Shown here: one piece after another, positions 1-24,000 of the stretch
How positions within the stretch are numbered: the first letter of the stretch is position 1
How the letters are laid out: the number at the start of each line of letters is the position of its first letter
NCBI RefSeq assembly: GCF_042651565.1
Contig: NZ_JBHSDF010000004.1
Strand: one strand, 5' to 3'
Length of the DNA: 24,000 nucleotides
From: Salinispirillum marinum
Lineage (GTDB): Bacteria; Pseudomonadota; Gammaproteobacteria; Pseudomonadales; Natronospirillaceae
The notes under the pieces: model-generated
Databases searched by the model: none
Seen by the model: only the letters and a program-made list of their open reading frames with translations
Told to the model about the DNA's origin: nothing
Position numbers and translations under genes: made by a program

Positions 1-129
1 CTGGCCAAAGCCACTGAAATTAACCACCGCTATCACTCCGGACAAGACGATGAAAATCAACAACAAAGCGGGTGAAAGTAAAGACTTGATCATGACGCCC
101 AAGCGTACAGTCGAGAAAGGGTTTCTCAT
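1..129 (-). CDS. Partial CDS (N-terminus only, runs off the left edge): hypothetical membrane-anchored protein
   Basis: Manual reverse translation from the ATG at 127-129 gives MRNPFSTVRLGVMIKSLLSPALLLIFIVLSGVIAVVNFSGFGQ, open to position 1. It contains a clear hydrophobic helix. There is no convincing SD, and an alternative ATG lies at 91-93. It is too short for the ORF track. Confidence 0.35.
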   Translation of the reverse strand, partial: MRNPFSTVRLGVMIKSLLSPALLLIFIVLSGVIAVVNFSGFGQ

Positions 130-422
130 GCTATGGCCTATTTGTGTTGAGGAGGCGGTGCGCTGAACGGCACACACTGCTCTCTAGTTATTGTTATGGT
201 TGTACCAGTCCCTAGCAATAACTGGGCCGATGCTCTAATCCCGCCTTATTTGCAGGCGTTGCTTCACATTTGTGACCAATGTTCGGCGGATAGTCACCCA
301 AAGTGTAGTCCAAACTGGCGAGTATCCACTCATTTTTGCGAAACTGCCGTCTGACGCTTTTGCATCTCAATCGGGTGTGCTATTTCTACCACCTCGATAG
401 CAAAATTTGGGCAACAGGTATT

Positions 423-2795
423 ATGCGTTTGGTGACAGGCTTACGATGGATAAAGCGACTAACGGTACTCGTCAGTCTTGCCCTGGTTATCGGGCTTGGT
501 TTCTTTTACTGGCAACTGACCGGTAGTCTCGCCACCCTAGACGGCCAGCGCCTAGGGCTGCCACTGCATGCTGACGTGACCATTACCCGCGACCAACAGG
601 GTCTTCCCACCATCACCGCCACCACCCGACCCGACACCGCATTTGGCCTGGGCTATATTCATGCCCAAGATCGGTTTTTCCAGATGGATTTATTACGCCG
701 CAATTCGGCAGGGGAAATGAGTGCACTTTTTGGTGCGGTAGCCCTAGGGTACGACCAACGCATACGCGTGCATCAGTTTCGGCAACGCGGTAATGCGGCC
801 GTAAATGCCCTACCGCAAGCCCATCGTGATGTGTTGCACGCTTACACATTAGGCGTAAATGCAGGCTTGTCGGATTTGCGCAATCCGCCGTTTGAATACA
901 GCTTGCTGGGTGTTGAACCCACTCCATGGGTACCCGCGGATACCATGCTGGTACTGTATTCCATGTACCTGGACTTACAGCCCAACTGGAACGAACAAGA
1001 AGCCTCCCGCGCCGCCATGCTGGACCTGTTGCCCGCTGATTGGTTTAACTTTTTGCAACCCGAGGGTGGCGAGTGGGATGCGCCAATCAGTGGCACGCCG
1101 TATGTCTACGCCGCTGACCTACCTGAAACACCGCTGGCGCAGTTCTCTACCGCTCCAGATCCGCTGGCCTATCGCTATGCTGACCCCTTTGATGTCGGCT
1201 CCAACAGTTGGTCGGTGGCGGGCAGTCGCACCCGCTACCCTGCCGCCATGGTGGCGAACGACATGCACTTGGGATTGCGAGTACCCAATATCTGGTATCG
1301 CGCGACATGGGCCGTACCAGGCCACGACCGCAGCATTTCAGGGGCTACCCTGCCGGGCACTCCTGCCATGGTGGTCGGGTCGAATGAGCATATTGCATGG
1401 GCCTTTACCAACAGCAATGGTGACTACCACGACACCATCCTTTTACAGACCCGCCGGGATGATAGTGAGTATTTAACCCCTGACGGCTGGGTGCCTTTTG
1501 AGATACAGAACGAGGTTATTGCCATAAAGGATGCCGAACCCGTGGTGAGCGCTGTTAAACGCACCCGTTGGGGGCCGGTGATCGGGCGGAATCATAACGG
1601 TCAGTGGATGGTGATGCGCTGGGTCGCGCACGACCCGGCCGGTGCAAACCTGATGTTGATGGAACTGGAAGGTGTTGACAAGGCGGTAGACGCTCTGCCT
1701 ATCGCTGCGCAAACCGGTGTGCCAGGGCAAAATTTTGTGGTGGTGGACAAAGATGGCAACCAAGCGTGGAGCATCATGGGCCGCTTACCGCGCCGTGCGG
1801 GAGAGGGTTTTGATGGCCGCTTGCCGATGGACTGGTCCACTGGCACCCACTTTTGGAACGGCTATTTAACACCAGAGGAATACCCCCGGGTTATCAATCC
1901 AGCCACCGAGCGGATTTGGACCGGCAATGCTCGCATGGTATCCGGCGCAGATCTCGAACGCGTGGGCACCGCAGAATACGCTTTGGGCGCCCGCCAACAA
2001 CAAATACGCAACCGCTTATTGCAGAATCAGGTGTTTACCGAACAGGATTTTTTAGACCTGCAAATGGACAACCAAGCCATCTTCCTTGAGCGCTGGCAAG
2101 CACTGCTCAGTGCTGTTTTGGCACAACCAAATTCAGCGGAGCTGGCCGACGCCCAACAATATGTCGATAACTGGGCGGGGCGTGCGGATAAAAACGATGT
2201 GGGCTATTGGCTGGTCAAGCGCTTCCGCGAGAAAGTCATCAACGCTACCGCTGGCGAAGTCTTTCGTTATTTGGAACAGCAAGCACCCAACGTCTTTGTG
2301 ACCAGCCACATTAACCGCATGGTGGAATACCCGGTGTGGCAACTGGTGACCGAGGAACCGGCTGCACACCTACCTGCCGGTTACACTGACTGGACGACAT
2401 TCCTACGCGCGATAGCCTTCGAGATGGTGCAAGAACTCACCCAGAACGGTGGCGAGCCCTTGGCACAACACACATGGGGCAGGCACAATACGTTGGCCAT
2501 TGAACACCCCCTAGCGAACAACATTCCGCTGCTTGGCCGGTTCCTGAAAATGCCCGCCGAACCCATGCATGGCGACACCTTTATGCCCAATATCCAACGC
2601 CCGGACAATGGTGCATCACAGCGCATGGCGGTAGCACCCGGCCATGAAGAAAACGGAATATTTCACATGGCAACCGGCCAAAGCGCACACCCTCTGTCAC
2701 CGTTTTTTGACCGGGGGCATCGGGATTGGGTAGAAGGCCAGCCCTCACCGTTATTGCCGGGCGAAACGCGTTATAGGTTGAGGCTTTTACCCTAG
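423..2795 (+). CDS. Penicillin acylase family (S45 Ntn hydrolase), probable acyl-homoserine-lactone / N-acyl amide acylase with an N-terminal membrane anchor
   Basis: The 819-aa ORF starts at a TTG. The likely real start is the ATG at 423 (MRLVTGLRWIKRLTVLVSLALVIGLGFF = TM or signal anchor). Family pattern: GLGYIHAQDRFFQMDLLRR in the alpha part, and DVG-SNSWSVAG with the predicted autoprocessing nucleophile Ser at nt 1200-1202. Length and layout are typical of PvdQ/QuiP/HacB-type acylases. Confidence 0.85.
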   Translation: MRLVTGLRWIKRLTVLVSLALVIGLGFFYWQLTGSLATLDGQRLGLPLHADVTITRDQQGLPTITATTRPDTAFGLGYIHAQDRFFQMDLLRRNSAGEMSALFGAVALGYDQRIRVHQFRQRGNAAVNALPQAHRDVLHAYTLGVNAGLSDLRNPPFEYSLLGVEPTPWVPADTMLVLYSMYLDLQPNWNEQEASRAAMLDLLPADWFNFLQPEGGEWDAPISGTPYVYAADLPETPLAQFSTAPDPLAYRYADPFDVGSNSWSVAGSRTRYPAAMVANDMHLGLRVPNIWYRATWAVPGHDRSISGATLPGTPAMVVGSNEHIAWAFTNSNGDYHDTILLQTRRDDSEYLTPDGWVPFEIQNEVIAIKDAEPVVSAVKRTRWGPVIGRNHNGQWMVMRWVAHDPAGANLMLMELEGVDKAVDALPIAAQTGVPGQNFVVVDKDGNQAWSIMGRLPRRAGEGFDGRLPMDWSTGTHFWNGYLTPEEYPRVINPATERIWTGNARMVSGADLERVGTAEYALGARQQQIRNRLLQNQVFTEQDFLDLQMDNQAIFLERWQALLSAVLAQPNSAELADAQQYVDNWAGRADKNDVGYWLVKRFREKVINATAGEVFRYLEQQAPNVFVTSHINRMVEYPVWQLVTEEPAAHLPAGYTDWTTFLRAIAFEMVQELTQNGGEPLAQHTWGRHNTLAIEHPLANNIPLLGRFLKMPAEPMHGDTFMPNIQRPDNGASQRMAVAPGHEENGIFHMATGQSAHPLSPFFDRGHRDWVEGQPSPLLPGETRYRLRLLP

Positions 2796-2849
2796 TCGTT
2801 TCGGATAGATGAGCATTCTCAAGTACTCACCGGCAATGGAGATACAGGA

Positions 2850-3701
2850 ATGGACGAGTTGACGGGCGTAGTCATAGCTGTAGTACTGGGCATTTTGGCG
2901 TCCAGTTGCCTGCATTTGTCCCAAGGTTTTATGCGCCTTGGTATTGTTCGGATGCGCGCCTCAACGCCAGTGCCCGGCGGGCGTGTTTTTTACGTCATTG
3001 GCCTGCTGTTGAATTTCAGCGCACCCTTTTGGGTGATGGTCGCTAATGTGTTCGCACCTACTCTTTGGTTTACTTCCATGTTCGCCACAGGGCTGCTGAC
3101 TTTAATGGTGTTTTCTCACTATTATCTCAACGACCCCATTACCTGGCCAAAAACCTTTGGCGTGAGCGCCATATTGCTTGCCACTGGCCTGCTGGCGGTG
3201 ACGGGACTTTCCGCCATACAAGACTTCAAACCACCGCTTGTTCTGTTGCTGTCGGTTTCGCTAGCTTGGGTATTAGCCATGCCTACCTTAGCCATCCTGT
3301 GCCGACACGCGCGGCTGCCGATTCAGGAAATGCTGTTTGGTACAGCCGCAGGCGGCTTTTTTGCGTTGGATGCCCTGTGGAAGAGCGCGGCGCAACAGAT
3401 GGGGGGCGACACAACTCAGTTGCTGCCTGCAACGCCTCTGGGATGGCTCATTCTCATGGCCAGCTTCGGCGGTGCTGCAGGTGCCTTCGCCATGATGCAA
3501 TGGTCTTATCTGCGTTTCTGTCGAGCGTCTGCCGTGGTGGTCAGTTACAACATGATCTATGTTCTGCTGCCGCTGAGCTTGCTCGCTTTGATGGGAATTT
3601 GGGAGGCGTTCACCTTGCCTATGTTAGCGGCCATCGTGTTGCTGCTCGGTGGCGCGGCTTTGATTCAATTTAAGGGGCATGCTGACGTAATAAATCCGTG
3701 A
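2850..3701 (+). CDS. Polytopic inner-membrane protein of unknown function (about 9-10 predicted TM helices; DMT/NIPA-like at best)
   Basis: 283-aa ORF that is almost entirely hydrophobic helices. GGAG lies 8 nt upstream of the ATG. It sits 54 nt after the acylase stop on the same strand. No diagnostic motif was recognised. Confidence 0.6.
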   Translation: MDELTGVVIAVVLGILASSCLHLSQGFMRLGIVRMRASTPVPGGRVFYVIGLLLNFSAPFWVMVANVFAPTLWFTSMFATGLLTLMVFSHYYLNDPITWPKTFGVSAILLATGLLAVTGLSAIQDFKPPLVLLLSVSLAWVLAMPTLAILCRHARLPIQEMLFGTAAGGFFALDALWKSAAQQMGGDTTQLLPATPLGWLILMASFGGAAGAFAMMQWSYLRFCRASAVVVSYNMIYVLLPLSLLALMGIWEAFTLPMLAAIVLLLGGAALIQFKGHADVINP

Positions 3702-5481
3702 TCACGCCAGAGCTAGCGGGTTTACTGTGCCAGTAGCCTTGTCCATGGTCACTCCCTAATTTACGCAGCTGCTGAAACTGGTCGTCGGTTTCAATACCTT
3801 CGGTGATCACCTTAAGATTCAGGCGGTGTGCTAGGTCGATGATGGTTTGCATCATGAGTACATCCTGCTCGCCGTGCGCCAGATTCAATACGAAGCTGCG
3901 ATCAATCTTCAATTGTGTGATCGGCATACGGCGCAGATAGCTTAGGCTGGAGTAGCCTGTGCCAAAGTCATCAATGGCAAGCCGAATTCCGTGCTGACGC
4001 AAGGCCTGCATCACTTCGATACAGGCATCAATATCCCCCAAAAACGCCGTTTCTGTAATCTCCAATTCCAATGCCGATGGCGGCATCTGATGGGCTTCCA
4101 ACGCATGAATAACATCGGCCACAAAATCGGCACGCAGAAATTCCGTGGCTGACACATTAACCGCCATGGTGAAGGCGTCGTTGATCAACCCTGCTTGATA
4201 CCATTGCCGCCATTGCGCACAGGAGGTTTGCAATGCCCAGTCACCCAAGGCTTCAATTATGCCGGTGCGTTCGGCCATGGGTATGAAGATATCCGGAGGA
4301 ATGAAAATACCGTTGTGCTGCCAACGCATGAGTGCTTCTACGCCGATGGGCTGCCCGTCACTTAGCCGAATTTGCGGTTGGAAAAACATCGCTAGCTCTT
4401 GCTTATCTAAGGCGCTGCGCAAATGCTCTTCCATTTCAAGCCCGCGCTTTACTTCTTCGCCGAGATAACGGTCGTACCAGACCAACTCTTGGTCTTCCGA
4501 TTGTTGGGCGTGATGCAGCGCGGTGTTGGCGTCATCTATCAGCTCATCAACCGTCATGCCTTTGGTGAAATGCACCAGACCCATACGTGCGTTGAGCTGG
4601 AACTCCCGTTCACCGACAAATACGGGCTTACTGACTGCTTGCACGAACTCTTCAGCCGACTTTTTTTCGCAGGCCTCGTCGTCGGCAAGAATGAGTACGC
4701 CAAAGATATAGCCGTCAAAACGATAGACTCGCCGCTGGCAGGTCGGGTCACTGTCTTCGTACTCGTTTTGGAAGGTGGTAGCCAAGCGGCATATCACTTG
4801 GTCGGCCACTTGGTAGCCGTCACGCACAGCGCTGGTGGCTAGACCACGCACCCAACTGAGCCCTAAGGTAACGCGTTGACCGGAGGCAATCTTCTGCTTT
4901 AAGTCTAGTTCGAGCGCACGCCGATTGGGCAGTTGCGTAATGCTGTCGTGGCTGGCTTGCCACTCCAATAAACACTTGGACTCTTCGCGCTCGGTCACGT
5001 TCTCTACATAGATATGTGCGCGGCCAAGTTCAGCCACCACGTGTACCCGGTATTCGTAAATTTCGAGGTCAACACGATGCTGCCATAGGTCATTGTTTAT
5101 GTGACGCTGTTCAAGGTGATGCAAACGCGTAACGTAGTCATTAGGCAACAAGTTTTCCAGCGCGCCAGAGGATTCCGGCAATTGAGCCAGCAAAGCCTTG
5201 GCAGCCGGATTAATGTACATCACACAGCCATCGTGCAGAGACACCGAGAACACCGGATTGGGGTTAAAATGCGGAAAGACTTCATCACCGCTGTTGCGCA
5301 CGGCGCTGTACGTGGAAACCAAAAAGGGCACACAGAAATTGAGCAGCACCATTCCCCACCTTATGTCTTCGTCTCCCAGAATGGCACCGCCTTGGTTGAT
5401 CGCGTTCAGTACCAGGCCGACGACCGCACTGATTTTGACGGCATTGATGAGCATGGGCTTGGTGGGCAAACTGTGCAACAT
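3670..5481 (-). CDS. c-di-GMP phosphodiesterase: N-terminal 2-TM module (NrtS-like), PAS-like region, degenerate GGDEF, intact EAL domain
   Basis: EAL-domain motifs are present: GVEALMRW, ELEITE, DDFGTGYSSLSYL, KIDRSF, EGIET, GQGYW. The GGDEF domain opens with DSITQLPNRRAL, but the active-site position reads RFDGYIF instead of GG(D/E)EF. AGGAAG lies 6 nt upstream of the ATG at 5479-5481. Confidence 0.85.
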   Translation of the reverse strand: MLHSLPTKPMLINAVKISAVVGLVLNAINQGGAILGDEDIRWGMVLLNFCVPFLVSTYSAVRNSGDEVFPHFNPNPVFSVSLHDGCVMYINPAAKALLAQLPESSGALENLLPNDYVTRLHHLEQRHINNDLWQHRVDLEIYEYRVHVVAELGRAHIYVENVTEREESKCLLEWQASHDSITQLPNRRALELDLKQKIASGQRVTLGLSWVRGLATSAVRDGYQVADQVICRLATTFQNEYEDSDPTCQRRVYRFDGYIFGVLILADDEACEKKSAEEFVQAVSKPVFVGEREFQLNARMGLVHFTKGMTVDELIDDANTALHHAQQSEDQELVWYDRYLGEEVKRGLEMEEHLRSALDKQELAMFFQPQIRLSDGQPIGVEALMRWQHNGIFIPPDIFIPMAERTGIIEALGDWALQTSCAQWRQWYQAGLINDAFTMAVNVSATEFLRADFVADVIHALEAHQMPPSALELEITETAFLGDIDACIEVMQALRQHGIRLAIDDFGTGYSSLSYLRRMPITQLKIDRSFVLNLAHGEQDVLMMQTIIDLAHRLNLKVITEGIETDDQFQQLRKLGSDHGQGYWHSKPASSGVITDLLRQHAP

Positions 5482-5501
5482 ACAATACTTCCTGTCCGGC
5501 G

Positions 5502-6425
5502 TTATTGAACGTCAATGAACCTTGCTTTCACCTTAGCATTGATTTCCGCTACCGGCACAATAATCCCCAGTTCAAGAGCGTTGCCAAAATCGGCATCGAA
5601 TACGGTTTCGCCGCACCAAATGCCGGTCGACAAGGACATATAAGACTGCAACACGGGTGGGATGCTCATGTCGTGCGGCAACAGTGCATCACGCAGTTGG
5701 CGGATACGCTCGTCGGCGCTGTTGTTCTCGCCAAAGGCCGCCGCGGCGTGCGTGGGTTCATATCGGCAGGTTTGGCGCGCCACTAAATAGGGTTCCGGCG
5801 GAGCATAATGTGCCTGCATGGTACTGACTAATAGGTCGCGGCCGGTGTAGTTCAGGGTTTGGTACAACGACACATTGCCAAAGAAATACTGCACCTCAGG
5901 GTGTTTGCGCAGCAATGCGCCCAAGCCTACCCACGTTGCAAAGAAGCCCAACGCGCCCTTTTTGGCGGCGCGGTTGACCACCGAGCGGCCCAGTTCAATG
6001 GCATAGGGCAGGATGTTGCGTTGGAACGAAAGAGAATAATCAAACAAGCCAAAAGTTCGCAAACACTCTGGACCAAACACGGCCACCTTAGCACCCAACT
6101 GATAGCGGTACATGGCGACCATTTCTTGATATTCGGGGTCCCAGGCCACCAACTGCGAATAGCACTGTTCGCCGTAGTCACGGTGGTCGAGGTCCAGCTC
6201 TTCGCCTCGTCCGGCACCGACGGCGCGGAAACCGGCTTCGCGCAATCGCCCTATTTCTTCCATCGCGGCTGGGCATTCGTCGCCAGTGAAACTGTAGATA
6301 TTCAGGCCACGAAACTGTGCCAGCGGTGCCAACGCGGCGAGTTCTTGCGCCACGCTGTTCTTGATGACGGCGGAGATGGCAATTGGGTCTGCTTGAGCAA
6401 GAGTCGATTGATGCGCGAGTGTCAT
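5502..6425 (-). CDS. GNAT-fold N-acyltransferase of the OlsB / putative hemolysin (COG3176, Acetyltransf_5) type; predicted lyso-aminolipid (N-acyl amino acid) synthase
   Basis: The pattern EIGRLREAGFRAVGAGRGEELDLDHRDY...LVAWDPEYQEMVAMYRYQ...ELGRSVV is typical of OlsB-like N-acyltransferases. The real start is the ATG at 6423-6425, with GGAG 7 nt upstream, and it overlaps the upstream stop as ATGA. The 53-aa extension in the track ORF (to 6584) lies inside the upstream gene. Confidence 0.75.
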   Translation of the reverse strand: MTLAHQSTLAQADPIAISAVIKNSVAQELAALAPLAQFRGLNIYSFTGDECPAAMEEIGRLREAGFRAVGAGRGEELDLDHRDYGEQCYSQLVAWDPEYQEMVAMYRYQLGAKVAVFGPECLRTFGLFDYSLSFQRNILPYAIELGRSVVNRAAKKGALGFFATWVGLGALLRKHPEVQYFFGNVSLYQTLNYTGRDLLVSTMQAHYAPPEPYLVARQTCRYEPTHAAAAFGENNSADERIRQLRDALLPHDMSIPPVLQSYMSLSTGIWCGETVFDADFGNALELGIIVPVAEINAKVKARFIDVQ

Positions 6426-8062
6426 GATGAAGTCTCCTTCAAGACAAGAGAGGACGTAGCCTGAGCGAGCGCCGGATGCGGACGCGCCAGCCGCCCATAT
6501 TGTGCACGGACAATCGCCATGCGCTGTTGATCGTTCGGGGCGAGCTGTTCGAGATCCTCGGCACGGATGGTTTCCCCCACGCACACATCGAAGGTGCGGG
6601 TAGCGGGTTTCAACAGCTCGCGCGGCAGCAAGGCCATTTCAAGGTTCAGCGCGGCATTGAAGCGCTGGCGCAAAGCCGCGACGCCATGAAACAACCATGA
6701 ATTCGTGCCTTCTAGGTGGATAGGCACCAATGAGCGACCATAGCGTCGGGCCAGAGTCACAGGCATGCTGTGCCATTCAAAGTCGGTCAGTTGGCCCTGT
6801 TGTTTGCGCGCGGTGCGCCCGGCCGGGAACACTAAAATGGCGGCGTCGGTGGCGAAGGCGGCATGCAGATTGCGCACCGACTGGCGCGAAGAACGATATC
6901 GATCCACCGGCACGACCAAGGGTTGCAGGGGCGGAATCAAGGTCAGCAAATCCGTCACCACCACCTTCACCTCCGGATAGTAACTTTGCAACCACGCGAG
7001 CAGAATCAGGCCATCTAGGCCACCGGTTGGGTGATTCGCCACAAATACCGGACGTGCTGCGACCGTGGGTAGCGTTGCGCCATTAAGCACCTGTGCGCTA
7101 ACGCCCAAACGCTGCAACACTTGCGCGGGAAAACGACGCGCATTGGTGTCCGAAAGGGCCATTAACGCTTGGTTGAATTGGCGCACTTGCGTTATCCACA
7201 ATAACAACCGCAACGGCCAACCGCGCAAGCGCTGCCAAAGCGTTGGATTTTTGTCCTGTAACAACCGTTCAACGTCTACCGGCGGTGCAATGGGTGGTAC
7301 AACGGGCGCACTGTGCGGCAGGGGCTGCCAATGGGTTTTTAACGTCTGTATGCTCGTCGGCTCGGCTCCCGGTACAGGTGTACCCGGCCAATATTCCATG
7401 CGCGTTAAACCCGGCTGTACCTGAATGCGTGTTAGGCTGACGGTGGCGCGGTCGCGCCGGTTCATCGCAACCGATGCCCATGGCATCCACCCGTGGCGTT
7501 GGCAATGCGCTTGTAGCTGGTGTTCAGGCGTCCAAATTCGCCAACCTTGGAGTTCGGTTGCCCAGCGGGAGAAAAAATACCGCCGCAGCAGGGGAATCCA
7601 CTGCGGCAGTAATGAGGAAGTACTGAACGGTGAGCTGGGAGCTACCGTCTCTGACCATGCCTGTGCCGACCAACGCCAGCATAGCGGTTCTTGGGTTTGC
7701 CAAAAGACAAAAACAACGCAAGGCGCGAAGTCCATTGGAGCGGTATTCTGCAACAACGAACGCACCGCCATCGGCGTGGCACAAGCACTCAGGGAGCGCA
7801 CCAAGCGGCCACGACTCTGGGTAGCCATGGTAGTTCGGTGTTGTTGTTCAGCGGCATAGTCGTTCAGCAAGCAAATCGTTAGCCCTTGGTCGTTGGTGGC
7901 TAGCCAGAAACCATCACCTTCAGGGTCATGCGGAGCCAGTATCTCGCGCCCGCCTTCATTGAACACCATCGGCGGCTCGGCTGCGATGCGACTGCGCCGT
8001 TCATCCCGGCTGAACACAATGTTCAATGTGCCCTGATGATGTTGCCAACTTAGGGTGCACAT
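6422..8062 (-). CDS. Two-domain fusion: NRDE/TANGO2-family (DUF833-like) N-terminal domain, Pro-rich linker, and PlsC/OlsA-type lysolipid O-acyltransferase domain
   Basis: N-terminus: MCTLSW (Met-Cys start), SRDE at the NRDE-motif position, GFWLATNDQGL, SRGRLV. Linker: PGTPVPGAEPTS...PLPHSAPVVPPIAPP (about nt 7277-7387). C-terminal domain: FVANHPTGGLDG (His codon at 7031-7033) and VFPAGRTAR (Phe codon at 6827-6829), the acyltransferase catalytic and binding boxes. Confidence 0.7.
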   Translation of the reverse strand: MCTLSWQHHQGTLNIVFSRDERRSRIAAEPPMVFNEGGREILAPHDPEGDGFWLATNDQGLTICLLNDYAAEQQHRTTMATQSRGRLVRSLSACATPMAVRSLLQNTAPMDFAPCVVFVFWQTQEPLCWRWSAQAWSETVAPSSPFSTSSLLPQWIPLLRRYFFSRWATELQGWRIWTPEHQLQAHCQRHGWMPWASVAMNRRDRATVSLTRIQVQPGLTRMEYWPGTPVPGAEPTSIQTLKTHWQPLPHSAPVVPPIAPPVDVERLLQDKNPTLWQRLRGWPLRLLLWITQVRQFNQALMALSDTNARRFPAQVLQRLGVSAQVLNGATLPTVAARPVFVANHPTGGLDGLILLAWLQSYYPEVKVVVTDLLTLIPPLQPLVVPVDRYRSSRQSVRNLHAAFATDAAILVFPAGRTARKQQGQLTDFEWHSMPVTLARRYGRSLVPIHLEGTNSWLFHGVAALRQRFNAALNLEMALLPRELLKPATRTFDVCVGETIRAEDLEQLAPNDQQRMAIVRAQYGRLARPHPALAQATSSLVLKETSS

Positions 8063-8580
8063 AATGACTGCTCCACACCCTGCGACGTTTCATAGCGGCG
8101 TGTGGATGGGTTAACGCCGAAACCCGGTGGCATGGCGCCGCCCTGTATCACCACCAGCATTTCCACCAAAGCAAAGTGATGAATGCTGTGTTGCGTGAGA
8201 AATACCAGCTCGCGGGCTAATGTCGTTGTGACCGGTGCGTTATCATCGTCGGTGCAGTAGTGGAGGATCAACGCTCGGTCACCGTGCTTTATATGTGTTG
8301 CTAGCTCAGTCTGGACGCACTGCAACAACATCAACGCATACGATGAATCGACCTCGACACGCGGGTCACGCTGACGATGTTCGTAGTCGATGTCGGTGCC
8401 ACTTGATAAGGCGACAGACAAGGCGAGATAGTGATCCAGGATATGCCGCACGTGGCGGCCGGGCGTTTGCCCATGTGGTAGCAATTCACAATGGCCGCTG
8501 TACTCCGTGTGGTTTACATGCGCCAGCCAGTTCTCCAAGCGTTGCATGACACCGACGGCTTCGTGCCACAGCAGGCTCAT
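8050..8580 (-). CDS. DinB-superfamily (DinB_2-like) putative metal-dependent enzyme
   Basis: His-rich motifs are spaced as in the DinB four-helix-bundle family: RHILDHYLAL near the N-terminus and LTQHSIHHFALV near the C-terminus. The preferred start is the ATG at 8578-8580, with AGGAAA 4 nt upstream. The 3' end overlaps the next gene by 13 nt. Confidence 0.62.
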   Translation of the reverse strand: MSLLWHEAVGVMQRLENWLAHVNHTEYSGHCELLPHGQTPGRHVRHILDHYLALSVALSSGTDIDYEHRQRDPRVEVDSSYALMLLQCVQTELATHIKHGDRALILHYCTDDDNAPVTTTLARELVFLTQHSIHHFALVEMLVVIQGGAMPPGFGVNPSTRRYETSQGVEQSLCAP

Positions 8581-8609
8581 GTCGTTTCCTATCCGTTGAT
8601 CACCTACCA

Positions 8610-9437
8610 TCAATTTTCCCTCGGCATATTGGCGACACTGCGGCTATTGACATCGTTGAGCGCCCAGTCGTAATCAAGAAAACGAATAGGCACCTGCTCA
8701 GTCGCCAAGCGCTCCCGTTGATTGTCCGGCACCCCCAGCTCGTCGGCATATAACGCTAAGAATTCGCCCAATCGGTTAGTGCCTTGCCAACCGGAAGCGA
8801 AATCATCCCGATACCAACGAAATATCGAAGACACTTCAACGCCTTCACCCGCCCAGCGGTTGCGTGATCTATCGCTGAGAAAAGCCCGCGTAGCCTGATC
8901 CAACTGTTGCTCTAGCGTGTCCGCTTCAAAAGCTTCGGTCAGCAAAGCCGGGCAACCGATACTGGCGCAGTTCACCGCAAAATGGATACGCGGTTCGTTA
9001 TAGCGCCCCGAGCCACGGATCATTTCATGTTCTATTTCGTCCAAACTGCGCTCTTGACCCAAAAGAGGAATGAATTCGCGTTTCCACGGTGAACGAAAGA
9101 GTGAGCCCAGATCACGAATAGAATCAAGGTCAGGATAAGCGGTGAGTATCAACTCCACCGTCCACGCGTTATAGGCGTTGATCAAAAAAGCGAGCTGGGT
9201 ATCCGACGACCATTGCTCAAACTCAGGCTCTGTCACCGCCGACAGTGCATCCAGATAGTCCGTAAGCTCGGCCCGCTGGTCTGCGAAACCCGCATAGTCC
9301 ACGGCGGTGGCTCGTCCCTCATTGAACGGCTGCACATGGCGCTGCAACAATTCTGTCCACGCTCTGTGCTCCATGGCCGACACCGAACCACCGAACAGCC
9401 CCCCGAGCAGGACACCTAGCCATACTATTCTTCGCAT
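8610..9437 (-). CDS. Secreted/periplasmic DUF547-domain protein
   Basis: Matches the DUF547 pattern: AFLINAYNAWTVELIL, SLDEIEHEMIRG, EPRIHFAVNCASIGCPALL. From the ATG at 9435-9437 the N-terminus is a signal peptide (MRRIVWLGVLLGGLFGGSVSA|ME). The upstream ATG at 9500 is possible but lacks an SD and would bury the signal peptide. Confidence 0.7.
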   Translation of the reverse strand: MRRIVWLGVLLGGLFGGSVSAMEHRAWTELLQRHVQPFNEGRATAVDYAGFADQRAELTDYLDALSAVTEPEFEQWSSDTQLAFLINAYNAWTVELILTAYPDLDSIRDLGSLFRSPWKREFIPLLGQERSLDEIEHEMIRGSGRYNEPRIHFAVNCASIGCPALLTEAFEADTLEQQLDQATRAFLSDRSRNRWAGEGVEVSSIFRWYRDDFASGWQGTNRLGEFLALYADELGVPDNQRERLATEQVPIRFLDYDWALNDVNSRSVANMPREN

Positions 9438-9657
9438 CAATTCTTCTACCCTTTGCCTACTGATTACCTGCTTGGATATCACCCGTGTAAAAAAGTTCAT
9501 TCTGTCTGCTTTGCCTGTCGCGGAATGTTCACAAGATGGTTTAGGCTTTAACTGTTATACTTTGTAACCGCAGGTAACGATTAGGGAAATTCCGACGTAT
9601 TCTCCCGCCCGCGCTTATTTTTGTTTTTCTGGTTGCGTCAACAGTAGAGGTTTGCCT

Positions 9658-11013
9658 ATGGCATATACGGTCATTGCCGAAGAACTCAGAGAAGCCTTAG
9701 CCAAGGACGACCTCCAGACCATGGAGCAACTCGTTGCCGATATGCAACCGGCTGACCTCGCGGAATTCATTCAGGAACACCCGGTCGACATCAACCTGAA
9801 GTTGTTGTCTTGCTTGCCGATTAAACAGCGCGCGGAAACCTTTGGTTATTTCTCCGAAAATGATCAGCGCGAACTGGCCGAACACATGGATGAGTCCACC
9901 TTGGCTAACCTGTTCATCCACATGAACTCGGATGAACGGGCCGACTTGTTCAACCTGCTCGAAGAAGAACTTAAAGCCGATTTGATGCGTCGCCTAGCGC
10001 GTAATGAGCGGGAGGACTTGCGCCGTCTGTCCAGTTATGAAGAAGGCACCGCGGGGTCTATTATGACCAGCGACTATGTGGCTGTGCCTGCCCAGTCCAG
10101 CGTTGCGCAAGCCTTTGATATTGTGCGTTCTACCGCACCCGACGCGGAAACCATTTACGACATCTACAGTATCGACCATATGGGTCGTTTGATGGGTGCG
10201 ACGTCGCTGCGCGAAATGATTCTGGCGCGCACCACGGCGCGGATGGACGCGCTGATGACCACGGAGCTGATCAGCGCTACCGTGGATACCCCGCAGGAAG
10301 AAGTCGCCAAACTGATTTCACGTTACGATCTCTTGGCGTTGCCGATTATTGATAATGACGCGCGGCTAGTAGGCATTGTGACCTACGATGACGCGATGGA
10401 CGTAGCAGAACAAGAAGCCACGGAAGACATCCACAAAGGGGCTTCAGTGGGCCGTTTGGATGACGGTTTTGGCCGTGCGCGCTTGCGGGATCTCTATCGG
10501 ACGCGGATTGTTTGGCTGGTCTTGCTGGTGTTTGGCAACATTTTCTCCGGCATGGGCATAGCGCTGTTTGAAACCACCATTGCGGCGCATGTTGCTTTGG
10601 TGTTTTTTCTCCCCCTATTGATTGGCAGTGGCGGTAATGCGGGTGCGCAGGCATCCACGCTGATGGTGCGGGGTATTGCTACGGGCGATGTAGGTGTTTC
10701 GGATTGGGCACGTTTGCTGGGCCGGGAGCTGCTTGTGGCCGGTGCACTAGGGCTAACCATGGCACTGGCTGTATCACCCATTGGGTTCTGGCGCGGGGGC
10801 GAAGAAATTGCGTTTATTGTGGGTACCGCCATGATCAGTGTGGTGGTGTTGGGTAGCCTGATCGGTATTTGCTTACCTTTTATTCTCAATCATCTCGGTT
10901 GGGACCCGGCAACGGCGAGCGCTCCGCTGGTAACCACCTTGATTGATGCGGCCGGGGTCATTCTGTATTTCAGTATTGCTGCGGCGGTATTGGATCTGCC
11001 TGGCCTGTTTTAA
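9658..11013 (+). CDS. mgtE: Magnesium transporter MgtE
   Basis: N-terminal MgtE domain, a CBS pair, and a 5-TM C-terminal domain with the characteristic FLPLLIGSGGNAGAQASTLMVRGIATGD. The ATG at 9658 is preceded by AGAGG with 7-nt spacing. The track ORF starts two codons earlier at a TTG. Confidence 0.9.
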   Translation: MAYTVIAEELREALAKDDLQTMEQLVADMQPADLAEFIQEHPVDINLKLLSCLPIKQRAETFGYFSENDQRELAEHMDESTLANLFIHMNSDERADLFNLLEEELKADLMRRLARNEREDLRRLSSYEEGTAGSIMTSDYVAVPAQSSVAQAFDIVRSTAPDAETIYDIYSIDHMGRLMGATSLREMILARTTARMDALMTTELISATVDTPQEEVAKLISRYDLLALPIIDNDARLVGIVTYDDAMDVAEQEATEDIHKGASVGRLDDGFGRARLRDLYRTRIVWLVLLVFGNIFSGMGIALFETTIAAHVALVFFLPLLIGSGGNAGAQASTLMVRGIATGDVGVSDWARLLGRELLVAGALGLTMALAVSPIGFWRGGEEIAFIVGTAMISVVVLGSLIGICLPFILNHLGWDPATASAPLVTTLIDAAGVILYFSIAAAVLDLPGLF

Positions 11014-11057
11014 CGTATCGTCGCTTGTTATTTTTCTTCTGATAGGACTGATTGTGT

Positions 11058-12137
11058 ATGGCTTTTACTGGAGTCCGTAACTATTCGCACGCCCAACCGG
11101 ATAAGACCGGTATTTTAATCACCAACTTAGGCACGCCCGATGCGCCCGAAACTGGTGCAGTGCGGCGTTACCTACGCGAGTTTTTGTCTGACCACCGGGT
11201 AGTGGAAATCCCCAAGGCCATTTGGTGGTTCATTCTGAACGGCATCATTCTGTTGCTACGGCCAGCACGTTCAGCGAAGAACTATCGTACCGTTTGGACA
11301 GAGCGCGGTTCACCGTTGCTTTACCATACGGCAGATCAATGCGCTGCCATTCGCCAGTACATGCAGGGCCGTTATGGTGATGATGTGGTGGTGGAATTTG
11401 CCATGCGCTATGGCAACCCGGCCATTACCGATGTACTGCAAAAGATGCAAGACCAAGGTGTACGCCGTTTGCTGGTATTGCCCATGTATCCTCAGTACTC
11501 AGCCACAACAACCGCCTCAACCTTCGACGCCATTGCGCACGATTTCGCGCAGCGGCGCTGGATTCCCGAACTGCGTTTTATTAATCACTACCATGATTTC
11601 CCGCCCTATATCGAAGCCATGGCAGAGCATATTGAAGCGTTTCAAAAAATCAACGGCAGCCCGGAAAAGCTGGTTTTGTCATACCATGGCATACCCAAAC
11701 GCAACCTATTGGAAGGCGACCCCTACCATTGTGAATGCTACAAAACGTCGCGTTTACTGGCCGAACGCCTTGGCCTTCCACGTGAGCAAGTACTAACTAC
11801 GTTTCAGTCCCGATTCGGTAAACAGGAATGGCTTAAACCTTATACGGATGCCACGATGAAGCAATTAGGGGCGGAAGGCGTGGGCTCGCTTCAGGTATTC
11901 TGCCCGGGGTTTCCAGCCGACTGTTTAGAAACCATTGAAGAAATAGCGGAAGAAAACAAACATTACTTTGAGGAAGCCGGCGGGAAGAACTTTGCCTATA
12001 TTCCGGCGCTGAATGCAGAACCGCACCACATTCATGCCCTGACGGCCCTATTGGAGCAACACCTGAAAGGTTGGCACCCGTTGGGTAATAGTGACAAGGA
12101 GTTAACCGTGGCAGAAGCCAACGCAAAAGGCGCTTAG
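11058..12137 (+). CDS. hemH: Ferrochelatase
   Basis: GILITNLGTPDAPETGAVRRYLREFLSDHRVVEIP, LVLPMYPQYSATTT and LVLSYHGIP are classic HemH motifs. The gene lies 44 nt downstream of mgtE on the same strand. Confidence 0.92.
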   Translation: MAFTGVRNYSHAQPDKTGILITNLGTPDAPETGAVRRYLREFLSDHRVVEIPKAIWWFILNGIILLLRPARSAKNYRTVWTERGSPLLYHTADQCAAIRQYMQGRYGDDVVVEFAMRYGNPAITDVLQKMQDQGVRRLLVLPMYPQYSATTTASTFDAIAHDFAQRRWIPELRFINHYHDFPPYIEAMAEHIEAFQKINGSPEKLVLSYHGIPKRNLLEGDPYHCECYKTSRLLAERLGLPREQVLTTFQSRFGKQEWLKPYTDATMKQLGAEGVGSLQVFCPGFPADCLETIEEIAEENKHYFEEAGGKNFAYIPALNAEPHHIHALTALLEQHLKGWHPLGNSDKELTVAEANAKGA

Positions 12138-12163
12138 GGCCTATTGCGGAACACAAGCCACCG

Positions 12164-12910
12164 CTAACGCTGAAAAAATGAGGCGACGGCGGTGGCGAAT
12201 TCTTTACTGCGCAGGCGTTCCTGAAAAATTTCCGCCTCGGCGTCTATCGACTTTAGCACCTCGGCATAGCCCTCACCTTTCATCAATCGCTTGGCGGCCT
12301 GCATGGCTTCTGGCGGGCGCTTCGCCAATTCCTGTGCCCAACTGCGACCGGCCTCCAAGGTGTCAGTGTCCGCCACGACCTTATTGATCAACCCAGCGGC
12401 CAGTGCCTCTTGTGCGCTGAAGCGATTACCCAACAGCAGCCATTCGGCGGCCTTAACATGGCCGACCTGGCGTGGTAACAGCAGCGACGATGCGAATTCA
12501 GGCACTAAGCCCAAGTTCACAAACGGCATTTGAAACACGGCCTGCTCGCCTGCTACGACTAAGTCGCAGTGCAACAACAGTGTGGTGCCAATGCCAATCG
12601 CACTTCCATTCACCGCCGCCACCATGGGTTTTGGAAAAACAGCAGCAGTACGTAAGAACCGTAAAACCGGTGCGTTTCGGTCTTTCATCGGGTGCGCCAT
12701 AAAATCGCGCAGGTCATTGCCTGCGGTAAAACAGGCAGCATCACCCGTGAACAACACGGCTTTTATTTCTGCATCGGTCTCTGCTTGTTCTAAAGACTCT
12801 CGAAGCATGTCGTACATCGCTTCGGTAATGGCGTTTTTCTTATCCGGACGATTAAAGCGGATAACCATTACGCCATTGTCCAACAGCGTCAATACGTCAC
12901 TCATGCTCAT
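12164..12910 (-). CDS. Enoyl-CoA hydratase/isomerase (crotonase) family protein
   Basis: Crotonase-fold pattern: VMVIRFNRPDKKNAIT, FTAGNDL, AAVNGSAIGIGTTLLLHCDL. The start lies 6 nt downstream of the MCP stop, and a GAGGA sits inside the MCP 3' end. Confidence 0.85.
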   Translation of the reverse strand: MSMSDVLTLLDNGVMVIRFNRPDKKNAITEAMYDMLRESLEQAETDAEIKAVLFTGDAACFTAGNDLRDFMAHPMKDRNAPVLRFLRTAAVFPKPMVAAVNGSAIGIGTTLLLHCDLVVAGEQAVFQMPFVNLGLVPEFASSLLLPRQVGHVKAAEWLLLGNRFSAQEALAAGLINKVVADTDTLEAGRSWAQELAKRPPEAMQAAKRLMKGEGYAEVLKSIDAEAEIFQERLRSKEFATAVASFFQR

Positions 12911-12916
12911 GAAGCA

Positions 12917-15253
12917 TTAATCCTCAACTTTCCAACGCGTGGCATTTTGCTCCAACTCGCGTGCGGTGCTGCGTAAACGTTCGCTTTCCGCCGCATTCTT
13001 CTCGGCTTGTTCTTGCGAATGACGGGAACTGTCGAAAGATTGTTCCAGTACGTTTGCCAGCTTCCCGGTCATCGTACTTTGTTCATTGGATACCTGCAAA
13101 ATATCCTCACTCGCCCGCACAATGGCGTCGAGTGATCCGCCAATAGTTTGTAATGCTTGCTGCGAGGCTTGTGCAGTACTCTCCAAGGTTTCCGAGCGCT
13201 CTTGTTCTGCTGACATCATGGCCTGTGCGCGCTCTGTATTGGTCAATAGGCCATCAATGATGGTTTGAATTTCGTCTGTGGCACCCCGCGAACGCTGCGC
13301 CAGGTTTCGCACTTCATCGGCTACTACAGCGAAACCACGGCCATGATCCCCCGCCCGCGCCGCTTCTATGGCCGCGTTCAGCGCCAGCAAATTGGTTTGT
13401 TCGGCTATGTTTGAAATCACATCCAGTACGTGGCGAATTTGTTCAAAGTCCTTCGCTAGGGTATTGATGGTATTGGCGGATTCACTCACGCCGCGCGCCA
13501 TCTGATGCACTTCGGTAATAACTTCTTGAATGGTTTGCGTACTGGACGATATATCATCCCGCGTGTTCATGGTGACTTGCGCCGTATTCTTAGCCTGCTC
13601 CGTTACGGTGCGCGCACTGTCAACCATACCCGCTAACAGATCTTCAGCCGTTTGATTTCGTTGGTTTTGCAAGTTCAATTGCTTAAGCGTTTGTTCCGAC
13701 CCTTCCGTCATCCCGGCGCAGGCGTTGCTGACCGTACTGGCCGCTTCACGGGTCAGTTTTACGGAATGCTGAATGTCTTCCAGTAATCGGTTAATCGCGG
13801 CCGAGATTTGTCCAAATTCATCGTTACCCTTTAACGGACTGCGCTGTGTTAGGTCATGATTGGCTTGAATGCCCAAAATTGCACCACGCAGCGTTGCCAC
13901 CGGGCGACTGAACGAACGCGCCATCCACAGGGCGGCTACGAAGGCCAACACCAACACCAACACCACAATACCCACCGCGTAGCCAATAACTTCATTGCGT
14001 AGAGTCGTACCGGCGGCCAGTGCTTCCGTAGCGTTTAGCTCGGTGATCAATGCCCACTGCGAGCCACCAAAACTCAGCGGCTCAAACGAACCAATGACTT
14101 GGTTACCCAGGGGGTTGTTGTACAGAGCAATTCCACTGTTCCCCGCAATCGCCTGTTCGATACCGGAGCTATTCAAATTGACCAACCCGGACATGCTGTT
14201 GCGGGCAAGAATCTGTTGTTGCAAGTCGGCGTTCACTTGCAGTTGCGTCAGCGCCGTTTCCGGTGCTTCATCGAATTCGCGCTTGCTCGACAACAATAGG
14301 CCGTCTTGATTCACCAAATAGGTATCGCCGGTCTCCCCCAATCCCAGCGACGCTCGGTCGCCATTATTGGACAGGGTCGACTCCAACTGTTCCACCTGAA
14401 TACGTGCGGCAAAAACACCCAACATATCGCCTGTATCGGCATCGAAAATAGGTACCGCCATAAAGGCGTTCGGCAAGCCAAAACCGGGGGTATAGGGCGC
14501 AAAATCGACAAAGGCCGGTGCGCTGCTTGCATCTAACGTTAACGCTTGGTTAAACACCTGCTCCAACCCACTGCCCTGCACGATAGGGTGTGCCATGTTG
14601 ATGCCGAAATCCGGCATTTTATTCACCGAGTACACCACATCGCCATCGGTATTCAGCAGGTAGGCATCGGCAAATCCAAAGAAGTCTACGATGGCTTTGG
14701 CTTCCGGGTGAAATTCCCGGTGCGCCAATGTGTAACGCGAAGAATCACCGGGATCAATAATGTCGGCCCGTGATATCCAATCGGCATCGCCTTGGGTCAA
14801 ATAGAAATATTGCAACACCAAGCGCGCTCGATCGATTTCCGTCCAGTAGGCCGCCGCATCGAAATCAGTTTCCGGTGAATACTCCCGTAAACGAGCGGCA
14901 AAACCGCTGTTCAGATAATCCACCAGCTCGGCGGTCTCGGCCGCAACATCAGGCCGTTGTCGAACGACCGCATTCAATTGATAACCACGGTAACTGGAAG
15001 CAAAGGCGGCCATGGCACGTCGGCCTTGCGAGTTCGAGGCATAACCCGCCACCTGTTGTTGTAGGGTATTGAGGAAATCACTCAAGCGTTGCGATTGTGT
15101 AGCGCCAACGAGTTGCAAGCGCAATTCGGCCTGTTCGGAAAGCAGTTGCTGACCGGCACGAATACTGGTGGAACTGATCATCACACTGGCGGCCAGGGCA
15201 GCCATCAGTGATAGGGCTAAAATTACGATGAGTAATTTTCGTTGTATGCTCAT
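12917..15253 (-). CDS. Methyl-accepting chemotaxis protein with a large (about 390 aa) periplasmic Cache-like sensor, HAMP and MCP signalling domains
   Basis: TM1 ([20 protein letters not shown]), a long periplasmic region, TM2 ([24 protein letters not shown]), then the invariant hairpin tip [38 protein letters not shown]. Confidence 0.9.
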
Positions 15254-15565
15254 GTGTTACTACCTGCGCTGTGTGATGCTACCTGAGGCAAATCTGAGTC
15301 TTGTTCGCTCAGCTACTTTTTTACAAGCAAGAACTTAGCCAAACAGGTTGCTCTTTATAGTTATATTTTTCTCTGGAGACCTGCGTTTAACGCTTCTTAC
15401 ACTGATAGTAGGAAAAGAATCAACAAATCGCCATCGCACGCAGCCACCAATTGCGCAGTGTGCCGACTTTCACTTGACACGGCCAATGCCGGACACGCAT
15501 AGACTATGTGAAATGTGTATAGGGTGATGTACAGCAGGCAGGTAAATTGCGGTCATGACCGGAGA

Positions 15566-15586
15566 GAAAAACGCCCTTCCATGGGC
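15566..15586 (-). terminator. Weak candidate intrinsic terminator after the beta-amylase gene
   Basis: On the minus strand: GCCC-atggaa-GGGC (plus-strand 15573-15586) followed by a TTTTTC run (plus-strand A-run 15566-15571), about 23 nt after the stop. The stem is only 4 bp, so this is weak. Confidence 0.25.
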
Positions 15587-15608
15587 AACGATAGCAACAT
15601 CAGAACGC

Positions 15609-17348
15609 CTAGAAACTCCCTGCACTGTTGACCAATGATCCAACACCACCGGTTTGCACGGCGTTGTTTGCCCCGCCTTGCCACTGAACGCCGGCCGAGG
15701 GATCAGCGTTTTCGCGCTTCACACACTTCCATTCAATGGCGGTATTGGTAGGGAGATCGTTCAGAGTAGATTGCCATGTCGGGTAGTTGGTAGCCCCGAG
15801 CAGCACGCCATTCGCGACATTCCAGCTTCCGAGTTCAGGGATATTTCCCACCACATAGACACTCTGTCCCCAATACGTTGAGCCGTTTTGGCAGGTGAAG
15901 GTGACGGATGCACCACTGCCCGAAGCAGGCGCTTTAAAGTTTTGAATGAACTGCGCGTACCGGTTGCGGCCCGTGGTATTTTCCGTGACATTGCTCACCC
16001 GCAGAACGGTCAATCCGTTGTAGCTGGTCCAAGTAAAAGCATTCTCAATGTTGTTCCAACCCGTATCGGTTTGAACGCCGCCAGCCAAGGCATTTTCACC
16101 CTTCAGATCCACACCCAGAGCACCGGCCGCATCACCGACCCAGAATACCAAGTCTTGTGCGCGTGAATACGCCAACGAACCGCCATCATAGTCCTGGTTG
16201 TTCATTTCCAATGCAGTGAAATGCAACACCACATTGCGACTTTGGTCGCTGCCTGTTTGTGTCGTGCTGATGATGCTGTTGTAGCCATGGCCGGTTGCCG
16301 GACTCGTGAGATCAACATCGGTCGGAATCAAGCCGGCCGTAATTTCCGGCACCCGGCGCACGCTGGCACTGGGGTTACCAATTTGCCAATGCAAACCAGG
16401 AATTTTCATGCCTAATTCAATGTCGTTCATTGCACCATCAAACCCGGCCATGGCCGCATTGATCATACGTGTTCCATGCCCTGTTAGAGACTCGTGATAC
16501 CAGCGAATAAAGTCTCGACCATATTGGGTATACAAGTGGTCTTGGTTGTTGAAGAAGAAGTCCACATTCGAGGGCGGGTTGATCTGGCTCCACTGCGTGA
16601 GTGTTGTACCCCAAGCATTGTTCACCGCCGCCAACGAGCTGTATTGGTCTTCCGCCCAATCGCGAAAATCATTCACCGCTAAGGTGCCGTAGGCTTGCAA
16701 CGTACCGCGATTCGGGTATTGAGCGCGCCAATCATAGCCATCGTGCTGATTGTAGGAGGGATAGCGCAACTCACCGGCTGGCCCCATGCTGATATTAAGC
16801 TCGATGATGTCATCGGCCAGATGCGCATAGCGCGCTTCAAATGCAGCCATGAATTCAACGTATTGGTTTAGGACATACTGGTCCGCCCACAGCGATACCG
16901 TTTCGTACGAATAATTTCCTAACTCGCTGTAGTAACGTAGGTCGTTTTCACTAATACCGGGGTTTGCATTCGCCGCTTGGCTCCAAAACCAACTGGGAAT
17001 TGGGATGTTGCAGTCGTCACCGACGTTTCCACCGCACTGGTGAAACGACATAATGGGCACAATTTTCAGGCCCGCATTCAGAATGGTGGCGAACTTTTGG
17101 TCATAGTATGACCAATCAAACTGGTTGTCTCCGGCCCCTTCAACTTTACCCCACCAAACGTCTACGGAAATGCCGTCAAGACCATAACCGGCGGCCTCAT
17201 TTAATTGCCATTGAAAGGCATTCCATTGGTTTTGCGTGGTGATTTCCAACGGTGCCATTGCGTTCACCGTTTGTGCTTGATCGGCCATGGCCGATAAGGA
17301 AAGAGCGAAGGCTGCGCCTGCGATGGTGAGATTGAACTTAAGCATCAT
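15609..17348 (-). CDS. Secreted beta-amylase (glycoside hydrolase family 14) with a C-terminal CBM20 starch-binding domain
   Basis: Signal peptide: MMLKFNLTIAGAAFALSLSAMA. Both beta-amylase signature motifs are present: HQCGGNVGD (nt 17016-17042) and GPAGELRYPSY. The second catalytic-Glu context is KGENALAGG. The C-terminal ~100 aa (TFTCQNGSTYWGQSVYVVGNIPELGSWN...TNYPTWQSTL...IEWKCVKR) fits CBM20. Confidence 0.9.
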   Translation of the reverse strand: MMLKFNLTIAGAAFALSLSAMADQAQTVNAMAPLEITTQNQWNAFQWQLNEAAGYGLDGISVDVWWGKVEGAGDNQFDWSYYDQKFATILNAGLKIVPIMSFHQCGGNVGDDCNIPIPSWFWSQAANANPGISENDLRYYSELGNYSYETVSLWADQYVLNQYVEFMAAFEARYAHLADDIIELNISMGPAGELRYPSYNQHDGYDWRAQYPNRGTLQAYGTLAVNDFRDWAEDQYSSLAAVNNAWGTTLTQWSQINPPSNVDFFFNNQDHLYTQYGRDFIRWYHESLTGHGTRMINAAMAGFDGAMNDIELGMKIPGLHWQIGNPSASVRRVPEITAGLIPTDVDLTSPATGHGYNSIISTTQTGSDQSRNVVLHFTALEMNNQDYDGGSLAYSRAQDLVFWVGDAAGALGVDLKGENALAGGVQTDTGWNNIENAFTWTSYNGLTVLRVSNVTENTTGRNRYAQFIQNFKAPASGSGASVTFTCQNGSTYWGQSVYVVGNIPELGSWNVANGVLLGATNYPTWQSTLNDLPTNTAIEWKCVKRENADPSAGVQWQGGANNAVQTGGVGSLVNSAGSF

Positions 17349-17698
17349 GATTTACCTATGTCGTACTTATCTTGTTGTTTTTATCAGCACGACTACGGTA
17401 AATGATGGGCGATTTCAGACAAGGTTGAAGGGGGCGGGGTTTTTAATTTCGGTGGCGGTGGAAGAAAGGTGGGATTGGCCTCCACCGTAGGGGTTGAATA
17501 AAAATTGAACAACGCTCAAGAATCAGATTATTCATACTTTGTTGGGTGGAGTGTCGATTGATCGGCCATACATTTTAGGGATAGCCGTTTTAATTGGCGT
17601 AGGTGTGGGCGTAGGGATTTGCCTCAAGGCGCGACTCCCGGCCTGCCGTGGAGCGCCGGAGGCAGATCCCTGCGCCCGCACCGAGAGCCAGCCCTGAA

Positions 17699-19594
17699 TT
17701 ACGAAACCGTAAAACTGCCCGTTTTCGCATCCAAATCGGCCACCAAACCATGAATTTTACGGGTATTCTGCGCAATGGTTTGAATGGATTTCGAATCAGT
17801 ATCCAACTGCTGGGCAATGCTGTCCATCTCCTGGCTCATGTGGCGAGCTGTGGCAGCGACCTCATTCACCGAGCTGGCCATCTCGGTCGATGCCTCGGAA
17901 CTGGTTTGTGCATGCGCCTCAATATCGCGAATGGCTTCCTCTGCTTCAGTACTGTATTGCTCAATAACATCCAACTGCTTCAAGCCGACTTGCATGGTTT
18001 CGATAGCCGCTTTGGTCGACTGTTGAATTTTGCTGACATCTTCCTCGATTTTGCCGGTCGCACTTACCGTACGCTCCGCCAAGCTGCGCACTTCATCCGC
18101 CACCACCGAGAAACCCCGCCCGGCTTCACCTGCACGCGCCGCCTCGATCGCCGCGTTGAGCGCCAGCAAATTGGTTTGCTGCGCCAAACCGTTAATCATC
18201 AACACCACATTATCGATATTCCGCGACAGGTCACCCAAATCATCCAACCGTTTGCCGGTATCAGTTACCACGGCCACGGTCTCTTTCAGACTGTTCGACA
18301 GTGAATTGATGGTGTTGGCGCCACGGCGCGCCGACTCATAGGTTTCACGCGACTGTTCGCTCAATGTATTGGTACTGCCCGCAATGCTCTCTATGGTCAT
18401 GGAAATTTCTTCGGTAGATGCCGCCAGCGAACTGGTTTGCTCGGTCACCGATTGATTACTGCGGGCCATATTCGATACCGCATTATCCAACTCGGTCACC
18501 ATAGCGTTCACATCTCGCGTCACCTTTACCACGCCCCCGACCACGGCACCTAAATCCGTGGTCATGTCATTCACGCTGCTGCTCAGAGCGTCAAATTCAT
18601 CATTGCGCGCGGTGTTTACGGGTAACCTTGCGGTTAAGTCACCCGCACGGACTTTATTCAAGTCGCTCATGATGTGTTGCAAGACAGATCCAACGCTCCA
18701 ACCTATCCATACCATCATGCCAATCACCAAGGCGGTAATGGCTAAGCTAAACGCTATTAGCGTAGTACGAGCCTGTTGCGAACTCGCACTTGCCGCATCT
18801 TGCGCTTGCGCCACCAAGGCACGGATATGCTCGGAAGTAACATCACGCTGAGCGCCAAACTGTGCTAACGCAGAACGAAAGCTGTCCCGAGCCGAAACCA
18901 CCTGCGCGCTCAAGCGGGTGTACTCGGTCACAGCGACGCGATACGCCGACACGAATTCGCCAAACCGCTCGCGCAAGTTGAGTTGATCGATGCGTTGTTC
19001 AAAATCCGCAAACCGCTCATTAAAGGTGGCTAGGTTTCCTTCGGTAGGTTCGAAGATGTAATTGCGCTCTGCCTCACGCACCGCTACGAAGGATTGGCGC
19101 ACAATGGCCAGAAAAGATATACGTTGCAGCAAGTCTTGTCCCAAGGTATCAATGGTACCTTGCTGCCCCGAAGACGAGGTAAAGCCAACCCGTTGTTCCA
19201 CGGTTAGCAGCGCATTGAGTTGTGTGAGGTAGTTGTCGAGCAAACGCTCGGTGTCCTGCAACAACGTTTGTGCCTGAGCATCTGTTACACGCGCTTGGTC
19301 CGCTGCAAGGTTGACCCGAAACACTTCGCCTTGGCTCGACACTTGATTTATGAAGGTGCTAACCGACTCGTCCGTTACATTGCGGAGATCATCCGACCAC
19401 CCCATCAATGCCATCGAAAGGGCATCAATATGGCTATTGACACTGGTCAGCGTTTGCAATTCCTGTCGCGTATTATCGAGGGAGCGTAGCCCGGAATAGG
19501 CCACACTCGACAACACGCCGAAACCGCATACAGCAGCCACCAAAAGGAGAATTAACCGAACACGAAAACTCAAGTTAGCCAAGCGCATAAGCAT
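17699..19594 (-). CDS. Methyl-accepting chemotaxis protein with an all-helical (4HB/HBM-like) periplasmic sensor, HAMP and MCP signalling domains
   Basis: Two TM segments ([20 protein letters not shown] and [21 protein letters not shown]) bracket a Q/L/A/E-rich region of about 250 aa. The signalling tip reads [38 protein letters not shown]. Confidence 0.9.
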
Positions 19595-19688
19595 CTACTC
19601 ATTATTAGTGTTGCGTCAGTGCCAACCGACTCAACAGACCTTTATGGGCGATCTTACGTCTTGGCTGCTTGACTGCACGCGAGGCGTT

Positions 19689-20210
19689 TTACAACGATGC
19701 AGCCGACCGAGACGCTTGATCGTACAACCCCGAGAGCGCGCGCAAGGTGCTGGCGATTTCAGACAATTCAGCAGGGGCAAAACCCAATTGCTTTAAGGAA
19801 CTGACCAAACAACGCTCTCGGTTTTCTTTGTACCGAAGGCAGAATTTCTCGCCTTCTTCCGTGGTGGAATAAAAAATTTCCTTACCCTGCTTTACGCCTT
19901 TCACCAAATTCTGCTTCGCTAATTTCTTCACAGAATAGGTGATGGTGTGCGTATCTTCCACGTTCAATACAAAACAAATATCCGCAATGCGCTTCGCGCG
20001 TTCCCGGTGATTAATGTTGTGCACCACGAGAACGTCCAGCGGCGCCATATCATAAGCACCACTGGATTTTGCACAGTGCATCATCCACCGGTTAAATGAG
20101 TTATTAGCAATGATTAAGCCAAACTCATATTCACTGAGTGAAGCCCCTTTCTCCGACACCAAATGCGATGACGAAACGATGGGGACCGGTGGAAGCAGTT
20201 GATCAGGCAT
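19689..20210 (-). CDS. Winged-helix (MarR-like) DNA-binding protein, last gene of the TRAP operon
   Basis: 173-aa ORF. The central segment PLDVLVVHNINHRERAKRIADICFVLNVEDTHTITYSVKKLAKQNLVKGVKQGKEIFYSTTEEG has an HTH-plus-wing layout. AGGAG overlaps the dctM stop codon, 10 nt upstream of the ATG. The family call is tentative. Confidence 0.5.
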   Translation of the reverse strand: MPDQLLPPVPIVSSSHLVSEKGASLSEYEFGLIIANNSFNRWMMHCAKSSGAYDMAPLDVLVVHNINHRERAKRIADICFVLNVEDTHTITYSVKKLAKQNLVKGVKQGKEIFYSTTEEGEKFCLRYKENRERCLVSSLKQLGFAPAELSEIASTLRALSGLYDQASRSAASL

Positions 20211-20223
20211 GAACGCGTATCTC

Positions 20224-21531
20224 CTAATTTCGGCTCATTTCGGCCGGCAGCGCCGTCACAATCTCCGGAAACACAGTAATCAGTACGATACCCAAGCCGA
20301 TGATCAGGAAGAACGGTAACGCTGCGCGGGCCACATAAAGAATGTTTTTTCCCGTGAGAGCTTGTAGCACAAATAGGTTGAACCCAACGGGTGGGGTTAT
20401 CTGCGCCATCTCTACAACCAACACAATGTATATACCGAACCACAACAGATCAATCCCCGCGGCCGAAACCATCGGTAGAATAATGGACGTGGTGAGCAAA
20501 ACTACTGAAATACCATCCAAGAAACAGCCAAGAATGATGAACAGAATGGTCAAATACACCAGCAGCATGATGGGTGACAAACCCAAACCATCAATCATCG
20601 ACACCAGTGTCCGCGGTATGCCCAAAAACGCCATAGCAACGGTTAGGAAATGCGCCGCGATCAATATCAGTGCGATCATACACGAGGTTTTTACGGCTCC
20701 CATTAAACTATCTAGGAACGCCTTTCTGTTCAAACTGCCGGACAACGCCGCCAAGATCAGCGAGCCAAAAACCCCAACCGCTGCCGCTTCCGTCGTCGTG
20801 GCATAACCACCATAGATCGAACCCAACACAAAAGTAATTAAACCCAGGATAGGCAACAAATAACGTAAGGCAACGAACCGATCACGCCACGTAAACTGAT
20901 CATCTGACTTAATTTTTCGGGCATCTTTATTGATCATTGACCAGGCTATCGTATACAACATAAACAGCCCCAGCAGCATCAAGCCAGGAATCGCTGCCGC
21001 TATAAATAAGCGCGCGATACTCACTTCTGCGGCCACCCCGTATACGATCAGGATGATACTCGGTGGAATCAACAAGCCAAGGGTTCCTGAACCTGCCAAG
21101 GTAGCAATCGACATCCGTTCACTGTAACCACGACGCTTCAACTCCGGCAGTGTCATCCGACCGATCGTCGCGGCCGTTGCAGCCGAGGAACCTGAAACCG
21201 CAGCAAACAAACCACAACTCAAGATATTCACATGCAGCAGGCTGCCTGGTAGTTTGCTTAGCCAAGGTGTTAGGCCCTTGAACAGATCTTCTGAAAGCCG
21301 GGTTCGAAACAGTATCTCACCCATCCATATAAACAGGGGCAATGCCGTCAGTGACCACTTTGATGCACTTGACCACGCACTGGACGCAAAAATCAGCCCG
21401 TATACATCCGAGCCATAAAGAATGATGCCCACTAAGGCCACCAACATCAGGGACAGCGACACCCAAAACCCAAGCGCCAACAGGCCAAGCATCAATGCCG
21501 CTAATAAAATTCCAATCGTTATGGTATCCAC
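20224..21531 (-). CDS. dctM: TRAP transporter large permease subunit (DctM family)
   Basis: 435 aa, about 12 TM segments, with typical DctM sequence character (GIPRTLV..., ITPPVGFNLFV). The GTG start overlaps the dctQ stop by 1 nt (TAGTG). Confidence 0.9.
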   Translation of the reverse strand: MDTITIGILLAALMLGLLALGFWVSLSLMLVALVGIILYGSDVYGLIFASSAWSSASKWSLTALPLFIWMGEILFRTRLSEDLFKGLTPWLSKLPGSLLHVNILSCGLFAAVSGSSAATAATIGRMTLPELKRRGYSERMSIATLAGSGTLGLLIPPSIILIVYGVAAEVSIARLFIAAAIPGLMLLGLFMLYTIAWSMINKDARKIKSDDQFTWRDRFVALRYLLPILGLITFVLGSIYGGYATTTEAAAVGVFGSLILAALSGSLNRKAFLDSLMGAVKTSCMIALILIAAHFLTVAMAFLGIPRTLVSMIDGLGLSPIMLLVYLTILFIILGCFLDGISVVLLTTSIILPMVSAAGIDLLWFGIYIVLVVEMAQITPPVGFNLFVLQALTGKNILYVARAALPFFLIIGLGIVLITVFPEIVTALPAEMSRN

Positions 21532-22082
21532 TACTTTTGCTCCACGGTGGTGGCGGAATCCGTCAACTGATTCAGATCTTCCATCTCATCATCCAAGCCT
21601 TGATAAGTAGGCTTGCCGTTCCGAATCGTGTGGACCAACTCGTCCAACACCGCAATATTGAAAATGACCGCACCGACCGCAACTGGTACCTGAGGAATCC
21701 AAAGATCGACCCTGACATAGCCAAGGCTCTTCTCATCAAACACCCACGACTCCCAGACCATGAAGATCAGCCAATACGACATGAACGTCGCTAAGGCCAA
21801 CCCCACTACCAAAACGGCGATTTCTTGTACTTTCCGGGCCTTAGGGCTGAAATTATGAATCAGGATATTGACACGAATGTGCCCACCCACTTTTAAGGTA
21901 TAAGCCAAGCCTAAGAAACTGGATGCGGCGAGAAAATACCCGGAAAAATCCTCAGTAGAGGGAACGATGATGTTAAACCAGCGTCCGATCACCTGCGCCA
22001 TGATCAGCACGGCGATAGCGACGACAAAGAGCCCCGCTATGAGCCCTGAACCTAGATATAGGTTGTCTAGAAACTTGCGCAT
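21531..22082 (-). CDS. dctQ: TRAP transporter small permease subunit (DctQ family)
   Basis: 183 aa with 4 TM segments, located between dctP and dctM. A GGGGG SD lies 5 nt upstream of the ATG at 22080-22082. Confidence 0.85.
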   Translation of the reverse strand: MRKFLDNLYLGSGLIAGLFVVAIAVLIMAQVIGRWFNIIVPSTEDFSGYFLAASSFLGLAYTLKVGGHIRVNILIHNFSPKARKVQEIAVLVVGLALATFMSYWLIFMVWESWVFDEKSLGYVRVDLWIPQVPVAVGAVIFNIAVLDELVHTIRNGKPTYQGLDDEMEDLNQLTDSATTVEQK

Positions 22083-22139
22083 AAATACCCCCTTCGTTTA
22101 TACGCTGGGCCGCAAAGTGCAACCCTGACAGTCAAAATA

Positions 22140-22161
22140 GGCGACCCCTTAAGAGGTCGCC
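22140..22161 (-). terminator. Intra-operon stem-loop (attenuator or partial terminator) between dctP and dctQ
   Basis: GGCGACC (22140-22146) and GGTCGCC (22155-22161) form a perfect 7-bp GC-rich stem with an 8-nt loop. On the transcribed minus strand the stem is followed by TATTTTGA. Confidence 0.45.
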
Positions 22162-22176
22162 CGATGCTTGGCGCAT

Positions 22177-23157
22177 TTATCGACTGTAATACGCTTCCAG
22201 AATGCTGATGCCTTCTGCACCGGCTTTTGCAGCCCAGGTACCGCCCATTTCTTGACCAATGGCTTCCAAAGCAGACCGCAATTCGGCGGTCGGGGTTGAA
22301 ATCTGCATACCCTCATCTGCTAGACGTTGGGTCGCTGTTTCTGCTTCAGCAATGGCCATTTCCCAACCGCGAGTTTCTGCAGCAGCGGCAGCTTCCAGAA
22401 CCGCGGCTTGTACGTCAGCACTCAAACGGTTGAATGCACGCTCATTCACGAACACCATATTCTTTGGAATCCACGCTTGCACATCGGTGTAGTGATTGAC
22501 GAAATCCCATGCCTGGCTAGATACACCTGTTGACGGCGACGTCACCATGCTGTTGATCATACCGGTACTGAATGCCGTAGGAATCTCTGGCGTTTGCACT
22601 GTCGTCGGTGACGCATTCAACAACATTGACAACTCAGTCGTCATAGGAGAATAAGCGCGCATTCTCAAGCCGCTGATATCTTCAATAGTATTGATCGGTG
22701 TTTGACTGTAGATACCCTGTGCTGGCCAAGGCACGGCAAACAAGAACCTAATACCTTCTGAAGCCAAATGCGCTTCTACGGCAGGGCGTGAAACTTCCCA
22801 AAGTGCCCGCGCAGAATCCCAGTCGCTCGCTAGGAACGGGATGTTATCAATTTCAAACACTGGGTTGGAATTACCCATGTTCGCCATGAAAAGCTCACCC
22901 GCTTGTGCCTGGCCAGTACGCACCGCACGGTGAATTTCGCCCTGTGGGAACAAGGATGCGCCGGAGTGCACGGTAATGCTCAACGCGCCATTGGTTGCAT
23001 TGCTGATGTCCTCAGCAAATTGCTTGATATTAATGGTGTGATGAACGCCGTCGCCATAACCCGTCGCCAGATCCCAACGCGTCTGCGCGGAAGCGGTCGT
23101 GGTCAGTGCGGTAGCCATAACGGACGCAGCAAGTACTGCATGGATGGTCGTTTTCAT
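22177..23157 (-). CDS. dctP: TRAP transporter periplasmic solute-binding protein (DctP family)
   Basis: The real start is the ATG at 23155-23157 (MKTTIHAVLAASVMATALTTTASA|QT signal peptide), with AGAGG upstream. The track's extension to 23220 runs through a leader hairpin. The body of the protein is DctP-like. Confidence 0.88.
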   Translation of the reverse strand: MKTTIHAVLAASVMATALTTTASAQTRWDLATGYGDGVHHTINIKQFAEDISNATNGALSITVHSGASLFPQGEIHRAVRTGQAQAGELFMANMGNSNPVFEIDNIPFLASDWDSARALWEVSRPAVEAHLASEGIRFLFAVPWPAQGIYSQTPINTIEDISGLRMRAYSPMTTELSMLLNASPTTVQTPEIPTAFSTGMINSMVTSPSTGVSSQAWDFVNHYTDVQAWIPKNMVFVNERAFNRLSADVQAAVLEAAAAAETRGWEMAIAEAETATQRLADEGMQISTPTAELRSALEAIGQEMGGTWAAKAGAEGISILEAYYSR

Positions 23158-23177
23158 TTTTCTAGCCTCTCTGTTTT

Positions 23178-23224
23178 TTTTATGGTGTGTATTACTTCTT
23201 TTTCTTGGTCTACACACCATAAAA
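23178..23224 (-). promoter_or_regulatory. Perfect 14-bp inverted repeat (stem-loop or operator) in the dctP leader
   Basis: TTTTATGGTGTGTA (23178-23191) and TACACACCATAAAA (23211-23224) are exact reverse complements separated by 19 nt. The near arm ends 20 nt upstream of the dctP ATG. Confidence 0.5.
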
Positions 23225-23240
23225 GTATAGTATAAAATTT

Positions 23241-23276
23241 ATTTGTCAATCAAACGTTAACGTTTTAACGACAAAT
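23241..23276. promoter_or_regulatory. Nested palindromes in the dctP / pxpA divergent intergenic region (candidate operator)
   Basis: ATTTGTC (23241-23247) and GACAAAT (23270-23276) are 7-bp inverted arms. They enclose the perfect 12-bp palindrome AACGTTAACGTT (23253-23264). Confidence 0.4.
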
Positions 23277-23368
23277 TGATACTAAGCAAAACACAAGCCA
23301 ACCTACAATATTTGTATAGATGGCACACAAAGAGAAATCAAACACTGTCAAGCAAAGAGGGCCGTGCG

Positions 23369-24000
23369 ATGTTGTTGAATTGTGATCTGGGAGAGAGCTT
23401 TGGCGCTTGGACCATGGGCTTGGATCAAGAGGTTATGCCCTTGATCGACATGGCCAATGTGGCCTGTGGGTTCCATGCTTCCGACCCACTCATCATGCAC
23501 AAAACGTTAACCTTAGCGAAACAATACGGCGTGAAAATAGGCGCGCATCCAGCTTACCCGGACCTCGTGGGTTTTGGTCGACGCAGCATGAAGTGCACCA
23601 AAGATGAGCTTTCGACCATGGTTTGGTATCAAATCGGTGCACTGCAAGGCATCTGTCGGCCTCTAGGATTGAACGTCAGCTATGTAAAACCACACGGCGC
23701 CATGAACAACGATATGATGGCGAACAACGACCAACTGCGCATCATCATGGCCGCTGTGCATGCTTATGACCCTAATCTGCCGCTCATGATACCCATCAGT
23801 AATGACTATGCTGAGCATCAAGCCATGGCCGCCGAGATTGGACTTCGCCTTATTCTGGAAGCCTTTGCTGATCGCGCCTACGACGATACAGGCCGTTTAG
23901 TCTCACGCGCCAAACCTGGTGCAGTGCATCACGATGCAAGTATCATTGTGGCGCAAGCCAAATCCTTTGCGCATAAAGGCGGCATTACTTCCATCACGGG
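23369..24000 (+). CDS. pxpA: 5-oxoprolinase subunit A (LamB/YcsF family), 5' partial, runs off the right edge
   Basis: Manual translation gives MLLNCDLGESFGAWTMGLDQEVMPLIDMANVACGFHASDPLIMHKTLTLAKQYGVKIGAHPAYPDLVGFGRRSM...YVKPHGAMNN, open to the window end. This is the hallmark LamB/YcsF N-terminus. AGAGGG lies 8 nt upstream of the ATG. Confidence 0.88.
   Translation, partial: MLLNCDLGESFGAWTMGLDQEVMPLIDMANVACGFHASDPLIMHKTLTLAKQYGVKIGAHPAYPDLVGFGRRSMKCTKDELSTMVWYQIGALQGICRPLGLNVSYVKPHGAMNNDMMANNDQLRIIMAAVHAYDPNLPLMIPISNDYAEHQAMAAEIGLRLILEAFADRAYDDTGRLVSRAKPGAVHHDASIIVAQAKSFAHKGGITSIT

Follow-up and report, generated by a model that had tools for sequence, protein, structure and literature searches.

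We report a minus-strand gene cluster, in a 24,000-nucleotide stretch of DNA (hereafter the window) from a soda-lake-type bacterium, whose product is very probably a membrane lipid containing an amino acid. The explanation we favor as a whole, and consider likely, is an aminolipid biosynthesis operon with a three-gene core and an NRDE/DinB accessory pair. As judged from gene neighborhoods, the conserved unit is three genes, encoding a DinB-fold protein, a fusion of an NRDE domain to a GlsA-like acyltransferase, and a GlsB-like N-acyltransferase; by the same comparison, what is conserved most deeply is the order of a DinB-like gene and then an NRDE gene. Many bacteria carry this pairing beside aminolipid genes, among them V. 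cholerae, where it adjoins the proven ornithine-lipid synthase, and the fusion joins a predicted aminolipid acyltransferase to a bacterial relative of TANGO2, a human disease protein. The features of the locus are as follows.

9501–9651 (151 nt), intergenic: presumed promoter region of the cluster, shared with a divergent mgtE
8610–9500, minus: DUF547 protein with a signal-peptide-like N-terminus, lineage-specific leading gene (Pfam DUF547, 93.7 bits)
8050–8580, minus: DinB-fold protein, 176 aa (186 aa from the ATG at 8610), first gene of the core triad
6422–8062, minus: NRDE-GlsA-like fusion gene, 546 aa
7328–8062, minus: predicted NRDE/TANGO2-like Cys-Ntn domain, about aa 1–245 of the fusion protein (Pfam, fold)
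6527–7279, minus: predicted GlsA-like lyso-aminolipid O-acyltransferase domain, aa 262–512 of the fusion protein (NCBIfam, Pfam, fold)
5502–6425, minus: predicted GlsB/OlsF-C-like amino-acid N-acyltransferase (GNAT), 307 aa (NCBIfam, Pfam, tree)
3670–5481, minus: predicted c-di-GMP phosphodiesterase, NrtS-like/degenerate GGDEF/EAL, variable neighbor of the triad (Pfam, NCBIfam)
about 5311–5442, minus: NrtS-like two-transmembrane module of the EAL protein (NF038050, 28.1 bits; cut-off 25)
4495–4956, minus: degenerate GGDEF domain of the EAL protein (motif DGYIF)
3718–4428, minus: intact EAL domain (Pfam; motif read in the translation)
2850–3701, plus: rare polytopic membrane protein, 283 aa, candidate module accessory, convergent with the EAL gene

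The first-pass annotation described five collinear minus-strand ORFs joined by four tight junctions; all five are present, and each junction reads as described. The DUF547 stop (TGA, 8612–8610, minus strand) is separated by 29 nt from the DinB-like ATG at 8580, which has GGAA upstream. If the DinB-like gene instead began at the ATG at 8610, it would share 1 nt with the DUF547 stop (TGATG), and the same-genus orthologues of 186 aa in the protein database suggest that an equivalent upstream start fits. The DinB-like stop (TAA, 8052–8050) and the fusion-gene ATG at 8062 give a 13-nt overlap; an ATGA at 6425–6422 is common to the fusion-gene stop and the GNAT start, with GAAGGAGA upstream; and the GNAT stop (TAA, 5504–5502) lies 20 nt from the ATG of the EAL gene at 5481, which is preceded by AGGAAG. 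The DinB-like/NRDE junction overlaps or almost abuts in all related loci examined, which argues that the tight spacing is beyond chance; the spacing also suggests that the cluster is co-transcribed. No sigma-70-like site was scored in the intergenic region, no Pho-box-like repeat was found in the entire window, and the four junctions contain no terminator-like sites, all scored sites lying within coding sequence. The hemH gene lies at 11052–12137, 1.5 kb from the cluster, an adjacency limited to this genus.

The proposed pair of an OlsB-type N-acyltransferase and an OlsA/PlsC-type O-acyltransferase is borne out, the best full-length matches being GlsB and GlsA and the next best the two halves of OlsF. 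The GNAT, the only gene of its kind in the genome, matches Pfam Acetyltransf_5; its best NCBIfam match is GlsB, over the full length (207.3 bits; cut-off 300), and it scores 153.5 bits against the C-terminal half of OlsF (NF052615; full-model cut-off 620). For the GlsA-like domain, NCBIfam GlsA is the best match (185.6 bits; cut-off 260), with the N-terminal half of OlsF scoring 145 bits (full-model cut-off 620). Pfam places Acyltransf_2 (120.6 bits) and Acyltransferase (25.2 bits) in the fusion protein, the fold matches of the domain are GPAT and PlsC, and its invariant residues comprise an N343-H344-P345...G351 box and F412-P413-x-G415. Because every NCBIfam match falls below its equivalog cut-off, the head group is unassignable. 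Phylogeny had been put forward as a check on the GNAT, and it places the protein among lipid N-acyltransferases, not with non-lipid acetyltransferases: the GNATs of the module fall in a single clade (100/99), to which Bacteroidota GlsB-like proteins are sister across a long stem branch (1.82) and from which the OlsF C-terminal domains lie apart. Homology to GlsB/GlsA and OlsF suggests both an N-acylation and an O-acylation step; in the latter, the GlsA-like domain at the C-terminus of the fusion would attach another fatty acid to the 3-hydroxyl through an ester bond, yielding an acyloxyacyl aminolipid.

The suggestion of extra components beside an aminolipid core holds up for the NRDE domain and the DinB-fold protein, both genuinely conserved in the neighborhood comparison. 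The triad is collinear in Alkalimonas, a Cyclonatronaceae MAG, a Spirochaetaceae MAG, two same-genus genomes (G001 and G002), the genome G019 and metagenome contigs. In 25 of the 27 loci of the module NRDE type, the NRDE gene or domain is immediately preceded by a DinB-like homologue, a count in which some loci are phylogenetically non-independent (the window with G001 and G002, L097 with L102, and L207 with L208). The pair adjoins aminolipid synthases of three architectures, namely GlsBA-like, OlsF (OlsF-like synthases at nine loci) and OlsBA (OlsB/OlsA-like genes at two), and neither DinB-like nor aminolipid neighbors were found at the 30 canonical and 8 intermediate NRDE loci examined. Each accessory part is singly dispensable, since the DinB-like gene is absent from two fusion-type loci and the NRDE domain has been lost in one genus. 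A sister genus has two DinB-GlsA fusion proteins, and DinB-like homologues are also found alone, in Halomonas-type genomes and in three further genomes. The first-pass annotation set the NRDE and DinB components outside the described Ols/Gls systems; in fact both genes are present in the published V. cholerae VCA0649–VCA0646 cluster, although they are not named there (PMC12186959).

In these alignments and neighborhoods the NRDE/TANGO2-like domain and the upstream DinB-fold protein are a conserved two-part accessory unit. Both domains of the claimed NRDE-PlsC fusion are recovered by Pfam, but the motif itself is spelled SRDE, not NRDE, in the window protein. The NRDE domain matches Pfam TANGO2 (PF05742) at 31.3 bits (cut-off 22.6), and C2, T3, W6, R19, D20, D46, G51, N57, T207 and S209 are invariant across 28 fusion proteins. 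Module-type NRDE domains represent a divergent subfamily, scoring 27–57 bits against PF05742, where most canonical members exceed 150 bits; a second, canonical NRDE gene is present elsewhere in the genome. The best fold match of the module domain is acyl-CoA:isopenicillin N acyltransferase (E = 5e-7), followed by bile salt hydrolases, penicillin V acylase, acid ceramidase and NAAA, a predicted fold like that of the Cys-Ntn acyl-amide enzymes, with putative catalysis. For the neighboring protein, the DinB-like call stands at the level of fold and orthologues, which exceed the Pfam DinB_2 cut-off, but not on the window protein's own Pfam match (DinB_2, E = 0.019, not significant). Its AF2 model (pLDDT 90.3) has DinB/YfiT, mycothiol S-transferase, BstA and MDMPI as top Foldseek matches; H43, R45, H46, Y66, R69, R71, R123 and E124 are invariant, and H50, H131, H134 and H135 nearly so.

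Expressed alone in E. coli, the low-salinity-induced V. cholerae OlsF VCA0646 suffices for ornithine lipid formation (PMC12186959), which argues that the DinB-NRDE pair is accessory and unneeded for basic lipid formation. The NRDE-GlsA fusion here and the DinB-GlsA fusions of the sister genus lead us to prefer a role for the pair in O-acylation or acyl exchange. Cys2 of the NRDE domain would take up or bind a fatty acyl group from an acyl-thioester of the acyl-CoA type, and the domain would then exchange or present this group on the lipid, with the metal-binding DinB-fold partner aiding the thiol or thioester chemistry. We offer this mechanism tentatively, as possible rather than probable. A catabolic or editing function, in which a Cys-Ntn amidase strips the amide-linked fatty acid from (lyso-)aminolipids for turnover or recycling and the DinB protein is a metallo-hydrolase partner, strikes us as rather unlikely. 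It would accord with the N-acyl lipid and conjugate amide hydrolases among the NRDE fold neighbors, with the annotation of several DinB/YfiT structures as putative metal-dependent hydrolases, and with the dispensability of the pair for synthesis by VCA0646. However, fusions usually link consecutive or cooperating steps; a degradative domain covalently attached to the O-acyltransferase of the synthase would set up a futile cycle, and the best structural match of the NRDE domain is an acyl-CoA-using transferase.

The outer genes of the cluster call for separate treatment. The DUF547 assignment is confirmed by Pfam; of the order DUF547-DinB-NRDE/PlsC-GNAT, proposed earlier as a test of conservation, only the last three members are retained. 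DUF547 is adjacent at an identical 29-nt gap in G001, absent from the G002 locus of the same genus, two genes off in the spirochaete locus L004, and without a homologue at the remaining module loci; it may be a periplasmic partner. A secreted YHS-domain protein is a recurrent module neighbor in other lineages. At the other end, the first-pass reading of PAS, degenerate GGDEF and EAL domains is upheld by Pfam for the latter two, but not for PAS (E = 0.059), the N-terminus being an NrtS-like two-helix membrane module. The EAL gene is missing from both same-genus loci, where synteny stops at about 5492, the GNAT/EAL junction; this break marks DUF547 and the GGDEF/EAL protein as lineage-specific neighbors. 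In G019, which belongs to another genus, an EAL homologue (54% identical) lies beside the module in convergent orientation, and in Alkalimonas the NrtS-like module has its own ORF within the operon, following an HD-GYP gene.

The five-gene operon of the original proposal is therefore not conserved as a whole, the order of DUF547 and GGDEF/EAL not being kept in relatives. The full form of that proposal, in which DUF547 to EAL form one dedicated pathway operon, with DUF547 in export or remodeling and the EAL protein an integral regulator, is in our estimate a little less likely still than the catabolic function. The tight or overlapping, terminator-free junctions, the DUF547 gene kept at the same spacing in G001 and the one near the spirochaete module, and the NrtS-like modules that recur next to or within the module in G019 and Alkalimonas are what such an operon would predict; the DUF547-less loci, the exact synteny break with both same-genus genomes and the convergent gene of G019 are not. 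A promoter-like site ahead of the EAL gene (5587–5560) also speaks against it, though it is weak and such sites number below shuffled expectation.

We thus retain the aminolipid operon with its three-gene core, to which the EAL protein and the membrane protein at 2850–3701 have, on the pattern of co-occurrence, a loose but non-random link. The membrane protein has no homologue in 300 other Gammaproteobacteria; among 41 relatives it is found only in module carriers, four of the six (Fisher p = 1.5e-4), and a spirochaete MAG has a homologue (44% identical) some 5 kb away from its module. An EamA/DMT-like hint is weak (E = 1.6e-4) and comes from one homologue only. These associations hint at c-di-GMP-linked control and at a transport or flipping function. 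That the product is instead a secreted or signaling N-acyl amino acid or lipoamino-acid biosurfactant, with this protein as its exporter, we regard as improbable: Acetyltransf_5/FeeM-type GNATs do include N-acyl amino acid synthases, an OlsB-like relative has a FeeM match, and the rare DMT-like protein co-occurs with the module, but the dedicated O-acyltransferase domain is always there, which indicates a diacylated, membrane-forming lipid, and the experimentally studied VCA0646 yields a membrane ornithine lipid. A heme-trafficking NRDE module like S. oneidensis HtpA, its closeness to lipid genes and hemH unrelated to acyl chemistry, is highly improbable, for although bacterial TANGO2 homologues have been proposed to traffic heme (PMC10470608) and hemH is nearby, that role is disputed (PMC12782551), the hemH adjacency is confined to this genus, the genome has its separate canonical NRDE gene, and the only constant neighbors of the divergent module type are the DinB-like gene and aminolipid acyltransferases.

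Among known systems, the V. cholerae VCA0649–VCA0646 cluster, which we located by exact matches to the published primers and which encodes DinB-like, NRDE, YHS and OlsF proteins, is likewise an aminolipid locus with a DinB-like and then an NRDE gene upstream of the synthase and an overlapping junction; the three genes upstream of VCA0646 are not characterized in that study (PMC12186959). The Vibrio NRDE protein is free-standing, a YHS gene intervenes and OlsF is bifunctional, whereas the window has split GlsA-like and GlsB-like genes, an NRDE-O-acyltransferase fusion, no YHS gene and a leading DUF547; the OlsF clade and the module GNAT clade are distinct in the tree. The Bacteroides GlsB and GlsA proteins, glycine lipid synthases according to Lynch et al. 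(2019) as cited in PMC12971839, are the best family-level matches, with N- and O-acyltransferases on separate genes and GlsB-like proteins as the sister clade, but the window scores lie under the equivalog cut-offs (207 against 300, 186 against 260), the stem is long, and the Bacteroidota GlsA homologues retrieved align with the acyltransferase domain only, from about residue 236. The window proteins match the halves of OlsF, the bifunctional Serratia proteamaculans ornithine/lysine lipid synthase, in order with the O-acyltransferase first; unlike OlsF, the two acyltransferases are unfused and an NRDE domain is added (145 and 153 bits against 620).

The DinB-fold protein shares a four-helix bundle and conserved histidines with the DinB/YfiT thiol transferases and hydrolases, but at TM-scores of about 0.55–0.66 and below 20% identity, and with an extra beta-hairpin (residues 103–120) and C-terminal helix. 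The NRDE domain resembles the Cys-Ntn acyl-amide enzymes in predicted fold and in a nucleophile-position cysteine right after the initiator methionine, and its RD(E) motif presumably occupies the position of Arg18/Asp21 in bile salt hydrolases; no sequence similarity to any solved structure is detectable. With human TANGO2 and S. oneidensis HtpA it shares PF05742, an N-terminal Met-Cys and the (N/S)RDE motif, but differs from canonical members in its divergence and its DinB-like partner. Human TANGO2 binds acyl-CoA via its NRDE motif and is reported to be without acyltransferase activity (PMC11867700), the latter a point against our favored explanation; a natural NRDE-acyltransferase fusion is useful for testing what TANGO2-family proteins do.

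Direct reading of the sequence confirmed that the five collinear minus-strand ORFs described in the first-pass annotation are real, with all four junctions exactly as it gave them. The DUF547 gene stops at 8610, and a gap of 29 nt separates it from the ATG of the DinB-like gene at 8580; were the DinB-like gene to start instead at the ATG at 8610, it would share one base with the DUF547 stop. At its other end the DinB-like gene runs 13 nt into the NRDE-acyltransferase fusion gene (ATG at 8062), the fusion-gene stop and the GNAT start have in common an ATGA at 6425-6422, and between the GNAT and EAL genes lie 20 nt with the Shine-Dalgarno sequence AGGAAG. A scan for terminators and promoters found nothing significant in any of the four junctions, the site counts being not clearly above those of shuffled sequence. 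A Pho-box-like site (CTGTCAT-N4-CTGTCAT, at most three mismatches) has no match anywhere in the window, which leaves phosphate control unsupported by the sequence. Inside the fusion gene, at 7578-7611 on the coding (minus) strand, is a strong terminator-like hairpin within codons ~151-165 of the NRDE domain; its 14-pair stem contains eight G-C pairs and is followed by TTTTTT, and it may be a coincidence or an internal attenuator.

Gene order in relatives supports only the inner part of the proposed five-gene aminolipid operon: the triad of DinB-like, fusion and GNAT genes is conserved, whereas the DUF547 and EAL genes vary. The NRDE-acyltransferase fusion was found in only about 35 proteins among the database matches, with Natronospirillum, Alkalimonas, Alishewanella, Cyclonatronaceae and a Spirochaetaceae MAG as named sources; several of the taxa that carry it are soda-lake haloalkaliphiles. 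The fusion genes share one collinear context, in which a small DinB-like gene is followed by the fusion gene and the GNAT gene, and this triad is kept in two genomes of the same genus (G001 and G002) and in another genus of the family (G019). The DUF547 gene (PF04784, 93.7 bits against a cut-off of 27) adjoins the module at the same spacing in G001 and stands two genes away in the spirochaete, and it is missing in G002 and in every other module locus checked; this conservation pattern rules it out as a core component. Translated synteny with G001 and G002 extends from the GNAT gene rightwards through mgtE, hemH and further, and ends at ~5492, the GNAT/EAL junction. In G019 a 54%-identical homologue of the EAL gene abuts the module, but in convergent orientation. 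A profile search of the genome contigs with the fusion alignment returned no fusion loci, as it was saturated by Bacteroidota GlsA homologues matching the C-terminal domain only; these matches supplied the GlsB-like outgroups. The fusion protein of G002 (P0002, at L096 9717-10973) is 418 aa long and carries an in-frame internal deletion of residues ~192-305, which takes the C-terminal third of the NRDE domain and the linker; this locus is also the one without DUF547.

The GNAT protein (307 aa, Acetyltransf_5) scores 207.3 bits over its full length against the GlsB-like NCBIfam model, and the fusion protein scores 185.6 bits in a full-length alignment with the GlsA-like model, below the equivalog cut-offs of 300 and 260 for this pair (NF053696 / NF053697). 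The same two proteins match the two parts of OlsF, the fusion protein its N-terminal half at 144.9 bits and the GNAT protein its C-terminal half at 153.5 bits (NF052615, cut-off 620); no NCBIfam score of the module reaches equivalog level. No window protein matched the OlsB/OlsA models (NF052554/5, NF052552/3) at E ≤ 0.01, though such matches do occur in the G037 variant of the module. In the 546-aa fusion protein Acyltransf_2 covers residues 267-509 (PF19576, 120.6 bits), and PF01553 reaches 25.2 bits (cut-off 23). The N343-H344-P345-x-G347...D350-G351 and F412-P413-A-G415-R boxes are invariant or nearly so across 28 fusion proteins, and the modelled C-terminal domain matches GPAT and PlsC in fold; with a His-Asp box, an FP(E/A)G box and Pfam scores above cut-off, it is of the LPLAT/PlsC type. 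A maximum-likelihood tree places the module GNATs in one clade (100/99) with a long stem, apart from the OlsF C-terminal domains and sister to the Bacteroidota GlsB-like proteins (joint support 100/99), not nested inside them; OlsF proteins linked to DinB-like and NRDE genes form their own subclade (99/95). By homology, the GNAT protein would make an N-(3-hydroxyacyl) amino acid, to which the GlsA-like domain would then add the second acyl chain.

The N-terminal domain of the fusion protein matches PF05742 at 31.3 bits (cut-off 22.6), covering only profile positions 1-93 of 257 (fusion residues 1-90); free-standing NRDE orthologues of the module type score 27-57 bits. Its N-terminus reads MCTLSW, and the F-(N/S)-R-D-E motif reads SRDE. 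Residues C2, T3, W6, R19 and D20 are invariant in the 28 fusion proteins and, together with the invariant NHP..G and FPAG boxes of the acyltransferase, indicate that both fusion domains are under selection. Neither the NRDE domain nor the DinB-like profile found a meaningful sequence match among PDB chains, and only fold comparison was informative. In the AF2 model of the fusion protein (pLDDT 87.9, pTM 0.89) the NRDE domain has a predicted Ntn-hydrolase-like alpha-beta-beta-alpha fold, for which Foldseek gives acyl-CoA:isopenicillin N acyltransferase as the best PDB neighbour (E 5e-7), with further neighbours in CV2077 (a structural genomics entry), bile salt hydrolases, penicillin V acylase, acid ceramidase and NAAA.

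Canonical PF05742 proteins, mostly above 150 bits, are present in 80 of 300 Gammaproteobacteria. The genome of S. marinum itself carries a canonical NRDE/TANGO2 gene on another contig (G000:C3:1317323-1318042, 207.8 bits), and the NRDE domain of the module is therefore a second, divergent paralogue. At one of 30 canonical loci examined (L141 in G160, 555-2226) a DUF547 homologue with 30% identity directly adjoins the canonical NRDE gene, with the two genes convergent. The divergent neighbours of the cluster in the window are mgtE and hemH (ferrochelatase; 9652-12137, plus strand), which are syntenic in G001 and G002 only. A heme-trafficking proposal for the TANGO2 family (PMC10470608) has been contested (PMC12782551), and given this debate it is probably by coincidence that hemH lies near a TANGO2-like gene.

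The DinB-like protein of the window scores 15.8 bits against DinB_2 (PF12867; cut-off 24.8), while its orthologues at L002 (Alkalimonas amylolytica) and L101 lie above the cut-off at 31.5 and 30.3 bits. Its model (pLDDT 90.3) resembles proteins of the DinB/YfiT group, mycothiol and bacillithiol transferases among them, with a Foldseek probability of 1.00 to more than 20 DinB-family chains (TM 0.5-0.66). Two histidines, H43 and H46, are invariant and four more (H50, H131, H134, H135) reach 90% conservation or higher; the protein is thus modelled as a four-helix bundle with conserved putative metal-binding histidines. From the overlap of its gene with the fusion gene, a stoichiometric complex between the DinB-like protein and the NRDE domain is predicted.

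At a deeper level than the triad, what stays constant is a DinB-like gene with an NRDE gene after it. This pair adjoins other types of aminolipid synthase as well, its genes overlapping or nearly abutting, and the NRDE N-terminus at these loci reads MCT[LV][ST]W, or MCSVTW in V. cholerae.

Gene orders at loci related to the module.
G040: DinB-like, NRDE, OlsF-like
L107, G208, G233 (convergent in G225): OlsF-like, DinB-like, NRDE
G667, G749, G581, G531: DinB-like, NRDE, YHS, OlsF-like
G037, G390: DinB-like, NRDE, OlsB-like, OlsA-like, YHS
L099 (G015), 9394-10854: DinB-GlsA-like fusion, NRDE lost

The window belongs to the same type of cluster, with the DinB-like gene directly upstream of NRDE, the 13-nt overlap between them, and the aminolipid N- and O-acyltransferases adjacent. 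This arrangement is present at 25 of the 27 loci of module-type NRDE, a set that includes phylogenetically non-independent loci, while none of 38 other NRDE loci (30 canonical and eight intermediate) has a DinB-like or aminolipid neighbour; the association is therefore specific to the divergent NRDE subfamily. That the module NRDE is simply a typical canonical NRDE protein is ruled out by the separate canonical copy and by the partnerless canonical loci. Two fusion-type loci without a DinB-like gene (L103 and L104) have NRDE domains that have diverged at otherwise nearly invariant positions. One genus has lost or truncated the NRDE domain, and here it is the DinB-like domain that is joined to the GlsA-like domain (P0029, P0030, L099); the NRDE part in G020, a sister genome, is without its first ~50 residues. 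The DinB-like family comprises 1,988 clusters at 50% identity (E ≤ 1e-30), or about 2,000-3,900 clusters in public data. A phylum-level sample of Pseudomonadota has the family in 15 of 401 genomes; among the 13 carriers examined, nine have it adjoining an aminolipid synthase, one has NRDE only nearby and three have it alone. The DinB-like/NRDE pair with an aminolipid synthase thus occurs in about 3% of the sampled Pseudomonadota (at least 9 of 401 genomes).

An experimental anchor for these loci comes from Vibrio cholerae, where a 2025 paper places VCA0646 at the end of a putative operon of four genes (VCA0649-VCA0646), the first three of which it leaves uncharacterised (PMC12186959). Expressed alone in E. 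coli, VCA0646 yields ornithine lipid; the gene has a promoter of its own, and it is needed for ornithine lipid when salinity is low but not when phosphate is low (PMC12186959). In a genus-wide search the published VCA0646 primer matched exactly in two genomes, and four or five of the published primers match in those two loci; none matched the other module or pair loci collected before that search. The VCA0649-type gene encodes a 180-aa DinB-like protein, and the VCA0649 fusion primer lies 51 bp into this gene, in agreement with PMC12186959. The second gene encodes a 248-aa NRDE protein starting MCSVTW (TANGO2, 27.4 bits), the third a secreted YHS protein and the fourth OlsF. For at least one synthase linked to DinB-like and NRDE genes, aminolipid synthesis is proven, and this synthase responds to ionic conditions. 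Because VCA0646 is sufficient for ornithine lipid in E. coli, the DinB-NRDE pair is accessory and not required for core synthesis. Directly upstream of the DinB-like gene at the V. cholerae-type locus L207 lies a 378-aa ORF (3094-4230) with no Pfam match.

The genes at the other end of the window cluster are less widely kept. The 603-aa EAL protein consists of an NrtS-like two-helix module, a degenerate GGDEF domain (DGYIF) and an intact EAL domain (Pfam 241.8 bits; EAL, ELEITE, DDFGTG, KIDRSF and QG motifs present in the translation); the PAS domain previously assigned to it finds no support (E 0.059). An HMM of the NrtS-like module, run over all module loci, gives matches in Alkalimonas, G019 and the window and nowhere else; the NrtS-like module is therefore not common to all of these loci. 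In Alkalimonas amylolytica (L002, 5367-9473) a coupled five-gene operon is made up of an HD-GYP-type phosphodiesterase, the NrtS-like module as a separate 82-aa ORF translationally coupled between the phosphodiesterase and DinB-like genes, DinB_2, the NRDE-acyltransferase fusion and GNAT. Two unrelated types of c-di-GMP phosphodiesterase are found paired with the same rare NrtS-like membrane module beside lipid genes, which suggests regulatory coupling to these genes, though outside the conserved operon. Thioredoxin/DsbD genes lie near the Alkalimonas operon and recur at L105 (thioredoxin and DsbD) and at the Cyclonatronaceae MAG locus L003 (thioredoxin only); at L003 (1-1556) ergothioneine-biosynthesis-like genes, Methyltransf_33 and FGE-sulfatase (EgtD/EgtB-type), accompany the thioredoxin gene within 7 kb of the module. 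EgtB also has a DinB-like domain.

The EAL gene is convergent with a further gene of the window, their 3' ends overlapping by 32 nt (3670-3701).

2850-3701, plus strand: rare membrane protein, no Pfam match

A homologue of this protein is absent from 300 other Gammaproteobacteria. In a set of 41 relatives, four of six module carriers have it and none of 35 non-carriers (p 1.5e-4, calculated with no phylogenetic correction). The spirochaete MAG has a 44%-identical copy ~5 kb from the module, beside a DedA gene and near the DUF547 gene of the locus, and in G015 and G020 the membrane protein lies ~2.3 kb from an NrtS-like ORF and a GGDEF-EAL gene. Secreted YHS-domain proteins occur at 10 of 28 loci checked, or nine apart from L101, which supplied the query, and in G019 a divergent YHS copy adjoins the fusion-type module. 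The membrane protein, the NrtS-like module and the YHS proteins are peripheral but non-random neighbours of the module. A penicillin-amidase/AHL-acylase-like Ntn hydrolase (Pfam 483 bits; 336-2795, plus strand) is encoded 54 nt upstream of the membrane-protein gene; its product is of the N-acyl amide hydrolase type and lies beside a putative N-acyl amino-acid lipid cluster, and no homologue was found at the module loci searched.

Human TANGO2 binds C16/C18 acyl-CoA through its NRDE motif (PMC11867700). Drawing on the fusions, the fold and the TANGO2 literature, we tentatively propose that the NRDE domain might handle a fatty acyl thioester through Cys2 and serve or edit O-acylation or acyl exchange, assisted by the DinB-fold putative metalloprotein; we hold this to be possible, short of probable. 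Those NRDE fold neighbours that are named enzymes belong to the Cys-Ntn type and have N-acyl amide bonds as their target. The main rival explanation, that the DinB-NRDE pair is a deacylating or recycling amidase, is to our minds unlikely. The acyl-handling proposal has a more specific and rather doubtful form, in which the DinB-fold and NRDE proteins would be an unrecognised enzyme couple of aminolipid metabolism, the NRDE protein acting as a Cys-Ntn transacylase that moves an acyl group from acyl-CoA via Cys2 onto an N-acyl amino-acid lipid, either exchanging or installing a chain. If true, this would give the TANGO2 family its first defined biochemical reaction, and the human disease protein a bacterial model; the fused form in soda-lake haloalkaliphiles and the low-salinity-induced Vibrio cluster would then mark a system of membrane remodelling under ionic stress. 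TANGO2 is a human disease gene of disputed function, with heme trafficking, acyl-CoA binding and lipid homeostasis all proposed (PMC11867700, PMC10470608, PMC12782551). Comparative evidence of an independent kind for an acyl-lipid role of this family comes from the natural fusion of NRDE with a lipid O-acyltransferase, which also offers a simple bacterial setting in which to test that role. The cluster could also be the source of a novel aminolipid, or of a novel reaction that tailors or remodels such lipids, possibly tied to salinity or alkalinity stress.

Aminolipid synthesis by OlsBA, OlsF, GlsBA and OlsH is regarded as well mapped. The recent aminolipid reviews examined make no mention of DinB, TANGO2 or NRDE, TANGO2 is likewise absent from the ornithine- and glycine-lipid literature we found, and the only published trace of a DinB-NRDE-synthase cluster that we found is the unannotated V. 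cholerae four-gene cluster; the DinB-like and NRDE proteins are thus two uncharacterised partners of a known pathway. OlsF carries its N-terminal O-acyltransferase and C-terminal N-acyltransferase on a single polypeptide, whereas the window has two separate genes; the window pair differs from Bacteroidota GlsB/GlsA in its sub-cut-off scores and its placement outside the GlsB clade. What is new in the window is the combination: the synthase is split, its O-acyltransferase carries the NRDE domain, DUF547 comes first, and the EAL gene and the rare membrane protein lie alongside.

Follow-up and report, generated by a model that had tools for sequence, protein, structure and literature searches.

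What does a domain of the NRDE/TANGO2 family do when it is joined to an acyltransferase? This question is raised by a locus of Salinispirillum marinum, contained in a stretch of 24,000 nucleotides (the window) that was analyzed here. Human TANGO2 deficiency is a severe disorder of metabolism, and the molecular function of the protein is disputed, proposals being haem trafficking, acyl-CoA binding, or a Cys-Ntn hydrolase activity on fatty-acid derivatives. The first-pass annotation of the window regarded bacterial members of the family as uncharacterised, a view that is outdated as HtpA of Shewanella was reported in 2023 as a haem-trafficking TANGO2 homologue (PMC10470608), although this role was later challenged (PMC12782551).

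A genuine fusion within a gene cluster

The NRDE::O-acyltransferase fusion was found exactly as annotated, as one open reading frame of 546 aa with two parts on the minus strand (6422..8062). Its start codon is forced, with an in-frame TGA 30 nt upstream and zero alternative starts between, so that the protein begins with Met-Cys; a GGAG is located 8 nt ahead of the ATG. A lipoprotein-type N-terminal Cys was ruled out because no signal peptide precedes it. Searched separately, aa 1-230 matched PF05742 and aa 265-546 matched PF19576 and PF01553, and all motifs named in the first-pass annotation were located: MCTLSW at aa 1, SRDE at aa 18-21 (8000..8011, minus strand), GFWLATNDQGL at aa 51 and SRGRLV at aa 83 in the N-terminal part, and NHPTGGLDG at aa 343 (7010..7036, minus) and FPAGRTAR at aa 412 (6806..6829, minus) in the acyltransferase. 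Between the two domains lies a flexible linker (aa 226-266; 7265..7387, minus) which is proline-rich as described, with 27% proline.

The C-terminal domain (aa 267-546 and stop codon; 6422..7264, minus) had been assigned to the PlsC/OlsA type. It is indeed an acyltransferase, but of another type, related to PF19576 proteins, GlsA and the N-terminal half of OlsF and not to classical PlsC/OlsA enzymes; Pfam, NCBIfam and residue evidence point to a lyso-aminolipid O-acyltransferase. PF19576 (Acyltransf_2) scores 120.6-123.2 bits (cutoff 27) and PF01553 scores 25.2 bits on the fusion (cutoff 23). The NCBIfam model for GlsA (NF053697) gives 185.6 bits, below its equivalog cutoff of 260, so the domain is a relative and not an established GlsA. 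In 24 fusions N343, H344, P345, G347, G351, F412, P413, G415 and R419 are invariant, and the boxes NHPxGG-DG and FPxGxxxR are unchanged throughout.

The following gene (5502..6425, minus) encodes a putative GlsB/OlsB-like amino-acid N-acyltransferase of 307 aa, with 29.5 bits for PF13444 (cutoff 22.4) and, as best NCBIfam match, 206.5 bits for GlsB (NF053696), below the equivalog cutoff of 300. The OlsF model (NF052615, cutoff 620) reaches 144.9 bits with its N-half and, on the N-acyltransferase gene, 153 bits with its C-half; the OlsF-like halves are separate genes at this locus and bifunctional proteins in relatives at other loci. As previously annotated, the stop codon of the fusion overlaps the start of this gene, in ATGA at 6425..6422, and a Shine-Dalgarno sequence (GAAGGAGA) lies ahead of its ATG; the N-acyltransferase gene is translationally coupled to the fusion.

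Upstream of the fusion, a gene absent from the first-pass annotation encodes a putative DinB-like four-helix-bundle metalloprotein of 186 aa (8050..8610, minus), whose stop overlaps the fusion start so that its last 13 nt are shared. It is preceded by a gene for a DUF547 protein of 296 aa (8610..9500, minus; PF04784, 93.7 bits) whose N-terminal region has a hydrophobic stretch (signal or anchor; Kyte-Doolittle maximum 1.81 at aa 25-43). The DUF547 gene is the first of the coupled unit, its TGA overlapping the DinB-like ATG (TGATG), and the fusion comes third in this translationally coupled unit, which runs in the order DUF547, DinB-like, NRDE::O-acyltransferase and N-acyltransferase. A DUF547 gene is also found near the DinB/NRDE pair in L004, L006 and L007. 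Promoter and terminator scans performed no better than on shuffled sequence, an Rfam search returned zero matches, and a defence-system search of the operon proteins gave none that was significant, with a DinB-like match at chance level (E 0.009, 14 bits).

Comparison with an 87%-identical relative (L006) gave dN/dS values of 0.17 for the NRDE domain, 0.10 for the acyltransferase domain, 0.14 for the DinB-like gene and 0.06 for the N-acyltransferase gene; all measured parts of the unit are under purifying selection. This same relative raises the suspicion that the fusion is an artefact of sequencing or assembly, or a decaying functionless remnant, as the halves in L006 are two overlapping ORFs, split by a difference of one base in the A-run of the linker (A5 at 7336..7340, minus; one base fewer in L006). 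An internal deletion in a related MAG protein (P0002, L001) and degenerate NRDE domains in some fusions would fit such a reading. It is nevertheless hardly credible, as the continuous architecture occurs in about 28-30 protein clusters (50% identity) among 1.84 billion representatives, down to 31% identity and across three phyla, mostly in haloalkaliphiles, as the N-domain combines its dN/dS of 0.17 with an invariant catalytic-type residue set, and as an identical protein is recorded from three contigs. The linker varies from 31 to 81 aa across 24 fusions, and its column conservation is 0.32 compared to 0.51-0.55 in the domains. The 546-aa ORF is a genuine fusion, beyond chance, and not a frameshift artefact.

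Family, fold and conserved residues of the NRDE domain

The N-terminal domain (aa 1-225; 7388..8062, minus) scores 31.3 bits against PF05742 (TANGO2) within the whole protein and 33.5 bits as N-half alone (aa 1-230; cutoff 22.6), in an alignment limited to residues 1-90 (profile positions 1-93 of 257). A profile search with the domain retrieved 289 proteins at E<=1e-10, the best 120 of which are stand-alone proteins of 229-284 aa that align over 93-100% of the domain with about 198-308 bits and nearly all carry PF05742. Pfam score, Met-Cys start and NRDE motif, and full-length similarity to these relatives place the domain in the NRDE/TANGO2 family.

The AlphaFold2 model of the domain (pLDDT 92, pTM 0.91) has a Cys-Ntn fold with an alpha-beta-beta-alpha arrangement, and the top Foldseek matches are Cys-Ntn enzymes with a probability of 1.00. 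The Ntn-like fold that had been suspected is therefore borne out by model and structure search, and residue 2 opens the first beta-strand, which spans residues 2-9. The best PDB matches are acyl-CoA:isopenicillin N acyltransferase, choloylglycine hydrolase, NAAA, acid ceramidase and bile-salt hydrolases, all of which handle fatty or hydrophobic acyl-amide or acyl-CoA substrates; human TANGO2 (8sv7) was not among the best 50 Foldseek matches.

Cys2 (codon 8057..8059, minus) is present in 151/151 stand-alone relatives and in all 24 intact aligned fusions, in which C2, T3, W6, R19, D20, D46, G51, N57, G60, P114, W131, T207 and S209 are invariant. The first position of the NRDE motif in fused proteins is N in 34 and S in 12, and R19, D20 and E21 are conserved. 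In a residue mapping that drew on PMC13044924 and PMC12359130, TANGO2 N25-R26-D27-E28 aligns with S/N18-R19-D20-E21, and TANGO2 R32, N75, R88 and G89 align with R25, N67, R84 and G85; these TANGO2-equivalent positions are 100% conserved in the 151 stand-alone relatives. R19, D20 and N67 are invariant and correspond to TANGO2 R26, D27 and N75 in an alignment by sequence alone. The NRDE domain is N-terminal in each of the 56 retrieved proteins with the NRDE::acyltransferase architecture and is never fused behind DinB, despite the overlap of the two genes, an arrangement that obeys the Ntn rule. In at least six fusion clusters Cys2 is lost and the domain shortened (MDALTW, MKTLTW, MPSLSW, MATLNW), which implies that the acyltransferase does not depend on NRDE catalysis and fits a non-catalytic or a dispensable role equally well.

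The DinB-like partner and linkage to aminolipid genes

The DinB-like assignment is based on sub-cutoff Pfam matches, an AlphaFold2 model and a His pattern. DinB_2/DinB matches are weak and below cutoff (15.5 vs. 24.8), and most relatives carry PF05163 or PF12867. The model (pLDDT 88) is a four-helix bundle whose Foldseek matches, all moderate (TM about 0.55-0.6), include YizA, BH3987, mycothiol-dependent maleylpyruvate isomerase, and mycothiol and bacillithiol S-transferases; H53, R55, H56, H141, H144 and H145 are invariant. The protein is also homologous to the N-domain of a DinB::AT protein of N. operosum (E 2e-20), and DinB is also found without NRDE, beside TTL-type ATP-grasp genes.

In all 19 informative lineages a DinB gene is located directly upstream of NRDE, and N- and/or O-acyltransferase genes (AT, O-acyltransferase; NAT, N-acyltransferase), called by Pfam annotation and broad profiles, are neighbours of the pair in 14 of about 17 lineages. 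The linkage to aminolipid genes takes at least six forms and involves two different O-acyltransferase families; the gene orders include DinB, NRDE::AT, NAT, as well as DinB, NRDE, AT::NAT and AT::NAT, DinB, NRDE, together with DinB, NRDE, PF13444, PF01553, YHS and PF13444, PF01553, DinB, NRDE, DedA. Another of these arrangements is DinB::AT followed by NAT; N. operosum has kept DinB::AT and NAT with NRDE absent. Relatives of 480-510 aa were considered as further DinB::AT fusions, but only two are, the others being degenerate NRDE::AT fusions. The same linkage is displayed by 3/3 stand-alone NRDE genes that were picked solely by the length of the surrounding sequence. Because a motif of the fused clade served as the seed of the locus sample, the association cannot be carried over to all PF05742 proteins.

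The DinB-like gene is the most constant partner of NRDE. The fusion is recurrent and split versions adjoin OlsB-like genes, and the Rosetta-stone inference drawn from this one fusion is stronger than originally claimed because several independent gene arrangements join the same components.

Proposed function and comparison with known systems

With modest confidence, we favor the view that the NRDE domain and the DinB-like protein form an accessory editing or remodelling module of an aminolipid pathway, with Cys2 as nucleophile through its free N-terminus. In this pathway an amino acid would first receive a 3-hydroxy fatty acid from the N-acyltransferase, after which the O-acyltransferase would esterify the 3-hydroxyl, giving an acyloxyacyl amino-acid lipid; judged by their sequences, the S. 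marinum acyltransferases are closer to glycine-lipid than to ornithine-lipid enzymes. NRDE and DinB-like protein would not be a core step, as OlsF, a bifunctional enzyme, suffices for ornithine-lipid synthesis in E. coli (PMC12186959), and N. operosum manages without NRDE. Removal of the initiator Met would turn Cys2 into an N-terminal nucleophile that may attack either the acyl-amide bond of a lyso-aminolipid or N-acyl amino acid or the thioester of acyl-CoA or acyl-ACP, and the acyl-S-enzyme so formed would be resolved by water, an amine or a hydroxyl acceptor. At the membrane surface the lipid would thereby be edited, turned over, or have its acyl or head group exchanged, and the fusion would merely hold the NRDE activity beside the O-acyltransferase. 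We infer the catalysis by Cys2, the bond attacked and the contribution of DinB. Counter-intuitively, an editing role would have a hydrolase fused to an enzyme whose product it might degrade. A more specific version, possible but doubtful, is that the two proteins constitute a two-protein enzyme that edits or remodels N-acyl amino-acid lipids via an acyl-Cys2 intermediate, by deacylation or by acyl or head-group exchange using acyl-CoA or acyl-ACP. A search of the literature for links between NRDE/TANGO2 and aminolipids found none.

The conservation of Cys2 in 151/151 stand-alone proteins and 24/24 intact fusions, together with Ntn-type R19, D20 and N67, argues against a non-catalytic ligand-binding module that would serve the tethered O-acyltransferase as an acyl-donor chaperone, as does the extreme N-terminal position of NRDE, which is relevant only if a free N-terminal Cys is needed. 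Such a chaperone would also leave DinB without a role, and PlsC-type acyltransferases accept acyl-ACP or acyl-CoA directly, with no intermediary. We consider this reading, with capture and presentation of acyl-CoA, acyl-ACP or a lipid, unlikely, even though several Cys2-less fusions retain part of the domain, a flexible tether suits hand-over, and the residues R32 and R88, placed at the CoA diphosphate by docking (PMC12359130), are conserved as R25 and R84. Human TANGO2 is also reported to bind acyl-CoA and to need its NRDE motif for it (PMC11867700, as cited in PMC12359130).

If DinB instead added a low-molecular-weight thiol or C-S bond to the lipid or its head group and the Ntn amidase trimmed the product, the pair would make an aminolipid that contains sulphur or is tailored in some other way. 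Precedents in favor of this scheme are ergothioneine synthesis (EgtB, then Cys-Ntn EgtC), mycothiol detoxification and lincomycin synthesis, in each of which an amidase acts after a DinB-fold enzyme, and genes for thioredoxin, DsbA, DoxX, rhodanese and Pyr_redox_2 abound in the neighbourhoods. The thiol-dependent enzymes among the structural matches of the DinB model also speak for it, with EgtB and OvsA DinB domains lower, but these matches are moderate; EgtC and other class II glutamine amidotransferases are not what the NRDE model resembles, its matches being lipid-amide hydrolases and acyl-CoA:isopenicillin N acyltransferase, and a 2026 review mentions no such sulphur-bearing acyloxyacyl aminolipid (PMC12971839). 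We consider this scheme improbable. Less probable still is that the domain binds or traffics haem in the manner of HtpA or HRG-9, its fusion serving to target haem delivery to the membrane. Haem binding has been reported for several TANGO2 proteins and for HtpA of S. oneidensis (PMC10470608), and the ferrochelatase gene hemH (11052..12137) lies about 1.5 kb from the operon, as in the syntenic relative L006. However, hemH is missing from the neighbourhoods of all other lineages examined, and its proximity was rejected as a functional link because it is conserved in the closest relative only. The haem contacts of TANGO2 were judged nonspecific in a crystal study (PMC13044924), and the role in haem handling is contested (PMC12782551). 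HtpA lacks DinB and has another gene as its conserved neighbour, and the constant partners of the NRDE clade are acyltransferases.

The link of this NRDE clade to N-acyl amino-acid lipid enzymes, with DinB as a constant and previously unnoticed partner, provides independent, evolutionary evidence from bacteria on the haem-versus-lipid dispute over TANGO2 and favors the lipid/acyl side. It leaves N-acyl amides and acyl-thioesters as candidate substrates and supplies aminolipid pathways with candidate genes for tailoring or turnover; breakdown of these lipids is never mentioned in the 2026 review (PMC12971839). If the two-protein enzyme were real, the NRDE/TANGO2 family would have its first defined biochemical reaction, and human TANGO2 would, by extension, act on lipid acyl-amides or acyl-thioesters as a transacylase or hydrolase and not as a haem chaperone. 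A tractable model may already exist, as the ornithine-lipid synthase VCA0646 of V. cholerae is the last of a four-gene putative operon whose other genes were left undescribed in that study (PMC12186959), and precisely this layout is seen in a Vibrionaceae relative, with DinB-like, NRDE, YHS and OlsF-like genes; a comparison of VCA0646 primer-encoded peptides with the Aliivibrio protein did not tell the two paralogues apart. NRDE/TANGO2 function is thus approachable by bacterial genetics and lipidomics.

Among known systems, GlsB/GlsA of the Bacteroides glycine lipid share the PF13444 N- and PF19576 O-acyltransferase chemistries in adjacent coupled genes, although S. marinum scores below their equivalog cutoffs (185.6 vs. 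260 and 206.5 vs. 300). OlsF (Serratia; V. cholerae VC0489 and VCA0646) has the same domain families but is bifunctional. Compared to both, S. marinum adds the N-terminal NRDE domain and the DinB-like and DUF547 genes, which are absent from the 2026 review of these lipids (PMC12971839). Human TANGO2 (8sv7, 9bwa) shares the Met-Cys start, (N/S)RDE, GGTW, the Asn of LLNDY (TANGO2 N75), the SRG segment (TANGO2 R88-G89) and the Ntn fold, in a sequence alignment that covers the first about 90 residues (E about 0.01 against 8sv7), whereas the S. marinum domain is shorter (about 225 vs. 276 aa), acyltransferase-fused and DinB-paired, with Ser replacing Asn in the motif (SRDE). HtpA (SO0126), the single bacterial TANGO2 homologue with an experimental study and compared here by description and neighbourhood, is a stand-alone cytoplasmic DUF833/NRDE protein of a gammaproteobacterium, Shewanella oneidensis (PMC10470608), with the metal-transporter gene SO0127 as conserved neighbour and not DinB or acyltransferases. 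The S. marinum partner shares with the DinB/YfiT enzymes mycothiol S-transferase (8f5v), BstA (5wk0), mycothiol-dependent maleylpyruvate isomerase (2nsf) and YizA (2qe9) the four-helix bundle and the invariant His56...His141-x3-His145 typical of the DinB metal site, but has further invariant residues (Arg, Tyr and Glu) and an FGV-PST motif at its C-terminus. The best structural matches, the Cys-Ntn acyl-amide enzymes (2x1c/2x1d, NAAA 6dxy, acid ceramidase 5u7z, bile-salt hydrolase, penicillin V acylase; Foldseek E 4e-7 to about 1e-4, TM up to 0.70), have their Cys at the N-terminus of the first strand, as predicted for the NRDE domain, and their substrates, hydrophobic acyls amide-linked to small polar amines, resemble a lyso-aminolipid; identity is 8-14%, the NRDE domain would need removal of Met only and no propeptide, and these enzymes act alone whereas the NRDE domain has its DinB partner.

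The fusion gene and its reading frame

The minus-strand ORF at 6422..8062, described in the first-pass annotation as a 546-aa protein that joins an NRDE/TANGO2-like domain to an acyltransferase, was found with the same limits in the window sequence, and all the motifs quoted for it were present at the positions given. The start is fixed, since between it and an in-frame TGA 30 nt upstream there is no ATG, GTG or TTG, and GGAG is located 8 nt before the ATG; as the start codon is immovable, the product begins with Met-Cys. The separate Pfam assignments that had been proposed as a check were obtained for both halves: TANGO2 (PF05742) scored 31.3 bits with the whole protein and 33.5 bits with the N-terminal half alone (cutoff 22.6, residues 1-90 only), Acyltransf_2 (PF19576) 120.6 bits at aa 267-509 (cutoff 27), and Acyltransferase (PF01553) 25.2 bits (cutoff 23). 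The nearest NCBIfam models are GlsA (185.6 bits) and the N-terminal half of OlsF for the C-terminal half of the fusion, and GlsB (206.5 bits) and the C-terminal half of OlsF for the product of the downstream gene. Both acyltransferases belong to known families, yet they score below the GlsA, GlsB and OlsF equivalog cutoffs, and these matches therefore do not fix the head group of the lipid. The linker of the fusion (27% proline, weakly conserved, 31-81 aa across fusions) is a flexible tether, and no transmembrane helix was detected in the fusion. An identical database record is named 'NRDE family protein [Salinispirillum marinum]', the species being placed in Saccharospirillaceae, Oceanospirillales. 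Inside the part of the ORF that encodes NRDE, over aa 151-165, the minus strand has at 7568..7611 a terminator-like hairpin of 14 pairs (8 G-C) followed by TTTTTT; the region holds about as many such sites as shuffled sequence would lead one to expect, and the hairpin is probably due to chance.

In a first homology search, both domains were present in ~30 clusters with 31-53% identity, and the named hosts were Natronospirillum, Alkalimonas, Alishewanella, Cyclonatronaceae (Balneolota) and a soda-lake Spirochaetaceae MAG. How widespread the fusion is, a question raised in the first-pass annotation, was answered when 1.84 billion representatives were searched exhaustively with a profile, which yielded about 28-30 full-length fusion clusters. 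With profiles built here, the order NRDE-acyltransferase was observed in 56 retrieved proteins and the reverse order in none. Residues C2, T3, W6, R19, D20, D46, G51, N57, G60, P114, W131, T207 and S209 of the NRDE domain do not vary among 24 intact fusions, and neither do the acyltransferase boxes. Comparison of the window with an 87%-identical syntenic relative (L006) gave dN/dS values of 0.17 for NRDE, 0.10 for the O-acyltransferase, 0.06 for the N-acyltransferase and 0.14 for the DinB-like protein. In this relative, NRDE and acyltransferase are separate, overlapping ORFs, the sole cause being an A-run in the linker that is one base shorter than in the window (7336..7340). The continuous frame, as in the window, is the conserved state, and the split is therefore either recent or an assembly error. 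The fusion is genuine, and to an artefact we assign next to no probability.

An 88%-identical homologue from a Natronospirillum MAG (P0002; L001, 6001..7254) has only 418 aa; the NRDE end, the linker and ~45 initial positions of the acyltransferase domain are missing through an internal deletion, which is either genuine or a MAG assembly error. Most named hosts of the fusion are haloalkaliphiles or live in soda lakes (Salinispirillum, Natronospirillum, Alkalimonas, Cyclonatronaceae and the Spirochaetaceae MAG), and the sources of the split forms are largely marine metagenomes and Vibrionaceae.

The operon and related gene neighbourhoods

The fusion is the third of four minus-strand genes that overlap at every junction, namely a DUF547 gene whose product has a signal or anchor segment (9500..8610), a gene for a DinB-like protein (8610..8050), the fusion (8062..6422), and the N-acyltransferase gene (6425..5502), whose overlap with the end of the fusion had already been noticed. 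The model of the DinB-like protein is a DinB/YfiT four-helix bundle (pLDDT 88) that matches putative metal hydrolases, mycothiol-dependent maleylpyruvate isomerase, and mycothiol and bacillithiol S-transferases, and its His56...His141-x3-His145 pattern is invariant. In a 486-aa protein of Natronospirillum operosum, the partner fused to this type of acyltransferase is DinB instead of NRDE; the window DinB-like protein is homologous to the N-terminal domain of the N. operosum protein (E 2e-20), which is a second Rosetta-stone link.

At ~2.7 kb from the operon, 336..2795 (plus strand) encodes an 819-aa penicillin-amidase-family protein (PF01804, 483 bits). PF01804 is the Ser-Ntn family to which AHL and penicillin G acylases belong, and the product is a second and unrelated Ntn-type acyl-amide hydrolase near the operon. 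On the strand of the operon, 20 nt past the stop codon of the N-acyltransferase gene, a PAS-GGDEF-EAL gene starts (3670..5481, minus strand), and the two may share a transcript; in Marinobacter (L009), too, the DinB-like gene has a GGDEF-EAL gene nearby, and the close relative L006 has none at this place. Just outside the operon are genes for ferrochelatase (hemH, 11052..12137) and MgtE (9652..11013), both on the plus strand, a linkage shared with L006 and absent in every other lineage examined; the proximity of hemH is of note given the haem hypothesis for TANGO2.

Forty-three related loci, from a sample seeded with a motif from the fused clade, were mapped with our own profiles, and clustering of the NRDE domains at 70% identity gave 21 lineages. 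A DinB-like gene is located directly upstream of NRDE in 19 of the 19 lineages with enough upstream sequence, and N- and/or O-acyltransferase genes (NAT and AT) occur within the same gene run in 14 of ~17 informative lineages. The window type is DinB, NRDE::AT, NAT, with a double colon marking fusion in one protein. Split NRDE genes beside NAT genes, which the first-pass annotation had suggested surveying, were encountered as DinB, NRDE, AT::NAT (OlsF-like) in marine metagenomes and as AT::NAT, DinB, NRDE in metagenomes. Other arrangements are DinB, NRDE, PF13444 (FeeM-like), PF01553, YHS in metagenomes, PF13444, PF01553, DinB, NRDE, DedA in one MAG (L043), PF13444, DinB, NRDE, alpha/beta-hydrolase::DedA in another (L044), and DinB::AT, NAT in N. 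operosum. From these arrangements it follows that two different O-acyltransferase families are involved. Stand-alone NRDE genes picked solely by the length of their contigs fit the DinB/acyltransferase pattern in three out of three cases. Exceptions are loci with truncated NRDE and TTL-associated loci of Marinobacter and Halomonas-like genomes (TTL-type ATP-grasp, small ORF, DinB, with or without NRDE).

In the TTL-associated loci L007 (1001..5810), L008 (1585..5855), L009 (2092..5564) and L010 (2320..5567), the ATP-grasp protein has 760-838 aa, with a weak PqqD match in Halomonas, the small ORF encodes 87-108 aa and is acidic and repetitive, and NRDE is appended in two of the four; ATP-grasp, small ORF and DinB-like gene together look like a peptide-modification cassette. 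Recurrent extra genes around DinB-NRDE are YHS, DedA, RimK-like ATP-grasp and DUF547. DedA/VTT-domain membrane proteins, RimK-like ATP-grasp proteins (~375 aa) and periplasmic YHS-domain proteins flank the DinB-NRDE-acyltransferase core in L042 (2726..7976), L020 (66..4717), L043 and L044, the hydrolase-DedA fusion of the latter having 904 aa, and their recurrence suggests additional tailoring and transport steps. Genes of thiol and redox metabolism and of metal stress are abundant in the flanks of L002, L003, L004, L009, L010, L043 and L044 (thioredoxin, DsbA, DoxX, rhodanese, Pyr_redox_2, DUF3179, CusF, Rieske/ferric-reductase proteins), and an Alkalimonas flank carries a BufA1/MbnB/HvfC bufferin-type cluster; this content hints at an envelope-stress or copper-stress setting.

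Fold and possible role of the NRDE domain

The AlphaFold2 model of the N-domain, obtained with 18 N-domains as input and of high confidence (pLDDT 92, pTM 0.91), displays the Cys-Ntn fold that had been suspected, with Cys2 opening the first strand. When this model was compared with the PDB by Foldseek, the matches listed (probability 1.00 in each case, TM no higher than 0.70) were, in order of rank, acyl-CoA:isopenicillin N acyltransferase, CV2077 (3gvz), a choloylglycine hydrolase, NAAA, acid ceramidase, and bile-salt hydrolases together with penicillin V acylase. Two papers on human TANGO2 crystal structures use the same comparators, and their proposal is that the protein is a Cys-Ntn enzyme with fatty-acid derivatives as substrates (PMC13044924, PMC12359130). 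The N-domain profile aligned weakly with the 8sv7 sequence (E about 0.01, N-terminal part only), and in this weak alignment N25-R26-D27-E28, R32, N75 and R88-G89 of TANGO2 correspond to S/N18-R19-D20-E21, R25, N67 and R84-G85 of window-type NRDE, which are 100% conserved in 151 stand-alone relatives. One report describes human TANGO2 as binding acyl-CoA via the NRDE motif (PMC11867700). The N-domain is a PF05742 member and, in the predicted structure, has a Cys-Ntn fold.

A shortened NRDE without Cys2 occurs in at least 6 fusion clusters, the domain is wholly lost in N. operosum, and OlsF by itself produces ornithine lipid in E. coli (PMC12186959); therefore, NRDE is accessory to lipid synthesis and not a core step. 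In P0137, P0142, P0143, P0145, P0146 and P0147, which have the shortened domain, Cys2 is replaced by Asp, Lys, Pro or Ala and the RDE motif is eroded. Such fusions may represent pseudo-enzymes or steps on the way to losing the domain. The strict N-terminal position of NRDE points in the opposite direction, towards a catalytic role: it was never seen fused behind DinB, though DinB and NRDE genes overlap. Cys2 is fully conserved in intact NRDE members, and Met aminopeptidase removes a Met that precedes Cys; the strict N-terminal position and the conservation of Cys2 suggest that a free N-terminal Cys matters.

Taken as a whole, lipid editing or remodelling is given somewhat better than even weight: the two acyltransferases would make an acyloxyacyl amino-acid lipid, and DinB and NRDE would serve as an accessory module, with Cys2 attacking either an acyl-amide or an acyl-thioester bond; water or an acceptor would then resolve the intermediate, and the outcome would be lipid editing, turnover, or exchange of acyl or head groups. 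Acyl-CoA:isopenicillin N acyltransferase and bile-salt hydrolases carry out comparable chemistry (PMC13044924). NRDE could also be a non-catalytic module that binds the acyl donor, which we consider unlikely; the Cys2-less fusions and the strict conservation of Cys2 in intact members are among the evidence on its two sides. Still less probable is that DinB, with its S-transferase matches, and NRDE act as a thiol-conjugation and amide-trimming pair, by analogy with EgtB/EgtC or mycothiol S-transferase/amidase. The statement in the first-pass annotation that bacterial members are uncharacterised is outdated, as HtpA, the one bacterial homologue that has been studied, has been assigned a haem role (PMC10470608); its conserved neighbour differs from that of window-type NRDE, and haem trafficking is a very improbable function for the domain.

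Comparison with known systems

In a literature search, no paper was found that joins TANGO2, NRDE or DUF833 with aminolipid terms, nor one that describes the gene cluster. VCA0646 from V. cholerae, a validated and low-salt-induced ornithine-lipid synthase, is encoded last in the four-gene putative operon VCA0649-VCA0646, the rest of which is not described (PMC12186959). Aliivibrio sifiae possesses DinB-like, NRDE, YHS and OlsF-like genes in a four-gene layout of this kind, which makes VCA0649, VCA0648 and VCA0647 candidate DinB-like, NRDE and YHS genes. The system combines a known pathway of lipid synthesis with an accessory module of two proteins, DinB and NRDE, the latter from a family whose function is contested, and this module is widely conserved and so far undescribed.
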